The notes below the pieces were generated by a model. The model was given only the letters and a program-made list of their open reading frames with translations. It ran no database searches and was not told the DNA's origin. From assembly GCA_031407385.1 (NCBI GenBank), contig JANOIH010000014.1:1555-65554 (forward strand): a DNA stretch of 64,000 bases. The letters run 5' to 3'. Source of the DNA: Candidatus Altimarinota bacterium. GTDB taxonomy: Bacteria; Patescibacteriota; Gracilibacteria; BD1-5; UBA2023. Of the stretch, positions 1 through 64,000 are shown in pieces. The translations under genes and the position numbers were made by a program. How positions within the stretch are numbered: the stretch's first letter is position 1; each line of letters begins with the position of its first letter.

Positions 1-766
1 TCCCTGGGTGAGAGTTGGACTTGTTCGTCATAGCGGCAGTCGTGGCAGTCGAGGATATCAGTCCGCCGACCGCACCTGAGGCGATGATGCCACCCTTGTC
101 ACCGAGTACCTTGGACAGGATATACCCGACATACTCGACACCGACCATGATCACGACGAAGAACCAGACACTGAACGGGTTAAAAAAATGCATCTGCAGG
201 ACTGGATGTGTCCATGCAAGACTGGTTCCTGTGAGATGGGATATCATCTCGACTATAGAGAACTTCTGATCTGGGAGGAGTGGGAGGACGACGAGCGAGA
301 TCACGGCGAACTTCAGACTATTGCCGAGTTCTTCACGGGAAAATTTCTCTTTGAGGCTATTGAGAGAATCCTTCGATGAGAGGAGGATGAGGAATCCGAT
401 GGCGACCATCACCGCAAAAGTATACATCTGCATCATCGCGATCACCCCGATGAAGTACGTAATTAGGGCTGCGTACTCACTCGTGGCTCCTATCTTGCCC
501 TTCGCAAAAGAAGAATATGTATATGAGATGATAATAAGGGTAGCTGACAGTATCGCTCCTCAGAGTATCCACGTATGGCTGCCAAGTGTACTATCGAGCC
601 ATGTCATGAGGGCACCGAAGAAGGCAATCGAAGCATAGGTACGTATGCCACCGAAGTCACTGGCACCACCTGGCTTGGTTCCGCGGCGAGGGAGCTCACG
701 CTCGATACCGATGAGTGCTCCGAGTGAGAGTGCGAGGAGGAACGCGATAAAGACTGATTGGTCCAT
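1..766 (-). CDS. MgtC/SapB-family membrane protein with DUF4010-like continuation (3' end off window)
   Basis: N-terminus MDQSVFIAFLLALSLGALIGIERE fits the MgtC family. The frame stays open from 766 to position 2 when TGA at 560-562 is read as Gly. Hydrophobic throughout. Confidence 0.7.
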
Positions 767-795
767 GATAGGGAAAGTTAGAGATTTAGCATTTT

Positions 796-3700
796 TTAGT
801 AATCCAGCGAGAGCCCGAACTGTACAGTTCCATTGTAGTCACCAGCCTTCTGCATGAAGTCGACCTGTGCTCCGTATTTGATACGGTAAGTGAAGGTATT
901 GCGTTCCCCATTGGAGTTGATACTCTTCGCGACTGTAGCGAGGGTCGTGTTCGGTGAATATGTGATGATCGTGCCGAGGAACGCAGTACCGTTCCAGAGG
1001 TCATATCCGACACCGTATGTGCCGTTCCAGTAGTTGATCGTATCCCCAGATGGAATCGCGAGGGGACTCGTCGGAGCACTCGTGAGTGCGAATCCTGCTC
1101 CCACAGTCTTCAGCGTGACGATCAGCTCGCCCGTTCCGAAGGTGGTGATGTTCTGGGTGATATTGCCGATATTATAGGTATCAGCGCTGATTGTCCACTC
1201 GATCGCATCGACATAATATGTAAAACTCCGTGTAGTAGTATTGTCAGCTGTATCGGCTACCGAGATATCGAATCGGTATTTGCCAAATGGGAGTCCTGCG
1301 ATCGTGAGATTGCCTGTTGATGTAGTATTGCCCGATGTGCTCATATAGGTCGGTGCGAGATCAGTCACTCCCCATGCACCCACTCCATCCCAGGCATAGA
1401 TCCGTCCTGTGAATGATGCTGTATTGATAGTGGAACCTGTATCACTATAGGTGACAGTGAGAGGGAAGTTGCCGATCGGGAGGAGTACCCCAGATGCAAT
1501 AGAGATCGATGTGATCACAGGTGCGATAGTGTCACCAGCGGATTGCCCGAATGTGATATACTGCATATCGGCGATATTCACTATGAATTCCCAATTTGCT
1601 CCAACGAGTGTACCCGTATAGATACTAGATCCTGTTGCGAATACACTATTGTTATCAACGAACATATAGAGGGGACTGATAGCACCTACGGGTAACGCAG
1701 ATACTGGGTATGAGACCTTCACATTACCGATATCGATATTCTTCTCTTGGAATTGCCACTCACGAGCGATATGCTGATATCCAGGTGGAGAATCCAATAC
1801 AGAAAAACTACTTGTTGTAGCTCCATCGTTGGCCCAGATGAGTGACTGGTAGTTAGATCCGATTGCACCGACCGTATTCACGATGATATCCCCAGTATTA
1901 TTGACGGATTGTGACTTCACTTGTGAGAGTGAGGAGATATCATCACGAGCGATACCCGCGATATCATTTTTGAACAATCATACAATAGCACTATTCCAGG
2001 CCACATTGCCATTTGAGAGAGTATAGTTCAGGGCTGTTTTCTGATCGAGAGTGATACCATACTTGATGGCAAGGTATGACTCGACCTTGTTGCGTGGGAC
2101 TCAGGTGAGCTCGGTCGGATAGATGATGATCTCCCCCACATTCGCGAGTGTGGAGTTCGTTGCAACACTGCGTCCGATCCCGATACTTGCTCCGACAAAA
2201 GCGGTTGCGACTGCAGCATTCGTGAGAGTCTGGAGTCCATCGGTACGATTGGTCGCTGCCCCACCAGTGGCACGAGAGGTGCTCGTGATATCTACAGTGC
2301 CAGCTCATCTGAGATTCGCACCATTGTAGATGACTGTTCCAATATATCGAGCGAGTCGATCTATGGTCGGTGATGTACTCCAGTCAAGAGCATTGGCTAC
2401 TGCGGTCTGCGGTCCGATGAGGAACGATCCTCCTGCTCCGATTCGAGTTGCTGTGAAGACTGAGGCTGCGGCTGTCGTCACGCTGAGATTGCTATTGGTA
2501 TTGAGTGATGCTGCATTGAAATAGAGTGTCGGATTGTAGTTCATCTGATTCGTCGTGTCGTAGGTGACCGTCCCGAGTCCGGTGACCGCATTGGCAGCTA
2601 TGATCGATCCACTATTGTTCCAGGTCGTGATTGTACAACCATTGGTACTACAGTTTTTGTTTCCATTTGCCTTGAGCCAGAGTGTTGCTCCCGTCATACC
2701 ACCTGGAGCAAAAGTGAGGGTCGCAGCGACTACTGCATTGGATGCAAAGGCGGTATTGTTGGTCGTATTGGAATCTCCAGGATTCGAGAGTGAGAGATTG
2801 AACGTGACGGTCGTCCCACCAGCTGCTGGAGCAGGTACCACCGAGATATAAAAAGTCTCCGTTCAGAGGGTGGCTATCGCTGTCGTCTTGGTACAAGTGA
2901 CGGTCGTCGTCACCTGAGCCCCACATGACCATCCGTTGTCTACAAAAGCGGTAGATGGACCTGAGATATTGGCTGGGAGAGTCAATACCAGTGTATGGAC
3001 GCCACTCGAGGTCATATTTCCCGCATTGGTCACGGTGATCGGGAGTCTTGAAGTGTATCCAGTCGTGAGCGGTCACTCGGGTTGTCCGATACCCGGTACG
3101 AGATCTACGACATTGGCCGTGATATAGGGGAGTGTTCTCCATTCGATCGCACCCGAATAGGTACCGGGTGTAGTGCCAAAATTCCATTCCACACCGAATC
3201 CGAGATCGCCGGCTGTTTTTTGGATAGTATTATTGAAGTCTGTTCCTCAGCTGATACGCGTATTGATCGTACCATAGGGTGAGACCTCTTCTGCCGTCCA
3301 CATAGCACCAGAGAGATATCTGATCGCGGATGTTTGATTTTTGACAGTGTCATAGACTCCGATCGTACGACTCGGTGCGGATCCTGTATACCCGAGATCG
3401 TTGGCATCATCTCCACCCGCCATAGAGTCGTTGCCGAGATAGAACCGGACATTGTTCGTATTCCCTGTTGGGATCGTGAGACTATAGTTGATGGTGAAGA
3501 ACTTGTTCGGAGCGAGATACTGCCAGTTGAGTATGAGCGTATAGGTAAATGCTCCAACGAGGCGAGTAAGTGTCGTTGTTCCGTTGTAGGTATTCCCGTT
3601 TTGACTCCCGGTCGTGCTCGCAGTCGTCCAGTTGTTCGCCTCGCTCCAGTAGGTCGTCGCACCGATACGCAGAGCGATCCAGTTGTCGAGAGTCGCATTA

Positions 3701-4764
3701 CATCCTGTGGTAGCAGGAGGATTGCCGGTATACATATTCACCGCCCCATTGTAGTAGAGCTGGAATTGCCCACAGTCTCCGATGATGAGCTTGATATCAT
3801 TGGATCCCACGACTCCTCCATTGGTATTCATGGTGAATGTCGATGCACCACAGGTGTAGAATGTGATCTTTCCATTTTTGACGACTGCCTGTGATCCTGG
3901 CTTGGACGCAGAGCCATCAGTGTTACATGTGGTCGTCGCATCGACGGAGAGACCAACAGTATGGAAGTCTGCATCTCCAGCATGCTCAGTCATGAGATCG
4001 ATAGCGATCCCATCAGATGCGTTCGGTATATCGATCGTAATTGCTACAGGAGATGAGAATATGAGATGCGTACCTGAGAGTCCGAACTCAAATCCCTGTG
4101 GACTTGCCTGTGCGAGCCCCTTCTTGGTAGTACCACGATTTTTCATCTTTTTTTCGTATCTTTTTTTAGCCTTTGCTCGCTCTCCATCTGCTATATTCGC
4201 GATATCAAGGACACTCGCATCGAGAACAAGACCAGTCGAGGTCGTGATGATCGTTCCTGGTGTGATACTGGTACGGATCGTCCCACGAGTACTACTGACC
4301 TTGCGTTCCTGCTGTATGCGTCCTGTGGTATCGATCTGCTCACTGATACTGGGTGACTGGTATGACGCGAGGAATCCAGCCATCACGCTATCCATGGAGA
4401 ATATCTGTCCAGCAAGTGGATCTGTGACGAATCCTGGAATCATCGATGGCGTGAGTATATCCTCTGAACTACGACTGGCGATATAGGTCTCGCGCTCTGC
4501 GAGCATCACACTTGCCGACACAGTGAGTGCTTCTGTGGGGATGATTGCCTCTGGTATCTCGACTGGAGTCACTATCTCATATGCTTGTTTCTCTGCTATG
4601 AGTGAAGCGAAGTCGTCTGTGGGTTCACTCAGTGCACTACTCATACTCGGGAGTGCATCGAGTGAGTTGACCACTGTATCATCCGCCCATGCAACAGACC
4701 CATATTCTCAGAAGAGTAGGGTGAGGAGGAGAACGTATGTTATATATTTTCGAACAGATATCAT
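796..4764 (-). CDS. large secreted surface/adhesin-like protein (about 1322 aa)
   Basis: Track ORFs 796-1977, 2305-2841 and 3247-4674 are all in one frame. I checked every codon and found about 7 in-frame TGA and no TAA/TAG. N-terminus [27 protein letters not shown] looks like a signal peptide (alternative ATG at 4794). Thr/Asn/Gly-rich beta-type sequence. TAA stop at 796-798. Confidence 0.75.
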
Positions 4765-4859
4765 ACAAGAATTGTACCATATCTGAGTATCCATCACAAT
4801 TCCTGGTATCAAAAATGCCAAGGTTTTTCCTTGACACTTGTTATTCCACTATTGCTATA

Positions 4860-5912
4860 CTAGACTTCTGAGAGACTACTAACGCGTGAGAAGTCCCGGA
4901 TGCTGTTTTTTACTGAATCAAGTGAGATCGCTCATCGCTTGTAGAGATGGATGAGGTCATCATCCATGAGCATCATCCCCTCTTGCTTCGACGTCTCGAG
5001 CACTGAGTACATATGCTGTGTATCACCACGGATGATGAGGTTGCGGATGGAGTCACTGTTGAACATGATCTCACGAGCCACCACACGACCTCACTTATCC
5101 TTGCGTGGGAGGAGTATCTGCGAGAGGATCATGCGCATAGCGAGACCGAACTGCATACGGATCTGGTTCTGCTTGTCCACAGGGAACGACTGGATGATAC
5201 GATCGATCGTCTGGACCGTATCGTTGTTGTGGAGCGTCGAGAAGACGAGATGCCCCGTCTCTGCGAGTGTGATCGCTGCCTCGATCGTCTCCAGGTCGCG
5301 CATCTCACCGATGACGATGATATCTGGATCCTCACGCAGGATCGATCGGATCCCATCCGGGAAGGTATCGAACTGCTTGCCGAGCTCGCGCTGATGCACG
5401 AGAGAGAGTTTGTTCTGATGGACGAACTCGATCGGATCTTCGAGCATGATGATATGCTTCTTGCTGTGTGTGTTTATATGGTCGAGCATGGCAGCCATAG
5501 TCGTCGACTTACCACTTCCTGTCGGTCCCGTGATGAGGATGATCCCCTTATCCTTGGTCCCGAAGTTCAGTAGTGACGCTGGGAGCATGATATCCTCAGG
5601 CTTCGGTATGACGGTTGGGATGGTACGGAAGGCGAGCGTCACACCATGCAGTACTCGTGATATATTCACACGGAAGCGAGTCGTCTTGTACTCGAACGAC
5701 AGGTCCACTGTCTTCTCAGTGAAGTCCCGAGAGAGCAAGAGTGTACAGATATCCTTGATATCATCACTCCCGAGCCTCCCAAAAGACTCTACAGGAACAA
5801 TATCTCCCACTTTATCTCGTATATATGGATAGTCATCTGGTGTGATATGGAGATCAGAGATCTTTTCTCGGATGATCTCATCGATAAGTGTGAGGAATTT
5901 GGAGAGTTGCAT
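4860..5912 (-). CDS. pilT: type IV pilus retraction ATPase PilT
   Basis: Walker A GPTGSGKST, Asp box DPDIIVIGEMRD and His box TGHLVFSTLH. ORF 5091-5912 continues through TGA at 5091-5093 to TAG at 4860-4862, giving 350 aa, the typical PilT length. Confidence 0.88.
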
Positions 5913-5954
5913 GAGAAAGGAGGCTAAGGCTAATGATAAAATCTAAGAGCGGAA

Positions 5955-6842
5955 TTATTTTTTCTCTATAGTGAAAGAAGTGACCCCATAACCTATAATA
6001 TAACTTCCATACTCTATATCGAGTGTATATGACGTAAGAGGAGACTCAGTATCTGACGTACCTGTGGCTTCGAGATATGCCTCTGTCATCATACGTATCT
6101 CACTATCAGACACCTTCGCCGCGATCGTCCACTGCTCATAGTCTCTTATCATATCGAGATCATGTGCTGCAGCGAGATAGGGGGCGAACCATGCCTGCGG
6201 TGATACATTGGCATAGGTTGTCTCAGTCTCATCACCGTCGAATACGAAGGTATCATCTTCAAAATATCCAGGCAACTCGATTCCCTCGTCAAACATCGTA
6301 AATAAGAACATGAGCATCTCTTCGCGAGTGGTATAGTCTTTGCCTGAGAAGTATGACCCGAGGAACTCAGTCGCACAGTACTTCGCCATATTGCGGAGCT
6401 CATCCTCAGTGCTTGCCTCTATCATATCACCGTCTGGTCCAAAGCTCGCATCTGTCTCTGATCTGACACACTCTGAGTAGTTCGTTGCTCCCATGACTGT
6501 GTCATATCCGTCTGCGTTCGCACTCGTCTCGAGAGGTGTCCCGATGTACATCGCAGGTGTGATGAAGTTGGCGATCTCACCTGTCCAAGTGAATCCCTGG
6601 AGCATAGGAGTACGATGGATCAGTTCCCATGCAGTATACTCAGTCTGGTAGATCGGAGTGAGGTTCTGTCTGTACATAGCAACTGGTGCAGACTCTAGGG
6701 TGATAGCACTTTCTGTGTCAGATATGATAGCATCTACTTGTGCGAGTGAGGCATCGATCGTCCCAGTTGCAGCATCAGCGAAGCTCACTGTAGTATGCAG
6801 ACAGACGAGTGTCCAGAAGCAGTAGAAGGCGATAGTTTTCAT
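5955..6842 (-). CDS. secreted hypothetical protein
   Basis: Intact 295-aa ORF with N-terminal signal-like MKTIAFYCFWTLVCLHTTVSFADA and a TAA stop. Confidence 0.6.
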   Translation of the reverse strand: MKTIAFYCFWTLVCLHTTVSFADAATGTIDASLAQVDAIISDTESAITLESAPVAMYRQNLTPIYQTEYTAWELIHRTPMLQGFTWTGEIANFITPAMYIGTPLETSANADGYDTVMGATNYSECVRSETDASFGPDGDMIEASTEDELRNMAKYCATEFLGSYFSGKDYTTREEMLMFLFTMFDEGIELPGYFEDDTFVFDGDETETTYANVSPQAWFAPYLAAAHDLDMIRDYEQWTIAAKVSDSEIRMMTEAYLEATGTSDTESPLTSYTLDIEYGSYIIGYGVTSFTIEKK

Positions 6843-6986
6843 AGAGAAAAGGTAAAATTACCCCTACAGCCTATCACAATCTCTCTACAAAAAGCAAAGG
6901 AAGCGTACCTAATTGGTGAGAAAAAGAATTGACAAGTAGGAATAAAACGTATTATATAATTCAATTTATTTTTTGAGATATGCTAT

Positions 6987-7448
6987 ATGGCCTTTAAGTC
7001 TTTTGGAATCAGTTTCGGTCATATGCGGGATAACCCTTCGGATGTTCGTATACTTGAACAACCTGCGAGTCTTCAGATGAACATAGTTGGGGCTCGCGTA
7101 AGTATGGTTAATTGAGAACCAGTTTCTAGTTATACAGATGTGGAGACTATTATGGATTCCATAAAGAGAGATACCCTTACATTAACTGTCCATCCAGTAG
7201 AAAATACTAAAGGATGTGTATTTGATAGATGATTGAATCAAGAGCTTATTGGCGTTACACTTCCAAAAATAATCTTTCCTAAGATTATAGGATGTGCCGT
7301 AGCACAAAACCCATGATATAAACCCTTAAAGGAGGCAGATAATGCTAAGTGGAATCAGATGGCCAATGTGCAAATATGTAAAGTATGTGATACGGTTAAA
7401 ATTGCGCTTACAAGACCTATGCCAAGTAAGGAGATTATTCAGGGCTAA
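6987..7448 (+). CDS. small hypothetical protein, possibly PDZ-like (AT-rich gene)
   Basis: 153 codons are open only if 3 in-frame TGA are sense. The segment VGARVSMVNGEPVSSYTDVETIMDSIKRDTLTLTV resembles a PDZ fold. TTGACA/TATAAT-like promoter about 60 nt upstream. TAA stop. Confidence 0.4.
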
Positions 7449-7486
7449 TATATTTTTAGAAGCTTAATAAAAGCCAATAATAAAAC

Positions 7487-7515
7487 ACCATCAGTTATTC
7501 CGATGGTATTTTTTG
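7487..7515. terminator. bidirectional hairpin between convergent genes
   Basis: ACCATC (7487-7492) pairs with GATGGT (7502-7507). An A-run lies before it and a T-run after it. It overlaps the last codons of the minus-strand methylthiotransferase gene. Confidence 0.4.
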
Positions 7516-8865
7516 TAATATGTTCCTATATATCCCCTTCACGACTTTCCCTCGTGCTATCTCCTGATCGGGATACGGCTCGAAGTTGGTCTCGTCACAG
7601 GCGAGATAGTTCTCTGTCCATCATGAGAACTGTGCTCACTCGGGATTCCTCCACGTATAGGGGAGGTTAGATGGGGTACCCCCTCCGACTCCCCCTATAA
7701 GGGGGAGAGGTTTCGACACCTTCTCTACCAGCACTCTCACCTCGTGTCCCACTGTCTCCTCTGCCCACTTCTCGAATACCTCTGCTCCTGCCTTCTGGAG
7801 GGTCTTGATCCGAGACTGAGCGATATGGTTCGGTACTTGGTCGGGGTATATACCTGCAGGTACCGAGTAGTGATCGATATGCGCTGAGAAGGGGAAGGCA
7901 TGCAGTTGGGAGATCTGGTATCATTCCACGCACTCGAGTGTATCTGCGAAGTCCACATCACTCTCGCCTGGGAATCCCACTATGAGATCGGCCCCGATAT
8001 TGAGACTCATGCCGTCACTTCGCTGGATTTGTCTGAGCTTCGCCAATACTTCCCGTACTCGCGCGCCGTCATAGTGTCGGTTCATCGCTCGCAGTATAGC
8101 TGTCGATCCTGACTGGATCGAGAGGTGTGCGTATGCGACGATACGAGGCTGCGCAAAAAGAGCAATGAGTGCATCACTACAGAACTCGACACCGAGTGAG
8201 GAGATACGCAGTCGCTCCAGTGTTGTTTTCTCGAGTACGGCTCGGATGAGTTCGACCAATCGAGACTCATCGTAGTTGTTGGACGTGGTTGATCCCCATG
8301 CACCGAGGTTGATCCCCGTGAAAACGACCTCCTTCCCTCCACCCGCTACGAACTCTCGGATCTCCTCGAGTATCTCCTCCATCGCTCTATACTTGTGTCG
8401 TCCGCGCGCTTGCACCGTGAGACAGAAGGTACAGAAGTTATCACACCCCGTCTGGATCACCATGTATTTGCGAGTGAAGAGCTCCCGCCCGGCGATCTTC
8501 CTCAGGGATCGGAGCTTCGTCTTCATCATCTCCTTTTTCTCCTCGGGCGTCACACTGTAGTCATCTGGATCCTCTGGCAGTATCTCTATGGCATCACTAT
8601 ACGGAGCGAGTTCACTATATACTTCGTAAAATCTCGGGTCCACCACACCATCTCGGATATTGCCACAACCAGAGAGGTAGAGCTTTTCGGTGGTCTTGAT
8701 TTTTGGCAGTATACGCTTCGCGTGCTTGACCCACTTCGCCTTTGCCTTGTCGGTGACGACACATGACGCGATAAAATATCACTCCTTATCCGAGAGGTGC
8801 GGGTGGACGAGCCACCTTTCTGCGAAATATTTGTTGGTTTTACAGCCGAAAACTTTGAATTCCAT
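7495..8865 (-). CDS. radical-SAM methylthiotransferase, MiaB/MtaB family, with C-terminal TRAM-like domain
   Basis: N-terminus MEFKVFGCKTNKY, radical-SAM CDNFCTFC, and C-terminal GWTENYLACD. ORF 7921-8646 extends both ways through TGA codons. Frame checked codon by codon down to TAA at 7495-7497. 456 aa. Confidence 0.85.
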
Positions 8866-8906
8866 GCATGAGAATGTATGGAAAAGTAGAGAAAAGGCAA
8901 AAAATT

Positions 8907-8935
8907 TTGACTTTACTCACACCTCTCTATATTAT
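8907..8935 (+). promoter_or_regulatory. sigma70-like promoter
   Basis: TTGACT (8907-8912) followed by a TATATTAT -10 region, about 50 nt upstream of the ATG at 8986. Confidence 0.4.
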
Positions 8936-8985
8936 CACCAACGCTTTTCGAAATCGTCCATTTTTACTCATCTATAAGGAATCCT

Positions 8986-9909
8986 ATGTCAAAAAACGTC
9001 TATACTATTGCTACTATCTGCGTCATCACGAGCATCATCGGTGCTATCTACTATACGAGTTCTTATGTCTCTCATGACTCTGTAAGGCTATCAAATACCA
9101 ATACAGGACTCATAACTGATCTCGCGAGTTCGTTCGGTAGTGGTGGGAATACGAGTAGTGGAATTGTATTCGATACAGCACCAACACAGCCAACCTGGGA
9201 AACTAGTTCGGGTAAAGAGATATTCTTCAACACGAATTGGATGGGGCGAGTTGTAACTATACAAGGTAAACCCGCTCATTACCAATTCGGTAGTGGAAAT
9301 CCTCTAGAGTTCGATAAGAGTCGTGAAGAGATTATACAGATCAATAAGAAATGCCGTCTTGCTCAGAGTGCTGAGGAATCTATAGCATGTAATCAATATC
9401 TCGGACAAGGAGAATCACTCAGTGATATTACCCTACCCGATGGCACGGAAGGACTCAGTTATGCATCGCGTATGACTCCTGAGATCGAGTATCTTGTATA
9501 CTCGTTCCTCTCGAATCCTGTTATTCGTCAGAGTAGTGAGAAGTGTGGTGAATTCTTTTGGAAAGATGGGAATGAAGGTGCGCCGTTTTATAATAATGAA
9601 ACCATGCATGAAGATATGGGTGAAGTGATGCCAGAGGATTGGTGGAAGCCATACAGGATCGATATCAATCAACTGATCGTCATCAATCCGAATACTGGCA
9701 GGAAGGAACTCAATCCGAACCCAATATGGACGCTGAGAACACAAATTCTCTTTCCCCCAGTGACTTATGGAAAGGCGGGAAATTATACCAATATCAAACT
9801 CACAAATTGTCTCTCAAAAAATAATATCCTCACGCCACTTCAGGCTCATGTCGATCGTCACTATCGTGAACTCATATGGCTCTGGAGGGAGTATAAAGTG
9901 GAAGCATAA
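8986..9909 (+). CDS. membrane-anchored hypothetical protein
   Basis: Intact 307-aa ORF with N-terminal transmembrane segment YTIATICVITSIIGAIYY and a TAA stop. Confidence 0.6.
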   Translation: MSKNVYTIATICVITSIIGAIYYTSSYVSHDSVRLSNTNTGLITDLASSFGSGGNTSSGIVFDTAPTQPTWETSSGKEIFFNTNWMGRVVTIQGKPAHYQFGSGNPLEFDKSREEIIQINKKCRLAQSAEESIACNQYLGQGESLSDITLPDGTEGLSYASRMTPEIEYLVYSFLSNPVIRQSSEKCGEFFWKDGNEGAPFYNNETMHEDMGEVMPEDWWKPYRIDINQLIVINPNTGRKELNPNPIWTLRTQILFPPVTYGKAGNYTNIKLTNCLSKNNILTPLQAHVDRHYRELIWLWREYKVEA

Positions 9910-9996
9910 TACAATAACCCCGATACGCAGTGATGCGCCCGGGGCATTTTTTTGTCTTTCACTTTTCAAATATACAAAATTCAATACACTCCTATC

Positions 9997-11181
9997 ATGT
10001 ACTCCCTCCGCTTTCTTTTCTTCGCATTGCCACTGTATTTTTCCCATATCTTCATGTCTTTTGGCTGGATTATATGAGAAAGTGCCTCTTTTGAAAGACA
10101 AAAGATGTACTTTTTCCTCATCTGTCTGGTGCTGATCCTCGCCGAACTCGCGATCACGAGATGACGACTCGTCATCGAGAGACTCATAGAGTACGCACCG
10201 ATACTTTTCTTCGCTCTCCTCTTGCCACTCGTATCTCTGCTTGTATGGTGAGGTGATATCGACTCATACTGGATCCGCGGCAGCTATGAGAAGTTCCATG
10301 GATATCTCCTCTATAGTGGGATCATCGTACTCACGTTCGCCCTCTCACTGCAGAGTGCAGGAGAAAAAAGAAAACTCATACACGCAACACTCTGCGCGAG
10401 CATGATCGTCTCGGTGATCGCACTCATCGAGGCAAGTGGCGTAGAGGTTTTCTTCACTCGGCGTGCTGACGTCTGGTGAGGGTGACTGCGCACCATCTCG
10501 ACCCTTGGCAATCCGAACTATCTCGCAGGATACCTGCTCCTCTGTCTGCCTCTCGCCCGCATGATCCGCTCCCCAGAGAGACCTATTCTCATACTCCTCA
10601 TAGCAGCCGCACTCATCACGACAGGCAGCTATATCGGTATGGCGATCATGGGGATGTATGGGATATATATGATGCTCGGGTGGATATTCGCCAGATACTT
10701 CCAGAATATAGATAAAAAAATACCGTCTATCATCACGGTGGTTATCGGAGTTCTCTTTCTAGTTGTGTGATACGCGTTCCTCCCTCCAGACAAGCTCCTC
10801 TCTCTCACGAGCAGGTGGGTGCTCATGCGTGAGATCTGGACAGAACTCGTCCGATATCCGCTCAGTCTGATCACGGGATATGGTCCTGAGAGTGTCCTGA
10901 GGTTCTTCATGGACTCGCGCGCCCCTATCGTAGATGCCTACTTTCCAGCTGACAGTATGATCGACTCCTCGCACAATACACTCCTCGATATCCTCTTCCA
11001 GTATGGACTCGCGCCACTCGCCCTCATCTGATGGTACCTCGTCCGTAACCGTCACGATTGGCATCCATACGCTCGTGAATCCGCGATACTCGGTATCGCC
11101 TTCCTCATGTTGAATCCATATGTCGTCATGCATCTCGTCCTCCTCTCACTGACACTCACATACCATGGAGATAAAAGATAG
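9997..11181 (+). CDS. O-antigen ligase/polymerase-like (Wzy_C) integral membrane protein
   Basis: Motifs STLGNPNYLAGYLL and SSHNTLLDILFQYG. Fragments 10561-10770 and 10819-11031 plus upstream pieces share one frame and are joined by about 8 TGA codons. TAG stop at 11179-11181. Confidence 0.75.
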
Positions 11182-11237
11182 GGATTATTATATCAATAAC
11201 TCAGTGTTTTATTTTATATACTCTTCTAATTTTCTAA

Positions 11238-11729
11238 TCAGGTTCGTGAATATGCTTTAGATATGATTTTGTGTGCTGTTGGATGCTGGTCAGCTAATGC
11301 AGCTATATCACTTGTGACTTTAGCGGATTTATTTGGCATGATAGATGAAAGGCCACCATTTAACGTGGTCGATAGAATCTTATAAAGGCTAGGATTAAGT
11401 TCATTTAATTCATGCGCGTACATGGCGCGAGCATCTATCAAGTCTCCAAAAAAATGCTTTAAGTAATTTAACCCATTCAATTTTTTACCATTTACAGGTT
11501 TACGATCTTTGTACTCCACAGGTTTTGGAATCGTACCGTTGAGCATACCTGCGACTTTACGTTGTCCAAGTTCTGTTTGTCCAAGTTTTCGTATACGAAG
11601 TTCTATTATTCATCATTGCGAATCATGCAGCTCCTTTTGCCAGGTAGATGTTTCCAGGGGTAAATTATTTTCATTATGGTTTCAAAGGTCAGCATTTACT
11701 GTGCCGATGAATTCAGTATATCCAGGCAT
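11238..11729 (-). CDS. hypothetical protein in an AT-rich segment
   Basis: ORF 11238-11546 extends upstream through 3 TGA to ATG at 11727-11729. A further 40-codon ORF starting at 11906 is in the same frame but separated by an in-frame TAG. Confidence 0.4.
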
Positions 11730-11964
11730 ATCAGCGATACTTCCAGAAGCAGGAATTTTGCTAACAAGACTTGCTACTTCACTCTATATACTCGCTAGAA
11801 CAGCACTAAGAGATTCTCATTGCTCTACACGAGCAAGAAAATTGCGCGCGATATCGATATGCTCTTCCTGAGATGAAGAGAGAGGAGCAACTACCTTAGA
11901 AGTCATATATAGAGTATAAATAATATACTCTATATATTCATAAATTTACTTTTGTCAACTCCAT

Positions 11965-12372
11965 CTACCCACCGATCCCTCTCGTCACTACCCAGAGCCA
12001 CTTCTCGGGATTGCTCATGTCTCGAGTTGGGTCGTTGCGAGCCTTTATCGTGTCGGAGATGATAGTACGAGTATCGATATCGGCGTTGCCGTTGATCTCT
12101 TCTTCTGTGACGATGTTGATGACTTCTTCTCCAGGGAGCCTCTTGTTCTGCGTAGACTTGGCCACGAGTGTCTCGTAGGCAGCAGTATGGATGAGGGATG
12201 CGAGGAACTCCTTCTCTGCGTTGCGACGCTCTACGTTGTCACTCTGAGTTTTGAGCGTGTTGGTGAAGCTGTCTGTCTCGTACTCCTGCACCTTATAATA
12301 CCCGATCAGATAGATCAGGTAGACGACGACGGCGATGAGACCGATGAGGATGTAGTGAAAACGGGAATACAA
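11965..12372 (-). CDS. small single-pass membrane protein
   Basis: Intact 135-aa ORF with N-terminal transmembrane segment YILIGLIAVVVYLIYLIGYY. Confidence 0.55.
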   Translation of the reverse strand: MYSRFHYILIGLIAVVVYLIYLIGYYKVQEYETDSFTNTLKTQSDNVERRNAEKEFLASLIHTAAYETLVAKSTQNKRLPGEEVINIVTEEEINGNADIDTRTIISDTIKARNDPTRDMSNPEKWLWVVTRGIGG

Positions 12373-12498
12373 GTGAGGAGGAGATAGATTATAGGAGATA
12401 GGAGATAGCTATGAAACTAAACCCTATTGCTTTTCGGAGTCTTTTTTCTACAATATTCAGAAATCCATAATCTCCAAACGAAAATAACTCCTCCTCCC

Positions 12499-13644
12499 AT
12501 GCAAAAACTCCTCCTCCATATCCTCCTTGCTGTCTTTACTGCTTTTGTGATATTTTTTGGCTACTCGGCCTATCAGTACTATGTGGCGCTCCACAGCGAT
12601 GATCCAGTGGTACCGTATGTCCTGGTCGAGAAGTGAGCCGCGACGGTCGTGCGTGGGGAACTCGCTATAGATATGACGGCGGGTGAACAGTATGATCTCT
12701 CGGTCGAGGATACGATCATCACGGGGCGGGATACTCTCGCGATCGTGACATGGCCAGACCGATCACAGACGCGTCTGGGGGCGAGTTCTCGCATGCGTAT
12801 CGATCGCATGACGGTAGCAGTGGACTACACATCGATAGAGATCGAGTTCGCACTCGAAGAGGGTCAGGCATGGTCGACCGTCGTACGTACTATCTACCCA
12901 GGTTCGTACTTCCGCACACGTATCCCTGGACAGGGTGTCATCGCCTGAGTGCGTGGGACAGTCTATGATATCGACCTCGTGCGTGGATATATCCGATCGA
13001 TCGATCATAGCGTCGCGCTCACTGACTCACTCGGACATGCTGCGAGCCTCCTCCCTGGAGAACTCGTATCGGTGAAGAACATATTGCAACGGATGACGGC
13101 CAGTATCGTCGACTCTAGTTGGACACTCGTGAACACCGCCCAGGATAAGATATTCCTCGATGCACGGGCAGAGATACTACGCACTCAGGTAGACATGCTC
13201 TCAGGCCAGACGAGTGGTGTGTGGGATCGATTCGTACGTTTTCTATTATCCTTCATCCCGAGCTTCTCTGATCTCGCCGTTCTCGAGTGACTCCTCTCAG
13301 ACGTACCAGGATTCGAACACGTAAAAATCCCCAAAGAACAACTCCTCGGACTCTATCAGAAACTGCAGGATACAATATTTGTACAAGAAAGAGACAAGAT
13401 CCGTACATATATAGAGAGTCAAAAATCCACCCTCGAACTCACTCCCGAGTACCTCCAGACCTTCACCCGCAGTGCTATATGGGATCAGATGGCATCGTCA
13501 GGTATCACTCTCGAGTGAGCACAGAGCATGGTGCGCTGATACGTACAGGGTCTCGATACACAGATGCGAGGAGTCATGCAGGTCGTGCCAGTAGGGGATC
13601 TGGGTACCAAGGCTCGGGAGACACTCAGACAATTGGTAAAATAA
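12499..13644 (+). CDS. FecR-domain membrane-anchored protein
   Basis: Fragments 12427-, 12649- and 12949- are in one frame joined by TGA. The FecR-like motif IAGVRGTVYDIDL has its first Gly encoded by TGA. Frame followed to TAA at 13642-13644. Confidence 0.7.
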
Positions 13645-13653
13645 AAAAAAGTT

Positions 13654-13681
13654 TTGACATTTGGTCCACCTCCCATATAAT
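13654..13681 (+). promoter_or_regulatory. sigma70-type promoter of the ribosomal-protein cluster
   Basis: TTGACA (13654-13659), 16-nt spacer, TATAAT (13676-13681), followed by a CCGCGGGC GC-rich discriminator. Confidence 0.6.
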
Positions 13682-13894
13682 CCGCGGGCTTTTCAAATTC
13701 GGTTGAGATACTCTCTCCTCCTGAAAGTGATGTTGGACCCAAGTATATCGGCTTCTCGCAGACATACACCAACCTCTCATTATTTATATACACACAATTC
13801 AGACGTTCACAATATAACAGTTAAAAGTTTTTGAAACCTTCAAAATCCTTAACTCGCAATATTTTTACTGCAAGACTTGGTAACTCTCATACAT

Positions 13895-14449
13895 ATGGCA
13901 GGAATAATCGGAAAAAAACTCGAAATGACTCGCATCATCCATAATGGTGCCTTCACTCCTGTTACCCTTATCAAGGTTCCAACTCTGGATGTCGTCCAGG
14001 TAAAGACCAACGAAATCGATGGATACGAAGCTGTCGTTATCCGTATGACTGACGGGAAGAAGATCACTCTTCGTGAAGTTGGTCGTGATGGTATCTTCGC
14101 ATCTCTGGAGAAGGGACAGGAAGTATCTCTCGATCTCCTCGAAGGTATCCTCGAAGTCACTGTCTCATCTATATCGAAGGGTAAGGGTTTCCAGGGTGCT
14201 ATGAAGCGTTGGAACTTCTCAGGAGGTCCTGCGTCTCACGGTTCCAAGTTCCACCGAGCACTCGGTTCTATCGGTAAGCGCAAGCCTCGCCGAACCAAGC
14301 CAGGTCAGAAGATGCACGGACATATGGGTCTCGATACGATCACTCTGAAGCATGTTCCTCTCGTTCTCGTGAACAAGGATCTCCGAGTTATCGCCGTCAA
14401 GGGTCCTGTCGCTGGTGCTCGCAACTCACTCGTAACACTTTCTTTCTAG
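13895..14449 (+). CDS. rplC: 50S ribosomal protein L3
   Basis: MAGIIGKKLEMTRI... and GKGFQGAMKRWNFSGGPASHGS. Confidence 0.95.
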   Translation: MAGIIGKKLEMTRIIHNGAFTPVTLIKVPTLDVVQVKTNEIDGYEAVVIRMTDGKKITLREVGRDGIFASLEKGQEVSLDLLEGILEVTVSSISKGKGFQGAMKRWNFSGGPASHGSKFHRALGSIGKRKPRRTKPGQKMHGHMGLDTITLKHVPLVLVNKDLRVIAVKGPVAGARNSLVTLSF

Positions 14450-14498
14450 TTCTCGGAGCTCCTCCAACAACTACAAACTAAATTCTAAAAACTATTCT

Positions 14499-15122
14499 AT
14501 GAAAGCTCCTCTTTTCGACATCAAGGGAAAACAAAAAGGTACAGTAGACCTCGAAGCAACACACTTCGGAGTCACTCCGAACGCAGGCCTCATCCACAAG
14601 CTCCTCATCCTCCAACAGGCGAACGGACGTATCGCTATCGCTCACGCGAAGCATCGTGGTGAAGTCGCTGGTTCGACTCGCAAGATGTTCAAACAAAAGG
14701 GAACTGGTAACGCTCGTATGGGTGATCGTCGGTCTCCTATGCGTCGTGGTGGTGGTGCCGTATTCGGACCTCGCAGCGAGCAGAACTGGTCAGTCGCTAT
14801 GAACAAGCAGGAGCGTCGTCTCGCCCTCTACTCACTTCTCTCGACGAAGGCTACATCTGCATCTATCAAGATCGTAGAGACATTCGCTGGAGTTGGAGAA
14901 AAGACAAAGACAATGGCAGGATATATCAAGACTATCGAAGCTCGAAAACCTCTCTTTGCTATCCTCGCTACTGAGAAGAACACTCTCCTCGGAGCGAACA
15001 ATATCCCAGAGTCTCGTATAGTGAATGTCGAATACCTCAATCCACACGATCTCCTCAAGTACTCAGATATCGTCTTTACAGAAGCGTCACTCGCTCACCT
15101 CTACGAACACTTCTCAAAATAG
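14499..15122 (+). CDS. rplD: 50S ribosomal protein L4
   Basis: GTGNARMGDRRSPMRRGGGAVFGP, and position after rplC. Confidence 0.95.
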   Translation: MKAPLFDIKGKQKGTVDLEATHFGVTPNAGLIHKLLILQQANGRIAIAHAKHRGEVAGSTRKMFKQKGTGNARMGDRRSPMRRGGGAVFGPRSEQNWSVAMNKQERRLALYSLLSTKATSASIKIVETFAGVGEKTKTMAGYIKTIEARKPLFAILATEKNTLLGANNIPESRIVNVEYLNPHDLLKYSDIVFTEASLAHLYEHFSK

Positions 15123-15197
15123 TTTCCCAGTTTCCCAGCAGTTGAGAATATCTCTCTCCTGTCAAACTGTAATACTGTAAAAATTAATCACTCTCCT

Positions 15198-15491
15198 ATG
15201 AATTCTCTCTATAATGTCATCAAAAAGTTCGTCGTTACGAATAAGTCTACTGACGGTGAAGTCCGTGGTGTCTACACATGTATGGTAGATATGGCAGCAA
15301 CCAAGATCGATATCAAAAATGCCATGAAGTCACTCTATGTAGTCGAAGTTGCTAAAGTAAATATCCTCCACACTCGTCCAAAATTCCGTAATTCTAAAAA
15401 GGGAATCGCTCGTCGCCAAGGTATCGAAAAGAAGGCAATGATCACTCTTAAGAACGGAGCAAAGATCGTAAACTTTGAAGCAGTAAAGTAG
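15198..15491 (+). CDS. rplW: 50S ribosomal protein L23
   Basis: 97 aa, in the conserved position between L4 and L2, with an L23-like sequence. Confidence 0.9.
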   Translation: MNSLYNVIKKFVVTNKSTDGEVRGVYTCMVDMAATKIDIKNAMKSLYVVEVAKVNILHTRPKFRNSKKGIARRQGIEKKAMITLKNGAKIVNFEAVK

Positions 15492-15548
15492 TCGATTGGT
15501 TCTCACCATCACTCATTTGCTCATCACTATCCTACTAATCACTCGCAT

Positions 15549-16391
15549 ATGCCAATCCGAAAGTATAAACCTACTACCCCATCTCGTCGATTCATGACAG
15601 GCCTCACATACGAGGAGCTCACGACAGATACACCATACAAGCCACTCACGGCATCGATCCAGCGTCATGCAGGTCGTAATAGTGCTGGTCGTATCTCTGT
15701 TCGCCACCAGGGTTCAGGACACAAGAAGCTCTATCGTCAGATCGACTTCAAGCTCAACAAGATAGGTATCCCAGGACGTATCGAGACAGTCGAGTACGAT
15801 CCATACCGAACTTCTTTTATCGCTCTTGTCTGCTACCGTGATGGAGAACGTCGTTATGTCCTCGCTCACATGGAGACGAAGGTTGGAGATGATATCATCA
15901 CTTCGAACGAAGCAAAGCCAACTCCAGGAAACCGTATGGAGATCGGTATGATCCCAACAGGACTCCAGGTACACAACGTCGAGATGATCGTCGGTCAGGG
16001 TGCTACTACGATCCGTGCTGCAGGTACGAGTGCTCAGGTTCTCTCTCAAGAAGGAGAATACACACAACTCAAGATGACAAGTGGAGAGATCCGCCTCGTC
16101 CACAAGAAGTGTTCTGCTACGATCGGAGTGGTTTCTAACCAAGACTGGAATCAGGTTACTATCGGTAAGGCAGGTCGTTCTCGTTGGATGGGTAAGCGCC
16201 CTACGGTTCTCGGTTCATCTATGAATCCAGTGGACCATCCACACGGAGGAGGTGAAGGACATCAGTCAGTCGGACAACGCAAGGGACCAAAGACTCCATG
16301 GGGTCGTCTCGCTCGCGGTGTCAAGACTCGTTCTCGCAAGAGTACAGATCGTTGGATTCTTCGTACTCGTTCAGGAAAGCTTCAGGGCTAG
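15549..16391 (+). CDS. rplB: 50S ribosomal protein L2
   Basis: MPIRKYKPTTPSRR... and MNPVDHPHGGGEG. Confidence 0.97.
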   Translation: MPIRKYKPTTPSRRFMTGLTYEELTTDTPYKPLTASIQRHAGRNSAGRISVRHQGSGHKKLYRQIDFKLNKIGIPGRIETVEYDPYRTSFIALVCYRDGERRYVLAHMETKVGDDIITSNEAKPTPGNRMEIGMIPTGLQVHNVEMIVGQGATTIRAAGTSAQVLSQEGEYTQLKMTSGEIRLVHKKCSATIGVVSNQDWNQVTIGKAGRSRWMGKRPTVLGSSMNPVDHPHGGGEGHQSVGQRKGPKTPWGRLARGVKTRSRKSTDRWILRTRSGKLQG

Positions 16392-16462
16392 TCGTCTCGA
16401 TATCTTGATTCTTCTAGAACTCGGTATCTCCCCATTCAAAACTAAATTCTAATTTCTCTCCT

Positions 16463-16726
16463 ATGACTCGTAGTCTTAAAAAATGACCTTACATTGATAT
16501 TCGCGTATCGAAGAAAGTCGATGCACTCAATGCTTCTGGAAAAAAGACAATTATCAAGACATGGTCACGTGCCTGTACTATTGCTCCAGATTTCGTTGGA
16601 CACACATTCGGTGTACACAACGGAAAGTCTCATATCCCAGTATTCGTTACTGAAGATATGGTTGGACACAAACTTGGAGAGTTTTCATTTACTCGCATCT
16701 TCCGTGCTCATTCTGGTAACAAATAG
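16463..16726 (+). CDS. rpsS: 30S ribosomal protein S19
   Basis: MTRSLKK-G-PYID, with the conserved Gly encoded by TGA at 16484-16486. Also [10 protein letters not shown]. The standard-code track misses this gene. Confidence 0.95.
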
Positions 16727-16804
16727 TTCAAAGTTTAAAGTGAAAAGTTTACACCCAAACAACTCATTTTTATACTTGATACCTTATACTTTACACTTCA
16801 ATCT

Positions 16805-17128
16805 ATGAAAGCTTCTGTTCGCAATATTCGCATCTCTCCAAAGAAACTCAATGTTATCGCATATATCGTGCGTGATATGAATGCAAAACAAGCACTCGAC
16901 ACACTTCGATTCATGCCGAAGAAGGGAGCAACTATCATCTATGATGTTCTCAAAAGTGCTGTTGCCAACGCAGAGCACAATGATTCTCAAGATCTCGCAA
17001 CTCTCAAGATTGCATCGATCTTCGTGACTCAAGGACTCGTGATGAAGCGTATCAACCCGATCTCTCGTGGACGTGCTCATCGTATCCTCAAGAGAACTTC
17101 TCATGTCGATCTCACCCTCTCTGCATAA
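16805..17128 (+). CDS. rplV: 50S ribosomal protein L22
   Basis: RISPKKLNVIAYIVRDMNAKQALDTLRFMPKK. Confidence 0.95.
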   Translation: MKASVRNIRISPKKLNVIAYIVRDMNAKQALDTLRFMPKKGATIIYDVLKSAVANAEHNDSQDLATLKIASIFVTQGLVMKRINPISRGRAHRILKRTSHVDLTLSA

Positions 17129-17159
17129 TATCTCTTCTCACCCTTAATTTCAATCACCT

Positions 17160-17798
17160 ATGTGACACAAAGTTAGTCCTCTCGCATTCCGTATCGGTTA
17201 CATCAAGACTTGGCGTTCAAATGGTTACTATGACAAGAAGTCATATGCTGAGAACGTAGCTGCTGATGTAGCAGTTCGAACCATGATCACGAAGCATTTT
17301 AAGAATCTTCCTGTAGGAAATGTGTTCATTGCCCATTCAGGGAATAGTACTCTCACTATAAGCGTCTATACGTCTCGTACAGCACTTATCCTCGGAAACA
17401 ACGATGAAAACATCGATGCACTCAAGGCAAAGCTTACTCTTGCCTTCCCTCAGTACAACTTCACTCTCGAAGTCAAAGAAATCAAAAAACCAGAGCTCTC
17501 CGCTCAGATCGTCGCTGATTCTATTGCTCGTCAGATGGAGAAGAAGATGCCATACCGCCGAGTTATCAAGAATGCTATGGCAAAGACTATGGAAAAGGGT
17601 GGTCTCGGAATCAAAGTCAAGCTTGGTGGTCGTCTCAACGGTGCGGAGATCGCTCGTCGTGAGACCTTCAAGGAAGGAAGTATCCCAACTCAGACAATCC
17701 GTGCAGATGTCGAACTCGCTTACGAGCGAGCAGAGACTCCATCTGGTACAATCGGACTCAAAGTCTGGATCTACAAGGGTGATGTCTTCAAGAAATAA
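17160..17798 (+). CDS. rpsC: 30S ribosomal protein S3
   Basis: Starts M-G-HKVSPLAFRIGY with codon 2 = TGA (17163-17165). In frame with ORF 17283-17798. Confidence 0.95.
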
Positions 17799-17860
17799 AA
17801 CACTCAAAAAACTTCAACTTGCATTTTTAAAATTTTCTTTATAATCTTAACGATTTTCCC

Positions 17861-18277
17861 ATGTTACAACCGAGCCGAACCAAATATCGAAAAGCACACC
17901 GTGGTGTCATCAAGGGTCTCGCAATGCGAGGATCTGATGTCAGCTTCGGAGACTACGCTCTCAAAGTGACTGAGTCTGGGTATATCACTTCTCGTCAGAT
18001 CGAGAGTGCGCGTAAGGCCATCGTTCGCTACCTCAAGAAGGGTGGACAACTGTGGATCCGTATCTTCCCAGACAAACCATATACAACTCATGCGGCAGAA
18101 GCTCCGATGGGAGGTGGTAAGGGTAGCGTAGAGATGTATCGTGCTCCTGTAAAACCTGGTCGTATCATCTTCGAAATCGGAGATATCGCCCCAGAAGTTG
18201 CAAGAGAGGCCTTTGCACGTGCTGCATACAAGCTCCCACTCAAGACGAAGATCCTTCTCTCAAAGAACGATCTCTAG
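17861..18277 (+). CDS. rplP: 50S ribosomal protein L16
   Basis: MLQPSRTKYRKAHRG... Confidence 0.96.
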   Translation: MLQPSRTKYRKAHRGVIKGLAMRGSDVSFGDYALKVTESGYITSRQIESARKAIVRYLKKGGQLWIRIFPDKPYTTHAAEAPMGGGKGSVEMYRAPVKPGRIIFEIGDIAPEVAREAFARAAYKLPLKTKILLSKNDL

Positions 18278-18361
18278 TCAAAATAACAATGAACAATGAA
18301 TAGCTAACGATATATTTCGTACACTACTTACTACTCACTACTCACTATTTACTATACTCCT

Positions 18362-18592
18362 ATGGCACCAAAGAAAAAAGCAACCGCTCAGGTTACTGGC
18401 GACACGAAGTCTCTCGCAGACCTCAAGACACTCTCAAAGTCTGAACTCCAGACAGAGCTCAACACTGCTCGTCGTGATCTCTATATCCTCACGATGAAAA
18501 AGGAACTCGGAGAACTCAAGCAGTCTCACGTTATGAAGCAGGCACGCAAGTATATCGCTCAGATTTCTACGTTCCTCACCTCAGCAGTGTAA
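18362..18592 (+). CDS. rpmC: 50S ribosomal protein L29
   Basis: 76 aa, in the conserved position, with an L29-like helical sequence. Confidence 0.88.
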   Translation: MAPKKKATAQVTGDTKSLADLKTLSKSELQTELNTARRDLYILTMKKELGELKQSHVMKQARKYIAQISTFLTSAV

Positions 18593-18631
18593 TTCCTTTT
18601 CTTCTCTTCCTCAAATTCTAACATTTCCCCT

Positions 18632-18877
18632 ATGCGTACAAAAACAGGCCTCGTCACGAGCACAAAGATGCAAAAAACTATCGTTGTGACTGTCGAAACA
18701 TACAAGACTCACCCGAAATATAAGAAGCGTTATAAGTCTACTGCGAAGTTCTACGCGCACGATGAAAACGGTCTTGCAAAGCTCGGAGATACTGTCACTG
18801 TATCTGAGACTCGCCCACTTTCAGCGCTCAAGCGTTGGATGCTTATAGAAGATTCTATCGTATCTTCTCAGGCGTAG
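18632..18877 (+). CDS. rpsQ: 30S ribosomal protein S17
   Basis: [28 protein letters not shown]. Confidence 0.94.
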
Positions 18878-18941
18878 TTGCACAAGGATGGTTCGCGAGA
18901 ACCTTCTCCCCCTCCAATATTCACTATTCACTCTCTTTTAT

Positions 18942-19310
18942 ATGATTCAGACAGAAACAAGACTCGCCATCGTCGATAACACAGGAGCCAAAGAAGCCCT
19001 CTGTATCAAGGTTCTCGGTGGTTCAAAGCGTCGTTACGCGAGTGTCGGTGATATCATCGTCATCTCAGTAAAGAAGGCTCTTCCAAACGGAAACATCAAG
19101 AAAAAATCAGTATGTAAAGCCGTCGTCGTCCGCGTTGCAAAAGAAGTTCGTCGTGAAGACGGAAGCTACGTCCGATCTGATGACAACGCATGTGTGATCA
19201 TCGATGATAAGAAGGAACCGAAGGGAACTCGTATCTTTGGACCTGTATTCCGTGAGCTCAAGGCTCGAGGATTCCAGAAGATCATCTCTCTCGCTCCAGA
19301 AGTTGTATAA
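18942..19310 (+). CDS. rplN: 50S ribosomal protein L14
   Basis: [27 protein letters not shown]. Internal ATG of track ORF 18888-19310 chosen by homology. Confidence 0.95.
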
Positions 19311-19320
19311 TTATGTATGA

Positions 19321-19400
19321 ACTTAGAACTTAGAATTTCGGACTTAGATATACAAGTCCAGATCCAAGACTCTAAGCTCTAAGCTCTAAAATCTAAAATC
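19321..19400 (+). repeat. intercistronic short tandem words and inverted repeat (L14-L24 spacer)
   Basis: ACTTAGA occurs 3 times, CTCTAAG twice and AAATCTA twice. ACTTAGA is the reverse complement of TCTAAGT, so the two halves can pair. Inner hairpin GGACTT..AAGTCC. Confidence 0.6.
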
Positions 19401-19408
19401 TATCTACT

Positions 19409-19711
19409 ATGAAAATCCACTCAAACGACGAAGTTATCGTCATCGCCGGAAAGGACAAGGGAAAGAAGGGAAAAGTCGTCAAGGCAAACCCAGCTTCTGG
19501 AACTGTTCTTATCGAAGGTGTCAACCTCATCACTCGTCATATCAAGCGTCAAGGAACAACTCCAGGACAGAAGGTGACCTATGAGAAGCCAATCGATGCA
19601 TCGAACGTTATGCTCATCGATCCGAAGACCGGAGAACCAACTCGTATCGGGTACAAGCTCGAAGGTGGTAAAAAATTCCGCGTTGCGAAGAAGTCAGGAA
19701 CCGTTTTATAA
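19409..19711 (+). CDS. rplX: 50S ribosomal protein L24
   Basis: KIHSNDEVIVIAGKDKGKKGKV (KOW motif). Confidence 0.94.
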   Translation: MKIHSNDEVIVIAGKDKGKKGKVVKANPASGTVLIEGVNLITRHIKRQGTTPGQKVTYEKPIDASNVMLIDPKTGEPTRIGYKLEGGKKFRVAKKSGTVL

Positions 19712-19780
19712 TCCGATTACACTAACACTCCTCGTGCACAACGTGTGTCCAGAGTGCCAAATAATCTTACCCCTCCTTTT

Positions 19781-20320
19781 ATGTCATTCAAAGATAACTA
19801 TAAGAAAAATATCCTCCCTGCTCTTGCCAAAGAACTCGGAATCGATAACCCGATGAACGTTCCTCATATCGAGAAGATCGTTCTCAACATGGGTATCGGT
19901 ACCTACGTAGCATCTGGAAACAAGGACTTCTCATCTCTCAAGAGCGATCTCGCTCTCATCGGTGGACAGCTTCCTCGTATCAACCATGCTCGTAAGGCGA
20001 TCTCCAACTTCAAGCTCCGTGAAGGTATGCCAGTTGGTATGATGGTGACACTTCGTGGAGAGCGCATGTATGCCTTCCTCGAGAAGCTCATCGCTGTCGT
20101 TCTTCCTCGTGTTCGTGACTTCCGTGGTATCTCATCTCGATCGTTCGATCAAGAAGGGAACTTCCACTTCGGTGTCAAGGAACATACGATCTTCCCAGAG
20201 GTTCCTCAGCTCGACGTCGTCAAGCCACACGGAATGCAGATCACCATGAAGTTCCGTACAGAAGGAAAAGACCACTCAAAGGCACTTCTGGATAAGCTCG
20301 GATTCCCATTCGTCAAATAA
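19781..20320 (+). CDS. rplE: 50S ribosomal protein L5
   Basis: Contains RGERMYAFLEKLI and DFRG. Start chosen at MSFKDNYKK. Confidence 0.95.
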   Translation: MSFKDNYKKNILPALAKELGIDNPMNVPHIEKIVLNMGIGTYVASGNKDFSSLKSDLALIGGQLPRINHARKAISNFKLREGMPVGMMVTLRGERMYAFLEKLIAVVLPRVRDFRGISSRSFDQEGNFHFGVKEHTIFPEVPQLDVVKPHGMQITMKFRTEGKDHSKALLDKLGFPFVK

Positions 20321-20353
20321 AACCCTCCTCCCAAACTTTTAACTCTCTCTCAT

Positions 20354-20578
20354 ATGGCTCGTACCGCAATCGTACACAAGTGTCGCACCGCTCTCGAGAA
20401 GGCAGAACGTGCTCACGCTCTTGGCAAAAAACCAAAACACTCTACTCGTCTCTATCACCGTTGTTCTCACTGTGGACGCGCGAACGGATATATCGGAAAA
20501 TTCGATCTCTGCCGTATCTGTATCCGCGAAAAGGCGAATGCTGGAGAACTCATGGGAGTTCGCAAATCAAGCTGGTAA
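20354..20578 (+). CDS. rpsN: 30S ribosomal protein S14 (zinc-ribbon type)
   Basis: 74 aa with CSHCGR...CRIC Cys pairs and C-terminal GVRKSSW. Confidence 0.92.
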
Positions 20579-20680
20579 TATTACAGAATCCAGGAATTAG
20601 AATCCAGAAGCAAGTTTTCTCTAAAATACTACTCCTGATTCATTCTCCATTCTCAATTCTAAATTCTAAAATCTAAAATT

Positions 20681-21067
20681 ATGACTCACGATCCAATAGC
20701 AGATCTCCTGACTCGTATCCGTAACGGATATCTTGCTCGTCTGCACGAAGTTGCTGTTCCATACTCAAAACTCAAGGCTGAAATTCTCCGTATTCTCAAG
20801 AAGAATGGATATATTGTTGACTTTGTAGAGTCAGAGGACAAGCGTTCATTTGTTGTATCACTTCAGGATGTTCGCACGACAAAATATATCCCATCTTTCC
20901 GTCGTATTAGCCGACCTGGACAGCGTATCTACATCAAGAATACTGATGTCAAAAAATCACGAAATGGAGTTGGTATTTTTATCCTCTCAACTCCGAAGGG
21001 AGTCGTTACAGGATACGAAGCTCACGCACTTGGTGTTGGTGGTGAACTTCTCTGTGAAGTCTACTAA
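20681..21067 (+). CDS. rpsH: 30S ribosomal protein S8
   Basis: MTHDPIADLLTRIRNG... Confidence 0.96.
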   Translation: MTHDPIADLLTRIRNGYLARLHEVAVPYSKLKAEILRILKKNGYIVDFVESEDKRSFVVSLQDVRTTKYIPSFRRISRPGQRIYIKNTDVKKSRNGVGIFILSTPKGVVTGYEAHALGVGGELLCEVY

Positions 21068-21166
21068 AAAATAGTATCTAGAGGATATGGGATAGAGGAT
21101 GGTGATGCTACACCCTTTCTCACACTTCCACTCACTCTACAATCTACTCTCTAAAATCTCAATTTT

Positions 21167-21715
21167 ATGTCTCGAATCGGAAAACAACTTATTACTATAC
21201 CAGCTGGAGTGACAGTAACCATTGCGGATATTGTGACTATCAAGGGCCCAAAGGGTACCCTGACTTTTAACATCCTCACTGGAGTGAAGGTCGTGGAGGC
21301 AGAAGGAAAGATCCAAGTCTCTATCGAAAACCAAGAAGACAAGCAACAGCGCGCCTTCTGGGGACTCACTCGTGCGATGCTCCAGAATATGGTAATCGGT
21401 GTATCAGATGGGTACTCAAAGTCACTCGAGATCATTGGTGTGGGTTACAAGTTCGATATCAAGAATCCTACCAAGATCGAGCTCTCTATCGGTTTCTCTC
21501 ATAAGGTACTCGTCGATGCTCCAGCTGGAGTTACTGTCGAGGCTGATCCAACAGAGAAGAATCGCATCATCATCAAGTCTCACGACAAGCAGCTCCTCGG
21601 ATACTTCGCAGCATATATCCGTTCACTCAAGAAGCCTGAACCATACAAGGGGAAGGGTATCCGTTACGTCGGTGAACATGTTCGTCGCAAGGCTGGTAAG
21701 ACCGCAGGAAAATAA
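21167..21715 (+). CDS. rplF: 50S ribosomal protein L6
   Basis: MSRIGKQLITIPAGVTV... and PEPYKGKGIRY. Confidence 0.96.
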   Translation: MSRIGKQLITIPAGVTVTIADIVTIKGPKGTLTFNILTGVKVVEAEGKIQVSIENQEDKQQRAFWGLTRAMLQNMVIGVSDGYSKSLEIIGVGYKFDIKNPTKIELSIGFSHKVLVDAPAGVTVEADPTEKNRIIIKSHDKQLLGYFAAYIRSLKKPEPYKGKGIRYVGEHVRRKAGKTAGK

Positions 21716-21718
21716 TTG

Positions 21719-21780
21719 TAAATGGTAAATGGTAAAATCAGAATCCATTTCCCAAATTCACAATTCACAATTCACAATTT
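21719..21780 (+). repeat. intercistronic tandem words (L6-L18 spacer)
   Basis: GTAAATG occurs twice, then CACAATT 3 times, directly upstream of rplR. Confidence 0.55.
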
Positions 21781-21793
21781 ATAATTCTCTTCT

Positions 21794-22135
21794 ATGTTAA
21801 AAAAACTCCAAAATCGTATTCGTCGCGCCAATCGCGTACGAGCTCGTATCACTGGTACTGCCGAGAAACCACGACTCTCAGTGTTTCGAAGTAATACTTC
21901 TATCACGGTACAGGCTATCGATGATATCTCAGGTGTGACTCTCTGCGCTGCTCACGATATGGCACTTACTACAGGTACCAAGTCAGAGCGTGCCGCTCTC
22001 GTAGGAAAGGCAATCGCCGAATCTATGGTCGCCAAGGGTATCAAGACTTGTGTCTTTGATCGCGGAGGATATCTCTATCATGGTCGTGTTAAGGCTCTTG
22101 CTGAAGCAGCACGCGAAGGTGGACTTGCATTTTAA
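21794..22135 (+). CDS. rplR: 50S ribosomal protein L18
   Basis: [25 protein letters not shown]... and [23 protein letters not shown]. Confidence 0.96.
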
Positions 22136-22158
22136 TTTTTCTTTTACTTATAGTTCTT

Positions 22159-22902
22159 ATGTCAGATACTCCAGTTACTCTCGAAACAGAAAATCTCGAA
22201 GCTCAAACTCCATCTCCAGAGGTTACTCCTACAGAAGAAGTTGCAGCAGCAGCTCCAGAGGCAACTGCCAAAGAAGCTCCTCGTGCTCGTGATGATCGCA
22301 AGGGAGGTGATAGAAAACCACGTCCTCGCAACAATATGCGAGAAGAAGACAAGGAATTCCGCGAAGAGATGATCTCTATCGATCGTGTAACTCGTGTGAC
22401 TGCAGGTGGACGCCAGCTCCGCTTCCGTGCCTCTCTCGTCATCGGTGATGGTAAGGGTCGTGTTGGACTCGGTATCGGTAAGTCAGGAGAAGTACAAGGT
22501 GCTATCGAGAAGGCTCTCCGTGATGCGAAGAAGAATATCATCACTTTCCCTATCGTGAACGGTACTATCCCACACGATCTCGCTATGAACTTCAAGGCAA
22601 GCTCACTCTTCCTCCACCCGGCTCATCCAGGTACTGGTATCATCGCCGGAGGCTCAGTTCGTAAGCTACTCTCAGTATCAGGAATCGTCGATATCATCGC
22701 GAAGCAACATGGCTCATCGAACGGTATCACCAACGTCCGCGTTGCGATCAAGGCACTCGCTGCCCTCAAGCCGATGGATCAGGTTCGCTCATTCACGAAG
22801 TCGACTAAGGCTCCAACTGAGAAGACTGAAAAGGCCCCAAAGACAGAAGAGGCCGTAAAGACTCCAGCAAAGAAGGCTCCAGCAAAAAAGAAGGCAGAAT
22901 AA
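22159..22902 (+). CDS. rpsE: 30S ribosomal protein S5 with N- and C-terminal extensions
   Basis: Core VTRVTAGGRQLRFRASLVIGDGKGRVGLGIGK. About 70 aa of acidic/Pro-rich N-terminal extension and a Lys/Ala/Pro-rich tail. Confidence 0.93.
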   Translation: MSDTPVTLETENLEAQTPSPEVTPTEEVAAAAPEATAKEAPRARDDRKGGDRKPRPRNNMREEDKEFREEMISIDRVTRVTAGGRQLRFRASLVIGDGKGRVGLGIGKSGEVQGAIEKALRDAKKNIITFPIVNGTIPHDLAMNFKASSLFLHPAHPGTGIIAGGSVRKLLSVSGIVDIIAKQHGSSNGITNVRVAIKALAALKPMDQVRSFTKSTKAPTEKTEKAPKTEEAVKTPAKKAPAKKKAE

Positions 22903-22926
22903 TAAAATCCCTATAACTCAATTTTT

Positions 22927-23385
22927 ATGTCAAATCTCTCAACTATCGGTCCAGTTCCTGGATCTCAGACTCGCAGAACACGTGTAGCACGCGGACGCGG
23001 TACTGGTATCGGAGGTACATCTGGTCGTGGTATGAACGGTCAGAACTCACGTACAGGAAAAGGAAAACGCTATCCTACATTCGAAGGAGGACAGACTCGT
23101 CTCTTCATGCGTATCCCGAAGAAGCGTGGATTCACAGCGTACAAGCCAGAGCAGTTCGTGGTAGTCAACCTCGATACTCTCCAGGCTCTCGCAGACCTCG
23201 GAATCACGACTATCGACTACGCAATCCTCTACGAGCGCCGTATCATCCGAGAGAAGAACAAGACTCTGAAGATCCTCGGACGTGGTAAGCTATCTGCGAA
23301 GGTCGAAGTCACTGCAGATACTGCATCTGTAAGTGCGAAGGCTGCTATCGAGAAGGCAGGAGGAACCCTCACTGTTTCTGAGTAA
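22927..23385 (+). CDS. rplO: 50S ribosomal protein L15
   Basis: RVARGRGTGIGGTSGRGMNGQNSRTG. It starts 24 nt after rpsE, so there is no room for rpmD. Confidence 0.95.
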   Translation: MSNLSTIGPVPGSQTRRTRVARGRGTGIGGTSGRGMNGQNSRTGKGKRYPTFEGGQTRLFMRIPKKRGFTAYKPEQFVVVNLDTLQALADLGITTIDYAILYERRIIREKNKTLKILGRGKLSAKVEVTADTASVSAKAAIEKAGGTLTVSE

Positions 23386-23399
23386 TCATATATCATACC

Positions 23400-23431
23400 A
23401 TCCCTGACTCATACGAGTTGGGGATTTTTTA
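23400..23431 (+). terminator. rho-independent terminator after rplO
   Basis: ATCCCTGACTC / GAGTTGGGGAT forms an 11-bp stem (two G-U pairs) with loop ATAC, followed by TTTTTT. Confidence 0.65.
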
Positions 23432-23480
23432 TATTGTGTTCTCGGCTTGCAAAAGGAGAGGGATTCTATAGAATACTCGG

Positions 23481-23641
23481 GCTAAAATTCCTTCATTCTC
23501 AAGAATCTCTCTTTGTATTAAATAAACGCAAGGGCAACTGAACAAGTTGCTCAGCCCTTTTGTTTTTAATACAAATTGGGAAGGAATTTTAGCGAATTAC
23601 GAGTGACGACTTCGGTTGCCCTTTTAGTTTGCTAAAATTCC
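23481..23641 (+). other. 113-nt nested perfect hairpin plus a third competing copy of its 5' arm
   Basis: Stem 1: GCTAAAATTCCTTC (23481-23494) with GAAGGAATTTTAGC (23580-23593). Stem 2: TTTGTATTAAA (23512-23522) with TTTAATACAAA (23565-23575). Stem 3: AAGGGCAAC (23530-23538) with GTTGC-tca-GCCCTT (23546-23559). GCTAAAATTCC is repeated at 23631-23641. Confidence 0.6.
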
Positions 23642-23696
23642 AAAACGCATCTCATGAAGACCTCTTTTAGCATTTACTTTTGTAAGTGCTTTTATT

Positions 23697-25586
23697 ATGA
23701 CTTATCTCCAGAAGATATTCTCCAATCCTGCCGAGTCACTCTCGATATTCACGCGTGATGAGATAGACGAGCTCGATGCTCGTATCTATGAGCGAGATGG
23801 CAAGCTCTATCTGAGTAGTTATTCGAGATGAGAAGAAGAGAAACAAGTCTGGAGTGATAAAAAATCTGCACCCGAAGAGATCGTGAGACAACTCTATCTG
23901 CGTGAGCTCCTGAAGAAATACAAGTATCCAAAAGAACGAGTGGATATAGAAAAATCTGTCCGATTCGGTCGTGAGACTAAGCGAGTCGATATCGTGATAT
24001 ATTCCGAGGACAACGAAACTCCGCACCTCATGGTTGAGGTCAAGGCTCCTCATGAGAAGAACGATGTCGAGCAACTTAAGAGCTATCTCAATGCTGATGG
24101 GACACCTTTCGGAGTTGCTACCAATGGGAAGTCTGTACTCATCCTCTATCGTCCATATCCGAAGGATTTCGATACACTCGCTGATATCCCGAAGTTCGGA
24201 GAGACGATCGATGATGTCCTCAGTCGTCGTATTATGCTCGCAGATCTGGTAGAGCCTAAGCAACTCAAAGAAGTCATCGAGAATATCGAAGAACTCGTAC
24301 TTGCGAATTCTGGATTCGATAGTTTTGATGAGATATTCAAGCTCATCTATGCCAAGCTCCATGATGAGAAGGAGTCTATAGAAAATCCCGATAGACCACT
24401 CGAATTTCGCAAGTCTCCGACTAAAGATGCCAAGAGAACTGAAGATGACATATTTAGGCTTTTTGATGAAGCAAAGAAACGATGGCCATGAGTATTCGAA
24501 AAAAGTGATAAGATCAAACTCCTTCCTGAGCATCTCTCTATCTGTGTAGGTGAGATCGAGACATTCAAGCTCCTCGGTACCAATCTGCAGGTCATCGATG
24601 AGGCATTCGAATATCTCATCCCTGATGTTGCCAAGAGTAAGAAGTGACAATACTTCACTCCTCGTATCGTGATCGATATGTGTGTCCGTATGATGCAACC
24701 AGGAGAAAAAGAAAAGGTCATCGATACTGCCTGTGGTTCGGGTGGGTTCCTCATCCATACGATGGAATATCTCAAAAAAAGACATAATTGGACGAATACC
24801 AAGATGTCCTCTTATGCAAAACAAAGCCTATTCGGGATCGATTTCGATGAGAAGTCATCGAAGATAGCTCGTGCTATGATGCTCATCGCCTGAGATGGGA
24901 AGAGTCATATCTATAAGGAGAATTCTCTCGATAGTGCCTCGTGGTCTGAAGAGTCAAAATCAGATTTCAAAAAAGAGGAACTCCTCACAGAGTTTGAGGA
25001 ATACTCGATGAATGAACAAAACAAAAAAGAATACCTTCACTTCAACTTCGATGTGCTCCTCGCGAATCCTCCGTTCGCAGGAGAGGTCAAAGAATCTGCG
25101 ACACTCGCCAAGTTCCAACTCGGTAAACATCCGAAAACAGGGAAAAATATCGACAATATCTCTCGGCATCTCCTCTTCATCGAACGCAACCTCAACTTCG
25201 TACGACCAGGTGGACGACTGGCTCTCGTACTACCACAGTGAGTATTCAACAATACGAGTGAGGAGTATATCCGCAACTTCATGATGGCACATGCTCGCAT
25301 CCTTGCTGTAGTTGGTATCGAGGCGAATAGCTTCAAGCCACATACAGGAACCAAGACAAGTGTGATATTCCTCCAGAAGTGGGATGCAGTGACCAATCCG
25401 AGGATCGAGAACTATCCGATATTCTTCGCTACATCGAAGATAGCATTCAAGAATAACTCATGAGACTATGTCTATCGCGATACGAGCTCACGCAATGTGG
25501 ATAATCTCCAATCTGACCTCCTCCAGATTGCTGAGGCTTTTGAGGTGTGGGGACGAGAGCAGGGATTTAGTTTTTTAAGTGAATAG
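23697..25586 (+). CDS. hsdM: type I-like N6-adenine DNA methyltransferase with N-terminal HSDR_N-like domain
   Basis: Motif I VIDTACGSGGFL and motif IV LANPPFAG. The N-terminal VDIVIYSEDNETPHLMVEVKAP resembles the HSDR_N fold. Five in-frame TGA. TAG stop at 25584-25586. 629 aa. Confidence 0.85.
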
Positions 25587-25592
25587 CAGTCT

Positions 25593-27029
25593 ATGTCTCC
25601 TCAGCTTCTCTCCACATCACTCACTTCTCTCATCCAAAAGTATAATTTGGATATTTCAATTGTAGAATTGAAATATCTTGAAGAATCAAAGCGAATCGAT
25701 GCAGAGTATTACAAGCAAGAGTTTCTGATACCAAGAAGAGAATGATTAGATTTTTTACCAATAGGTGATTTTCTAACAAAATGTGAATATGGATTATCTC
25801 TTGCAATGAATGAAGATTGAATATGAGAAAAAATATTTCGTATGAATGACTTAGTTAATTGAGTTGCTATAAATGATCATTTAAAGTTTGTTGATATTGA
25901 TAAAAGTGATTTTGAGAAATATAAAATTAAAAAGAATGATATTCTCTTTAATCGTGTAAATTCTATAGATTTTGTTGGTCGTACAGGTATTTTTAAATCT
26001 TCCAATGAAGACTCTGTTTTTGCTTCTTATCTTGTAAGAGTAAATGTTGATGAGTCTAGAATTAAGCCTGATTACTTGAATTTGTTCCTTAATTCTAAAT
26101 TTGGAAGAAAAGAAATTCTACGAAAAGCTCGACGAGCAGTAAATCAGGCAAATGTAAATGCTGAAGAACTCAAGAGAATAAACCTGCCCCTTCTTTCTTA
26201 TTCATTTCAAGAAAAATTAGAAATTCTTTCAGATGAATCCTTCAGGAATTTAGAAATATCAAAGTCTCTCTATGCCGAGGCAGAGCAAATCCTCCTCGGA
26301 GAACTCTTACTCATAGGCTGGACTCCGACAGAAGTCGGTATAGCCCAGAAGATGAGTGCAGAGGTGCAGCTCTTCGGACGATGTGATGCGGAGTTCTTCC
26401 AGCCAAAATATGATGAGCTATTCGAGAAACTAGCGAAATTCCAGACACCGAAACTCGGGGATATCGTAGATTATCAGAAGTGAGTTGAGCCATGAGCGGA
26501 TGCATATAGTGAATCTGGTATTCCTTTTATCCGTGTAGCGGATGTGAGTATAGATGGGATCGATAGTATCGAGAAGAATATATCCTCAGAACTCCTTATA
26601 GAATACGGTGAGCGATATTCACCGAAAAAAGATGAGATACTCTTCACGAAAGATGGAACTATCGGGATATCTTTCGTCGTGAATGAAGATATGAGAGCGG
26701 TTCTGAGCGGAGCATTCCTCAGACTGCAGAAGAAGATAGAGATAGAGAGTGAGTATCTTGCTCTTGTTCTCAATTCTATGGTTTCCAAGATGCAGATCGA
26801 GAGATTTTCTGGATGAGCAATTATTGCCCACCTAAAACCGAGTGATGCTATGGAGATACTAATTCCTGTTTTATCTCCAGATATCCAGTCTCTCATATCT
26901 TCTCGGATCATCGCTTCTCATATTGCCCGTGAAACATCAAGAATTCTCCTTGAGCGAGCGAAGAGAGCCGTAGAGATATACATCGAGAAAGATGAGAAGA
27001 GTGCAGAGATATATCTATGAGCCCAATAA
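25593..27029 (+). CDS. hsdS: type I restriction-modification specificity subunit with two target-recognition domains
   Basis: Internal two-fold repeat RIDAEYYKQEF / RCDAEFFQPKY. Also ILFNRVNSIDFVGRTG and ILFTKDGTIGISF. Many TGA codons. The TGA at 27018 is read through to TAA at 27027-27029. Confidence 0.85.
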
Positions 27030-27040
27030 TTATCTCACAC

Positions 27041-27082
27041 TTGACCATACTTTCCATACGTAGACAGTATGGGAATATTTTC
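27041..27082 (+). repeat. 42-bp direct repeat, copy 1 (promoter-like)
   Basis: TTGACCATACTTTCCATACGTAGACAGTATGGGAATATTTTC. About 32 of 42 positions match copy 2. Confidence 0.6.
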
Positions 27083-27437
27083 CTACGCTTACCGCCTTAT
27101 GGGTATGAAAGAGAAAGAATGATTTGAGGGCCAGTGAAGAATTTGTTATGTTTTAAGTAAATAACAACAATTAAAACAGTTTCACAACAATATTTATGCG
27201 TAATTCATTGATCTGTAAGGCAATATGTACCACAACAACTAAAAATATTTACAACAACTTCAACAATAGAAATGCCTATCTCATGATATGAATTTTATTT
27301 GATGGTTAATTGATTCCGCAGATCCAATAACTATTGGTAGGCACCAATAAGCTCTATTTTAAAGCAAAATCTTATTTGATGGTTATTTGATGACTGTTCA
27401 TATAAAAATGAAGATAAGTATGATGTATAAAAACTGA

Positions 27438-27479
27438 TTGACCCCACTCCCCATACGCATATAGTATGAGAGTATTTTC
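27438..27479 (+). repeat. 42-bp direct repeat, copy 2; likely promoter of the lipoprotein gene
   Basis: TTGACCCCACTCCCCATACGCATATAGTATGAGAGTATTTTC. TTGACC, 16-nt spacer, TATAGT, about 30 nt upstream of the ATG at 27495. Confidence 0.6.
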
Positions 27480-27494
27480 TTAACTTTTCTTTTT

Positions 27495-27953
27495 ATGCGA
27501 TCTCTCCTCCCTCTCGCGATATCGGCTCTCGCTCTCATCATGACGGGTTGTACTCTCCCGTTCCAGTCACCAACCGTTCCTGTCGTTCCGACGAGCTCCG
27601 GAGTGGCACCTATCAGTACTGGAGTATCACTTCCTCTTCCTGCTCTCGCAACACTCACGCCATTCTTGGCTCGTGGGACCGAGCCGTTCTGGGCGTTCCA
27701 ACAGACGGCAACAGGGGCCAAGTACTCAGTTCCAGGAGGTATGATGGGAGGAGTAGATGAGATGTACTATACGACTGTGGAGACGATCTCTGGGACAACG
27801 ATCATCGTGAACGCGACTCCGATCGCGACGGGATCATTGATCAAGGTGACACTCGTGCCAGGAACGTGTAGCGATGGGATGAGTGATATCGTCTATCCAT
27901 ATATGGCAACCCTCGTACTCCCGAGTGAGACTCGTACTGGATGTGCGAACTAG
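27495..27953 (+). CDS. lipoprotein
   Basis: Signal peptide with lipobox LALIMTG-C. 152 aa. Contains an ARGTEPFWAF motif. Confidence 0.7.
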   Translation: MRSLLPLAISALALIMTGCTLPFQSPTVPVVPTSSGVAPISTGVSLPLPALATLTPFLARGTEPFWAFQQTATGAKYSVPGGMMGGVDEMYYTTVETISGTTIIVNATPIATGSLIKVTLVPGTCSDGMSDIVYPYMATLVLPSETRTGCAN

Positions 27954-27981
27954 CTTTTGCTCACTCTGGTCTGTTTTTCAT

Positions 27982-28009
27982 TTGATTTCTCTCACTTTTT
28001 CCCTATAAT
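27982..28009 (+). promoter_or_regulatory. sigma70-type promoter upstream of secY
   Basis: TTGATT, 16-nt spacer, TATAAT (28004-28009), then a CCGCGC discriminator. Confidence 0.5.
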
Positions 28010-28032
28010 CCGCGCATCTCTTATTTTCTCTT

Positions 28033-29346
28033 ATGATTGCTAACATACAAAAAGTCTGGTCAACTGAACATATCCGTAAAAAGATCATATTCACACTCAT
28101 CATGATCGCGGTCTACAAGCTCCTCTCTGCTATCCCAGTTCCTGGGGTGAACGTAGAACTCTTGACGACTTTTACTGAACAACTGCGTGCCAACACACAG
28201 CTTGCATTCTTTGGTTCTCTGATGGGTGGTGGTCTCGAGCAGTTCTCGATCATCCTCATGGGTCTCGCACCATATATCAACGCGACCATCATCATCCAGC
28301 TCCTCGCGGTGATCATCCCATCACTCGAGTCACTGAAGAAGGAAGGTGAACAAGGACAGAAGAAGCTCAACAACTATACACGTTGGCTCACGATCCCACT
28401 CGCACTCGCACAGAGCTACGGTATGATCTACCTGCTCAATAGTATCATCAACGTAGGAGATGTCCAGATCGTCGATACGACTAACTTCCTCGGAGTCGTC
28501 CTCCCAGCGATGATCTGTATCACAGCAGGTACGATGATCCTCCTCTGGCTCGGAGATCTCATCACAGAGATGGGGATCGGGAATGGTTCGTCTATCATCA
28601 TCTTCGCGGGTGTCCTCGCTGCTGTGCCACAGCATATCCTCGGGTATACGACAGCTGGGAACTACTCACTCCTCTTCCTCCTCGCGGTTCTCACTGTAGC
28701 AGTTATCTATATCATCGTCCGCTTCACAGAAGGATATCGCAAGGTTCCCCTTATCTATACTCGTACAGGTCGTGATGAGAGATCGTATTTTCCTATTCGT
28801 GTGAACCAGGCTGGTATGGTACCTATCATCTTCGCGATCGCCATCATCACCTTCCCATCTCTCATCGGACAGATCCTCGCGAAACGTGGGACTGGTATGA
28901 GTGCAGATATCGGAGCATGGCTCTCGACGAATCTCTCTATGCAGAACCCAAGTTGGATCTATATCGCTATCTATTTTCTCCTGGTTATCGGATTCGCCTT
29001 CTTCTACGTATCGATCACGTTCAACACGACCGATGTCGCTGAGAACATCCAGAAGCGCGGAGGATACATCCCAGGTATCCGCCCAGGCAAGGAAACTGCA
29101 GAATATCTCCAGAAGACCTCTGATCGTCTCAACCTGTGGGGAGGAGGATTCCTTGCTCTCATCGCTGTCTTCCCATATGTGATGACCAAGATCGTCCCGA
29201 TGCTCGGATTCTCACTCTCTGGTACGACTCAGATCGATTTTCTCATCTCTGGTTCTGGACTGATCATCGTGGTCGGTGTGATCCTCGATATCATCCGTCG
29301 TATCGATGCAGATATGAAGAGTTATGATTATAAGAAGTTCTACTAG
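28033..29346 (+). CDS. secY: preprotein translocase subunit SecY
   Basis: 437 aa and multi-pass. Contains IPVPGV, GLAPYINATIIIQLL and GGYIPGIRPGKET. Confidence 0.96.
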   Translation: MIANIQKVWSTEHIRKKIIFTLIMIAVYKLLSAIPVPGVNVELLTTFTEQLRANTQLAFFGSLMGGGLEQFSIILMGLAPYINATIIIQLLAVIIPSLESLKKEGEQGQKKLNNYTRWLTIPLALAQSYGMIYLLNSIINVGDVQIVDTTNFLGVVLPAMICITAGTMILLWLGDLITEMGIGNGSSIIIFAGVLAAVPQHILGYTTAGNYSLLFLLAVLTVAVIYIIVRFTEGYRKVPLIYTRTGRDERSYFPIRVNQAGMVPIIFAIAIITFPSLIGQILAKRGTGMSADIGAWLSTNLSMQNPSWIYIAIYFLLVIGFAFFYVSITFNTTDVAENIQKRGGYIPGIRPGKETAEYLQKTSDRLNLWGGGFLALIAVFPYVMTKIVPMLGFSLSGTTQIDFLISGSGLIIVVGVILDIIRRIDADMKSYDYKKFY

Positions 29347-29388
29347 TTAGACAGATGACTTTTGTACCATAAGGGTATACATTACAAT

Positions 29389-29455
29389 ATCATCCTGAGG
29401 CACGAAGGATCTGCTCCTGAAACAATGATATAGATTCCTCCTTCGTCGCCAGTGA
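29389..29455. repeat. GTCA-hairpin repeat element, copy E (two inverted units)
   Basis: TCATCCTGAGGCACGAAGGATC (29389-29410) faces GATTCCTCCTTCGTCGCCAGTGAC (29432-29455), whose reverse complement is GTCACTGGCGACGAAGGAGGAATC. Confidence 0.6.
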
Positions 29456-29537
29456 CAAAAGGGGGAATTTTCTATAAAAAGATTCCTCTGTGTATGTGTT
29501 TCTGTTTGTAATCTTTTTATATTGTAATACTTTTTCT

Positions 29538-30140
29538 ATGAAAATCTGCGTCTGGGATACTGAGACTACTGGGTTCGCGACGAAGGGATGAGATATCACG
29601 CAACAGCCATATATCATCCAGTTTGCTGCGATCGTCTGAGAACTCGAGAGTGACGGGACATATACTGAGATCTCTCGTCATGATATGTTGATTCGACCAC
29701 CGATCTCGATTCCTTTTGGTGCTTCGCAGGTGAATGGTATCTATGATGCGACGGTCGCAGATAAGCCTCCCTTTGCTCCCCATGCTGATGAGATTCTGAA
29801 GGTTCTCAATAGTGCCGATATCGTATCCGGACACAATATCTCCTACGATGAAGAGATACTCTCCTACGAGCTCCAGAGACTGGGCCGTGTAGGTGAGTAT
29901 GCACCGATGAGTACGGTCTGTACGATGCGATCATCGACCGATCACTGTCAGTTGCAGTGACGAGGATTTTCTTTCAAACCGCCGAAGCTCGCCGAACTCC
30001 ATAGATTCCTCTTCGATGAGTACTTCGAGTGAGCACATGATGCGATGATCGATGTCGAGGCGACAATGCGATGCTTCCTCGAACTCGTGAAGAGAGGAGT
30101 CATCCAAGTAGAAACCAATAATGTTATGCGACTGTTTTAG
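29538..30140 (+). CDS. DEDDh 3'-5' exonuclease (DnaQ/epsilon-like)
   Basis: ExoI WDTETTG, ExoII GHNISYDEEIL and ExoIII G-AHDAMIDVEAT. Four in-frame TGA. 200 aa. TAG stop. Confidence 0.8.
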
Positions 30141-30317
30141 TGTTATGGAACTTCTGAAAAACTACGAATTTCTTTGTTAGAACAATTTATTTCTTAGTCA
30201 CTTACATATCAGTAAGCTCCTTTCGAAAAAATTATTCTGCCTCGAACTTCTTGTTTTTGAGAAATTCCGAATTGTGTAAAGACTCCTTATGTTGATATTC
30301 TTTTATATATATTGCCC

Positions 30318-31709
30318 ATGCTTTTCCGAGAACTCCCGATCATAGAACCGATCCTACGCGCTATCACCGATGAGTGATATGAGACGCCGACCCCTATCCA
30401 AGCACAGGCGATCCCATCCATCCTCCAGGGCCGAGACTTCCAGTGACTCGCTCAGACGGGTACAGGGAAGACGGCAGCTTTTGCTATCCCGATCATCCAG
30501 CTCCTCGTCGCTCGCAAGGATCCCAATAAGTGAAAGCGCAAGATCAAAGCCCTCATCGTGACACCAACTCGTGAACTAGCTATCCAGATCGAGGAGAGCT
30601 TCCAGGCGTATGGACGATATGCAGGACTCCATCAGACGGTCGTATTCGGTGGAGTGAGTCAGGGCAAGCAGGTTGAGAGACTTCGCCAAGGTGTTGATAT
30701 CCTCATCGCTACCCCTGGACGTCTTCTCGATCTCATGGGACAAGGGTATATCTCACTCGCTGATGTAGAGATATTCGTCCTGGATGAGGCGGATCGTATG
30801 CTCGATATGGGATTTGTCCATGATGTGAAGAAGCTCCTGAAGGTTATACCCGTGAAGCGTCAGACTCTGTTTTTCTCAGCGACTATGGCTCCAGCGATCG
30901 CGACCCTCGCTCATAGCATGCTGAAGAATCCACTGAAGGTAGAGATCACACCCGTCTCGACTACGGCTGAGACGATCACACAACACGTCTATCATGTGGA
31001 TAAGGTGAACAAGAATCCACTCATGGTACATATCCTCCAAGATATCAAGATCAAAAATGTACTCGTATTCACTGAGACTAAGCATGGGGCTGATAAGGTC
31101 GCAAGGTTCCTCATCGAGAAGGGGATATCTGCCGAGGCAATCCACGGCAACAAGTCTCAGAACAACCGCCAACGCGCACTTGCCAACTTCAAGTCACAAG
31201 AGACTCGAGTCCTCGTCGCAACTGATATCGCCTCACGTGGGATCGATATCGATGCGCTGGAGTATATGATCAACTATGATATCCCCAATATCTCTGAGAC
31301 GTATGTCCACCGTATCGGACGTACGGGTCGAGCAGGAGCTCGTGGTGTCGCATATTCGTTCTGTGAGCATGACGACCTCGAGTTCCTTCGCGATATCGAG
31401 CGTTTGATATCGCAGTCTATCCCCGTTATCGAGGATCATCCATTCCCGAAGACGAACTTCACCCTCTCTCCTCCCAAGGTACAACAAGCACGACCACCAC
31501 GTCGTCCTCAGGGCGCTCCAGGATCCAAGGCGCTCACCCATAGATCCCATCAGTGAGATGCAGCAGGGTCACGAGCAGGAACGCCTCCACCACCACGTCC
31601 GCAATCTGCGAAACCAGCCCCACGCAAAGACTGGAAAAAGCCAGATGCCCCTCGTCCACCACGATCTGGTGGAGGATTCGCCCCACGATCTGGAGGGAGT
31701 GGGAGATAG
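30318..31709 (+). CDS. DEAD-box ATP-dependent RNA helicase with Arg/Gly/Pro-rich tail
   Basis: Q motif G-YETPTPIQ, then [24 protein letters not shown] and [10 protein letters not shown]. The N-terminal part is restored by reading 3 TGA. Followed codon by codon to TAG at 31707-31709. Confidence 0.92.
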
Positions 31710-31863
31710 GGATTATTGTATGGGAGTTCACATTTTGTACTCTCGGATTTTCATCCCAGGATCCGAGAACTAGCATAGAAAAATAGAGAACATAAAAAAA
31801 GATTTGCATTATAGCGCCTTTTATATATACTTCGCGAGCAATTTTTATAAGCAGTACACAGCA

Positions 31864-32139
31864 ATGCCAAAAGACGACAAAATCGAAGTCGAAGGAAAAG
31901 TCCTCAAGTCTCTTCCAGGCGCTATCTTCGAGGTAGAGCTTCCAGAAGCCTTCTCGAACATGGTGATCCGTGCGTATGTCTCAGGCAAGATGCAGAAGAA
32001 CCTCATCCGTCTCATCCCATGAGACACCGTGATGGTCGAGCTCACGCCGTATGATCTCTCACGAGGTCGTATCACATTCCGCAAGCCCAATGCCAATGCT
32101 CCTGTAAGAACTCCGCAAAATAATCACAATCGAAAATAA
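31864..32139 (+). CDS. infA: translation initiation factor IF-1
   Basis: IEVEGKVLKSLPGAIFEVEL... then [23 protein letters not shown], with the TGA at 32020-32022 falling on the conserved Gly. Confidence 0.93.
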
Positions 32140-32230
32140 TCCAATCCCTGGATTTAAAGCTCAAGGAATGAAAATTATAGTATCATTCCTCACTTCCTTG
32201 TTATAATAACTACCCCTTAACTTTTTTCCC

Positions 32231-32347
32231 ATGAAAGTCCGCCCATCAGTCAAGAAAATCTGTGATAAGTGTGTTATCATCCGTCGTAAGGGTGTCGTTC
32301 GTGTTATCTGTTCTTCCGAACCAAAACACAAACAACGACAAGGGTAA
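32231..32347 (+). CDS. rpmJ: 50S ribosomal protein L36
   Basis: [38 protein letters not shown]. Absent from the track because it is under 60 aa. Confidence 0.93.
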
Positions 32348-32387
32348 GCCGGTCAACTTCAATACTAAATTCTAATTACTATTCATT

Positions 32388-32753
32388 ATGGCACGTATCG
32401 CTGGAGTCAATCTCCCTGATTCAAAACATGCAGAGATCTCACTTATGTATATATATGGTGTAGGTCGTTCACTTGGACAACAGATCCTCACGAAGGTAGG
32501 GATCGCTTGGAACAAGAAGATGGGTGATCTCTCAGAATCTGAGCTCGATCTCATCCGTGACGAACTCAAGAAGTATATCATCGAAGGTGATCTTCGTCGA
32601 GAAGTAGCAGGTAATATCAAGCGCCTCACGGAGATCGGTACATACCGTGGATCTCGTCATAAGAAGCGTCTCCCAGTTCGTGGTCAGCGCACCAAGACGA
32701 ACGCTCGTACTCGTAAGGGTAAGGCAGTCGCTATCCAGAATAAGAAAAAATAG
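32388..32753 (+). CDS. rpsM: 30S ribosomal protein S13
   Basis: [10 protein letters not shown]... and [23 protein letters not shown]. Confidence 0.96.
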
Positions 32754-32834
32754 TCGGTTAGTATATTGGTGACTTGTCCTGAGACAAAAACCAATCACTA
32801 TCCTACCCATCACTATCCCACTAATTAACTATCT

Positions 32835-33227
32835 ATGGCTACTCCAACACTTCGTCGCTCGAAGAAAACTCGTAAAAATGTTCCAGAAGCGATTGTATTC
32901 ATCACTGCTACACTCAACAATACTCATATCGTGGTCTCTGATCTCTCTGGTCATGTCCTCACTTGGGCAACAGGTGGAAGCTCTGGATTCAAGGGTGCTC
33001 GTGAAGCAACTCCATACGCAGCTCAGATCACTGCTGAGAACGCAGTATCTAAGGCAAAGACACTTCACAATGTCGAACGTGTAACAGTATACGTAAAGGG
33101 TATCGGTTCTGGTCGTGAACAAGCAATCCGTGGTATCACTACCGCAGGTGTTGATCTCACTGCCATCTACGATGTGACTCCAGTTCCACACAACGGATGC
33201 CGCAAACGTAAGGCCCGTAAGCTCTAA
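32835..33227 (+). CDS. rpsK: 30S ribosomal protein S11
   Basis: GFKGAREATPYAAQ... and TPVPHNGCRKRKARK. Confidence 0.96.
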   Translation: MATPTLRRSKKTRKNVPEAIVFITATLNNTHIVVSDLSGHVLTWATGGSSGFKGAREATPYAAQITAENAVSKAKTLHNVERVTVYVKGIGSGREQAIRGITTAGVDLTAIYDVTPVPHNGCRKRKARKL

Positions 33228-33323
33228 AAGTTAATCGTCAATACTCAATATATCAATTACGAATAGATATATTGAAACTCAAGTATTCGTAATTCAACTA
33301 TTGATTCATTAAATAATTACTCT

Positions 33324-33944
33324 ATGCGCTACACAGGACCAAAAATGAAACTCTGCCGCCGTGAAGGTTACAACCTCTTCGGTGTAGAAAAATACAACCT
33401 CGAAGACAACCACCGTACCGTCAAACGTGCCGGAAAACTCTCTGAGTTTGGTATCCAGCTCCGCAAGAAGCAGGCAGCAAAACGTCAGTTTGGACTCACT
33501 GAAAAGCAATTCCTCCGCTACTACAAGCGTGCACAGAAGCTCAAGCAGGTAACTGGTGATGCGATGATCGCTCTTATCGAGACTCGTTTCGATAACGTTA
33601 TCCTCCGCGCGAACTTTGCTCGTACGATCATGCAGTCTCGTCAGTCAGTTGGACATGCTCACTTCCTCGTGAACGGGAAGAAGCTCAACATCCCTTCTTA
33701 CGAAGTACGTGTTGGTGACGTCATCACAATCAAGGAACGCCTCAAAGAATCAACCCTCTATAAGACTCTCCTCGAAGAATTCCAAGCATTCGGTGAAAAA
33801 AATAAAGCAGCTCAGGTAACTTCAGTTCGTTGGCTCTCAGTTGATCCAAAGAAGCTTACGATTACTGTTACTTCTCTCCCTGAGAAGTCAGACTTCGACC
33901 AGATGATAGATATCCAACGTATCGTCGAATTCTACTCTAAGTAG
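33324..33944 (+). CDS. rpsD: 30S ribosomal protein S4
   Basis: MRYTGPKMKLCRREG... and an S4 RNA-binding domain. Confidence 0.95.
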   Translation: MRYTGPKMKLCRREGYNLFGVEKYNLEDNHRTVKRAGKLSEFGIQLRKKQAAKRQFGLTEKQFLRYYKRAQKLKQVTGDAMIALIETRFDNVILRANFARTIMQSRQSVGHAHFLVNGKKLNIPSYEVRVGDVITIKERLKESTLYKTLLEEFQAFGEKNKAAQVTSVRWLSVDPKKLTITVTSLPEKSDFDQMIDIQRIVEFYSK

Positions 33945-33985
33945 TACCTTTCTTCTCACTTGTACTATCTATTAACCCTCACTCT

Positions 33986-34963
33986 ATGCATATCATTCAT
34001 ACAGCCATCGGGGTTCCAAAGATCTCACGAACTATCCTCTCAGCTCATGAAGAGACGTTCTTGATCGGACCGCTCCCAAGTGGATATGGAGTTACTCTCG
34101 GAAACTCTCTTCGCAGAGTGATGCTCTCATCGATTCCAGGTACGCGAGTAACAGGTGTCAAAATCTCAGGTGTCACACACGAATATACAACGCTTCCAGG
34201 TGTCCGCGACTCTATCCTCGATATGCTCCTCAACCTGAAGGGACTTGTCATCGACAAGAGTAATACTGGTATCGAATGGCTCTCTCTCTCGAAGAAAAAA
34301 GGTGGTATCGTAACAGCAGCTGATATCAAGTGTCCAGGCGGTATCTCAGTCATGAATCCTGATATGTATATCACGAGTCTCGATGATGGATTCGAGTTCT
34401 CTCTCCAGATCCGTGTCGAGAAAAATGTCGGGTACGTCTCTATCGAAGAACTCACTAAGCGCGAAGATGAAGCAGGTATCCTCCTCGTTGATGCGAACTT
34501 CTCTCCAGTCGTGAACGTCAAATATGATATCGAAAATACTCGCTACGGTGAGATGACGAATCTCGACTCTCTCACGATGACGATCAAGACGAACGGAGTG
34601 ATGTCTCCATCAGATGTCGTGAAGTTCTCAGGGAAGATGCTCGAGTCATACTTCGGTCTCTTTAACGAAGAGAATCTCCAGGTTGGTGGTGAATTTATCG
34701 CTGACATCCGCCAGGTTCTCGAACGCGAGAAGCAAGAAGTAAAGGCAGATCTCGAAAAAGAAACATATACTCCTATCGAGATCATGGGGCTCTCACCTCG
34801 CACACTGAATGCTCTCGTCAACGGAGATATCCTCTCTATCGAACAGCTCACCAAGTGTACAGAAGCGAAACTCTCATCTATCAAGTGATTCGGTAAGAAG
34901 GCTATGACAGAAGTACGAGATGCTCTCAGAGGTCGTGGATTCAAACTCCTCGGAGATGATTAG
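33986..34963 (+). CDS. rpoA: DNA-directed RNA polymerase alpha subunit
   Basis: GYGVTLGNSLRRVMLSSIPG. The C-terminal domain continues through TGA at 34886-34888 (IK-G-FGKKAMTEV) to TAG at 34961-34963. Confidence 0.95.
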
Positions 34964-35010
34964 TCCCCGATTCCCCAGTCAACCATTGAACTATTACATA
35001 ATTTTCCCCT

Positions 35011-35370
35011 ATGCGCCACCGAGTAAAAAAACATCTTCGTCTCAAAGGAAAGGATAAAGCACATCGCAAGAGTGTCATCCGTAGTCTCATCTCTGGACTC
35101 TTCGAACACAAGTCTATCATCACGACTCAGAAGCGAGCTCTCGCTATGACTCCTGTGGCTGATAAGCTCATCGAATATGCCAAGAGCGATGCTACAGAGT
35201 ACAACAAGATCCGCTATATCACTCCAGAAGTGTTCACGGAGGCTGCGAGCCGTGCGATCATCGAAGTTGCTGCAAACTACACAGACCGAAAGGGTGGATA
35301 CACACGTATCACTCCTATCAAGTATCGTGATGGTGACTCAGCACTCCTCGTCAAGATCGAACTCGCATAA
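35011..35370 (+). CDS. rplQ: 50S ribosomal protein L17
   Basis: MRHRVKKHLRLKGKDKAHRKSVIRSL... Confidence 0.94.
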   Translation: MRHRVKKHLRLKGKDKAHRKSVIRSLISGLFEHKSIITTQKRALAMTPVADKLIEYAKSDATEYNKIRYITPEVFTEAASRAIIEVAANYTDRKGGYTRITPIKYRDGDSALLVKIELA

Positions 35371-35418
35371 TCCATACTCTACCACTCACCCGAACATTCG
35401 GGACTAAAATTCTTATAT

Positions 35419-35850
35419 ATGAAAACACTTTTCTCAAAGCAAATCCTCGGCAAAGATCGTCCATGGTACATCGTCGATGCAAAAGGACAGAGCCTCGGAC
35501 GTCTCTCTACAGCTCTCGCTCGTATCCTCTCTGGACGCAATCGAGTTGATTTTACGCAACACGTGGATAACGGTGCCTATATCATCGTTACGAACGTAGC
35601 AGATATCGCTGTAACAGGTACGAAGGAGACGACGAAGATGTATCGATCTCACTCACAGTACCTCGGTGGTCTCCATGAGAGAAACCTTGCTTCTATGCGT
35701 AAGAAGAACCCTGCACATATCCTCCGCCATGCGGTGACTGGTATGCTCCCGAAGAATCGTCTTCAGTCTGATATGATCCTCCGTCTCAAGCTTGTTCCTG
35801 GTGCAACTCACCAGTATGAAGCACAGAAGCCAGTAGAACTTTCAGTCTAA
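35419..35850 (+). CDS. rplM: 50S ribosomal protein L13
   Basis: RPWYIVDAKGQSLGRLSTALARILSG. Confidence 0.95.
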   Translation: MKTLFSKQILGKDRPWYIVDAKGQSLGRLSTALARILSGRNRVDFTQHVDNGAYIIVTNVADIAVTGTKETTKMYRSHSQYLGGLHERNLASMRKKNPAHILRHAVTGMLPKNRLQSDMILRLKLVPGATHQYEAQKPVELSV

Positions 35851-35910
35851 TTACAATACGCTGATCCCAATTCGTAATTGAACCATTAAATTATTAAATA
35901 ATTATACCTT

Positions 35911-36306
35911 ATGTCAGATAAAAAGTACGCATACGCTGTCGGTCGTAGAAAGACTGCAGTTGCACAGATCCGTCTCTACAACGGAAAGGGAGCATCGACG
36001 ATCAATACTAAACCTATCGATACATACGTCACTCGTGCAGATCTCTTCCAGACGATCTATGCACCACTCAAGACAGCTGGAGTGTATGAAGACTTTCACT
36101 TTGATATAATAGTATCTGGATCAGGAGAGAGTGCTCAGGCACAGGCTATCCGCCACGCAGTTGCTCGCGCACTTGTCGTCGCACAAGAGTCTCTCAAGCC
36201 AACTCTCAAGGGGGCATGATTCCTCACACGAGATGCACGTAAGGTTGAGCGTAAGAAGCCAGGTCTCCACAAAGCCCGCAAGGCAGGTTCTTGGTCAAAG
36301 CGTTAG
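35911..36306 (+). CDS. rpsI: 30S ribosomal protein S9
   Basis: AVGRRKTAVAQIRL... then A-G-FLTRDARKVERKKPGLHKARK, with TGA at 36217-36219. TAG stop at 36304-36306. Confidence 0.95.
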
Positions 36307-36351
36307 TATTCTGTCTCACTTCAAAAATCCAAAAAACTCTAATCCTCTATT

Positions 36352-36771
36352 ATGCCTACAATTAGCCAACTTGTCCGATCAAAGCGAAAAGATAAAACTC
36401 GCAAGAGTAAGTCTCCAGCTCTTCAGTTCAACCGAAATAGCCTCAAGAAAGAGATGTCTCCACTCGCTGCTCCTATGCGCCGAGGTGTGTGTCTCAAGGT
36501 CTATACTTCGACACCGAAGAAGCCAAACTCAGCTCTCCGAAAGGTTGCTAAGATTCGTCTGACGAATGGTTATGAGGTTATCTCATACATCGGAGGCGAA
36601 GGACACAATCTCCAAGAGCACTCTGTAGTCATGATCCGAGGAGGACGCGTGAAGGATCTCCCAGGTGTACGATACCATATCGTTCGAGGTCTCCTCGACT
36701 GTCAGGGTGTCGACAAGCGCAATCAGTCTCGATCTCTCTACGGAACGAAGAAGCCAAAAGCAAAGAAGTAG
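36352..36771 (+). CDS. rpsL: 30S ribosomal protein S12
   Basis: MPTISQLVR... [16 protein letters not shown]... [17 protein letters not shown]. Confidence 0.97.
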
Positions 36772-36845
36772 TAGCTTGTCTCGTCTGATCTCATGACGAA
36801 AACAAAACTAATAAATCATTAAACTAAATCTCTAATCTCTATTTT

Positions 36846-37301
36846 ATGAGTACAAAAGGAAGCGTATCATTCTCAACTCGCAACGAGCGTCTCACGAAGT
36901 TCGTGAACTATATCATGAAGAATGGTAAAAAAACTCTTGCATACAAGATTCTTAATACGACTTTTGATATCCTCCGTGAAAAGGGGTATACCAATCCTGA
37001 GGAAGTATTCGACAAGGCTCTCGACAACGTCATGCCAAAAATCGAATGTCGTCCAAAGCGTGTCGGAGGTTCTATCTACCAAGTACCGATGGAAGTTCCA
37101 CAGGGACGTTCATTTGCTCTTGCTTCTCGTTGGATCCTCGCCGCAGCTCGTGGAAAGAGTGGAAAAGATTTTTCTCACTTTCTCGCACAAGAGTTCGTCG
37201 ATGCTGCTACAGAGACTGGAGTTGCCGTCAAGAAGAAACTTGATGTCTATAAGATGGCAGAGGCCAATAAGGCATTTGCTCGTTATGCAAACAACAGATA
37301 G
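36846..37301 (+). CDS. rpsG: 30S ribosomal protein S7
   Basis: 151 aa directly after rpsL, with S7-like KRVGGSIYQVPMEV. Confidence 0.94.
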   Translation: MSTKGSVSFSTRNERLTKFVNYIMKNGKKTLAYKILNTTFDILREKGYTNPEEVFDKALDNVMPKIECRPKRVGGSIYQVPMEVPQGRSFALASRWILAAARGKSGKDFSHFLAQEFVDAATETGVAVKKKLDVYKMAEANKAFARYANNR

Positions 37302-37347
37302 TCGGATACTACAAAATCAACAATTAAAAATTAACAATTAATCGGAT

Positions 37348-37620
37348 ATGGCTCATAAAAAAGCGATGGGATCGACCTCCAACGGTCGAGACTCACAAGC
37401 CAAGAGACTTGGTGTAAAAATCTACGGTGGACAACCAGCAATGTCTGGAAATATCATCATTCGTCAGAAGGGAAATGCCTTTTGGCCAGGAACTGGCGTC
37501 AAACAAGGAACTGACTTCACGCTCTTTGCTGTATGTGATGGTGTTGTCTCTTTTCAAGAGCGTCGCCGTGTCCGTTTCGATGGTCGCACATACCGTGATA
37601 TCTACGTATCAGTAGTATAA
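37348..37620 (+). CDS. rpmA: 50S ribosomal protein L27
   Basis: [24 protein letters not shown]...IIIRQKG. Confidence 0.95.
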
Positions 37621-37716
37621 GGTCAAAAGTCCGAAGTATATAGACCCTGGTCAATGCTTCTTACTTTTCACTTTTCCGCCTGTAATGGGTATAGATAACT
37701 TCTCACTTAAAAATAT

Positions 37717-37956
37717 ATGACATTCGCTCCAAAACAACAACTCTCGAAAGTACGCGGAAAGAAGCGTTACTCTGCATGGCTCAAGCTCAATGCAAAACGC
37801 CTCAAGAACCAAGTATCATCACTTCAGTATAACGCTGCAGGTGAGGCTGTTGCACTTGGTCACTTTGCATCTCCTATCACTGGAGAATACAAGGGACGCA
37901 AGATATATACTGTGAAGATTGGACGCGGAGCGACTCCTACCAAGATCCGTGCATAG
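37717..37956 (+). CDS. rpmF: 50S ribosomal protein L32 (divergent)
   Basis: LSKVRGKKRYSAW at the N-terminus, and PITGEYKGRKIY resembling the E. coli L32 ITADGYYRGRKV segment. Confidence 0.65.
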   Translation: MTFAPKQQLSKVRGKKRYSAWLKLNAKRLKNQVSSLQYNAAGEAVALGHFASPITGEYKGRKIYTVKIGRGATPTKIRA

Positions 37957-37988
37957 TTTCTGATAACTATATACTCATTTTTTTGACT

Positions 37989-38147
37989 ATGAATAATCAA
38001 TTAGCTGTCGATATGGTTGAAGCGAAATCCTGAGTTGAGACTCCACCAGATATAGTTAAACTACAACTAGTTGCGAGTGTCTGAGTAAAGAGTAATCAAA
38101 AGATAGCTGATATAGTTGATGCTACACAAGGCGTGTATGCTGGATAA
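37989..38147 (+). CDS. possible 52-aa ORF
   Basis: Open only with 2 TGA read as sense. No recognisable motif. Confidence 0.25.
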
Positions 38148-38176
38148 CTTGATCATTAATATAACCTCAAATTCCT

Positions 38177-38638
38177 ATGATATCCCGTCGTCAAACGCGT
38201 GAATACCTCCTGCAGTCTCTCTATGCTCGAGTCCACCTTTCACCCTTTGTGCGGGATATTTTTTGTGAGGCTTTTTTCTCAGGGAGTAACAGTGTCGAAC
38301 TCGATCTCGTCTACCTCGATGAGATGGAACGACTTATGATAGCCAACGAGCGCACACTCCTAGATATCATCGCACGTCTCGCGCCGAAGTTCGAGCTCCC
38401 GACGATCCCAATGCTGCATATCCTCATCCTCATGCTATCACTCACAGAGATCCTCTACTGGAAGTGAGAGGCGATCCCTGATGCTGTCTCGGTGAACGAG
38501 GCGATCGAACTCGCGAAACGATTCTCCGATGACCAAGGAAAGGGTTTTATAAACGGCGCCCTCTCCACCTTCCTGAAAGAAAAAGATGCGATCGTCCTCG
38601 GTGCGAAGGAAGGAGAATATCGAGTATTCCAGATATAG
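38177..38638 (+). CDS. nusB: transcription antitermination factor NusB
   Basis: [13 protein letters not shown]... and [21 protein letters not shown]. Joined through TGA at 38465-38467. Confidence 0.88.
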
Positions 38639-38713
38639 TTCTTACTGCAAAAAATTGCAAATCGAGTAAATATCAATATCATCAATCATGATATAATCTA
38701 TAACTTCCACCCT

Positions 38714-39481
38714 ATGGCTCGTACATCACTGCGGTATGACCGCATAGAGTTTGAATCGAAAGTGAGTACTTTACTCGCTTCGCTCCAGATTCTCCCTGTC
38801 AATCCATCACTCTATATCCTCGCCTGTATCCATCGTAGCGTCCTGAACGAGGCTGGACAGGGCTACATCGAGTCCAACGAGCGTCTCGAGTATCTCGGTG
38901 ATGCTGTCCTCGAACTCGTCATCACAGAGGCATTATTTCACGAATTCAGTGAAAAACCAGAATGAGAACTCACAGATATCCGATCCGCTCTCGTACGTGG
39001 ACGCAATCTCGCCGAGATCGCAGCACGTCTGGACTTCTCATCTGTTGTCCAGCTCTCTCGCGGCGAGTCGATCGCAGGAGGCCATGAGAATCCATATATT
39101 CTCGCCAATACATTCGAAGCGATCACGGGCGCCCTCTATCTCGATCAGGGATTCGAAGTCGTGAAGAAGTTCCTCCTCACCCATGTCTACTCGACTCTTG
39201 CACATATTCTCGAGAAGGCACTTTTCGTAGATCCCAAGTCGTTCCTCCAGGAACATACCCAGGCGATCTGGGGGATCACTCCACTCTATCAGGTCGTCGA
39301 AGAGGTCGGACAAGACCACAACAAGATCTATATAGTATCTGCGATCCTCGATGATATCATCCTCGGTACAGGTAAAGGCTCGTCCAAGAAAAAAGCCGAA
39401 CAGGATGCAGCAGAGAATGCTGTAGCTGTTCGGGCAGAGTGGGAGGGACGTATTACACTCAGTAGGAAACCAGGAGTGTAA
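38714..39481 (+). CDS. rnc: ribonuclease III
   Basis: Signature NERLEYLGDAVLELV, plus a C-terminal dsRBD GKGSSKKKAEQDAAENA. Fragments 38714- and 39161- share a frame and are joined by TGA. Confidence 0.93.
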
Positions 39482-39566
39482 GAAGAGTAGTTCTACCCGA
39501 AGTTATTGACAAAAATAGATAATACTATATTATGTTGAAGTGATTTTACTTTTTCATTCAAAATAT

Positions 39567-40175
39567 ATGCTAGAAAAGCTAGGAATTCCGAATCAAACGT
39601 CTACTGAAAGCCACGGTTGAGAATCAAATATACCACAAGACAATAGCACACAGCACGTTGCTAATATCCTTGCAGGAGCGTATCAGATTACTGAGGATAG
39701 TCCAGAAATAATCAAATTTTGACTTACGCCCGAAGAGAAAAAATCTATCGAAAGAGATATTGAGGCAGAAAAACCAATAGCAGATACTCCTGCTTATCGA
39801 AAGTTTCTTGCATATATATTTCCAAATAAGACAATTATATTCCCATATCTTCCAACATATACTGATGCACTCACTGTAGTATGAAAACTATCTGAATTAT
39901 TTTGAGTGAAAGTGGGTTTATCGTATGAAGGAGACCAAACATTAAGATTGATGAAGGATCAACAACATTACGCAGGGTCTCGAGGTAGAGGTTCTACTGA
40001 AGATAGAATTATTAATGAGGGAATTATGGGTATGGTTTGGTGCGCTCGAACAGATTCTCACAACGATCGAATGGCTCCAGTTGCATGGCAGTTCCATGGC
40101 AATGGAAAATATCGATCAGGCACTAAAAATATCTATATAGAAGATGGTCATTCTATGATCCCTATTTTTGTATAA
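39567..40175 (+). CDS. hypothetical protein (AT-rich gene)
   Basis: 202 codons open with 4 TGA read as sense, in frame with track ORF 39906-40175. TAA stop. Confidence 0.45.
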
Positions 40176-40212
40176 GTTTTGAGTTGATTCTTTAAATTCC
40201 ATGATTCAGATA

Positions 40213-40246
40213 TCTAAAAAATATCCGTATAAAGCGGATATTTTTA
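40213..40246. terminator. bidirectional terminator between convergent genes
   Basis: AAAAAA-ATATCCG-tataaag-CGGATAT-TTTTT. Confidence 0.6.
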
Positions 40247-41080
40247 AAACACCTTGAAGTACGCCTTCGGAAATGAGAGTCGATACTCTATAAAATTCTC
40301 TTTGAAAGCCGTGTATCACTTCTGGTCACTTGGGCCTCACTTGTTGCGGAGCTGGTCGAAAGTAAGGTACTTGATCCCCATAGCGGCAGACTCACGGAAC
40401 CATGTATCGACGAGAGCAGTACCCCCTTGGATATCGTAGGATGCCTTCCCGGTAAAAGATACAAAGTGTACAGAATGATCCCCGAGATAGTCCATAGCCG
40501 CGAATCCTGCAACCGCAATACCATCTCGGTAGACGCACCATTGGCGAACCTTGGATGGATCATGCTTCGAGATGCGCTTGTAGTTGGAGATATAGTCACT
40601 CTTGAACCAGTGCTTCACACGTGTCGCACGGAACGCAGCGACAAAAGTATCAGGATCGACAGCACGGACTTCAGCTCCTGACTTTTCGAACTTTTTTACC
40701 GCACGCACAGAGCGACTATTCCACTTATTGCGATAATTCGCATCTATGATATTCAGGCTCGTCTCCTGGAAGTGATCTGTGAGCCACATCCGTCTCCAGC
40801 CTTTTGGGATATCACTTCGAGAGTAGGGGATCCAGGTGATGATACCATGTTTCATGCCATCTGCCTTCAGCTTCTCGATATCTGGCTCGATGTCCGTACG
40901 TTCGTAGCGTGATACAAAAACATTCCCGAAAAGTCGCTTTTTCCAAGCGTATTGGGGAGGATTGCCGATGTCGAATACGGTGATATCACCACAGGACTCG
41001 AGATAGGGACGATAGATCTCGGCACTGGTACGATGATAGTAAAAATCCCGAGGGAACTCTTGAGGTTGGAGGTGTTGCAT
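40244..41080 (-). CDS. GNAT-fold / FemAB-like transferase (function uncertain)
   Basis: The 247-aa ORF continues through two TGA to TAA at 40244-40246. The C-terminal GYTAFKENF resembles Fem-type transferases. Confidence 0.5.
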
Positions 41081-41118
41081 GAAAAAATTGTAGCAGAATC
41101 TTGAACAAAAAGCAAAAA

Positions 41119-41583
41119 CTATTCCACAGTGACTTCCACGATGATCTTCGCGAGCGTATCTCGGGTGATATGGATACAGACGATATGTTCACCTGCTGTC
41201 TTGATATGTGTCTTGTTCGGGAGCTTGATATCCTGCTTCTCGAAAGAGATGCCGAACTTCTCGTTCACCTTCGCGCCGACTGCATGTTCATCCAGTCCAC
41301 CGAATATCTTCCCATTCTTCCCCTTGAGGGTGAAGGTGAGTCGTTGTCCGTCGAGGTTCTTCTGGATCTCGAAGGCCTGAGTGAGACGGATACGAGCTTG
41401 ATCGCTTGTGCGTTTTTTATCGGTTTCGATTTTCTTCATACGTTCTGCTGTTATCTCCTTTACGATACCTTGTGGAATGAGAGAGTTACGCGCCTGAGGA
41501 GTCGATACTGCTATGATCTGTCCCTTGCGCCCTATGTGCGCTATATCCTGGAGGAGTTCTACGGTGATCTTGCTGGTTGCCAT
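41119..41583 (-). CDS. rplI: 50S ribosomal protein L9
   Basis: VELLQDIAHIGRKGQIIAVSTPQARNSLIPQGI at the N-terminus. 154 aa. Confidence 0.9.
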   Translation of the reverse strand: MATSKITVELLQDIAHIGRKGQIIAVSTPQARNSLIPQGIVKEITAERMKKIETDKKRTSDQARIRLTQAFEIQKNLDGQRLTFTLKGKNGKIFGGLDEHAVGAKVNEKFGISFEKQDIKLPNKTHIKTAGEHIVCIHITRDTLAKIIVEVTVE

Positions 41584-41708
41584 ACTATTCGCTATAAAAA
41601 GGTAAAATGTGTGTGATGGAGTATATCGAACTTCTCACAAAAAGGAAGCCATAAAATGAACACAATATTGACAAAATATAAGAAGAGTATTTCATATATG
41701 AAAAAGTT

Positions 41709-41735
41709 TTGACTTTTCCCACTTTTCGCTATAAT
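41709..41735 (+). promoter_or_regulatory. sigma70-type promoter upstream of tRNA-Gln
   Basis: TTGACT (41709-41714) ... TATAAT (41730-41735), followed by a CGGCG discriminator. Confidence 0.55.
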
Positions 41736-41775
41736 CGGCGAGTCCATGGAGGTTTTTGTCTCTCTTCTCTTGACT

Positions 41776-41848
41776 TTGGTATCGCCAAGCTCAGGGGCGC
41801 GGACCTTGACTCCGCCATTCCTACTTCGAATCCTCTGGAGTACCCACA
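41776..41848 (+). pseudogene. degenerate tRNA-Gln-like copy
   Basis: Its D-arm, anticodon arm (GCGGA-CCTTGAC-TCCGC) and TTCGAATCC align with the downstream tRNA-Gln. The acceptor and T stems cannot pair, and position 33 is C. Confidence 0.4.
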
Positions 41849-41870
41849 TTCCATTCCTGTCTCCATTTCC

Positions 41871-41945
41871 TGGGGTATCGCCAAGCGGTAAGGCAGCGGA
41901 CTTTGACTCCGCCATTCCTAGGTTCGAATCCTAGTACCCCAACCA
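41871..41945 (+). tRNA. tRNA-Gln (anticodon UUG), CCA encoded
   Basis: 75 nt. Near-identical in architecture to E. coli tRNA-Gln (U1:A72, GCC/GGC D stem). Anticodon loop CTTTGAC, T arm CTAGG-TTCGAAT-CCTAG, 3' ACCA. Confidence 0.9.
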
Positions 41946-42135
41946 ACATATAACGTCAAGATACTTTTCTCGACAAAAAGAGTTCCCTGTATACAATATT
42001 CGCGTTCGAACACAGTAAATACTCTCATTATTTTCTCTATTCGGATTCAAATACAATCCATATTTATCTCGCTTCGTTATAAGGTTCCAAGTATCTGCTA
42101 TGGCAGATCCCTTATATGAGCTAACTTTTCTTTTT

Positions 42136-42447
42136 ATGATAGCAGTAGTAGAACTCGGTGGGAAGCAGTATACAGTCGAAGTCGGTATGTCTCTCGTCGT
42201 CGATCACCAGCACGTAGATGCTGGAGCGAGTTTCGATGTACCAGCGATGCTCATCGCTTCTCCAGACGGAGCTCAGGTAACAGTTGGTACTCCTACGATC
42301 GCAGGATCAAAAGTGAGCTTCACCGCTGAAGAACACTTCAAGGGAGATAAGGTTCGTGTATTCAAAATCAAATCAAAGAAGCGCTATATGCGTACCCAAG
42401 GATTCCGCCCACACCAGACTCGCCTCACAGTGACTGCTATAGCGTAG
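42136..42447 (+). CDS. rplU: 50S ribosomal protein L21
   Basis: MIAVVELGGKQYTVEVG... FRPHQTRL. Confidence 0.93.
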   Translation: MIAVVELGGKQYTVEVGMSLVVDHQHVDAGASFDVPAMLIASPDGAQVTVGTPTIAGSKVSFTAEEHFKGDKVRVFKIKSKKRYMRTQGFRPHQTRLTVTAIA

Positions 42448-42524
42448 TTTGGATCAGATTGCCAGATATCTGCATGTAGATCACTGCAGAGGTATCATGG
42501 GCATTTTATTCCTAAAAACTCTCG

Positions 42525-43667
42525 ATGACTCCATCCCTCAATACCCGTGCCAGACTCGCGAGAGCTGCACGCAATAATGTGCCTCTTCAGAGCGCGACAG
42601 AGACGTTCCGTAAGTTCAAGTGGTTCACACTCTGTGTTGCACTCCTGTTACCGATATATCCATCACTGTCTCTGCTTGGTTCCGATGCGACAGCGCATGG
42701 AGCGGATTATGACGAGACGAGTATTATCACAGCATATAGTGATGACTCACTCGGTGAGAGTTCTTATTTTTCTGAAAATGGTCTCATCGCTCTCGATGGG
42801 ACATTGTCTGAGGATCCTGTACGAGAGACCATCGCCTCATCGACCGGCACAGAGATAGAGTCAGTAGAACAGGCTGATCACAAAAAATCACCAGAAATAC
42901 TGCGCTATACTATAAAGTCAGGTGATACCCTCGCGAAGATATCTGATCAGTACAATGTGAGTACTGATGCGATCCGCTGGGCCAACGATATCTCTCTGGA
43001 TACACTCAAGATCGGTACTATCATCAAAGTTCCACCAACCTCAGGAGTCATCCATATCGTGAAGAAGTGAGACACACTCGGAGCGATAGCCGCGAAGTAT
43101 GATATTGCAGCCCGTGATATATCGAGTTTTAACCAGCTCTCTGACTGAGATAGTCTGCGTATCGGGAAGGAGCTCATGATCCCTTGAGCACAGAAGAACA
43201 CTCCGATCGCAACCCTCCTGAAGACGACACCAGTGGTCAATCCTCGCGCCGTCACTCCAGTACCACAAGATAAGCCAGTCGTCCGTCCTATCACTGTCGA
43301 TGCGAGCGGACTGAAGTCGAGCTATGCGATCGCCTATACAGGAAAAGGCCGAGGATTCGTCTGAGGGAACTGTACATGGTATGTCGCACAGAACAAGAGT
43401 GTCACATGGCGCGGGAATGCCGCCGCATGGATGAAGAACGCTCGTGCTCAGTGAGTCAAGACAGGATCAACACCAGTTCCAGGTGCGATCATCCAGTTCT
43501 CCGGTCGTGGATACTCTCGCGCATACGGACACGTCGGTATCGTCGCTGATGTGACCGATGACTACGTGATCGTGAAGGATATGAACTACCGTGGACTCTA
43601 TGAGGTGACGATCCGCAAGGTGAAGAAAAACGATCCAGCGATCGATGGATATATATATGTAGACTAG
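42525..43667 (+). CDS. peptidoglycan hydrolase with two LysM domains and a CHAP/NlpC-like domain
   Basis: YTIKSGDTLAKISDQYNV and HIVKK-G-DTLGAIAAKYDI (LysM). G-GNCTWYV...GHVGIV (Cys/His CHAP). Six TGA. TAG stop at 43665-43667. Confidence 0.85.
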
Positions 43668-43678
43668 TCTCTATGAGA

Positions 43679-43708
43679 AAATCCCCTCTGACTTCAGAGG
43701 GGATTTTG
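43679..43708 (+). terminator. rho-independent terminator
   Basis: AATCCCCTCTG-actt-CAGAGGGGATT followed by TTT. Confidence 0.65.
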
Positions 43709-43747
43709 ATTTGACAAAAAATACATAAAGTATATATTTACAGTTAT

Positions 43748-44053
43748 ATGAATACACTTACAGACATACACAGAGTAGCGAAGGGTACTCAAAAAGAAGC
43801 TATAGGCAGTCTTTGAGATGAGCTACTTTTTAAGTATCGTTCACCCGATGAGATAACTAGACTACAAGAACAAGCAGATATCCTCTTTCCTCTTCTTGAA
43901 ACGTGCAGGAGAGTATGAGAGATATATGCACAACACTCGGCAATATATCAAAAAACAGATAATCCAACTCTCCATATTATTGATACTTGATGATTCGCCC
44001 CAGCATATGATACACTTCTTTCTCTATTGAAAAAGTCAGAAAAACCTCTCTAA
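43748..44053 (+). CDS. hypothetical 101-aa protein
   Basis: Open with 4 TGA read as sense. TTGACA promoter upstream. Hairpin terminator AAACCTCTC..GAGAGGTTTTTT at 44040-44071. Confidence 0.45.
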
Positions 44054-44075
44054 ACCTAGAGAGGTTTTTTGTTCC

Positions 44076-44238
44076 CGTCACCCCCGAAGGACAAGGAAAT
44101 CCACCGTTTCCGTCATTGCGAGGAACGAAGCAATCCAGCGTTTCTAGTTTTCGTCATTCTGAGGTTTCTGTAGCTCAGAATCTTCCTAACTTGTTTCAGA
44201 GTCCAATCCATGTACTTTTTGTAGAAAAAGTACCAAAA
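44076..44238 (+). repeat. GTCA-hairpin modular repeat array, copy A
   Basis: Units CGTCACCCCCGAAGG...ATCCACCGTTTC (44076-44110), CGTCATTGCGAGGAACGAAGCAATCCAGCGTTTC (44111-44144) and TCGTCATTCTGAGG..CTCAGAATC (44151-44186). Tail hairpin GTACTTTTT-gtag-AAAAAGTACCAAAA (44212-44238). Confidence 0.75.
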
Positions 44239-44361
44239 CTATTGGGGTCAGGAAAACTCGTTCGCTCCGCTCATCTTTTTTCTTTCTCTCATCCGACTCA
44301 AACAGTTCCTTCCCCCAAACCCCACTGAGTTCACTGTTTTCATCTTTCTGATAGAAAAATA

Positions 44362-44390
44362 AAAAATCCCCCACTTTCGTAGGGGATTTC
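44362..44390 (-). terminator. rho-independent terminator of the RRM-protein gene
   Basis: Minus strand reads AAATCCCC-tacgaaagt-GGGGGATTTTTT. Confidence 0.6.
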
Positions 44391-44409
44391 TGATGGATTC
44401 TAATAGATA

Positions 44410-44694
44410 TTAGAACTTGCGTGGAGCGCGCTCCTCACGAGGCTGAGCCTCGTTCACTGCGAGCTCTCGACCCATAACTTCCTTACCGTTCATGGCTTCG
44501 ATAACTGCTGCCATATCTTCCTCGTTAACATCGACAAAAAGGAAACCCTTCTTGCGTCCTGTCTCACGATCAGTAGGCCAGAAAAAGTCTGCAACTGGTG
44601 CAACTTCTTCGAAAATAGCGCGAAGCTCATCAGCTTCGATACGAAATGGAACGTTTCCGACGAATAGTCGTTTTGTACCTGCGGTGGTGCTCAT
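44410..44694 (-). CDS. RRM-type RNA-binding protein
   Basis: RNP2 LFVGNV and RNP1 KGFLFVDV. 94 aa. Confidence 0.88.
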   Translation of the reverse strand: MSTTAGTKRLFVGNVPFRIEADELRAIFEEVAPVADFFWPTDRETGRKKGFLFVDVNEEDMAAVIEAMNGKEVMGRELAVNEAQPREERAPRKF

Positions 44695-44891
44695 AGAGAG
44701 AAAAAAGAGAAAATAAAGTGCCGGGACTGAAGCGATTCTCTCGGGGATCTTCTAGAGACTCGAGGAACGAAAAAGACTTCGACTCCCAGATTGTACCCAT
44801 TTTCTCTTGGATTGCAAATTTTCTCGTATTCTCCCTTGATTTTCGCATGCAGACTCATACACTAGTGGGATATATTTTTGTACAATATCGT

Positions 44892-45590
44892 ATGAGTGAT
44901 CGCCAGAACATACCGAATCATATCGCCTTCATCATGGATGGGAACCGCAGATGGGCCAAGAAGCTCGCTAATATCGTATCGTTCGGACACGAGAGTGGCG
45001 GAGCCAATGTAGAGAAAGTCCTCTCAATCACACTCGAAGCAGGTATACCGTATACCAGTATGTGGGCCCTCTCGAAGGAGAATATTATCGAGCGAGATCC
45101 AATCGAGATTGCGACGATATTCGAACTTTTTGAATCCAAGGTTCCGAAACTGATCCCAAAGCTCCAGAAGGCGGGAATTCGCATGGAGATCATCGGAGAT
45201 CTGTGGTTAGTACCGCCCGCTGTGCGAACGATCCTGCTCGATGCGATCGAAGCCACCAAGGCAGGAGACAAGATGACCTTCATCCTCGCGATCGCCTACA
45301 GTGGACAGGATGAGATCGTCAGATGAGTGAAGCGTGCCATAGCCGAAGGGGTCGATCCACAGACACTCACAGAACGCGAGTTCCTCACATATCTCGACTC
45401 AGGCCGATATCCTCCACCAGATCTCATCGTGCGTACAGGTGGGAGTATCCGTCACTCGGGATTTTATCTCTATCAGTCGGCGTATAGTGAGTACTACTTC
45501 ACCGATACACTCTGGCCAGACTTCGGGAGAGTAGACTTTGATGCGGCACTCGCATCCTATGCTGGGAGCGGACGCAATTTCGGGAAGTAA
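44892..45590 (+). CDS. uppS: undecaprenyl (cis-prenyl) diphosphate synthase
   Basis: IAFIMDGNRRWA... DLIVRTGGSIRHSGFYLYQSAYSEYYF. Joined through TGA at 45324-45326. Confidence 0.92.
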
Positions 45591-45614
45591 GATGCTTTGA
45601 TTATTTTGTGTACC

Positions 45615-45729
45615 AGTCACCCGCGAGGTACGAAGCAATCCAGTGTTCCTCGTTCCTGTCATTCCTGCGTAGGCAGGAATCCAGCGTTTCCTTTTCCTTC
45701 CGTACTTTTGTAACCAAAAGTACCAAAAG
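45615..45729 (+). repeat. GTCA-hairpin modular repeat array, copy B
   Basis: AGTCACCCGCGAGGTACGAAGCAATCCAGTGTTCC (45615-45649) and TGTCATTCCTGC-gtag-GCAGGAATCCAGCGTTTCC (45657-45691). Tail hairpin GTACTTTTG-taacc-AAAAGTACCAAAAG (45702-45729). Same order and orientation as copy A. Confidence 0.75.
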
Positions 45730-45910
45730 TTCTTCTTTGGTTTGTTCGTTTTGTATTCTGTTCCCGACTTGTTTTCTAGAATTTCAAACTCAGGAACATT
45801 TGAAATTCTCTCGAAAACTGCGTCGACAGAATATCAAAATTCACAAAAAGAAGAAGCAAATTGAAACAACAGATACATGAAATCTGCACTATCTCCTATC
45901 ACTATCACTT

Positions 45911-46804
<894 letters not shown>

Positions 46805-46909
46805 TATCGTCCGCGTCAACTGATTCTCCTATGGGAATCAGAGAAATACACTTCAAAAGTTGCATAAAAGAAACTATTCTGACATACTAATGAGAGTAAC
46901 GTATATATT

Positions 46910-47776
46910 ATGGATCAGTGGGCTGTGGAATACCAACACAACATCAATACTGCTATAGCAAGCTTCTTCACAGAACACTATGCTGGCAATAGCGGGCACA
47001 ATGAAGCCGTCCTCCATGAGGCGGTTATCTATGCGATGGGCTTCGGTGAGGCATCTCGTATCCATACGATCCTCGCGATGGTGGCATATGAGGAGTTCCT
47101 CGGGATCACGGCTGAGTCGGTAGTCGACACTCTCATCGGGATCGAGTTCGTCCATACCGCTCTACTGCTGCATGAGGATGCTGCCTGAGTAGCGAACATA
47201 TATATGACAGATGGACTCCCCGTGATAAAGAAATACTGAGCTCCCCTTGCGATCATCGTCTGAGATATCCTCATGGAACTCGGGATCGATCGGCTCTCGC
47301 AGTCAGGGAATATGCAGATCATACGAGAAGTTCTCTCCTCGACTGGAGATACGGGGTTCCTCCGAGGAGTGGCTCGTGATATCCTCACCGATCATGCTGC
47401 GATATCCGAGAAGGAGTACCTCACGATGTACGATGAGAAGCTCTCTCGTAGTATCATCGCCGCGTTCCTCATCGGGAGTATGCTCGCAGGAGATACCTCA
47501 CAGTTGCTGAAGGATCAGTTCCGTCAGTTCGGAACCTTCCTCGCTCGCATCTATCAGGTCGGACACGATATCGATCAGCATGAGAAGTCTATCGTTACTC
47601 CAGGAACTGAGGTCAACCGCGAACGCGGAGTCGTCGACTTCGTCGGGTATGAGAAAGCCCAGAATCTCTACGAAGAACTCTATATCGAACTCATGAAGAT
47701 GACAGGAGGATTCCAGAACTCCAAGTTCCAAGATATCATTACTATGTTCAAGGATAGAACAGTGAATGATATATAA
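46910..47776 (+). CDS. polyprenyl-synthase paralog lacking both Asp-rich motifs
   Basis: Same length and helical pattern as the neighbouring gene, but motif 1 is LLLHEDAAGVANIY and motif 2 is YQVGHDIDQ. Fragments 46910- and 47273- share a frame and are joined through 3 TGA. Confidence 0.7.
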
Positions 47777-47790
47777 AAATACAGCGAAGA

Positions 47791-48636
47791 TTAATTCGCT
47801 GTATTTTTTTGACTCTGATATGCCTTCCATGTGTTCTCGATGAGAGTGGCGACCGTCATCGGTCCGACGCCTCCTGGAACGGGAGATATCGCCCTGACAT
47901 AGTCCTGCAGGTTCTCATAATCAGCATCTCCTCGCCCAACTCCGTCGATAAAAGTCGAACCGACATCGATAATAATAGATTTTTCTGACACCATTTCTTT
48001 TGTGAGGAACCCTGGTTGTCCAATAGCCACGATGATGATATCTGCACTTCGTGTTATCTGGTTCAAGTTTTGCGTAGCCGAGTTGCAACTCGTGACGGTC
48101 GCTCCTGCGTTCATGAGCATGAGTGCCATCGGCTTGCCCACGATGTTAGATCTGCCAAGGACGACAACGTGTTGCCCACGCACAGCTATATCATAGTGAG
48201 CGAGCATCGTCATGATGCCCTGAGGTGTGCAGCTCCATAGTCCTGCGTGTCCGAGGAACATATTACCGATCTGTGTGCGAGTGAATCCGTCCACATCCTT
48301 CGCAGGCGCGATACACTCAGTCACACTATATCGATCGATATGAGCCGGGAGTGGAGCTTGGACGAGGAGTCCATGTATCCGATCATCTCACGAGAGACTC
48401 CTGATCTCGGACTCGAGTTCAGCTTGGCTGATCGTGTCGGGGAATCGATACAGGCCAAAAGCCATACCAACTTCACGTGCACGTTTTTCTTTCATGCGGA
48501 TATATGCCTCAGAGGATGGATTGTTCCCGACGAGGACGACGGCGAGCATCGGCTTGTCTCGTGTTCCTGAGAAGGTGATCTCACTCTTGATCCCTTCCAG
48601 TATGGTAGCGGCGACAGCGCGTCAGTCGAGGATCAT
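47791..48636 (-). CDS. folD: bifunctional methylenetetrahydrofolate dehydrogenase/cyclohydrolase
   Basis: MILD-G-RAVA..., VQAPLP, AKDVDGF and PVPGGVGPMTVA. Two TGA. ATG at 48634-48636. Confidence 0.92.
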
Positions 48637-48698
48637 AGGCAATAGAGATAGTGGATAGAGATAGTGGATAGTAGAGTACAGAAAAAGAGAAAAAACGC

Positions 48699-48723
48699 AA
48701 AAAAAAGCCCACCGAAGTGGGCT
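48699..48723 (-). terminator. rho-independent terminator
   Basis: Minus strand reads AGCCCAC-ttcg-GTGGGCTTTTTTTT, downstream of gene 48780-49016. Confidence 0.6.
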
Positions 48724-48779
48724 AAATTAACGTAAGTATACTTCCGTGAGGACTTATACTAAAGATGTAGAAAAATAAT

Positions 48780-49016
48780 TTAGGCTTCTAGCCGATACTT
48801 CACTGGTATCAACTGAGGCGCATGCTTTTCGAGCAATTCGCGCGCTCGTGAATTGTCAGCGAAGTTTACTACCCATTCCCACACTTCGTATAGAACTTCC
48901 AGTCCAGCATCTATTGCATTGCTGATTGCTGTCAAGGCCGCTTGAGGGCCACGATTAGCAAAATGACGTGCCTCTCGCAGTGTGAATTGTGTATGTAATT
49001 TTTTGGCTTTTGCCAT
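48780..49016 (-). CDS. hypothetical 78-aa protein
   Basis: Internal start MAKAKKLH, preceded by one of the few AAGGAG Shine-Dalgarno-like sequences in the window. Confidence 0.45.
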   Translation of the reverse strand: MAKAKKLHTQFTLREARHFANRGPQAALTAISNAIDAGLEVLYEVWEWVVNFADNSRARELLEKHAPQLIPVKYRLEA

Positions 49017-49263
49017 AGTTTTATCTCCTTCCCCGGAATCAAAAGTACTTATTCGAATCATAGCACTTTAATTTCTTTATACCAACATCATACAAATGAT
49101 GTCAGCACCAAGGTCGAACTATCATAATACTTTCTACGATACTTGTCAAAACTTTTTTCATACTTTTTATCTATATCCTCGCGAAGATTCGCATGAGAGA
49201 GGATTGGCTTGTGATTTCCCTGGATATCGATATAATCTCTCTATCTTACTAACCCATATTATT

Positions 49264-49857
49264 ATGTTCACACTCCCACCACTGCGGTACGAGCTCGATG
49301 CACTCGCACCATATATCTCTCGCGAGACACTCGAGTTCCACCATGGCAAGCATCACCAGACCTACGTGGATAATCTGAACCGTCTCGTCCCAGGAACAGA
49401 ACATGAGGGGCAATCTCTCGAAGAGATCATCATGAGCTCGAAGGGATGAGTGTTCAATAATGCGGCACAGATCTGGAATCATACGTTCTACTTCGACTCG
49501 CTCGCTCCAGTTGCTCATGATATCCCATCTCGCGAGCTCTACGCGGCTATCGAGGCGAAGTGGGGAGATCTCGATGTGTTCATGGCTGAGTTCTCGAAGA
49601 TGGCACTCGCTAACTTCGGTTCTGGATGGACATGGCTCGTACGCGAAGGTGTGGATGGTCCACTCAATATCTATAATACACCGAACGCAGCAACTCCACT
49701 CACGAGTACGGAGAGCCCTATTCTTATACCACTCCTGACGTGTGACGTCTGGGAACACGCCTACTATATCGACTATCGCAACGCCCGTGCGAAGTATCTG
49801 GAGAACTTCTGGAAAGTGGTGAACTGGAAAGTAGTGTCAGAGAGATACGGGAAATAA
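49264..49857 (+). CDS. Fe/Mn superoxide dismutase
   Basis: [28 protein letters not shown]... [13 protein letters not shown]. Joined through TGA at 49447-49449. Confidence 0.93.
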
Positions 49858-49861
49858 TAAA

Positions 49862-49892
49862 AAAGAACTCCAATGAATGGGGTTCTTTTTTA
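49862..49892 (+). terminator. rho-independent terminator
   Basis: AAGAACTCC-aatgaat-GGGGTTCTT followed by TTTT. Confidence 0.6.
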
Positions 49893-50105
49893 TGAATTCT
49901 TCAAGATCTGCCAGATAACAAAGGCGATAGTTCATGTTGTTATTGCCACGGCACTTCATATGACGGCATGGTTTGGGAGATCATAACGGATGTAGTCCTG
50001 GATAGACTTGAGATCTGTAGGAGGCTTCAGTTAACTATATAGATTTTCTACAGAATTCAAAATTGACTTAATTGGCTCTATTGTACAAAAAGGCCTTTAA
50101 CTTTT

Positions 50106-50921
50106 TTATACTGTCTGTATCAGAATCTCCCCGAATCGCTTTATTCCAGCATAATCAGCAAAAAATGAATACTCCCACTGGGGGTATTTTTGCACTTCTT
50201 GTTCTGCGATCTCTCGTTGGTCGAAACCGAATTCAAATAGTAGGCTGGTAGACTGGTAGGATGGTAGATTAGCTAGAGCAGATAACTCTTCGAATAGGCG
50301 TTCGTACATCTCGAATCCAGTTCGCTCTCAGCCGAAGAGTGCCAGACGAGGCTCATGAACCGTGTCGGCACTCATATTGATCCAGTCTTCCGCCTTGATA
50401 TAGGGGAGATTGGTGAGGAAGACTACGGAGGAGATAGAAGAGAGGAGATAGGAGATAGGCAGAGCAGAGAGCAGGTCAGAGACGATGAATTGGGCTCTCT
50501 TCTCTCCATAGTGAGCTCGGAAGTTCTGCTCGGCGACAGCGAGCGCCTCTGGAGATATATCGAGGAAGATCACCTCATCCGCAAGATCTGCGACACTCGT
50601 CCCGATTATCCCAGAGCCACAACCGATATCGATGACTATGGACTTGCTCTGTCATTTCGAGTAAAGAAAATCTGTTTCTGTGATTTTCGCAATCGATCCC
50701 GCTCAGCGGGACTGCGCTGTTTTCTGAGCAAGATGTCTCGGCTCCGTTATCACTTCGCTCGACATGACAGCAACTGAGAGGAGCTGACGCGCACGTCTCA
50801 CGAGGCTCTCTGTCTCCAGTCTCGGGATCAGGACATCAGGCGTCACGAGATAATCTCTACCGAAAAAGTTTACCTTTCACTCTATATATTCCACAGGATA
50901 AGTGTCGGGGAGAGAGGACAT
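50106..50921 (-). CDS. prmC: release-factor glutamine N5-methyltransferase (HemK/PrmC) carrying an in-frame repeat insertion
   Basis: VLIPRLETE, VIDIGCGSG and TNLPY (NPPY variant). Frame checked codon by codon across 50581-50820. It lacks the usual N-terminal helical domain. Confidence 0.85.
50649..50770. repeat. GTCA-hairpin repeat element, copy D (MITE-like, 13-bp terminal inverted repeats) inside prmC
   Basis: CTGTCATTTCGAG (50649-50661) versus CTCGACATGACAG (50758-50770), whose reverse complement is CTGTCATGTCGAG. Internal hairpin ATCCCGC-tcag-CGGGAC. Confidence 0.75.
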
Positions 50922-50984
50922 AGAAAAACGAGTCAATGAATGACTCGTTTGTATGTGTATTTGTCTTTTTTGCAACTTTTTCTC

Positions 50985-51530
50985 CTAGAGAGGGAGTGGA
51001 GTGGCACGGAGTGACTCACAAACCTTTCAGTCTCCATCACCATCGAGACCATAGATATCGAGAGACTTCACCTTCGCAGCGTCAACACCCTGATTATATG
51101 AAGCGATCTCTGTAGCACACTGGTCATACTTGGCCTGAGCTTCTCCTTGAGTCGCGAAGTTATCACAGTTGAGATCTCCCTTTCCACTTGATGGGAGCGC
51201 ACATGAACCCATGAGCTTGATGCCATCCTTCGTATGAGTGACGCGAGACTCTTGGATGTTGCCTGTTTTCCAGAGTTGCCCGAGATCGAGATCATAGTTA
51301 AAAGTCTCGATACCAAAAGCCGCGAGAAGTATGATCCCAAGACCGATAGCGAATCCAGTCTTGATAATCTTCAGATACCACAGTACTGCGACGATGATCG
51401 CCACGAGTCCGATGAACCAGAGTCGAGTTGACTTGGTATTGCGAGCCTTCTCGGCTCCTGCACCGACCGCTGCCGCTGTTGCCTTTACTTCTGTTGCTGC
51501 TTGTGCAGCCTTTTGTTTGAGAGTAGCCAT
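50985..51530 (-). CDS. membrane protein with C-terminal Excalibur calcium-binding domain
   Basis: Two transmembrane segments. The C-terminus LDGDGD-G-KVCESL matches DxDxDGxxCE only if TGA at 51027-51029 is Gly. TAG stop at 50985-50987. Confidence 0.75.
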
Positions 51531-51846
51531 AAGAGAGAGTTAAAAATAAATACAAGACGAATTATAGATAAAAGGTGTATATATGCAAAAAAATACAAGT
51601 TGACTCATATATATTTTTATCATAAGAATGCTATCATAGGACAAATATGTGGTTATTCTATATAATATTTTGGAGTATCTGTATTTTTTTGATTCTTTTA
51701 CTGTATAGGCCTGCCGATGTATCGTCTTGACATAGTATGGCTTCAGATTCAAGGTAAGAATGTTGACTTGGAGAAATATATGTGATATAGTCTCAATGTA
51801 TATATTAGAAGCATATATACAGTTTAGTCTATAATTAATTATAATT

Positions 51847-53628
51847 ATGCGTTTCCATATATCCCCACAAAAAAATAACAATAGGTATCAGCGTATCGTC
51901 GCCTCACTTGTACTCTCTCTGTTTCTCATGACTCCAATGGTCTGGACAAGTACGGCAATGGCTCGTACTGTAACTCCAACAACTCCTGTTCTCCAGCCTG
52001 GAATCCTCCAAGTCAGAAGTACGGCGGTCAGGACAACAGACAATATCAGCTATAAGCAGAAGGTAGTACTCGCGAGACAGCTCATGCAAGTAGCGAAGGC
52101 CAGTAACAAGCGTCTCTCATTCGTCAGTGCTATGCGTCAAGTGAATAAGACCCTTACAATCACACCAACGAAAATGCTGATCGCCAAGGCACATCTCCCA
52201 GCTAAGAAAACAACTCCAATTCCTGTACTCAACTCAGCTCCTACTGCTCCAGTAGTATATGCTGGTGGTGGAGGCGGTGGATCTACGAGTAGCTCGACCA
52301 CCTCGACTACGACGGTAGCAACTCCAACTCCAGTCACCACAACGGTATCTACGCCAGTCACCACGACGGTATCTACTCCAGTGACGACGACCGTATCATC
52401 TCCAGTCTCGGCTCCAGTAGTAGTCGCTCCTACTGCTCCAACTGCTCCGGCCCCAGTGGATCCAGTTGTAGTCGCTCCAGCTCCGACTGCTCCGGCCCCA
52501 GTAGAACCAGTTGTAGTCGCTCCGACTGCCCCAGCTCCGACTGCTCCAGTAGTAGTCGCTCCGACTGCCCCAGCTCCGACTGCCCCAGCTCCGACTGCTC
52601 CAGCTCCAGTGGCTACTCCGACAGGAACAACTCCGATCAATATCGTGAGTCCACAGGATGCAAATCTCGCGAAACTCTCCGAATACCAGAAGGTGATGTG
52701 AGGATTTGTCGCGGATAACCTGATGATATTCATGAATATGCCACAATCAGCAGCAGGGATAGATGGAGCGTCATACTATATGGCCAACATCATGAATGAA
52801 TATGCCAAATATGGGATCACTCCGATATTCGTATTCGAACCAACGGGTGACAATGGTGCTCAGCTCGATCTCGGCAAGCTCAAAAATGGTGACTACAGTG
52901 CCAATATGGAGCTCCTCTTCTCGAAGATCAAAAATGATCGAAAAGTAACAGAGGATAAGCTCGGACTCATGGTCCCATATCCTGAGATCAATACTCCAGC
53001 GTTCAATCGGGCGAACTTCGTCCCAGAGAATCTCCCTACTATGGTGAATATATTTTTCGATAGTATCAAAAAATCATATCCAAATGTGAAGGGTGGACTC
53101 CTCCTCGATGCGAAGTCATACGATGTAGATAAGAGTTGGGGGCAGGGTGTCGCTCGGAGTTTTGCTCCATATATCACGGGGATCAAGCCCGGATATATCC
53201 AGACATTCGGTCTTCAGGGATTCCCTTGGGCGAGCAATGATGCAAGCGTCAAGGTCTACGATCCAACAGTGTTCCTCCCGACGGGTATCACCGCAGAAGC
53301 GGCGAATATCCTCGGAACCAAGAATATCTGGTTCAATACCGGAACGATGAAGAGACAGTATCCAACGAACACAGTTAATGTGACTCCAGCAGAGCGAACG
53401 ACTACGTACAATGGTATCATCAACCAGGCGACAGCACTCCAATCACAAGGATATACGATGATGGTCCATATCTTTGCCCAGGACAAGTTCTCGATGGGAG
53501 AAGGGATCGATTGGTCTTACATAGAGAATGCCAATGATGGAGTATTGTCGGCCCATGAGGGCGTATTTGCTACATTCCTCAAACAGGCTCAGTCAAAAGG
53601 ACTCAAGGTCGGACTCTTCGATAGATAA
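51847..53628 (+). CDS. secreted protein with Pro/Thr/Ala/Val-rich linker and C-terminal putative glycoside-hydrolase-like domain
   Basis: ORFs 51847-52701 and 52723-53628 are in one frame, joined by TGA at 52699-52701. Signal/transmembrane segment at the N-terminus. The function of the C-terminal domain is a guess. Confidence 0.65.
52327..52610 (+). repeat. coding tandem repeats (TVSTPVTT about 3 times, then VVAPTAPAP-type units)
   Basis: Periodic CCAGTCACCAC.ACGGTATCTAC units with a 24-nt period, then GTAGTCGCTCCGACTGC... units of about 45 nt. Confidence 0.8.
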
Positions 53629-53647
53629 TATAAAAATAGATCAACTC

Positions 53648-53681
53648 AACTCCTCCCGAATAATTCGGGAGGAGTTTTTTT
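53648..53681. terminator. bidirectional terminator
   Basis: AACTCCTCCCGAA-taa-TTCGGGAGGAGTT followed by TTTTTT, between convergent genes. Confidence 0.7.
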
Positions 53682-53682
53682 A

Positions 53683-56600
53683 TTATGGAGAATAGAATGC
53701 TGCGACAATATCGCTCGCCGCCTTGCCACGTGTGACACCGTCAGATACTACGGCTACCATATCACCGGTAGCAGTCTTCTTGATCACGGCGATCAGCTTG
53801 TCGATCTCACCCTGCGAGATGGTATCATTGGGACGGAATCGGGCGTTTGACTTATTGATCCAGCCCATAGCGACACCGTAGTTGATATAGTTGATGAGAC
53901 TATGTTTTTTTGGTACATCACTGAATTTTTTCCCTACGGTTGTGACAGGAGTCGTGTATCCATGGGCGATCGAGAGTAACTTGATGAATTCACCACGAGA
54001 GATGAGTCGATCGGGAGAGACCTTGATCCCATTGTTCATCACTCAGGCTCGTACGAGGGTCTCGATCGCGGATCGCCATGGACTCGAGGCGAGATCACGA
54101 GCCAGGATAGTGATACCTGAGCTGATAGGAGCTCCGACTATACTGGTGGTACTAGGTACTGTAGTCGTAGTAGATGCAACAGAAGACGAGATAGATCATC
54201 CTCCATCTCCACCTCCACCTCATCATCATGTCCCTCCACTGGTGATACCTGTTCCTGTAGTCCCAGTGCTAGTAGTCCCAGTGCTAGTTGTACCGGTTCC
54301 AGTCGTCCCAGTTCAAGTCGTACCAGTTCCAGTAGTCCCAGTACCCGTCGTACCTGTTCCAGTTGTACCGGTTCCCGTCGTACCGGTTCCACTGCCGCCT
54401 CACCCAGGTATCACTATCGGAGTACCGACGATCCTGATATCATCGATCCAGACGAAGTCGTTGCTATCACTGAGATTCTCTCGGATACGCAGAGCAAATC
54501 ATGGGGCATCCGCGGCATCTGCAGGGAGCATGATAGAGTGAGAGGTCAGAGTCTCGGGTGTAGTTGATATCGGAGTTGGTATTGCTCAGATGCCGTTGCT
54601 GGTCGCGATCTCCGTATCGTCTGCCGCATAGAACATATGGACAGCGAGCGAGCTATCTATAGTCTTGATCGGTGTCCAGGTCGTACCATCGGTCGTATAC
54701 TCCAGTACCACTGAGTCTCACGCCTCCAGCGTGTCCCACTTGTAGCAGAACGAGAGACGGATATCGTTGTACCCGAGAGTTGAGACAGATCTCCTGAGAG
54801 TCTGATTGCCCGTTGGATCAGTTCCGACGATCTTCACGGCACGTAGATTGGTATCTGGTCCGAGACGACAGGTGCCATCACTCATGATAAAATTGGAACC
54901 CCTACTACTATCCCAAGCATCGAAAGTCTGATCCTCAAATCAACCAAAGAACAGAGTCTGAAGAGTAGGATTGCCTACCGGAGCGGAGATCGTGATGATG
55001 ATCGACGCTTGGGCCCCTTGTCCGAGAGAGTCCTCGACAGAATACGGGATCGTGACTCTACCGTTAAATCCTCCCACAGGAACAAATGTCACAATACCAC
55101 TCGATGGACTCACCGTCACTGTTCCTTCTGGTAGCACCAGAGTCGTCTGTGATTCGCTGATGAGTATATTGAGATCGAGAGTCGAGCTATAGAGTGAGTT
55201 GCCAGAGCCAAATGCCTGATCATTCGCGAGGATATCTGGTATCGTGAGAGTAGTATTGGTCACTCAGGTGACGATATCATCACGAGCAATCGGAGGAGCA
55301 AGGAGAGAAGTACCCCCCATCCATACATAGTTATCGGTAGTGATCCAACCAGTGCCTGATATACTATGATATACTGAGGCTGTTCTGGCTCAGGCTGGAG
55401 TCGTGAATGTCCGAGTGAAAGTCTGCCACACAGGAGACGCTGCAAGAGTACCAAGAGTATAGAATGAGTGTGTCCCATTGGCAAGGCCAATATCGACAAT
55501 CACATTTGATACAATATTGGATTGGTAACTATCTGAGAATATATATGGCGTATTCTCTGCTACGGATACAGGGTCAAATGCCCACTTTGCATCTCCGCTT
55601 ATATACCGAGTGATCTCTACTTTTGCAGCCCTTTGGCTAGTATCTCCGAGTACCGGGTATGTCCATACCTGCTCATTGTTCCCGAACCATCATCGGATCC
55701 AGTTATCTGGTGTATCTGGGAGTACTGTATTTGCTTCCATTCCTGGATTCCTGATGAGGTTCCCCGTCGTTACTGGAGAGTTGTTGAGATACATATTCAC
55801 CGAAGATGTGGACGCAAATCCACTCGGATCCGTGACCGTGAGGATGATCTCTACATAGATATCAGTCGCACTATGATCAGGAGCCACAAAAGTTGTCTCA
55901 GGGCCTGTCGCACTCTGGAGAATGTGCGTATGTATATTGTGATGGAGGAGGACTTGCCAGGCAAATCCAGAACCCGAGATAACTCCCGTCTCTGGATCTA
56001 CTCCCGTTCCTGAGAGCCGGATGATATCTCAGGTGTGATAGGTGGATCAATTGGTCGGTGATAGTATCGTCACTGAGGGTCTCTGATTGCCTGCGAATAT
56101 CCTCGTACTCCGCACATCGACTCCACCACTTCCATCTCGGACCGAGAGGATCGCATCGTAGGTACCATCTGCGATATAGGTATGAGTGACTAGGGTACCT
56201 GTAGCACTATTCCCATCACCAAAATCCCAACTATATGAGAGTGTATCTCCATCTGGATCACTCGATCCTGACGCAGAGAATGTGACTGTGATCGGCAGAG
56301 GTCACCCAGATATATCAGTGCTGAGAACCGCCAGTGGCTTCCTATTTCATAGGGTATATATCACTCGTTTGACCTCACCCGTATAGATCGCTATATAGTA
56401 GAGACTCCCGTCGGGGGCCGTCTTGATATCTACTGGTCACCCTGGATCTGTGATGAGGGATTCTTGAGAGATGATAGTATTGTTCGCACCGAGTGTGACG
56501 AGTGTCATCATGTTCAGAGCATAGTCACCATAGACGTATGATCCGATATATGCACTCGGGAATGCAGATCCGACGAAGTCACCCCCCACCACACTCCCCG

Positions 56601-57594
56601 CTCCTTGCGGACTGTGCTGATACTGGTAGAGTGGTGGAGTGACGCCTCCTGTAGTACTACATCCAGCAAGTCATCCAACAGTCGTACCTACTCACTCATA
56701 GCATGGCCATCCGAGGTTGACTCATCGGCCCACGATATCGAGCTCTTCCCAGGTACTCCAGCCGACATCACCACCGAATAGGATATTGGTCCCAGGCTGG
56801 AAAGCGAACCGAAACATATTCCTCACACCGAGAGCCCATACTTTCGACCTATTCGCATTCCCATTTCCATCATAAAATGGGTTGTCACTCGGAGCCGTTC
56901 CATCAGCTCTGATACGGATCACCTTGCCAGCGAGACTATCGAGACTCTGTGCCCGTAGAGACCTGACATCAGCAAAATCGAAGCTCGCACCATCTCAGAG
57001 TGATGCATAGAGATATCCATCTTGGCCGAACTGGAGTCCTCCTACCGAGTGGCTCGCATCATCAGAGGGGATACAGTCAGCGGTGACGGGGTAGTCCTCA
57101 CACGATGGAGCTACGAGAGTCCCTCATACGGTTCCCAGAAGTACGACCCTAGATGACCCGAGGGCAGTATCTCCAATGACGGTGACTCGTACGATCCGCC
57201 CCGTCTTGGGTCATGCGGTATTGGCCCCAGGGGAGTTCTCATAAGTATATGAGAGGTAGAGATACCCGTTCGTTGCAAAATTTGGATCGATTGCTATCCC
57301 GATGAGTCCACGATCTCCATAGGTATTCACATCGGTGAGGGTGATGACTGGGGTACTCGAGAGGGTTTCGTTTTTGATCACTCTGACAGCTCCTCACTTC
57401 TCAGCGACGAATATCCTCCCATCAGGAGCGAAGGCAAGGGCCGTAGGAATAGTGAGCCCAGAGACGACGCTCTGTGCCTCGAACCCACTTGCCGCAAAGA
57501 CGCCCGTGATATGCACCACGAGAGATAATACTCATATACTCAATCAGAGTACGCCTCTTGCGAGTAGAGAGATGAGAGATTGGAGAGGTGGCAT
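53683..57594 (-). CDS. 1303-aa surface protein: PQQ-type sugar-dehydrogenase-like beta-propeller, PKD domain, CBM-like domain, Gly/Thr linker and SLH-like C-terminus
   Basis: All codons checked: about 28 in-frame TGA and no TAA/TAG. Contains GDRGLIGIAIDPNF, DPDGDTLSYSWDFGDG (PKD) and a C-terminus ISRGEFIKLL...INYGVAMGW resembling SLH. ATG at 57592-57594. Confidence 0.8.
54196..54405 (-). repeat. coding Gly/Thr-rich tandem repeat (GTGTT about 10 times) and poly-Gly run
   Basis: 15-nt periodic units GGTACGACGGGAACC-type. Three consecutive TGA codons lie at 54220-54228. Confidence 0.8.
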
Positions 57595-57608
57595 GACGAG
57601 TAAAGATA

Positions 57609-58163
57609 TTAACGAAAACTAAAAGAAGGCATATTCCTCTCTCTGCTGTTCCAACCATGCAACACTTCACCAACATTATCACGGAATCTCTCATAGTAGA
57701 CATGACAGAGGTCGATCCTTGACTGCCAGCTCGTGAGGGCGATATATTGTGCGTATTCCCTCGGTGAGTGATAGCTGTTGAACTGGCAATATCCGATGCT
57801 TGCCCCACTATCTCCAGATATGTACTCATCCCAGAGTGACTCTTCCTGGATCATCAGGATAAAGTCTATATCTTTCCATTGTTCCCATGCATATGTCACG
57901 GGAGCATATTGTTCTGCGTATCGGTATATTTTCTGTGTATACTGCTTGGGGGTGAGAGTGACTGTTCCTGTGGCACTGAGTAGAGGAGAAGGAGAGGTAT
58001 AGATAGGAGCCAAGATCGATGGGGTAGATGCGAGGAGATAGGGTCTCATATGCTTCTCGGTGAGTACAATGGCAGTAGGTGTACTCATGTATTGGGGCAC
58101 ACCAAAACCTACGGATGAAGAGGCTATCCATAATCCCGAGAAAAAAAGAGGGATGATTTGCAT
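57609..58163 (-). CDS. secreted lysozyme-like / lytic-transglycosylase-like protein
   Basis: Signal peptide MQIIPLFFSGLWIASSS. EESLWDE...GDSGASIGYCQFN resembles the SLT catalytic region. It stops 14 nt before the next gene. Confidence 0.55.
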   Translation of the reverse strand: MQIIPLFFSGLWIASSSVGFGVPQYMSTPTAIVLTEKHMRPYLLASTPSILAPIYTSPSPLLSATGTVTLTPKQYTQKIYRYAEQYAPVTYAWEQWKDIDFILMIQEESLWDEYISGDSGASIGYCQFNSYHSPREYAQYIALTSWQSRIDLCHVYYERFRDNVGEVLHGWNSRERNMPSFSFR

Positions 58164-58315
58164 AAAGGATGAGCTGAAGGAATATCTGGCTAGTTACTTG
58201 AGCAAAAAATTCTTGATATCCCATACGATGATGATGATAAGATGTACGAGGAAGGAGATTCAGAAGTTGATTGGCATAGAGAGGATGGTTAGAGGCAAAT
58301 AAATCTCTGGTGCGA

Positions 58316-59200
58316 TTATGGGTCCGAGGATTCGTTTTTGATGAGATCATCAAAGGTTACGAATATCACTCCCATATCTGAAAAGTACTTGAGCATGGCG
58401 AGATAGTGTGCATTGTATGAGTCTTCATCGATGTTCTGCTCAGAGTTGGCGTAGTCCTGAGGATGCATCATGATGACGCATGGTTCATCTTTACTGAAGG
58501 AGTCATCACAATTGGCGAGTATCTTCCCGACAGGGGATGTTCTTTTTTGATCAAAATTATAGGTAGTACTATGATAGTCGTAGATTCAAGTTCAGATAGA
58601 AGAGAGTACCTGCATTCATGCGTCTGATACGGCACGCCTAGTTGCTGGTGACGCGATGTTAAACGGAGGGATAAACGTTGTGATCGGTTTGTTGCTGATC
58701 GGCTCGAGAACTTGAGTCGCCATCTCGATCCGACGACGAGCCTCTATATAGTTGATATTGCCGAATTCGGTGATGTATTGACTCTGGAGACCGTCGAGCC
58801 CTGTTCCATAATGGTCCCATCCATGCATGGCGATCTCTATATTACAGTTCTCCCTCTGGAGGAATCTTATCAGGACATGATCCTGGGTGAGATTTTTGGG
58901 GATCACTCATGCGACGATCGGGGCGTTGTATCTCTGAGCATCTTGTATCATCTGTATCGTGATCCCTCGCCAAGAGTATGCTTGGACATCATCGAGTCGG
59001 AGGACGACGAGCTTCTTGCCGGCAAGGTCTGTGGGAGTGCGGATCTTCGGGATACAGAACTGATCACGTGTGATCGAGAGGATAGACTGGTCATCCTGCA
59101 GATACGATCCGAAGAGGGCTACGAGATTGCCACCAGTAAAAAATAGTACAGTGGAAATAATGGAGACAGAGAAGATGATTCGAGAGATTGTAGAGATCAT
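58316..59200 (-). CDS. polysaccharide deacetylase (NodB homology domain, IcaB/PgaB-like)
   Basis: VVLRLDDV and AMHGWDH motifs. ORFs 58907-59254 and 58616-58906 plus downstream sequence share a frame through TGA codons, ending at TAA 58316-58318. Start chosen at MISTISRIIF (59200). Confidence 0.8.
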
Positions 59201-59210
59201 ACAATTAGTA

Positions 59211-60248
59211 TTATGGACTCGAGACTCGATCGGCCCGTTCCCAGAGGAGATCACACTTTCACAGTACTATCTCCCTGAGGAACTCATAGCCGATGATATA
59301 CGCATTGACGAATACGATCAGAACATAGTGTGGGAAGTAGAAGAGGAGATCGTATCGGCCACTTTTGATACTGGCGTACGCTGCAAAAACAAATGCTCCG
59401 AAAAAGTATGCTGGCAAGAGATAGGTGAGAAAGAAGGCTGGGTATAGGATTGGAGTCAGGAGTGTGATCGCACTGTAGATGACACCATCGATAAATATCG
59501 ATGAGAGGACGAATCCTGCCGAAGGATTGCTGAGCATGATAGACCAGTACTTCCTGATATTCTGCCATCCTCATCCATACCATCGCTTCATCTGTCGTAT
59601 ATAAGATGAGAGATTCGGCGGATCGTGCGTATAGACGATCGCATCCATATCATAGGTGATCTGGAGTTCCTTCAGGTGCAACTGGAATGTGAAGTCGAGA
59701 TCTTCGGTTATGGTATCATGATAGACCGAGAGACTCCTGAGAACAGAGGTCTTGATAGCCGTTGCACAGCCAGGCATCACATAGATATATCCGATGATGG
59801 ATTGTGCCTTTTTGAACACGTTCTGTCCAACGATATAGTCAATCTCTCGACACGCTGTGATCCAGTTATACCGGATACTCGACACGTACCCAGCTACTGC
59901 AGCGAGTTTGCCAGTAGTATCTTTCTCGAAGTCGGATTCGATTCTAGCAGTGAACTCGCTATCGAGAATAGTATCTCCATCCGTCATGATGACGATATCT
60001 CCAGTAATATGGGGGAATCCTTTCATCTGAGCTTTACTTTTGTTGCCCGTATTTTTCTTCAGGTTGATCGGCTTGAGTATGGGGTATCGCTGTGCATACG
60101 ATGTGAGTATCGCCTCGGTCCTGTCAGTACTTCCATCATTCACCACGATGATCTCATCGAGTGTCCGCGTCTGAGCCAGAGCAGACCTCAGACATGCCTC
60201 CAGGCTCTTATCTTCATTGTATGAGGGTATAAGGAGAGATATTTTCAT
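59211..60248 (-). CDS. processive family-2 glycosyltransferase (PgaC/IcaA/NodC-like)
   Basis: LLIPSYNED, VNDGSTD, DGD, ITEDLD (TED) and RQMKRW (QxxRW). It continues through TGA codons into C-terminal transmembrane helices (ORF 59259-59537), ending at TAA 59211-59213. Confidence 0.85.
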
Positions 60249-60420
60249 AGGAGAGAATTCATGATTACCAAGAGGATACCTCAACCCCATATACGGACAA
60301 CTATATGCCCATACTATACTGCCTATACGCCTGATCAGTACGCACTTGCGCTGGATGGACTAGAGTGATGATACTTTTGCCAAGAGAGAAATCAAAGACA
60401 AACTCAAGACAAAATAAATA

Positions 60421-60461
60421 AAAAAAATCCCTCGTGAAATATTTTCATAGGGATTTTTTTT
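60421..60461. terminator. hairpin flanked by A- and T-runs
   Basis: AAAAAAA-TCCCT-cgtgaaatattttcat-AGGGA-TTTTTTTT. Confidence 0.45.
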
Positions 60462-60530
60462 AAGCATTCTCCTTGGCTTTTTTTGGCTTTTCTTTTATAC
60501 TCATATTATTGATTTTTCTCCCTATTTTCT

Positions 60531-61931
60531 ATGTTAAAGAACTCTATCGCTATGATCGGACTCGCAGTCATGTGAGCCAACCTCGCCCGCAATATCGCCT
60601 CCAGAGGATACCAAGTGGCAGTCTATAACAGGACGGCTGAAGTGACTACAGACTTCAGCACAAAATATAGCGAAAATCTCGTACCGTATTTCTCTCTCGC
60701 AGATCTCGTCTCATCACTCGAGCGACCACGCAAAGTGATGATCATGGTGAAGGCAGGTGCTCCTGTCGATGCGGTGATCGAGGATCTCGTTCCACTACTC
60801 GAGAAGTGAGATATCGTCATCGACTGTGGGAACTCACTCTATCACGATACGATCCGTCGAGAGCAGACCCTCAGAGAATCAGGTATCGAGTTCGTCGGGT
60901 GTGGGGTATCTGGAGGTGAGGAGTGAGCACTCCATGGTCCATCGATCATGCCTGGATGCTCGCCTCTCGTATATACAGAGATAGAGCCGATATTGACTGC
61001 TATCTCGGCTCGGGACTTCTCAGGAGGGGCGTGCGTATCGCATATCGGGACAGATGGTGCTGGACACTATGTGAAGATGATCCACAACGGGATCGAGTAT
61101 GCAGTTATGCAGATGATCGCCGAGGCATACGAGGTCTATCGCAAGTCATACGGACTCTCGGCTCCAGAGATCGCAGATATATTTGCTCAGTATAACACGG
61201 GAGTCCTCGACTCATATCTCATCGAGATCACCGCGAAGGTGCTCCGCAAAAAAGATACACTGAAAGATGGATATACTATCGACTCGATCCTTGACCGCGC
61301 CGGAGCGAAGGGAACAGGCCTCTGGACATCGACCGATGCTCTGGAGTCTGGTATGAGTGTGTCATCGATCGTGGAGGCGACTTTTGCTCGGATGATCTCT
61401 GCAGATAAGTCACTCAGGACCGAGCTCGGGAAGTGATATGAGTTCTCTCATCCAGTACTCATCCCACTCGCAGATATGCAGATACAGATGGAGCACACCC
61501 TCTATCTCGGCATGCTTTTTGCGTATGCACAAGGACTCGCACTCATCCGCACACAGTCACTCGCGCACCACTGGGATATCGATCTCTCAGAGGTCACTCG
61601 TATCTGGCAGGGTGGCTGTATCATCCGATCTCAGATCCTCACGTTCCTCACCGAGGCGTTCGGCGATGCCGAGGATATAGCACATATCTTCGCTCTCACA
61701 CCTATACATGATGCGATCCACGCACATATCAGCGACTACCAGAGTGTACTCGCAGCCCTGATACAGTCGAATATAGCAACTCCAGCACTCTCATCAGCAC
61801 TCCAGTACTTCACTCAGATGGTCACGATCGACTCGAGTGCCAACATGATCCAGGGACTCAGAGACTACTTCGGAGCCCATACCTACGAGCGCACAGACCG
61901 CGAGGGAACCTATCATACTGACTGGAACTAA
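60531..61931 (+). CDS. gnd: 6-phosphogluconate dehydrogenase (decarboxylating)
   Basis: [37 protein letters not shown] and [11 protein letters not shown]. Four fragments in one frame joined by TGA. Confidence 0.95.
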
Positions 61932-61934
61932 TCT

Positions 61935-63293
61935 ATGACGCACACACTTTTCATCTTATTCGGAGCGACGGGCGACCTCGCACGACGGTATATATTCCCA
62001 TCACTCTCGCGGATAACCTGGGGCGATATCGATATCATCGCGACCGGGCGACGAGACTACTCAGACTCGGAGTTTCAAGATTTTCTCATGAGCAATAGCT
62101 CGGAGTTCCTCCCAATAGGGAGTGATGAGTTTGTTGCGGATATTCGCTATAAGAAGATCGACCTTCAGAACAGTGAGGATTTTGTTTCACTCTCTGACTT
62201 CCTCACCCCCCTCATCCGCCCTGATACACATATCGTCGTCTATCTCTCGATCGGGAGTGAGTTTTTCTCGGATTTTATCACAGGATGGGCTCAGATAGCC
62301 CCTCGACTTCCCCAGGTGCGCATCGTACTCGAGAAGCCGTTCGGCATCGATCTCGCGAGTGCGCGAGCTCTCCAGAATCAGTTGATACAGGTATTCGCCG
62401 AGACAGATATCTATCGTATCGACCACTATGTGGCCAAGGGAGGTATCCAGAACATCATGTCGTTTCGATTTGCGAATGTGCTCTTCGAGCCACTGTGGGA
62501 CAACCGATCGATCGATAACATACAGATCACTGCGAACGAGACCCTCTCCGTCTGAGATCGGGGTCGCTACTATGAGACCGCTGGAGCGCTCAGAGATATG
62601 GTACAGAACCACCTCTTCCAGACCCTCGCGATCCTCCTCATGAGACGCCCCATGAGCATGAGCAGTGCTGATATCCGTATCGCCAAAAAAGAACTCCTCG
62701 AATCTCTCACCCTCACAGATCCTCGCGAAGATGTCGTGTTCGGTCAGTATATCGGATACCGCGATGAGCGAGATGTAGCGAGTGACTCTCGTATGGAGAC
62801 CTTCACCGCACTGCGTGTCGAGTCTGCACTACCTCAGTACGCGGGGATACCGATCTATATGCGTACCGGGAAGTGTCTCGATACCAAGAAGACCACCATC
62901 GTCATCGAGCTCAAGCCATCTCCCTATCTCGACGCTGTCGCTAACCGTATCGTCATCGAGATACAGCCACGTGCTAGTATCGAGATCCACTTCAACACGC
63001 GCTCACCACACTCTGAGAGCGGACTCGTATCTACGATATCGTCTACACCAGATCTCCTCGAGTCCAAGTGAGCCTATCAGCGTCTCATCGAAGATGTCAT
63101 CGCCTGAGATCATACGCTCTTCACCTCATGGGAGATGCTCGAGGCGACCTGGGAACTCATCGACTCACTTATCCACTGCAAGGACGACTGCCCTATCATC
63201 ACGCCGTATACACGCTGATCGCATGGTCCCGATACGCAGGACTGGCTCCTAGATAAAAGCTGACGCCAATGGTACAATACACCAAAGATATAA
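61935..63293 (+). CDS. zwf: glucose-6-phosphate 1-dehydrogenase
   Basis: FGATGDLARR, RIDHYVAKG, EKPFG and the C-terminal Y.R-G-SHGP. Followed through 5 TGA to TAA at 63291-63293. Confidence 0.94.
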
Positions 63294-63296
63294 TAT

Positions 63297-64000
63297 ATGA
63301 ACATCCTCTCTTCTCCATCACACACTACACTCCAGTCTCTCTGGTGGGATGAGTTCACTCGAGCACTTACGACCCTCGCAACTCAAGATGAGATATATAT
63401 CGGACTCTCAGGTGGATCATCACTCGATATCTTCTATGCGCATCTTCGCACTCATCTCTACTCTATCGATACACAGACGCGTAGTCGCTTGCGGTTCTGC
63501 CTCCTCGATGAGCGTATCGTGAGCGAGGATCATCCTGACTCGAATCTGTGACAGCTTCGCAAAAAATTCCTGACAGCGCTCGTGGAAGAGATGATTATCA
63601 GTGAAGATCAGATCATCTCTGTGTTTCCGTCATCGCGAAGTATGATCAGGTCCAGCGCTTCTGAAAATACTGAGCATGGATTGCTTCGTTCCTCGCAATG
63701 ACAGGAACAAGAGGAGTCATCTCTAGCAAAGTCCTACTCTCTCCTCATCCCTAGGGTCGACATCGCACTCGTCTGAGTCGGACCAGATGGACATATCGCA
63801 TCCCTCTTCCCACATCATCCACTCCTGGACTCTACTCATGTATGATATCTGGAGATCACTGATTCACCGAAGCTACCATCACATCGTATCACCGTCTCAC
63901 CTGCCATGCTCAGATCTGCACCGTACGTCTTCGTCGCGTTCATGCGAGGCAAAGAAGTTGCATATAAACAGTTCCAGGATAACACTCTATCTGTGGCGGA
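63297..64000 (+). CDS. pgl: 6-phosphogluconolactonase (3' end off window) carrying an in-frame repeat insertion
   Basis: GLSGGSS... and V-G-VGPDGHIASLFP. It starts 3 nt after the zwf stop. Frame is open to the window end with TGA as sense. Confidence 0.85.
63629..63702. repeat. GTCA-hairpin repeat element, copy C, inside pgl
   Basis: GTCATCGCGAAG (63629-63640) ... GGATTGCTTCGTTCCTCGCAATGAC (to 63702). The latter is the exact reverse complement of the GTCATTGCGAGGAACGAAGCAATCC unit at 44112-44136. Confidence 0.75.

Follow-up and report, generated by a model that had tools for sequence, protein, structure and literature searches.

Two probable mosaic intergenic regions with CGTC-tagged REP-like units and an adjoining palindromic element in a Candidatus Altimarinota genome

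The spacers on either side of an RRM-protein gene and uppS in a Candidatus Altimarinota (Gracilibacteria) contig carry runs of short hairpins, which raises the question of what these hairpins are and how they came to be there. The window analyzed here is the whole stretch of 64,000 nucleotides. An initial annotation had described two intergenic arrays of the same architecture and orientation, made of tandem units of about 34 nt. Inspection of the sequence reveals three same-strand, head-to-tail hairpin units at 44076-44184 (array A) and two head-to-tail units at 45615-45683 (array B), all on the + strand, in agreement with that description. The start-to-start spacing of the units is 34-42 nt rather than a fixed 34 nt, with linkers of 7-14 nt between them. 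The two spacers are probably mosaic intergenic regions of two kinds of small, non-coding, hairpin-forming repeat modules, CGTC-tagged REPs and a tail element, that have spread non-autonomously. The features are as follows.

44040-44075, + strand: intrinsic terminator of the upstream + strand ORF (inverted repeat and terminator scan), with a 13-bp stem and a T run; left edge of the proposed mosaic region A.
44076-44103, + strand: CGTC REP unit 1, CGTC-ACCCCC..AAATCCA; degenerate; the tag (CGTC) and the tail (CCA) are present, but the stem is broken.
44111-44137, + strand: CGTC REP unit 2, CGTC-ATTGC-gaggaacgaa-GCAAT-CCA.
44152-44184, + strand: CGTC REP unit 3, CGTC-ATTCTGAG-10 nt loop-CTCAGAAT-CTT.
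44212-44337, + strand: A-type tail element (alignment and covariation); covariance model R1, 107.4 bits, E 2e-24.
44362-44391, - strand: intrinsic terminator of the RRM-protein gene (terminator scan); right edge of the proposed mosaic region A.
45615-45642, + strand: CGTC REP unit 4, AGTC-ACCCGCGAGG..GCAATCCA; the 5' arm is decayed and the 3' half equals unit 2.
45657-45683, + strand: CGTC REP unit 5, canonical TGTC-ATTCCTGC-gtag-GCAGGAAT-CCA; 8-bp stem and 4-nt loop.
45702 to about 45860, + strand: B-type tail element (partial R1 match of 39.7 bits, fold z-score of -5.2, depth, and copy ends in the loose-end tables).
50650-50769: inverted dimer in prmC/hemK, with a + strand unit at 50650-50674, a - strand unit at 50730-50769 and a structured spacer; in frame, gene on the minus strand.
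63628-63703: inverted dimer in pgl (6-phosphogluconolactonase), with a + strand unit from 63628 and a - strand unit at 63677-63703; in frame.

The arrays, in direct orientation and 1.4-1.5 kb apart, flank two genes as originally described, the RRM gene (44410-44694, - strand) and uppS (44892-45590, + strand). Array A is located in a convergent spacer and array B in a co-directional spacer directly 3' of uppS, with a prenyl synthase gene downstream. The immediate neighbors of the two arrays are L21, a LysM protein, the RRM protein and UppS, and the bracketing of the RRM gene and uppS is probably incidental. The sequence up to the array ends first assigned, 44238 and 45729, is as described, but the repeated DNA runs further, to about 44337 and about 45860. 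The ORFs at 44116-44328 and 45608-45880 had been regarded as artefacts and are flagged here as spurious for annotation: both consist entirely of repeat DNA, neither matches a Pfam family, and relatives have nothing corresponding to them. The repeats explain why assemblies break here. The DNA of the organism covered by the analysis is the 64-kb window and a public contig (3.8 kb), which terminates within unit 5. An independent Logan contig is 100% identical to the window over 41912-45681.

The similarity between the arrays holds under formal statistics, both for the unit and for the tail hairpin. The pattern GTCAYY-N10-24-AATCCAGYGTT has 3 matches compared to 0.00 expected from dinucleotide-preserving shuffles of the window, and the looser GTCAYY-N8-30-TCCAGYG has 5 compared to 0.59. 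The pattern GTACTTTT-N3-10-AAAGTAC is found solely at 44212-44233 and 45702-45723 in the window, with 0.00 expected in such shuffles.

The units, first described as 'GTCA hairpins', fit the CGTC-tagged REPs, with an unpaired 5' C/TGTC tag, a stem that starts with AT, a short loop and a 3' CCA tail. This superfamily consists of families CGTC-1 to -4 and includes Neisseria dRS3 (CGTC-1) and Rickettsia RPE-4 and RPE-6 (Di Nocera, De Gregorio & Rocco, BMC Genomics 2013; PMC3733652). Its hallmarks are the tag CGTC (often TGTC, also CCTC), stems of 8-9 bp starting with AT, loops of 4-5 nt (with aberrant loops in some hosts) and the tail CCA (PMC3733652). There are nine such units at four loci in the window, the two arrays and the two inverted dimers. 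Unit 5 has all the published features, and the other units have most of them. The tag is CGTC at 44076, 44111, 44152 and 63628, TGTC at 45657, 50650, 50769 (- strand) and 63703 (- strand), and AGTC at 45615. The stem starts and ends with AT in seven of the nine units, while the first unit of each array begins with AC and has decayed. The 3' tail is CCA in six of the nine, and CTT or CTG in the units at 44152, 50650 and 50769 (- strand). The stem and loop are 8 bp and 10 nt in unit 3 and 8 bp and 4 nt in unit 5; the ATTGC, ATGTC and ATTTC units have 5-bp stems and 10-23-nt loops.

CGTC REPs are mostly located 3' of ORFs, between convergent or co-directional genes, and intragenic in-frame copies are known (PMC3733652). 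Inverted dimers predominate, head-to-tail arrangements are 'negligible', and the 2013 survey found no dedicated flanking transposase (PMC3733652). In the window, two inverted dimers (50650-50769 and 63628-63703) occur together with two head-to-tail arrays, and similar head-to-tail arrays are present in four other loci (L077, L090, L093 and L314). The arrays are atypical members of the superfamily because of this head-to-tail order and the 5-bp stems with 10-23-nt loops of unit 2, unit 4 and the dimer units.

The tag, the AT stem, the CCA tail, the stem and loop of unit 5, the inverted dimers and the in-frame intragenic copies are all shared with the superfamily, as are the lack of a flanking transposase, the location 3' of ORFs and the high similarity between distant hosts. 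On the other hand, the host phylum is different, since the five phyla listed in 2013 do not include Patescibacteria/Gracilibacteria (PMC3733652). The 5-bp stems with GA-rich loops of 10-23 nt, the head-to-tail arrays, a lineage-specific GTTYCY 5' extension and the regular coupling to a P1-hairpin element (see below) also set the units apart. The GTTYCY hexamer was rejected as a target-site duplication, being present on at least 10 of 14 5' flanks and about 6 of 14 3' flanks (by eye); because the 5' flanks carry it more often, the better reading is that the unit itself is extended on its 5' side.

In Neisseria, the NIMEs are long mosaic spacers in which clusters of 20-nt dRS3 palindromes alternate with repeats of other families. 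The spacers here have the same mosaic architecture, but the partner is the P1-hairpin/long-palindrome element and not RS or Correia elements. The dRS3 sequence is also an integration site for Nf filamentous prophages, and nothing like such integration is seen here. GTAG REPs and REPINs are mobilized by RAYT (TnpA-REP) transposases. These repeats and the E. coli BIMEs share with the units a conserved unpaired tetranucleotide 5' of the hairpin, an extragenic location, dimers and clusters, and a presumed recognition of the single-stranded hairpin. In comparison, the tag here is CGTC/TGTC and not GT[AG]G, GTAG is found in loops only, and the sequences are common to phyla rather than species-specific. 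A REPIN/RAYT system does not fit the tag or the lack of a Y1 transposase-like neighbor cluster around 147 unit sites. Moreover, no RAYT flanked by CGTC units is known (PMC3733652).

The proposal of a dispersed, REP/MITE-like family is supported: the units belong with a REP superfamily that is already published, the source metagenome contains them in multiple copies, and they are missing from the orthologous spacers of relatives. What the first reading missed is that the unit family is bacteria-wide and already described, not genome-specific. The exact 26-mer of unit 2 (from GTCA on) is present in at least 120 contigs from several phyla, with Bacteroidota, alpha- and beta-proteobacteria, Patescibacteria and one Bacillota contig among the matches listed. 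The unit 5 pattern, with a free loop base, is also found in at least 120 contigs, spread over at least twelve or so phyla, with Chloroflexota, Planctomycetota, Nitrospirota, Desulfobacterota, Bacteroidota, Proteobacteria and Patescibacteria among them. Across 1.95 Mb of loci chosen independently of the units, GTCAT-N-ATCY flanks enclose three further Watson-Crick pairs in 88 of 849 cases (10.4%), compared to 1.3-2.0% for three control flank patterns. The paired cases peak at an inner length of 16-17 nt and their stems are mostly distinct.

A phage origin of the repeats was rejected, as the unit 2 25-mer (the 26-mer minus its last base) is found in 4, and the tail hairpin in 31, of 2.9 million viral contigs. 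There were no plasmid matches, no exact match for B-type tail copies in the JGI metagenome scan, and nothing relevant in the literature on the repeat sequence strings and the spurious-peptide strings. Lineage-restricted selfish repeats usually do not show letter-perfect identity across phyla, and the letter-identity of CGTC REPs runs against this norm.

The three more copies that had been counted in the window do exist as further copies, but they are really four units, in two inverted dimers, inside coding sequence. Gracilibacteria decode TGA as an amino acid, and the prmC and pgl dimers are readable in frame only because TGA is a sense codon in the host. The prmC dimer encodes about 40 extra residues, two TGA codons among them; in an alignment with PDB HemK, 46 query residues in the PrmC of the window correspond to 6 in that of T. 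maritima. In the pgl dimer, one TGA codon is read through. The same dimer is found in frame at the same place in the pgl gene of another locus (L026), with 62% protein identity for Pgl and 85.6% DNA identity for the dimer. The pgl dimer was rejected as a clean insertion, as the Pfam score (121 vs 118 bits) is no better without it, and it replaces a variable segment. Rickettsia RPE-4 and RPE-6 are likewise inserted in frame into housekeeping genes, which the prmC and pgl dimers resemble, although the frames here cross TGA codons supplied by the tag and the spacer.

The spacer between uppS and the prenyl-synthase gene is 320 nt in the window, compared to 2-23 nt in seven of nine relatives (L122-L126, L129, L132). 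It is 140-158 nt in the other two (L127 and L128), both without the repeat. The population is present in freshwater-sediment samples (run X1 and relatives X2-X8). A 681-nt contig (run X2) of a strain of about 90% identity joins 45526 to 45909 via 77 nt instead of 382, and this strain appears to be without the array B block, although the depth of the contig is low (3.5). In the closest relative (L122), the RRM gene is followed by a single terminator, without an array. The depth in the source metagenome is 15 in the flanks, 52-59 in array A and 182-399 in array B and its tail, a 3-26-fold rise over the baseline. At joints and loose ends in the metagenome, these units are connected to different units or tails, among them a new unit, GTCATCCTCGCGTATGCGGGGATCCAGCGTTT, and the modules occur elsewhere in shuffled combinations. 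Both blocks look like lineage-specific insertions, and they are multi-copy in the community. No transposition event or target-site duplication was seen, and from presence or absence and copy number only, we infer that the modules are mobile.

It is possible, though considerably less probable, that the arrays are functional cis-acting RNA, with 3' hairpins that protect the upstream mRNA, attenuate read-through or uncouple uppS from the prenyl-synthase gene, a reading compatible with an insertion origin. Protection of mRNA 3' ends and attenuation have been proposed for E. coli REPs. In favor of this reading, array B directly follows the 3' end of uppS in a co-directional spacer, a setting in which CGTC REPs mostly occur (PMC3733652), and where the unit stems have T.G wobbles, these are on the tagged strand (ATCCTCGG..CCGGGGAT). 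Unit copies, as well as copies of the A-type and B-type tails, are present in metatranscriptome contigs, which cover 44211-44324 and 45703-45861, and a role at the RNA level is therefore possible, although these contigs are unstranded and may contain DNA. On the other hand, array A is located between two convergent terminators (44040-44075 and 44362-44391), outside both transcription units, and the contig derived from the RRM mRNA stops at 44399. In addition, a spacer of 2-23 nt after uppS, without any array, suffices in relatives, two of the units are decayed, and the tail elements have no orientation bias towards neighboring ORFs, based on crude gene calls. If the modules are inserted, non-autonomous repeats, effects on RNA 3'-end protection, termination or uppS-prenyl synthase spacing would be secondary.

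Each array is followed by GTACTTTT-loop-AAAAGTAC-CAAAA. This hairpin had been taken as the end of the array; it does follow each array, but it belongs to a different repeat family and is the start of a separate, larger element that is not part of the CGTC units. The tail element is 125-160 nt long and consists of a sequence-invariant hairpin (P1), GTACTTTT-N4-8-AAAAGTAC, the sequence CCAAAA, and a long imperfect palindrome. In the A-type, the P1 hairpin at 44212-44233 is GTACTTTTT-gtag-AAAAAGTAC, followed by CCAAAA, a long-range helix GGGGTCAGG/CCTTCCCCC around the conserved AAAACTCG ... CTCAAACAGTT, and AAACCCC. In the B-type, the P1 hairpin (45702-45723) and CCAAAA are followed by a 126-nt near-perfect long hairpin (45732-45857), and no other segment is repeated as often as this tail in the source metagenome.

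The tail element is found in many phyla. In the Patescibacteria loci, 13 same-strand CGTC units are located within 100 nt upstream of tail hairpins, compared to 0.58 expected. This coupling is seen in 10 loci at distances of 12-29 nt, about 20-fold above expectation. An Rfam search of the window and 32 related loci at the gathering thresholds finds tRNA, tmRNA and 5S alone, with no family covering the units or the tail element, and a permissive search (E<=10) over 43950-45950 gives nothing relevant. The P1 hairpin was rejected as a promoter for its poor fit to the sigma-70 and Bacteroidetes consensus sequences. The tail element of L125 was dropped as an orthologue of array A because L125 has no RRM gene between the tail element and uppS. 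Wobble counts were set aside as a guide to the strand of folding, as they are weak and contradictory between the units and the tail.

MITEs are defined by terminal inverted repeats, a target-site duplication and a related autonomous insertion sequence. The B-type body, a high-copy, non-coding, near-perfect palindrome of 126 nt, is comparable to those with long terminal inverted repeats (Correia/NEMIS, RPE-1, ERIC), but the tail element bears an extra hairpin, invariant across phyla, at one end only. Gene clustering around 149 tail sites finds no parent insertion sequence. More speculatively, the P1-hairpin element might be an undescribed cross-phylum family coupled to CGTC REPs, with the invariant hairpin recognized by a conserved enzyme or protein that binds single-stranded nucleic acid, or else a new widespread small RNA. 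In the former case, the coupling to P1 could explain how the transposase-less CGTC REPs are copied, by piggy-backing or by targeted insertion beside the P1 element. The letter-identity of CGTC REPs across a dozen phyla hints at a universal host-encoded recognition factor.

Another reading, which we consider rather unlikely, is that the tail element is a small structured RNA gene, with P1 recognized by a conserved protein and a long helix containing a conserved internal loop, and that the CGTC units are frequent insertions beside it. The long helix covaries strongly: helix 2 has compensatory changes in 11 of 12 pairs, and 92% of its cells are paired, a share that is 78% for shuffles and 40-57% for slid controls. 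The same 'covariation' would be expected of a palindrome in DNA, however, and the weak wobble asymmetry (16 A.C vs 8 G.T) favors the opposite strand. The blocks AAAACTC and CTCARACAGTT are invariant, and Patescibacteria loci contain 22 full-length copies that score above 70 bits, one of which is the copy in the window, but the body after P1 is wholly different between lineages, even between the two copies in the window. RNA contigs span 44211-44324 and 45703-45861, and the element in L299 closes with a small hairpin and then a T run. Against an RNA gene, there are two or three tail copies per 8 kb in L124, L230, L247, L214 and L313, no conserved genomic context or orientation, and no Rfam family in the gathering and permissive searches.

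A further reading, a very improbable one, takes the two like-oriented arrays as termini of a composite mobile unit or as substrates for recombination, by which the RRM-uppS pair would be moved or deleted. The arrays do share a similar architecture and a direct orientation, with 1.5 kb between them, and metagenome joints connect about 44138-44146 to about 45656-45702. However, all but one of these joints carry unrelated inserted letters (the exception is a go-back joint from 45688 to 44106, with no insert-table entry), and because of these letters they represent other loci with similar modules rather than a deletion. Moreover, uppS is essential, the order RRM-uppS-prenyl synthase is kept without arrays in L122 and L123, and L127, L128 and L132 have the same genes, with RRM on the other strand, also without arrays.

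Short, regularly spaced repeats with hairpins and a contig end within unit 5 could suggest a CRISPR-like array, chance low complexity or an assembly artefact, but this has next to no probability, as the units are non-identical and abut with 7-14-nt linkers instead of unique spacers of similar length, the shuffles expect 0, the Logan contig is identical over 41912-45681, and the same units are present in hundreds of unrelated assemblies.

In the preferred reading of mosaic spacers, the modules would be non-autonomous and would spread as single-stranded hairpins via an enzyme supplied in trans. New units would land beside existing hairpins, mostly just 5' of the tail element, and in this way build up the arrays. 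No gene travels with the modules: clustering of the ORFs up to 2.5 kb from 149 tail sites and 147 unit sites yields housekeeping genes or spurious repeat ORFs only, with no candidate for a mobilizing enzyme among them.

The finding is chiefly that repeats of a known kind occur in a new host, while the adjoining palindromic tail element is undescribed. The CGTC REPs, an old and poorly understood class with dRS3 and RPE-4/-6 among them, are thereby extended to the reduced genomes of candidate-phyla-radiation bacteria, in which spare DNA is scarce. Here the repeats have entered a normally tight operon junction and, in frame, two housekeeping enzymes. Their exact conservation across phyla and the roughly 20-fold coupling to the tail element bear on the question of how CGTC REPs, which lack their own transposase, spread.

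The spacers flanking the RRM-protein and uppS genes each contain an array of short hairpin units, followed 18-27 nt downstream by a different hairpin (the tail hairpin). Further units are found inside two genes, so that the 64-kb window has nine units in all, at four loci. The repeats, as read from the sequence, are:

44076-44184: array A, three units (1-3) on one strand
44212-44238: tail hairpin following array A
45615-45683: array B, two units (4 and 5) on one strand
45702-45728: tail hairpin following array B
50650-50769: inverted dimer, in frame in prmC/hemK (minus strand, gene about 51000-50190), with two TGA codons
63628-63703: inverted dimer, in frame in the 6-phosphogluconolactonase gene (pgl, from 63297 onward, running to the end of the window), translated as ...VFPSSRSMIRSSASENTEHGLLRSSQGQEQ... 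and containing one TGA

Each unit has a C/T/A-GTC tag, a hairpin with its stem opening AT, and a CCA-type tail, and the spacers joining the units resemble (G)CGTTTCC. Unit 2 reads CGTC-ATTGC-gaggaacgaa-GCAAT-CCA, unit 3 CGTC-ATTCTGAG-10 nt-CTCAGAAT-CTT, and unit 5 TGTC-ATTCCTGC-gtag-GCAGGAAT-CCA. Units 1 and 4, the first in their arrays, have a decayed 5' arm in common (GTCACCCSCGARG). The tail hairpin is GTACTTTT-loop-AAAAGTAC-CAAAA. Shuffled-sequence controls put the number of matches expected by chance at zero, for the unit pattern as well as for the tail hairpin. A public contig of 3,770 nt is 100% identical to 41912-45681 and ends within unit 5, which indicates that the sequence is real and that the repeats break assemblies.

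The window was read with genetic code 25, because nearly all its long ORFs carry TGA in frame, in large numbers, reading uppS through the TGA at 45324-45326 gives a full-length UppS match, and the closest relatives are Gracilibacteria MAGs (63-72% UppS identity). TGA is thus a sense codon here. L21 and a LysM protein are followed by a small ORF and its terminator (44040-44075), and then by region A. Next come the terminator (44362-44391) of the minus-strand RRM-protein gene and that gene itself, then uppS, region B and a pair of polyprenyl-synthase genes. The small ORF (126 codons, 43670-44050, MRKSPLTSEG...KKSEKPL) stops at its terminator and had no match in a Pfam search; it may not be a real gene. 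The ORFs at 44116-44328 and 45608-45880, described in the initial annotation as translation artefacts, are indeed such: they consist wholly of repeat DNA, match nothing in Pfam and lack a counterpart in relatives. The same is true of the ORF at 44186-44374 (minus strand).

Elsewhere in the window, tandem 15-nt (and 9/45-nt) coding repeats at 54216-54404 and 52411-52617 lie within low-complexity ORFs of very large size (51847-53628, and 53683-57594 on the minus strand, the latter with 28 TGA codons), which probably encode repetitive surface proteins. Spacers in the ribosomal-protein gene cluster share recurring AT-rich motifs (AAACTAAATTCTAA..., CTAAAATCTAAAATCTAT), at 14461-14502, 16439-16466, 19369-19403, 20642-20676, 21134-21168 and 32362-32389, which may serve as promoter or spacer motifs. 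At 11906-11936, in an unusually long gap (11730-12498, 769 nt), there is a perfect 13-bp palindrome, TATATAGAGTATA-aataa-TATACTCTATATA.

Comparison with relatives and metagenome depth are evidence that the array regions are inserted DNA present in many copies. The spacer between uppS and the prenyl-synthase gene is 320 nt in the window and 2-23 nt in seven relatives; in two further relatives it measures 140-158 nt and consists of AT-rich DNA unrelated to the arrays. In a contig from a strain of about 90% identity, 45526 is joined to 45909 by 77 nt, compared to 382 in the window. Downstream of the RRM gene, the closest relative has one terminator and no repeats. Depth in the source metagenome is 15 in the flanks, 52-59 in region A and 182-399 in region B. 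Loose ends reveal copies that start at 45652 (unit alone) or 45702 (tail alone) or span both, and window units are fused to other units at metagenome joints; the modules are therefore separable and recombining. The bracketing of the RRM and uppS genes is incidental. Relatives keep this gene set without arrays (arranged as in the window in loci L122 and L123, with RRM on the other strand in L127, L128 and L132), and foreign inserts are present in all inter-array joints of the metagenome but one, which is a go-back joint for which no insert is listed.

The initial annotation counted three more copies in the window. Further copies are present, but they are four units, forming the two inverted dimers in coding sequence. 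The pgl dimer has an equivalent at the matching position in a related locus (L026, 2649-2738), where protein identity is only 62% and the dimer DNA is 85.6% identical; conservation is higher in the DNA of the insert than in the surrounding gene. Between the PRxETE motif region and the SAM-binding motif GxGxG, the prmC dimer lengthens the protein by about 40 residues; in the alignment to T. maritima HemK, the window protein has 46 residues here and the crystal protein 6. Locus L319 has a similar dimer in a different context, as no PrmC match was found across that entire locus.

The features of the units agree with those of the CGTC-tagged REP superfamily (Di Nocera et al. 2013). Its hallmarks are an unpaired CGTC (often TGTC) tag, a stem of 8-9 bp starting almost invariably with AT, a loop of 4-5 nt and a CCA tail (PMC3733652). 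Inverted dimers predominate, intragenic copies occur, flanking transposases are absent, and the repeats lie between convergent or co-directional ORFs (PMC3733652). CGTC-1 corresponds to Neisseria dRS3 and Rickettsia RPE-6, and CGTC-4 to RPE-4; Patescibacteria are not among the five host phyla given (PMC3733652). Unit 5 is a textbook member. Units with a short stem and a long loop are atypical, as is the head-to-tail arrangement of the arrays. Copies of the family reach far beyond the source genome. An exact match to the 26-mer of unit 2 is present in at least 120 contigs, among them Bacteroidota, alpha- and beta-proteobacteria, Patescibacteria and a single Bacillota contig, and the unit 5 pattern in at least 120 contigs from a dozen or more phyla. 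From one phylum to another, CGTC REPs are letter-identical. In 1.95 Mb of loci selected for other reasons, which makes the test non-circular, extra base pairs are enclosed by GTCAT...ATCY flanks at 5-8 times the frequency seen with control flanks, and the stems are diverse. CGTC REP dimers also occur in contigs L018, L020, L033 and L044 (record title 'Helicobacter pylori PMSS1 isolate MiH-14oct19-106'), within a larger element of about 150 bp with its own inverted repeats (tatagtcgtcccaaagcaaactatgg...); this label looks wrong for a lake MAG.

The tail hairpin is the start of a second element, separate from the units, which may be a DNA palindrome or an RNA. Its invariant stem sequence is found in at least 120 contigs, including Patescibacteria, Clostridia, Balneola and Bacteroidota. 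In Patescibacteria, the sequence downstream of the hairpin consists of CCAAAA, a 12-bp long-range helix, invariant internal-loop blocks (AAAACTC/CTCARACAGTT), a variable insert and AAACCCC. The helix covaries: compensatory changes occur in 11 of its 12 pairs, and 92% of cells are paired, compared to 78% after shuffling (none of 500 shuffles is as high as observed) and 40-57% with a slid partner. With a covariance model of the element, the window yields a single full copy (44212-44337, 107 bits) and, at B, a partial match (45702-45779, 39.7 bits); Patescibacteria loci yield 21 full copies scoring above 70 bits, and Clostridia have a short form of about 72 nt. The B-type body differs, being a near-perfect long hairpin of 126 nt (45732-45857, z-score -5.2). 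Rfam searches of the window and related loci yield no family, no recurrent neighboring gene was found, and crude gene calls give no orientation bias relative to flanking ORFs. The hairpin and CCAAAA also precede quite different conserved, structured-looking bodies in Balneola (L206, L208, L250, L254, L274 and L296; about 130 nt) and further Patescibacteria (L229, L306, L300 and L287), with GAGGAATCCCCCTGAT within the body in several Patescibacteria; an Rfam scan of L206, L208, L254, L229, L306, L300 and L287 gave no match.

The array-plus-tail architecture noted initially recurs as a composite, as same-strand CGTC units precede the tail hairpin by 12-29 nt in 13 cases, compared to 0.58 expected, at 10 independent loci. 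This coupling may stem from a target preference or from co-mobilisation.

Metatranscriptome contigs over the RRM gene end at 44399. Those that match tail A (44211-44324), tail B (45703-45861) or single units have 1-9 mismatches each and are other copies. These contigs are unstranded and could include DNA; some repeat copies are present in RNA pools, which in itself is no evidence of a function.

Mosaics of non-autonomous palindromic modules are the best-supported description of these spacers, analogous to the NIMEs of Neisseria and the BIMEs of E. coli. They would have formed by insertion of CGTC REPs beside a hairpin-led palindromic element. The hairpin-plus-tag layout of the units, shared with the substrates of RAYT and IS200/IS605, suggests that a mobilising activity may act on them.

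Follow-up and report, generated by a model that had tools for sequence, protein, structure and literature searches.

The prmC gene in the 64-kb stretch of DNA analysed here (the window) carries an in-frame insertion, and we put at roughly 75% the probability that this insertion is a non-autonomous palindromic repeat, REPIN- or MITE-like and near the superfamily of CGTC/TGTC-tagged REPs, lodged in a loop of PrmC. On this reading the element would consist of two TGTC-tagged REP-like units, inverted with their tags facing outward around a spacer, and seated in the loop that joins the first catalytic-domain helix of PrmC to strand β1. It would have arrived by transposition, or from another copy by recombination, with a putative enzyme acting in trans, and would be transcribed and translated into a surface excursion of ~40 residues, modelled as a helix extension followed by flexible coil. 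Two circumstances may explain why the host tolerates it. The SAM and GGQ pocket is probably on the opposite side of the Rossmann fold from the site, and the TGA codons that the tag (ATGACA) and the spacer contribute would be read as Gly in code 25 and not as stop. The features discussed below are collected in Table 1.

Table 1 Position of prmC, its insert and the related repeat units in the window
Feature	Position	Strand	Description
prmC/hemK	50106..50921	minus	271 codons + stop, code 25, four in-frame TGA = Gly; identified from the translation
Palindromic insert, terminus to terminus	50649..50770	none	122 bp; net extra 120 nt (40 codons)
Degenerate terminal unit	50650..50672	plus	TGTC, ATTTCGAG, TAA, AGAAAAT, C
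Central GC hairpin in spacer	50698..50710	none	CCCGC-tca-GCGGG; holds in-frame TGA at 50703-50705 (+)
Complete terminal unit	50732..50769	minus	TGTC tag, arm ATGTCGAG, 17-nt loop, arm CGAGACAT, C
Intergenic array, three tandem CGTC-tagged units	44074..44182	plus	between convergent genes; last unit with 8-bp stem
Two CGTC/TGTC-tagged units	45611..45691	plus	immediately 3' of uppS
In-frame inverted CGTC dimer in the 6-phosphogluconolactonase gene	63623..63711	plus	encodes VFPSSRSMIRSSASENTEHGLLRSSQGQ; ends CAA TGA CAG

The segment is an insertion relative to most PrmC orthologues

Alignment of the window protein with T. maritima HemK by HMMER paired query residues 7-48 and 95-214 with residues 76-117 and 124-237 of the chain, leaving 46 query residues (49-94) opposite 6 in the crystal-structure protein. 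Among the best 120 homologues, the stretch between PRLETE and DIGCGSG has a modal length of 19 aa, compared with 59 aa in the window protein. The initial annotation of this DNA had described a 122-bp element adding about 41 residues where orthologues normally have 6-10. The insertion is real, but the net gain is 40 codons (120 nt), less than the 122 nt or 41-43 residues first counted. The segment is an insertion relative to most orthologues; the short loop is found in P0002, P0003, P0006 and most other homologues. A homologous segment occurs in one orthologue, P0001 (locus L002), and proved to be the same element, 9 nt shorter and devoid of the central GC hairpin, rather than a repeat-free loop. 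The orthologue alignment recommended in that annotation has in this way borne out the insertion.

Other relatives carry different elements at the same place. P0004 (L005) and P0017 (L207) contain a textbook CGTC dimer at the same codon, with 8-bp stems, 4-5 nt loops, CCA tails and outward tags. The start of the dimer falls on the same codon (TCA GTT CCT ATC ATT versus TCA GTT GCT GTC ATG), and both of these inserts finish in the same frame with GAA TGA CAG. At least three more kinds of repeat-derived insert occupy the PrmC loop in other orthologues (for example ...FGTFQSWKV..., ...FGTFGYKSTE... and ...PPLRGSQRGY...), bringing the stretch to 31-104 residues in 15 other homologues. Full-length close homologues of PrmC measure between 214 and 310 aa. 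In a neighbour-joining tree built on 205 conserved columns, the window protein grouped with the insert-free P0002 and with P0004, which has the other element, and not with P0001. Identity over conserved columns follows the same order, at 83% to P0002, which is encoded on a 1.1-Mb contig, and 74% to the insert-sharing P0001. The PrmC loop is a hot spot for several unrelated repeat inserts among relatives of the window bacterium.

Within PrmC the insert follows the helix ...LVRRARQLL and precedes strand β1 (IVIDIGCGSG). A structural model had been suggested as a check on whether it lies in a surface loop, and we obtained an AlphaFold2 model of P0001 from 49 aligned sequences, with W at the TGA positions (mean pLDDT 85, pTM 0.83). 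The best PDB matches of this model are HemK/PrmC structures (TM 0.65-0.67). In the model the insert extends the first helix to residue 68 and continues as coil over residues 69-88, ahead of β1. Confidence is lower there, with block-mean pLDDT values of 52-74 for residues 51-90, compared with >90 in most core blocks, and the predicted helix extension and low-confidence coil are in keeping with a surface position. Class I methyltransferases have an established topology in which the edge bearing the catalytic motif and the SAM-binding GxGxG loop is opposite to the N-terminal side of β1. From this topology we infer that the insertion site is remote from the SAM pocket and that the insert is tolerated there. 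A second variable loop of PrmC is located directly before NLPY. Candidate tryptic peptides within the insert are QLLSVAVMSSEVITEPR and ITETDFLYSK.

Architecture of the inserted element

The inverted termini of the insert are 13 nt long and share the consensus CTGTCAT[T/G]TCGAG. They lie where the initial annotation had located them, as CTGTCATTTCGAG at 50649-50661 and as CTCGACATGACAG, the reverse complement of CTGTCATTTCGAG with one mismatch, at 50758-50770. Their complementarity runs further outward with a 2-nt bulge, TTGCT(CT)GTCAT. The terminus-to-terminus length of 122 cannot be divided by 3, so that one of the terminal tags must share 1-2 nt with the host sequence.

The two terminal units differ in their state of preservation. 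In the complete unit, the arms ATGTCGAG and CGAGACAT form five Watson-Crick pairs, a tandem G·A and one G:C, and L002 has the same two arms without change. By regular expression, this unit matches the one seen at one or both ends of 110 of the 123 extracted elements listed from other phyla. The tag of the degenerate unit appears on the gene strand as the in-frame AAA TGA CAG, and its degenerate 3' arm is also present in L002. The internal hairpin reported in the earlier reading does exist in the spacer, but it is peculiar to the window copy, for L002, the sole homologous copy, has the 9-nt-shorter segment there. When folded as a whole, the element pairs its two termini (DNA z = -2.8, RNA z = -2.5), whereas no stable hairpin was predicted for either terminal unit alone (z 0.2 and 0.07 relative to shuffles).

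By its 13-nt inverted termini with one mismatch, its length of 122 bp and its lack of an ORF of its own, the insert has the makeup of a MITE. Comparison of filled and empty alleles revealed no direct repeat around it that could represent a target-site duplication. The earlier designation "MITE-like" is apt for the termini and the size; "REP dimer" or "REPIN-like" is at least as apt. Judged by its sequence, the element is best labelled a TGTC-tagged REP-like dimer with MITE-like termini.

A second in-frame case in pgl

An inverted CGTC dimer is likewise embedded in frame in the 6-phosphogluconolactonase gene (pgl), which runs from 63297 to the window end. The limits of this insert came from the orthologue alignment; they could not be read from an alignment of Pgl with PDB entries. 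The Pgl loop is short in fifteen more distant orthologues (P0135-P0149). Thirteen of the 14 closest orthologues (P0121-P0133) have varied repeat-derived inserts, most of them ending in a TGA codon, and the remaining one, P0134, has a shorter repeat-derived segment in the loop. The variety of Pgl-loop inserts among orthologues indicates that the phenomenon is genome-wide in the subclade and not a peculiarity of prmC.

Inserts evolve as DNA elements

We compared the divergence of the inserts with that of the genes in which they reside. The window and L002 inserts are 81% identical, with values of 0.80/0.80/0.82 at codon positions 1/2/3, whereas their flanks are 68-70% identical, with 0.67-0.73, 0.84-0.89 and 0.48-0.54 at the three positions. 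The pattern in the flanks is that of purifying selection with nearly saturated silent sites. Third positions differ at 7/40 sites in the insert and at 105/222 in the flanks (Fisher p = 4e-4). When only codons for identical residues are considered, 3/27 differ in the insert and 66/159 in the flanks. Furthermore, the amino-acid identity of the two inserts (0.68) is lower than their nucleotide identity (0.81). The CGTC dimers of L005 and L207 behave similarly, being 88% identical (0.89/0.85/0.89) between flanks whose third positions are 0.50-0.51 identical (p = 1.3e-4). The absence of codon periodicity, together with a divergence far below that of host silent sites, indicates that the inserts evolve as DNA elements and not as protein. 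They are either younger than the split of the host genes, through independent arrival or conversion, or constrained as nucleic acid.

Constraint would be expected if prmC had received one ancient insertion that was retained because it acts as nucleic acid, for instance as an mRNA or DNA structure with an effect on expression, stability or replication. The low divergence would then reflect selection on the sequence, and the absences in P0002 and P0003 would be secondary losses. Both shared insert types are far more conserved than silent sites, and equally so at all codon positions, as such a history would require. Pairing is preserved by compensatory changes, namely a double change in one stem (CTGGG/CCCAG in L005, CCGGG/CCCGG in L207) and a paired change around the GATA sequence (GT-GATA-AC in the window, GC-GATA-GC in L002). 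The CAG TGA CAA of the uninterrupted L206 allele falls exactly at the insert end and may be the footprint of a deletion. In addition, a blastn-short search of the window and ~830 kb of relatives' loci retrieved no second copy of the exact 120-nt subfamily, only the orthologous L002, and within that scope the subfamily is confined to the prmC site. Several results argue in the opposite direction. The central hairpin is not conserved between the sole two copies, the fold of the whole element is only moderately better than that of shuffles and the folds of the units alone are no better, and sister lineages carry wholly different elements or none at the site. The recurrence of the same pattern in the Pgl loop fits colonisation of permissive sites better than a function specific to prmC. 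We consider an ancient, functionally retained insertion improbable; the variety of elements at one site and the gene tree favour turnover.

The termini belong to a widespread repeat class

The reading of the insert as a mobile palindromic repeat draws on the distribution of its termini. We scanned 185,579 species-representative genomes with the pattern TGTCAT[G/T]TCGAG, 75-105 nt, CTCGA[A/C]ATGACA and obtained at least 120 matching stretches (loci L006-L125). The matches listed span Flavobacterium, Chloroflexi, Verrucomicrobia, Omnitrophota, Patescibacteria, Gammaproteobacteria, Clostridia and others, and in these >120 loci from many phyla the terminal motif bounds inverted dimers of 100-130 nt. 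The unit in the matches listed consists of TGTC, AT[G/T]TCGAG, a loop, CGAGA[A/C]AT and C, the loop being mostly 3 nt and at most 29 nt long. Of the 123 extracted elements listed, 76 are bounded by two complete units and 34 by a single one.

CGTC/TGTC-tagged units also occur at four other loci in the window, among them the in-frame dimer in pgl. The unit at 45657-45681 is canonical, with TGTC, ATTCCTGC, gtag, GCAGGAAT and CCAG, and fits the published definition exactly. Both intergenic arrays (at 44.1 and 45.6 kb) are situated just 3' of genes, encoding an RRM protein and UppS, a position typical for REPs. The segment between the two arrays was examined as a candidate REPtron, but the genes there encode the RRM protein and UppS and no transposase. 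The repeat class to which the termini belong is thus found in many phyla and has related units in the window.

Other searches were less informative. The 43-aa insert peptide had no match among 5.8 billion proteins when three shared 5-mers were required, a threshold that P0001 also falls short of. A generic scan of close relatives for a tag followed by a hairpin gave 11 matches versus 1-10 in shuffled sequence and is of no use for counting the family. Literal element strings (GTCATTTCGAG and similar) were encountered in the text of 8 million papers as primers only.

Inverted repeats of this length also arise by chance. We counted 15 13-nt inverted repeats with at most one mismatch and a gap of 60-140 nt in the window, and 0-9 (mean 2.8) in 10 mononucleotide shuffles of it, a background against which an inverted repeat alone is weak evidence. 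The case rests instead on the match of the termini to a widespread repeat unit and on the orthologue comparison. About three such repeats per shuffled window, and the lack of a second whole-element copy in the window and the relatives' loci, are what one would expect if the segment were an ordinary lineage-specific expansion of a protein loop, not repeat-derived, with ends inverted by chance. Such an expansion does not explain why the termini agree base for base with a unit found in >120 loci in the same dimer architecture, why amino-acid identity is below nucleotide identity in a segment without codon periodicity, or why textbook CGTC dimers occupy the same codon in other orthologues, and it appears very unlikely to us.

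The host gene is intact and read under code 25

The prmC product has no N-terminal helical domain, and its catalytic motif reads NLPY instead of NPPY; the SAM motif DIGCGSG is present. It scored 120.3 bits with NCBIfam hemK_fam, above the cut-off of 115.5, and matched RF_mod_PrmC with E = 1.4e-41, its score of 142.7 being below the curated equivalog cut-off of 199.1. A PDB search identified the HemK/PrmC proteins of T. maritima and E. coli as the best solved relatives. As the initial annotation had noted, the frame is maintained through the insert with no TAA or TAG, and is open for 271 codons under code 25. Two of the four in-frame TGA codons align with conserved glycines of T. maritima HemK (YIxG and FGGE), in support of code 25, and the remaining two lie inside the insert (50703-50705 and 50652-50654 on the + strand). 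The gene is surrounded by sod and folD in the same synteny as at orthologous loci.

The sub-threshold RF_mod_PrmC score and the NLPY motif might be taken as signs that prmC is a decaying pseudogene, in which case, or if the insert were an assembly artefact, its in-frame state would be meaningless. This is extremely improbable. The ORF is intact, hemK_fam is above its cut-off, and second codon positions are 84-92% identical to orthologues while third positions are 48-64% identical, so that by its codon-position divergence prmC is under purifying selection. NLPY and DIGCGSG are invariant across 35 orthologues, which identifies NLPY as a clade trait and further argues against a pseudogene, an outcome that the initial annotation had listed as fatal to its proposal. 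The indel between the two copies of the element is 9 nt long and keeps the frame. A 4.39-kb segment including the insert is 100% identical in an independent record, the Logan assembly of SRR20217198, and the homologous insert of P0001 was assembled from a separate run, SRR34292211. These two observations make an assembly artefact unlikely. That the mature protein is free of the element, through intron-like excision, intein-like splicing or a translational hop that removes or bypasses it, hardly deserves credence even though the fold of the element can bring its two ends together, because both known copies are in frame and stop-free under the host code and need no removal, the window has one tRNA and no intron or other RNA family match in Rfam, and 40 residues without intein motifs cannot be an intein.

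In-frame TGA codons at the insertion sites

Each of the five element copies examined (four in prmC, one in pgl) contains 1-2 in-frame TGA codons in the frame used. One of these codons comes from the tag in its reverse reading (ATGACA). As no insert is free of in-frame TGA, code 25 is important for them. When the five copies were read in six frames, 24/30 frames were open under code 25 and 7/30 under code 11. The effect can be seen as a side effect of the reassignment of TGA to Gly, as the tag has TGA on one strand and frames that would otherwise be closed are open.

Every PrmC-loop insert ends in frame with xAA TGA CAR, as do nearly all those of the Pgl loop, and two uninterrupted alleles have TGA at the corresponding spot (CAG TGA CAA TCA AAA in L206 and AAA TGA AAC in L208). 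The TGA of these empty alleles may be a host Gly codon that forms part of the target, or a footprint. Combined with a terminus-to-terminus length of 122 that exceeds the net 120, the conserved insert ends and the TGA of empty alleles raise the thought that the elements are targeted and not just tolerated. They might move by an IS200/IS605-like single-strand mechanism, with the TGTC(A) "tag" of one end belonging to the host target and not to the element. We offer this tentatively and regard it as rather doubtful. If true, TGA-Gly codons followed by CA would be insertion hot spots inside code-25 genes, and the recurrent, independent and recent arrivals at one codon would be explained.

Relation to known repeat families

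CGTC-tagged REPs were defined by Di Nocera, De Gregorio and Rocco (2013, BMC Genomics 14:522; PMC3733652) by an unpaired terminal CGTC tag (often TGTC or CCTC), a stem of 8-9 bp whose first two positions are A and T, a loop of 4-5 nt and a short CCA tail. They are mostly inverted dimers, usually located 3' of genes, and a dedicated transposase is not known for them (PMC3733652). Intragenic copies are occasionally in frame, with dimers encoding 20-30 aa and clusters 43-82 aa (PMC3733652). The prmC insert shares with them the outward TGTC at both ends and the architecture of an inverted dimer. It differs in its loops of 17 nt and 3 nt, in its tails (CTT and CTG, not CCA), in arms that pair only with tandem G·A mismatches, and in the degenerate state of one of its units. 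The 45657-45681 unit and the prmC units of L005 and L207 fit the definition exactly. The present host is a CPR bacterium that uses code 25, and its phylum is absent from the five in PMC3733652.

Palindromic elements of Rickettsia, RPE-1 and its relatives, are repeats of 100-150 bp that interrupt housekeeping genes without breaking the frame and are missing in the orthologues, much as here. RPEs add surface-exposed peptide segments. The prmC insert behaves in the Rickettsia manner, being in frame, lacking in most orthologues and hosted by a constrained gene, at a site that is probably on the surface and, by topology, distant from the active site; the likeness to RPE-1 is one of behaviour. It differs from RPEs in that the frame depends on TGA = Gly and in that several unrelated elements share one loop among relatives. 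The initial annotation had invoked Rickettsia as an analogy, and the kinship is closer than it claimed, as RPE-4 and RPE-6 of Rickettsia conorii belong, together with Neisseria dRS3, to the CGTC-tagged REPs (PMC3733652).

REPINs, mobilised by RAYT/TnpA-REP, have in common with the prmC insert an inverted REP pair around a spacer, the potential to form one long hairpin and the lack of a target-site duplication. The insert differs from the REPIN-RAYT system in its tag, which is TGTC and not GTAG. An example of bacterial MITEs that insert in frame is the Coxiella QMITEs (PMC5896051). Such MITEs are short, non-coding, bounded by terminal inverted repeats and able to extend ORFs, as is the element described here. 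It is set apart from bacterial MITEs by having neither a target-site duplication nor a demonstrated subfamily copy number.

A search of 8 million papers found no report of REP, MITE or RPE-like elements in Gracilibacteria or Absconditabacteria, in agreement with the initial annotation, which was not aware of an equivalent in code-25 CPR bacteria; the Gracilibacteria "repeat" paper that was retrieved concerns a tandem PTD repeat. The insert is of a known kind, an intragenic in-frame palindromic repeat akin to CGTC-REPs and RPEs, and what is new is the phylum and a genetic code that eases such insertions. In-frame palindromic repeats had been known to colonise housekeeping proteins in Rickettsia and a small number of further lineages, to which the Candidate Phyla Radiation is now added. 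In Gracilibacteria MAGs such inserts make conserved proteins longer and more diverse, disrupt gene prediction under an incorrect code, and may lead alignments and phylogenies astray. That a single loop is used repeatedly, by elements probably younger than the silent-site divergence of their host, offers a tractable system for the study of CGTC-type REP movement, and the occurrence of several elements in the same protein loops across related lineages is noteworthy.

Repeat-derived inserts in PrmC loops and in a second gene

The hairpin motif GTACTTTT-GTA-..AAAAGTAC that follows the intergenic CGTC-tagged arrays also occurs, in translated form (..FGTFQS.., ..FGTFGYKSTE..), in inserts that other orthologues carry in their PrmC loop, for example at locus L126. 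This recurrence suggests that CGTC units and the hairpin motif form composite elements. The CGTC-tagged dimer of the 6-phosphogluconolactonase gene is absent from distant orthologues; in close orthologues the same loop carries varied repeat inserts, most with an in-frame TGA at the end.

Positions of repeat features in the window
Feature	Position	Context
Second hairpin motif, GTACTTTT-GTA-..AAAAGTAC CAAAA	44205-44235; 45697-45727	Immediately after CGTC arrays
Inverted dimer of CGTC-tagged units, in frame	63623-63711	Within 6-phosphogluconolactonase gene; second in-frame case
32-nt purine-rich simple sequence, GGAGGAGATAGA..GGAGATAGGAGATAG	50427-50458; 12377-12408	Two copies, 91% identical
Several nested inverted repeats	23470-23650	Intergenic, after ribosomal-protein cluster
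Tandem repeats, periods 15 nt and 9-45 nt	52400-52620; 54216-54404	Within two large ORFs

The purine-rich copy at 50427-50458 lies in a second variable loop of prmC, which encodes LPISYLLSSISS just before NLPY; its counterpart at 12377-12408 lies in an intergenic spacer. Other orthologues carry repeat-derived inserts of 20-30 residues in this second loop (PLQREYREAGRDL.., LLEKGGVTNEMSDGG..). At the hot-spot loop, the gene of the closest, insert-free orthologue P0002 (locus L003, 10150-10185) contains a 16-nt tandem duplication (ATCCAATCACACTACC, twice) encoding HPITLPSNHTT. Similar microsatellite-like peptides (PTNxPT, FQHSN) were observed at three loops in many PrmC orthologues.

In this clade (the window protein and orthologues P0001-P0120), PrmC lacks the N-terminal helical domain, measures about 220 residues without its inserts, and has an invariant NLPY and PRLETE where NPPY and PRPETE are usual.

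Related elements and other repeats

Among the matches listed from a terminal-motif scan of species-representative genomes (L006-L125), elements of ~100 nt with inverted termini of at least 24 nt, TGTCATTTCGAGGAACGAGAAATC, occur in many Flavobacterium genomes, and variants in Chloroflexi, Verrucomicrobia, Omnitrophota, Patescibacteria and Clostridia. A literature search with the literal strings of these elements matched primers only.

The nested intergenic repeats (GGCTAAAATTCCTTCA / GGAAGGAATTTTAGC / GCTAAAATTCC, plus AAGGGCAAC..GTTGCCCTT) matched no Rfam family. The tandem repeats encode low-complexity stretches rich in Pro, Thr, Ala and Val, and the two large ORFs containing them are probably surface proteins.

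Follow-up and report, generated by a model that had tools for sequence, protein, structure and literature searches.

In the 64,000-nucleotide stretch of DNA from a Candidatus Altimarinota bacterium that was analysed here (the window), the gene for 6-phosphogluconolactonase (pgl) contains a pair of inverted repeat units within its open reading frame. Its sequence places the insert in the CGTC-tagged REP superfamily, as one of the head-to-head dimers, with dRS3/NTS of Neisseria and RPE-4 and RPE-6 of Rickettsia as relatives. The reading that we favour, with a probability of about 0.85, is that such a dimer was inserted into the loop region of pgl in the ancestor of a clade, has persisted there in frame, and is translated as a bulge on the enzyme surface.

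The CGTC REPs, their predominant head-to-head dimers and the intragenic dimers encoding 20-30 residues were defined by Di Nocera, De Gregorio and Rocco (2013, BMC Genomics 14:522). The hairpins of this superfamily are single-stranded DNA targets of the GIY-YIG Ssn nucleases (Chenal et al. 2025, Nat Commun 16:2388). In-frame intragenic REP dimers are thus already documented for the same superfamily, both as intragenic CGTC REPs and as Rickettsia RPEs. This type of event was first seen in Rickettsia, and the host in the present case is a bacterium with TGA as a glycine codon.

The pgl Gene and Its Reading Frame

The genome uses genetic code 25, in which TGA encodes glycine. The pgl gene is the final gene of a gnd-zwf-pgl operon, a gene order also found at the loci L002, L004 and L209. 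Its coding sequence occupies positions 63297-64000 of the forward strand, corresponding to the 5' 234 codons, and runs past the window end. From 63297 on, pgl forms a single open frame in table 25, which is open only when TGA is read as sense, and gene calling with table 11 breaks it into fragments. The table-25 translation reads ...QIISVFPSSRSMIRSSASENTEHGLLRSSQGQEQEE...LVGVGPDGHIASLFP and agrees with the initial annotation, in which positions 63629-63702 were placed inside the pgl coding frame. One TGA codon was identified at the conserved glycine of the GxGxDGH motif and another, at 63699-63701, within the element. The protein matches PF01182 homologues with E=1e-80, and all 15 invariant alignment columns are retained.

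Architecture of the Insert

The net in-frame insertion comprises 81 nt or 27 codons (FPSSRSMIRSSASENTEHGLLRSSQGQ) at positions 63624-63704 of the forward strand, with boundaries that are good to about one codon. It is absent from the orthologues P0015-P0049, and compared to orthologues with an empty site the net gain is about 27-28 codons. The inserted peptide runs FPSS...SQGQ. That residues were added without a frameshift or stop was stated in the initial annotation and holds for these 27 codons, which are open in code 25. The annotation had described a 74-bp element with one repeat copy. The repeat is real, but the 74 bp (GTCAT...ATGAC) are not a multiple of three, the extent being 81 nt for the net insertion and 86 nt for the inverted repeat. 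Likewise, the exact reverse unit is present, but it is accompanied by a degenerate forward unit.

The left unit, at 63628-63655 on the forward strand, consists of a CGTC tag (63628-63631), a 20-nt core ATCGCGAAGTATGATCAGGT and the tail CCAG, and was recovered by nhmmer with E=3e-8 against the unit profile. Its stem has decayed in the window, whereas the orthologous unit at L099 keeps a 5-bp stem (ATCGC/GCGAT). A spacer at 63656-63675, which would lie at the apex of the long hairpin predicted for the element, separates it from the right unit at 63676-63703. The right unit lies on the reverse strand and is composed of a TGTC tag (the complement of 63700-63703), ATTGC-GAGGAACGAA-GCAAT and CCAT. 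It has only five perfect base pairs (ATTGC/GCAAT), a 10-nt loop and a core length of 20 nt, and the same was found for its twin at 44111. The two units are arranged head-to-head, with tags pointing outward at 63628 and 63703 and about 20-28 nt between the cores.

As had been claimed initially, the repeat match is exact: the window contains two exact copies of the 25-mer GTCATTGCGAGGAACGAAGCAATCC and no more, one at 44112-44136 (forward strand, intergenic) and one at 63678-63702 (reverse strand), so that the core of the right unit is identical to that of an intergenic unit. No match to this 25-mer was obtained in 100 dinucleotide shuffles, even with up to three mismatches allowed.

The REP tag of the right unit supplies the in-frame TGA at 63699-63701 on the forward strand (..CAA TGA CAG.., frame offset 0), which is glycine in code 25 and a stop in the standard code. 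The resulting ..[G/W]Q junction is kept in all insert-bearing orthologues except two. All six frames of the element are open in code 25 (p=0.004), compared to one of six in code 11. The full inverted repeat, GTTTCCGTCAT...ATGACAGGAAC, covers 86 nt at 63623-63708 and is predicted to be able to fold as a single long hairpin; for RNA of positions 63610-63720, a folding energy of -38.3 kcal/mol was calculated (z=-2.8).

In an AlphaFold2 model of the homologue P0006, pLDDT values were 94-98 for the core but only 51-62 over the insert. The low-confidence position of the loop suggests that the insert probably bulges as a floppy surface loop on an otherwise intact enzyme.

Further Repeat Loci in the Window

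At least nine units at four loci were identified within the 64 kb. Two of the loci are intergenic arrays on the forward strand. The first, at 44071-44188, comprises three head-to-tail units with a 41-nt period and includes a source-like copy of the right unit in pgl; its unit at 44152-44182 has an 8-bp stem and a 10-nt loop. The second, at 45610-45692 between uppS and a polyprenyl synthase gene, comprises two head-to-tail units. Here, the unit at 45657-45684 differs from the 28-nt Neisseria NTS consensus at only four positions (24 of 28 identical), two of which make up a single compensatory stem pair; an 8-bp stem and a 4-nt loop are formed within 45657-45681. The tags of the other window units are CGTC or TGTC, with AGTC in one degenerate unit.

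The fourth locus is a head-to-head dimer inside prmC (PrmC being encoded at 50106-50921 of the reverse strand), at about 50645-50775 on the same strand. Its TGTC tags lie outside, its spacer contains a small hairpin of its own, and an in-frame ..AAA TGA CAG.. junction is again present. The prmC insertion to which the initial annotation refers is real: PrmC has about 40 extra residues compared to HemK of T. maritima, for which a similar inverted pair is the coding sequence.

A loose definition of a unit (tag and 5-bp stem, without the AT/AY constraint) was not enriched in the window, with four matches compared to 3.5 in shuffles. The definition was then tightened to a tag, a 5-bp stem or better, and a trailing C, which gave five window matches compared to 1.15 expected and a maximum of four in 60 shuffles.

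The initial annotation had left two options for the in-frame copies, namely that the element is selected to be coding-compatible or that only in-frame, stop-free insertions survive. Among 39 head-to-head dimers of this variant in other phyla, the lengths modulo 3 were distributed as 8/15/16. Since the family dimers lack a bias towards multiples of three, the in-frame copies are seen as survivors and not as designed for coding, and the survivor option is favoured. For design, only a small intrinsic contribution is left, in that stops are somewhat scarce in the arms (3.8 open frames compared to 2.5 in shuffles). The intergenic arrays of the window contain TAA or TAG in one to three of six frames.

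Occupancy and Turnover of the pgl Site

In 17 more distant pgl orthologues from Gracilibacteria- and Absconditabacteria-type genomes, the site is of the empty type with a loop of 11-12 residues, and the sister sequence P0015 is likewise empty (QILGIGYTDHIAKEYS). This supported a genuine insertion, as had been proposed. The window sequence and its 15 closest relatives have 7-47 extra residues at the site, all in frame, and in the alignment and a neighbour-joining tree these insert-bearing sequences form one clade with the empty-site sequence as sister. Within this clade, the pgl proteins are only about 50-60% identical. An insertion that is recent or private to this genome was thus not borne out, because the occupied site is common to the whole clade. 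Equally, the objection that the segment might be ancestral in pgl applies within the clade but not beyond it, where the outgroups have no insert. In a metagenome scan for pgl relatives, the identities among the matches listed were at most 55% and mostly 24-37%.

When ten loci were examined as DNA, eight different loop lengths were identified, all stop-free and in frame. The alternative that the segment is not translated, either because ribosomes bypass it, because it is removed from the mRNA, or because it is an assembly artefact across a repeat, has two observations in its favour: the predicted hairpins of the inserts are strong (-32 to -46 kcal/mol), and in the Logan assembly, made independently for this genome, the contig ends at window position 63701, inside the element. 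However, a skipped segment would not be selected to stay in frame and free of stops across eight lengths, and the pgl frame carries on past the element. Assembly breaks at repeats are common, and L099, from an independent MAG, contains the same dimer at the same place in a complete gene. We consider this alternative extremely improbable. The preservation of the frame points instead to an insert that is translated with the rest of pgl.

The history of the inserts is uncoupled from that of the host gene, as judged from sequence comparisons: unrelated dimers are present in near-identical genes, and near-identical dimers in distant genes. The genes of L099, P0003 and P0008 are 87% identical, while their inserts are only 42-63% identical. 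Conversely, P0008 and P0012 have genes of 66% identity with inserts of 92% identity. The similarity between these two reaches about 40 nt past the REPs on each side, and a tract extending beyond the REPs fits inter-lineage recombination better than re-insertion. Taken with the close match between the inserts of the window and L099, which extends to third positions, these comparisons point to constraint or exchange acting on the DNA and not on the protein. In P0001 and P0014, the right unit was lost entirely.

This turnover bears on the view that the loop was recruited as an interaction surface or regulatory loop and is kept by selection on the peptide. The retention of the frame over a long divergence would be in line with such a role, and a peptide role was proposed for the Rickettsia RPEs by Claverie and Ogata, as cited in a review. 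However, near-identical host proteins contain wholly different insert peptides (FPSSRS...LLRSSQGQ, VIPATRSPKYY...DSVINTEGQ and FPSCGDTK...SFLPSGGQ), and wherever an insert is conserved its third codon positions are conserved too. In addition, the insert has no confident structure in the AlphaFold2 model, and insert-less sequences exist in the sister lineage. A protein role is therefore very unlikely, and we infer that the peptide itself is without a function.

A role of the nucleic acid in pgl appears less remote, but is still considered unlikely. The insert would act either as a hairpin in the mRNA, adjusting translation or decay for the operon's last gene, or as an Ssn-type single-stranded DNA site at which recombination with incoming DNA is limited or directed, as NTS do in Neisseria, and the modulation of transformation by NTS/Ssn in N. 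meningitidis (Chenal et al. 2025, Nat Commun 16:2388) lends weight to the latter. When the window is compared to L099, conservation along the gene peaks at the insert, for nucleotides (85%) as well as for third positions (70%), compared to 64% and 47% for the rest of the gene, and no other 27-codon segment exceeds 76.5% identity. The site is occupied throughout the diverged clade, and all eight orthologous inserts tested fold as a long hairpin (z -2.3 to -9.3) despite their differing sequences. REP units were also identified in gnd at L002, in gnd at another site at L004, and in the zwf-pgl spacer of relatives. However, conversion by other genomic copies could equally account for the identity, with the right unit being identical to the copy at 44112. 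Moreover, the left unit has no stem of its own in the window, and P0001 and P0014 manage without the right unit. A role specific to pgl is further opposed by the same type of insert in the unrelated proteins PrmC and Gnd. Ssn binds neither RNA nor double-stranded DNA, and a search by phmmer with three approximate GIY-YIG sequences and a motif expression, run without a positive control, recovered no ssn or GIY-YIG gene from the window (with which about 5% of a roughly 1-Mb genome was covered), from code-25 relatives or from 120 loci of other phyla.

Relation to Known Repeat Families

The same 25-mer is present at more than 120 loci in Bacteroidota, Comamonadaceae, Cyanobacteria, Chloroflexota and CPR bacteria, usually as an inverted pair with the tags outside. 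The pgl units have the architecture of the family, with a tag, a 20-nt core and a C-tail. As in the CGTC REPs of Di Nocera et al. (2013), the unpaired end tag is CGTC or TGTC, the stems open with A-T pairs, and a C-rich 3-nt tail follows. Dimers with outside tags and spacers of 20-100 bp predominate, and more than 39 dimers in other phyla have the same architecture. Intragenic dimers contribute 20-30 residues to housekeeping proteins, and a dedicated transposase is not known for either. Several differences exist. The host is a Patescibacterium with code 25, from a phylum outside the Di Nocera survey. A 5-bp stem and a 10-nt loop are typical of the most frequent variant here, although its core is also 20 nt long. 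The pgl units depart from the 8-9 bp stems and 4-5 nt loops of the published families 1-4. Intergenic copies in the window form head-to-tail arrays, which were called negligible in the 2013 study, and the TGA-containing frame used here is absent from its table of REP-encoded peptides.

In comparison with the NTS (Chenal et al. 2025), the flanks CGTCATT...AATCCAG are identical to those of the consensus CGTCATTCCCGCGMAVGCGGGAATCYRG. A hairpin core with GTC upstream of the palindrome and C right after it is shared as well, these positions being important for cleavage and binding by Ssn, and NTS and the Ssn-related motifs (SRM) are also spread over many phyla. In contrast, the palindrome itself has a different sequence, and 2% of NTS are intragenic in N. 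meningitidis compared to two of four REP loci in the 64 kb analysed here. Mismatches to the 28-nt consensus number four for the unit at 45657, which is unique in the window, seven for the unit at 44111 (none in the 7-nt flanks), nine for the pgl right unit and 13 for the left unit, against a background of 28-mers with at least ten mismatches, with few exceptions. The SRM expression HGTCWYN(0-2)YYVSBRHN(0-5)WNVSBRGN(0-2)RNCYNB, which was built by hand from 29 genomes and leaves out stem variants present here, had no match in the window, with 0.31 expected by chance.

The RPE-1 type elements of Rickettsia (Ogata et al. 2000, 2002) are also selfish palindromes that lie in frame in unrelated conserved genes, are translated, and are tolerated at protein surfaces. 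The pgl insert behaves in the same manner, in that it is absent from outgroup orthologues, is in frame, lies in a low-confidence loop and leaves the invariant residues in place. However, RPE-1 elements are about 100-150 bp long, have their own consensus and are restricted to Rickettsia, whereas the pgl insert is an 81-86 bp dimer of 28-nt units from a pan-bacterial family. For REPINs (Nunvar 2010; Bertels and Rainey 2011), two inverted REPs and a short spacer likewise fold into a single long hairpin, the presumed mobile unit. RAYT-associated REPs are species-specific, unlike the 25-mer identified here, which is near invariant across phyla. The REPIN/RAYT system with its GTAG tag was rejected, since the tag here is CGTC or TGTC and no RAYT was seen within the window; a Y1 transposase gene was found neither in the window nor at related loci in the search run without a positive control.

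Other candidates were also rejected. A MITE would share the inverted termini, but the flanks GTGTTTC and GGAACAAG are inverted and not direct, and no target-site duplication is visible at the pgl insert. The units abut without spacers, which excludes a CRISPR array, and the insert is too small for an intein or intron and has no motifs of either. The pgl gene is not the source of the repeat, since the outgroups are without the segment and the 25-mer is present in many bacterial phyla. Rfam, searched with the gathering threshold on the whole window and in E-value mode on the repeat loci, returned one tRNA only and no repeat family. When the literature was searched for the variant's exact DNA sequence, unrelated primer matches were all that came up.

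Proposed Mechanism and Implications

In the proposed mechanism, a dimer would have entered the loop-coding part of pgl in the ancestor of a clade of Patescibacteria with TGA as a glycine codon. It would have persisted on the condition that it comprised a whole number of codons, contained no in-frame TAA or TAG, and had its single in-frame TGA read as glycine. The element would be transcribed and translated within pgl, so that about 27 residues bulge from the enzyme surface. Units may spread or be exchanged as single-stranded hairpins by a trans-acting enzyme, for which the literature offers a GIY-YIG nuclease of the Ssn type as a candidate. The dimer at the pgl site may have been replaced repeatedly by conversion or recombination with other copies or lineages.

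The four independent intragenic insertions seen in this lineage (pgl, prmC and two gnd sites) are all read in the TGA-containing frame. This frame is closed to standard-code bacteria, in which it would be lethal. One could speculate that the reassignment of TGA to glycine opened coding sequence as a new habitat for the hairpin repeat and that the pgl dimer is an exchangeable cassette, passing between lineages at a higher rate than that of gene divergence, possibly by hairpin-directed recombination of single-stranded DNA; we regard this proposal as a long shot.

Selfish palindromes in coding genes, known mainly from Rickettsia, are extended by this case to the reduced genomes of TGA-recoded candidate-phyla bacteria, and the phenomenon is tied to the CGTC-REP/NTS family, for which the cognate single-stranded DNA nuclease was identified only in 2025. 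In combination with an alternative code, such inserts upset gene calls and assemblies, as seen for the Logan contig. A fixed site with interchangeable dimers provides a natural system for studying the movement and homogenisation of hairpins. If the frame bias is true genome-wide, it would represent an unusual link between a change of the genetic code and the niche of a mobile element.

The pgl Gene and Its Genetic Code

A gnd-zwf-pgl operon ends with the 6-phosphogluconolactonase gene pgl, which is truncated by the window end. In the frame starting with the ATG at 63297, four TGA codons interrupt the gene under the standard code, while a single open frame is obtained if TGA is a sense codon (for example at 63549-63551, 63699-63701 and 63774-63776). 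The product matches 6-phosphogluconolactonases (PF01182) with E=1e-80 and retains 15 of 15 invariant family columns. Since one TGA is located at the conserved first glycine of the GxGxDGH motif (LV-TGA-VGPDGH), and since the named homologues are from Gracilibacteria and Absconditabacteria (Vampirococcus), the genome is assigned from its sequence to code 25, with TGA coding for glycine. Gene calling with table 11 breaks up zwf, pgl, gnd and other genes, and such fragmented calls are present in public assemblies of the organism (L001, a Logan SRR20217198 contig of the same genome).

Anatomy of the pgl Element

The 25-mer GTCATTGCGAGGAACGAAGCAATCC is present in exactly two copies in the window, at 44112-44136 (plus strand) and inverted at 63678-63702 inside the pgl frame, as the initial annotation had reported. 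In 100 dinucleotide-preserving shuffles no match was found, with up to three mismatches tolerated. The pgl element consists of two units rather than one. The forward unit (63628-63655, plus strand) contains a CGTC tag, the 20-nt core ATCGCGAAGTATGATCAGGT and the tail CCAG; after a spacer of about 20 nt (63656-63675), the reverse unit (63676-63703, minus strand) reads on that strand as a TGTC tag, ATTGC-GAGGAACGAA-GCAAT and the tail CCAT. The inverted complementarity reaches from 63623 to 63708 (GTTTCC...GGAAC), and the whole element folds into a single long hairpin of -38.3 kcal/mol (z=-2.8), a stability reached by 0 of 200 shuffles. In net terms, 81 nt (63624-63704) have been inserted, and they code for FPSSRSMIRSSASENTEHGLLRSSQGQ; the 74 bp originally given is not a multiple of three and has to be replaced by this value. 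The accompanying claim of about 25 residues added without frameshift or stop holds for the frame, with 27 codons, and for the stops in code 25 alone, as the in-frame TGA at 63699-63701 comes from the ATGAC of the reverse tag. The independent short-read assembly (L001) ends at window position 63701, inside the dimer, as is expected of a multi-copy repeat.

Relation to CGTC-Tagged REPs

Repetitive palindromic units (REPs) with an unpaired CGTC or TGTC tag, A-T pairs starting the stem and a 3-nt tail have been described as "CGTC-tagged REPs"; they form mainly head-to-head dimers with the tags outside, have no known transposase, and include Neisseria dRS3 and the Rickettsia palindromic elements RPE-4 and RPE-6 (Di Nocera et al. 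2013, PMC3733652). SsnA, a small GIY-YIG nuclease, binds and cleaves the Neisseria version, NTS (CGTCATTCCCGCGMAVGCGGGAATCYRG), in single-stranded form, the critical positions being GTC upstream of the palindrome and C right after it; ssn genes are accompanied by similar motifs across phyla, and in its NTS-ssn-NTS layout the locus is reminiscent of an insertion sequence (Chenal et al. 2025, PMC11893778).

The flanks of the window units are exactly those of NTS (CGTCATT...AATCCAG), and of the 28 positions of the NTS consensus, 24 are shared by the unit at 45657, two of the four mismatches being one compensatory stem pair. However, the stem of the pgl units measures 5 bp, with a 10-nt loop, or is absent, whereas CGTC REPs have a stem of 8-9 bp and a loop of 4-5 nt. 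By its sequence features the pgl element is filed under the CGTC-REP superfamily; its membership among the Ssn-related motifs (SRM) is probable but unproven. A hand-built SRM expression gave 0 hits in the window, a search for ssn, run without a positive control, gave no match in the window, the relatives' loci or the scanned loci, and Rfam holds no model for the units.

A scan with GTCATTGCGARGNNNGAAGCAATCC of one genome per prokaryotic species identified at least 120 loci. Among the matches listed are Bacteroidota (Mucilaginibacter, Pedobacter, Flavobacterium, Tannerella, Prevotellaceae), Comamonadaceae, Cyanobacteria, Anaerolineaceae, and the CPR groups Peregrinibacteria, Paceibacterota, Buchananbacteria and Gracilibacteria; most belong to an inverted pair of this kind, in which the tags lie outside and the spacer measures 10-70 nt. 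The 25-mer GTCATTGCGAGG[A/T/C]ACGAAGCAATCC is nearly invariant over at least six bacterial phyla (contigs L006-L125), usually as an inverted pair, and 10 IMG/VR viral contigs contain it as well, in 12 stretches (L210-L221). For a 25-nt non-coding repeat, such cross-phylum conservation is striking in itself.

Age of the Insertion

Alignment of 34 pgl proteins shows a loop of 11-12 residues between a strand ending in QI(I/L)SV and a YS motif in 17 more distant relatives; at this loop, 7-47 extra residues are present in the window protein and in the 14 database relatives closest to it (48-62% identity). The insert is also present in the species-representative MAG L099 (CAYSEP010000068.1), identified by the DNA scan. 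In a neighbour-joining tree with the loop columns left out, all insert-bearing sequences fall in one clade, and their sister, P0015, has the empty site QILGIGYTDHIAKEYS. One ancestral insertion would be the simplest history; because of this, an ancestral segment, which the initial annotation had set against an insertion, is true within the clade and false outside it, in P0015 and the distant relatives.

The homologue P0006, with the same dimer type, was modelled by AlphaFold2 in place of the window protein. The mean pLDDT is 90, and since it is high in the core (94-98) and low over the insert (51-62), the insert is predicted to be an unstructured loop that protrudes from an intact fold.

Turnover at the DNA Level

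Between the window and L099, the 27 insert codons are 89% identical in amino acids, 85% in nucleotides and 70% at third positions, compared to 61%, 64% and 47% for the rest of the gene, where every other 27-codon stretch reaches at most 76.5% nucleotide identity. The conservation of the insert is thus at the level of DNA, not of the peptide. Moreover, its similarity is decoupled from that of the host gene. In nucleotides, L099, P0003 and P0008 are pairwise 87% identical over the gene and 42-63% identical over the insert loop, and their dimers are of three different types; for window and P0001 these nucleotide identities are 75% and 34%, respectively. In P0008 and P0012, the gene is 66% and the loop 92% identical in nucleotides, in P0003 and P0011 63% and 76% (third positions 81%), and in window and L099 63% and 80%. 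A function of the extra loop in the protein is very improbable, given unrelated peptides in near-identical hosts. A function of the nucleic acid, as an mRNA hairpin or a site for Ssn or recombination, would explain the DNA-level conservation, and is judged unlikely as the main explanation.

The similar tract is limited to the dimer in window and L099, yet runs about 40 nt into both flanks in P0008 and P0012, so that conversion from other REP copies and inter-lineage recombination both seem to contribute. The left unit of P0008 (contig L004, about 7090-7120) carries a 27-nt insertion in its hairpin loop compared to the P0012 insert, to which it is otherwise about 95% identical, so that one insertion is nested inside another.

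Other Copies and Recurrent Insertion into Genes

Further copies in the window are a head-to-tail array of three intergenic units (44071-44188), one of two units between uppS and a polyprenyl synthase gene (45610-45692), and a second inverted pair at about 50645-50775 inside prmC (50106-50921, minus strand). A strict unit definition (YGTCAY tag, perfect stem of 5 bp or more, trailing C) gave 5 hits compared to 1.15 expected (60 shuffles, maximum 4), all within these three loci and pgl. The arrays have a 41-nt period, and the 5' GTTTCC of each following unit overlaps the 3' AGCGTTTCC of the unit before it; head-to-tail arrangement, in contrast, is negligible according to the CGTC-REP literature. 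Elsewhere in the window, coding tandem repeats at 52235-52617 and 54216-54404 (9- and 15-nt steps, strictly 15 nt in the latter) lie inside very long open reading frames (51847-53628, plus strand; 53683-57594, minus strand), probably coding for low-complexity surface proteins, and a large open reading frame at 23697-25586 contains NPPF, a motif that is typical of N6-adenine DNA methyltransferases of the restriction-modification type.

The other in-frame insertion claimed initially, in prmC, was borne out by the inverted pair and by residues 49-94 of PrmC, which are missing from T. maritima HemK, the gap there being bridged by 6 residues; the pattern resembles that of pgl. In gnd, a single reverse unit is inserted in frame in contig L002 (771-811, 18 residues) and, at a different site, in L004 (3790-3819), giving MTEQGNAGFLPPQEGQKP and DARFLPPQEGREQENGS; the window gnd, highly similar to that of L002, contains neither. 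Intragenic insertion is therefore recurrent in the lineage.

Each of the four independent insertions (pgl, prmC, two gnd sites) has its reverse unit in the frame ...(Q/E/K)-TGA-(Q/R), which puts the TGA of the tag in frame as glycine (pgl 63699-63701; prmC 50650-50660, minus strand; gnd of L002 and L004). The TGA-containing frame is the sole one of six that is unusable in standard-code bacteria. There, the REP-encoded peptides tabulated by Di Nocera et al. use the other five frames (VIPAKAGI, SFPRKRES, CHSRESGNP, IPAFAGMT, DSRFRGND) and, of necessity, never the TGA frame (PMC3733652). With 1/3 expected, the bias gives p of about 0.01, and because n=4 it is only a lead.

Coding Compatibility

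Two options had been offered initially: that the element is selected to be coding-compatible, or that only in-frame, stop-free copies survive. The second is favoured, since 39 head-to-head dimers of the same variant from other phyla are distributed 8/15/16 over lengths modulo 3 and have no built-in multiple-of-three length. These dimers are somewhat poor in TAA and TAG (3.8 of 6 frames open, compared to 2.5 in shuffles); the intergenic arrays have TAA or TAG in one to three frames, and the pgl dimer has 6/6 frames open under code 25 (p=0.004) and 1/6 under the standard code. The picture is one of survivorship, aided by stop-poor arms and a recoded TGA.

The DNA of ten loci was checked; their loops come in eight different lengths, and all are in frame and stop-free. 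As a bypassed hairpin would not keep these properties, the insert is probably translated with pgl. The preserved frame makes hairpin bypass or an assembly artefact scarcely credible, and L099 carries the same dimer.

Conclusions

A CGTC-type REP dimer is located in frame in a loop-coding region of pgl; it is old and has been retained, and its DNA has been replaced or homogenised. This confirms the original observation and supports its reading overall. The units would move or be exchanged as single-stranded DNA hairpins by a trans-acting enzyme, for which Ssn-type GIY-YIG nucleases are the literature candidate; genic copies would last solely where the frame is kept and TAA and TAG are avoided, and the peptide would be a passenger. 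The pgl insert is comparable to the Rickettsia RPEs, and intragenic CGTC REPs are of a kind already known. The case goes beyond that kind in three respects: a new group of hosts, the involvement of code 25, and a fixed site whose inserts turn over like cassettes.
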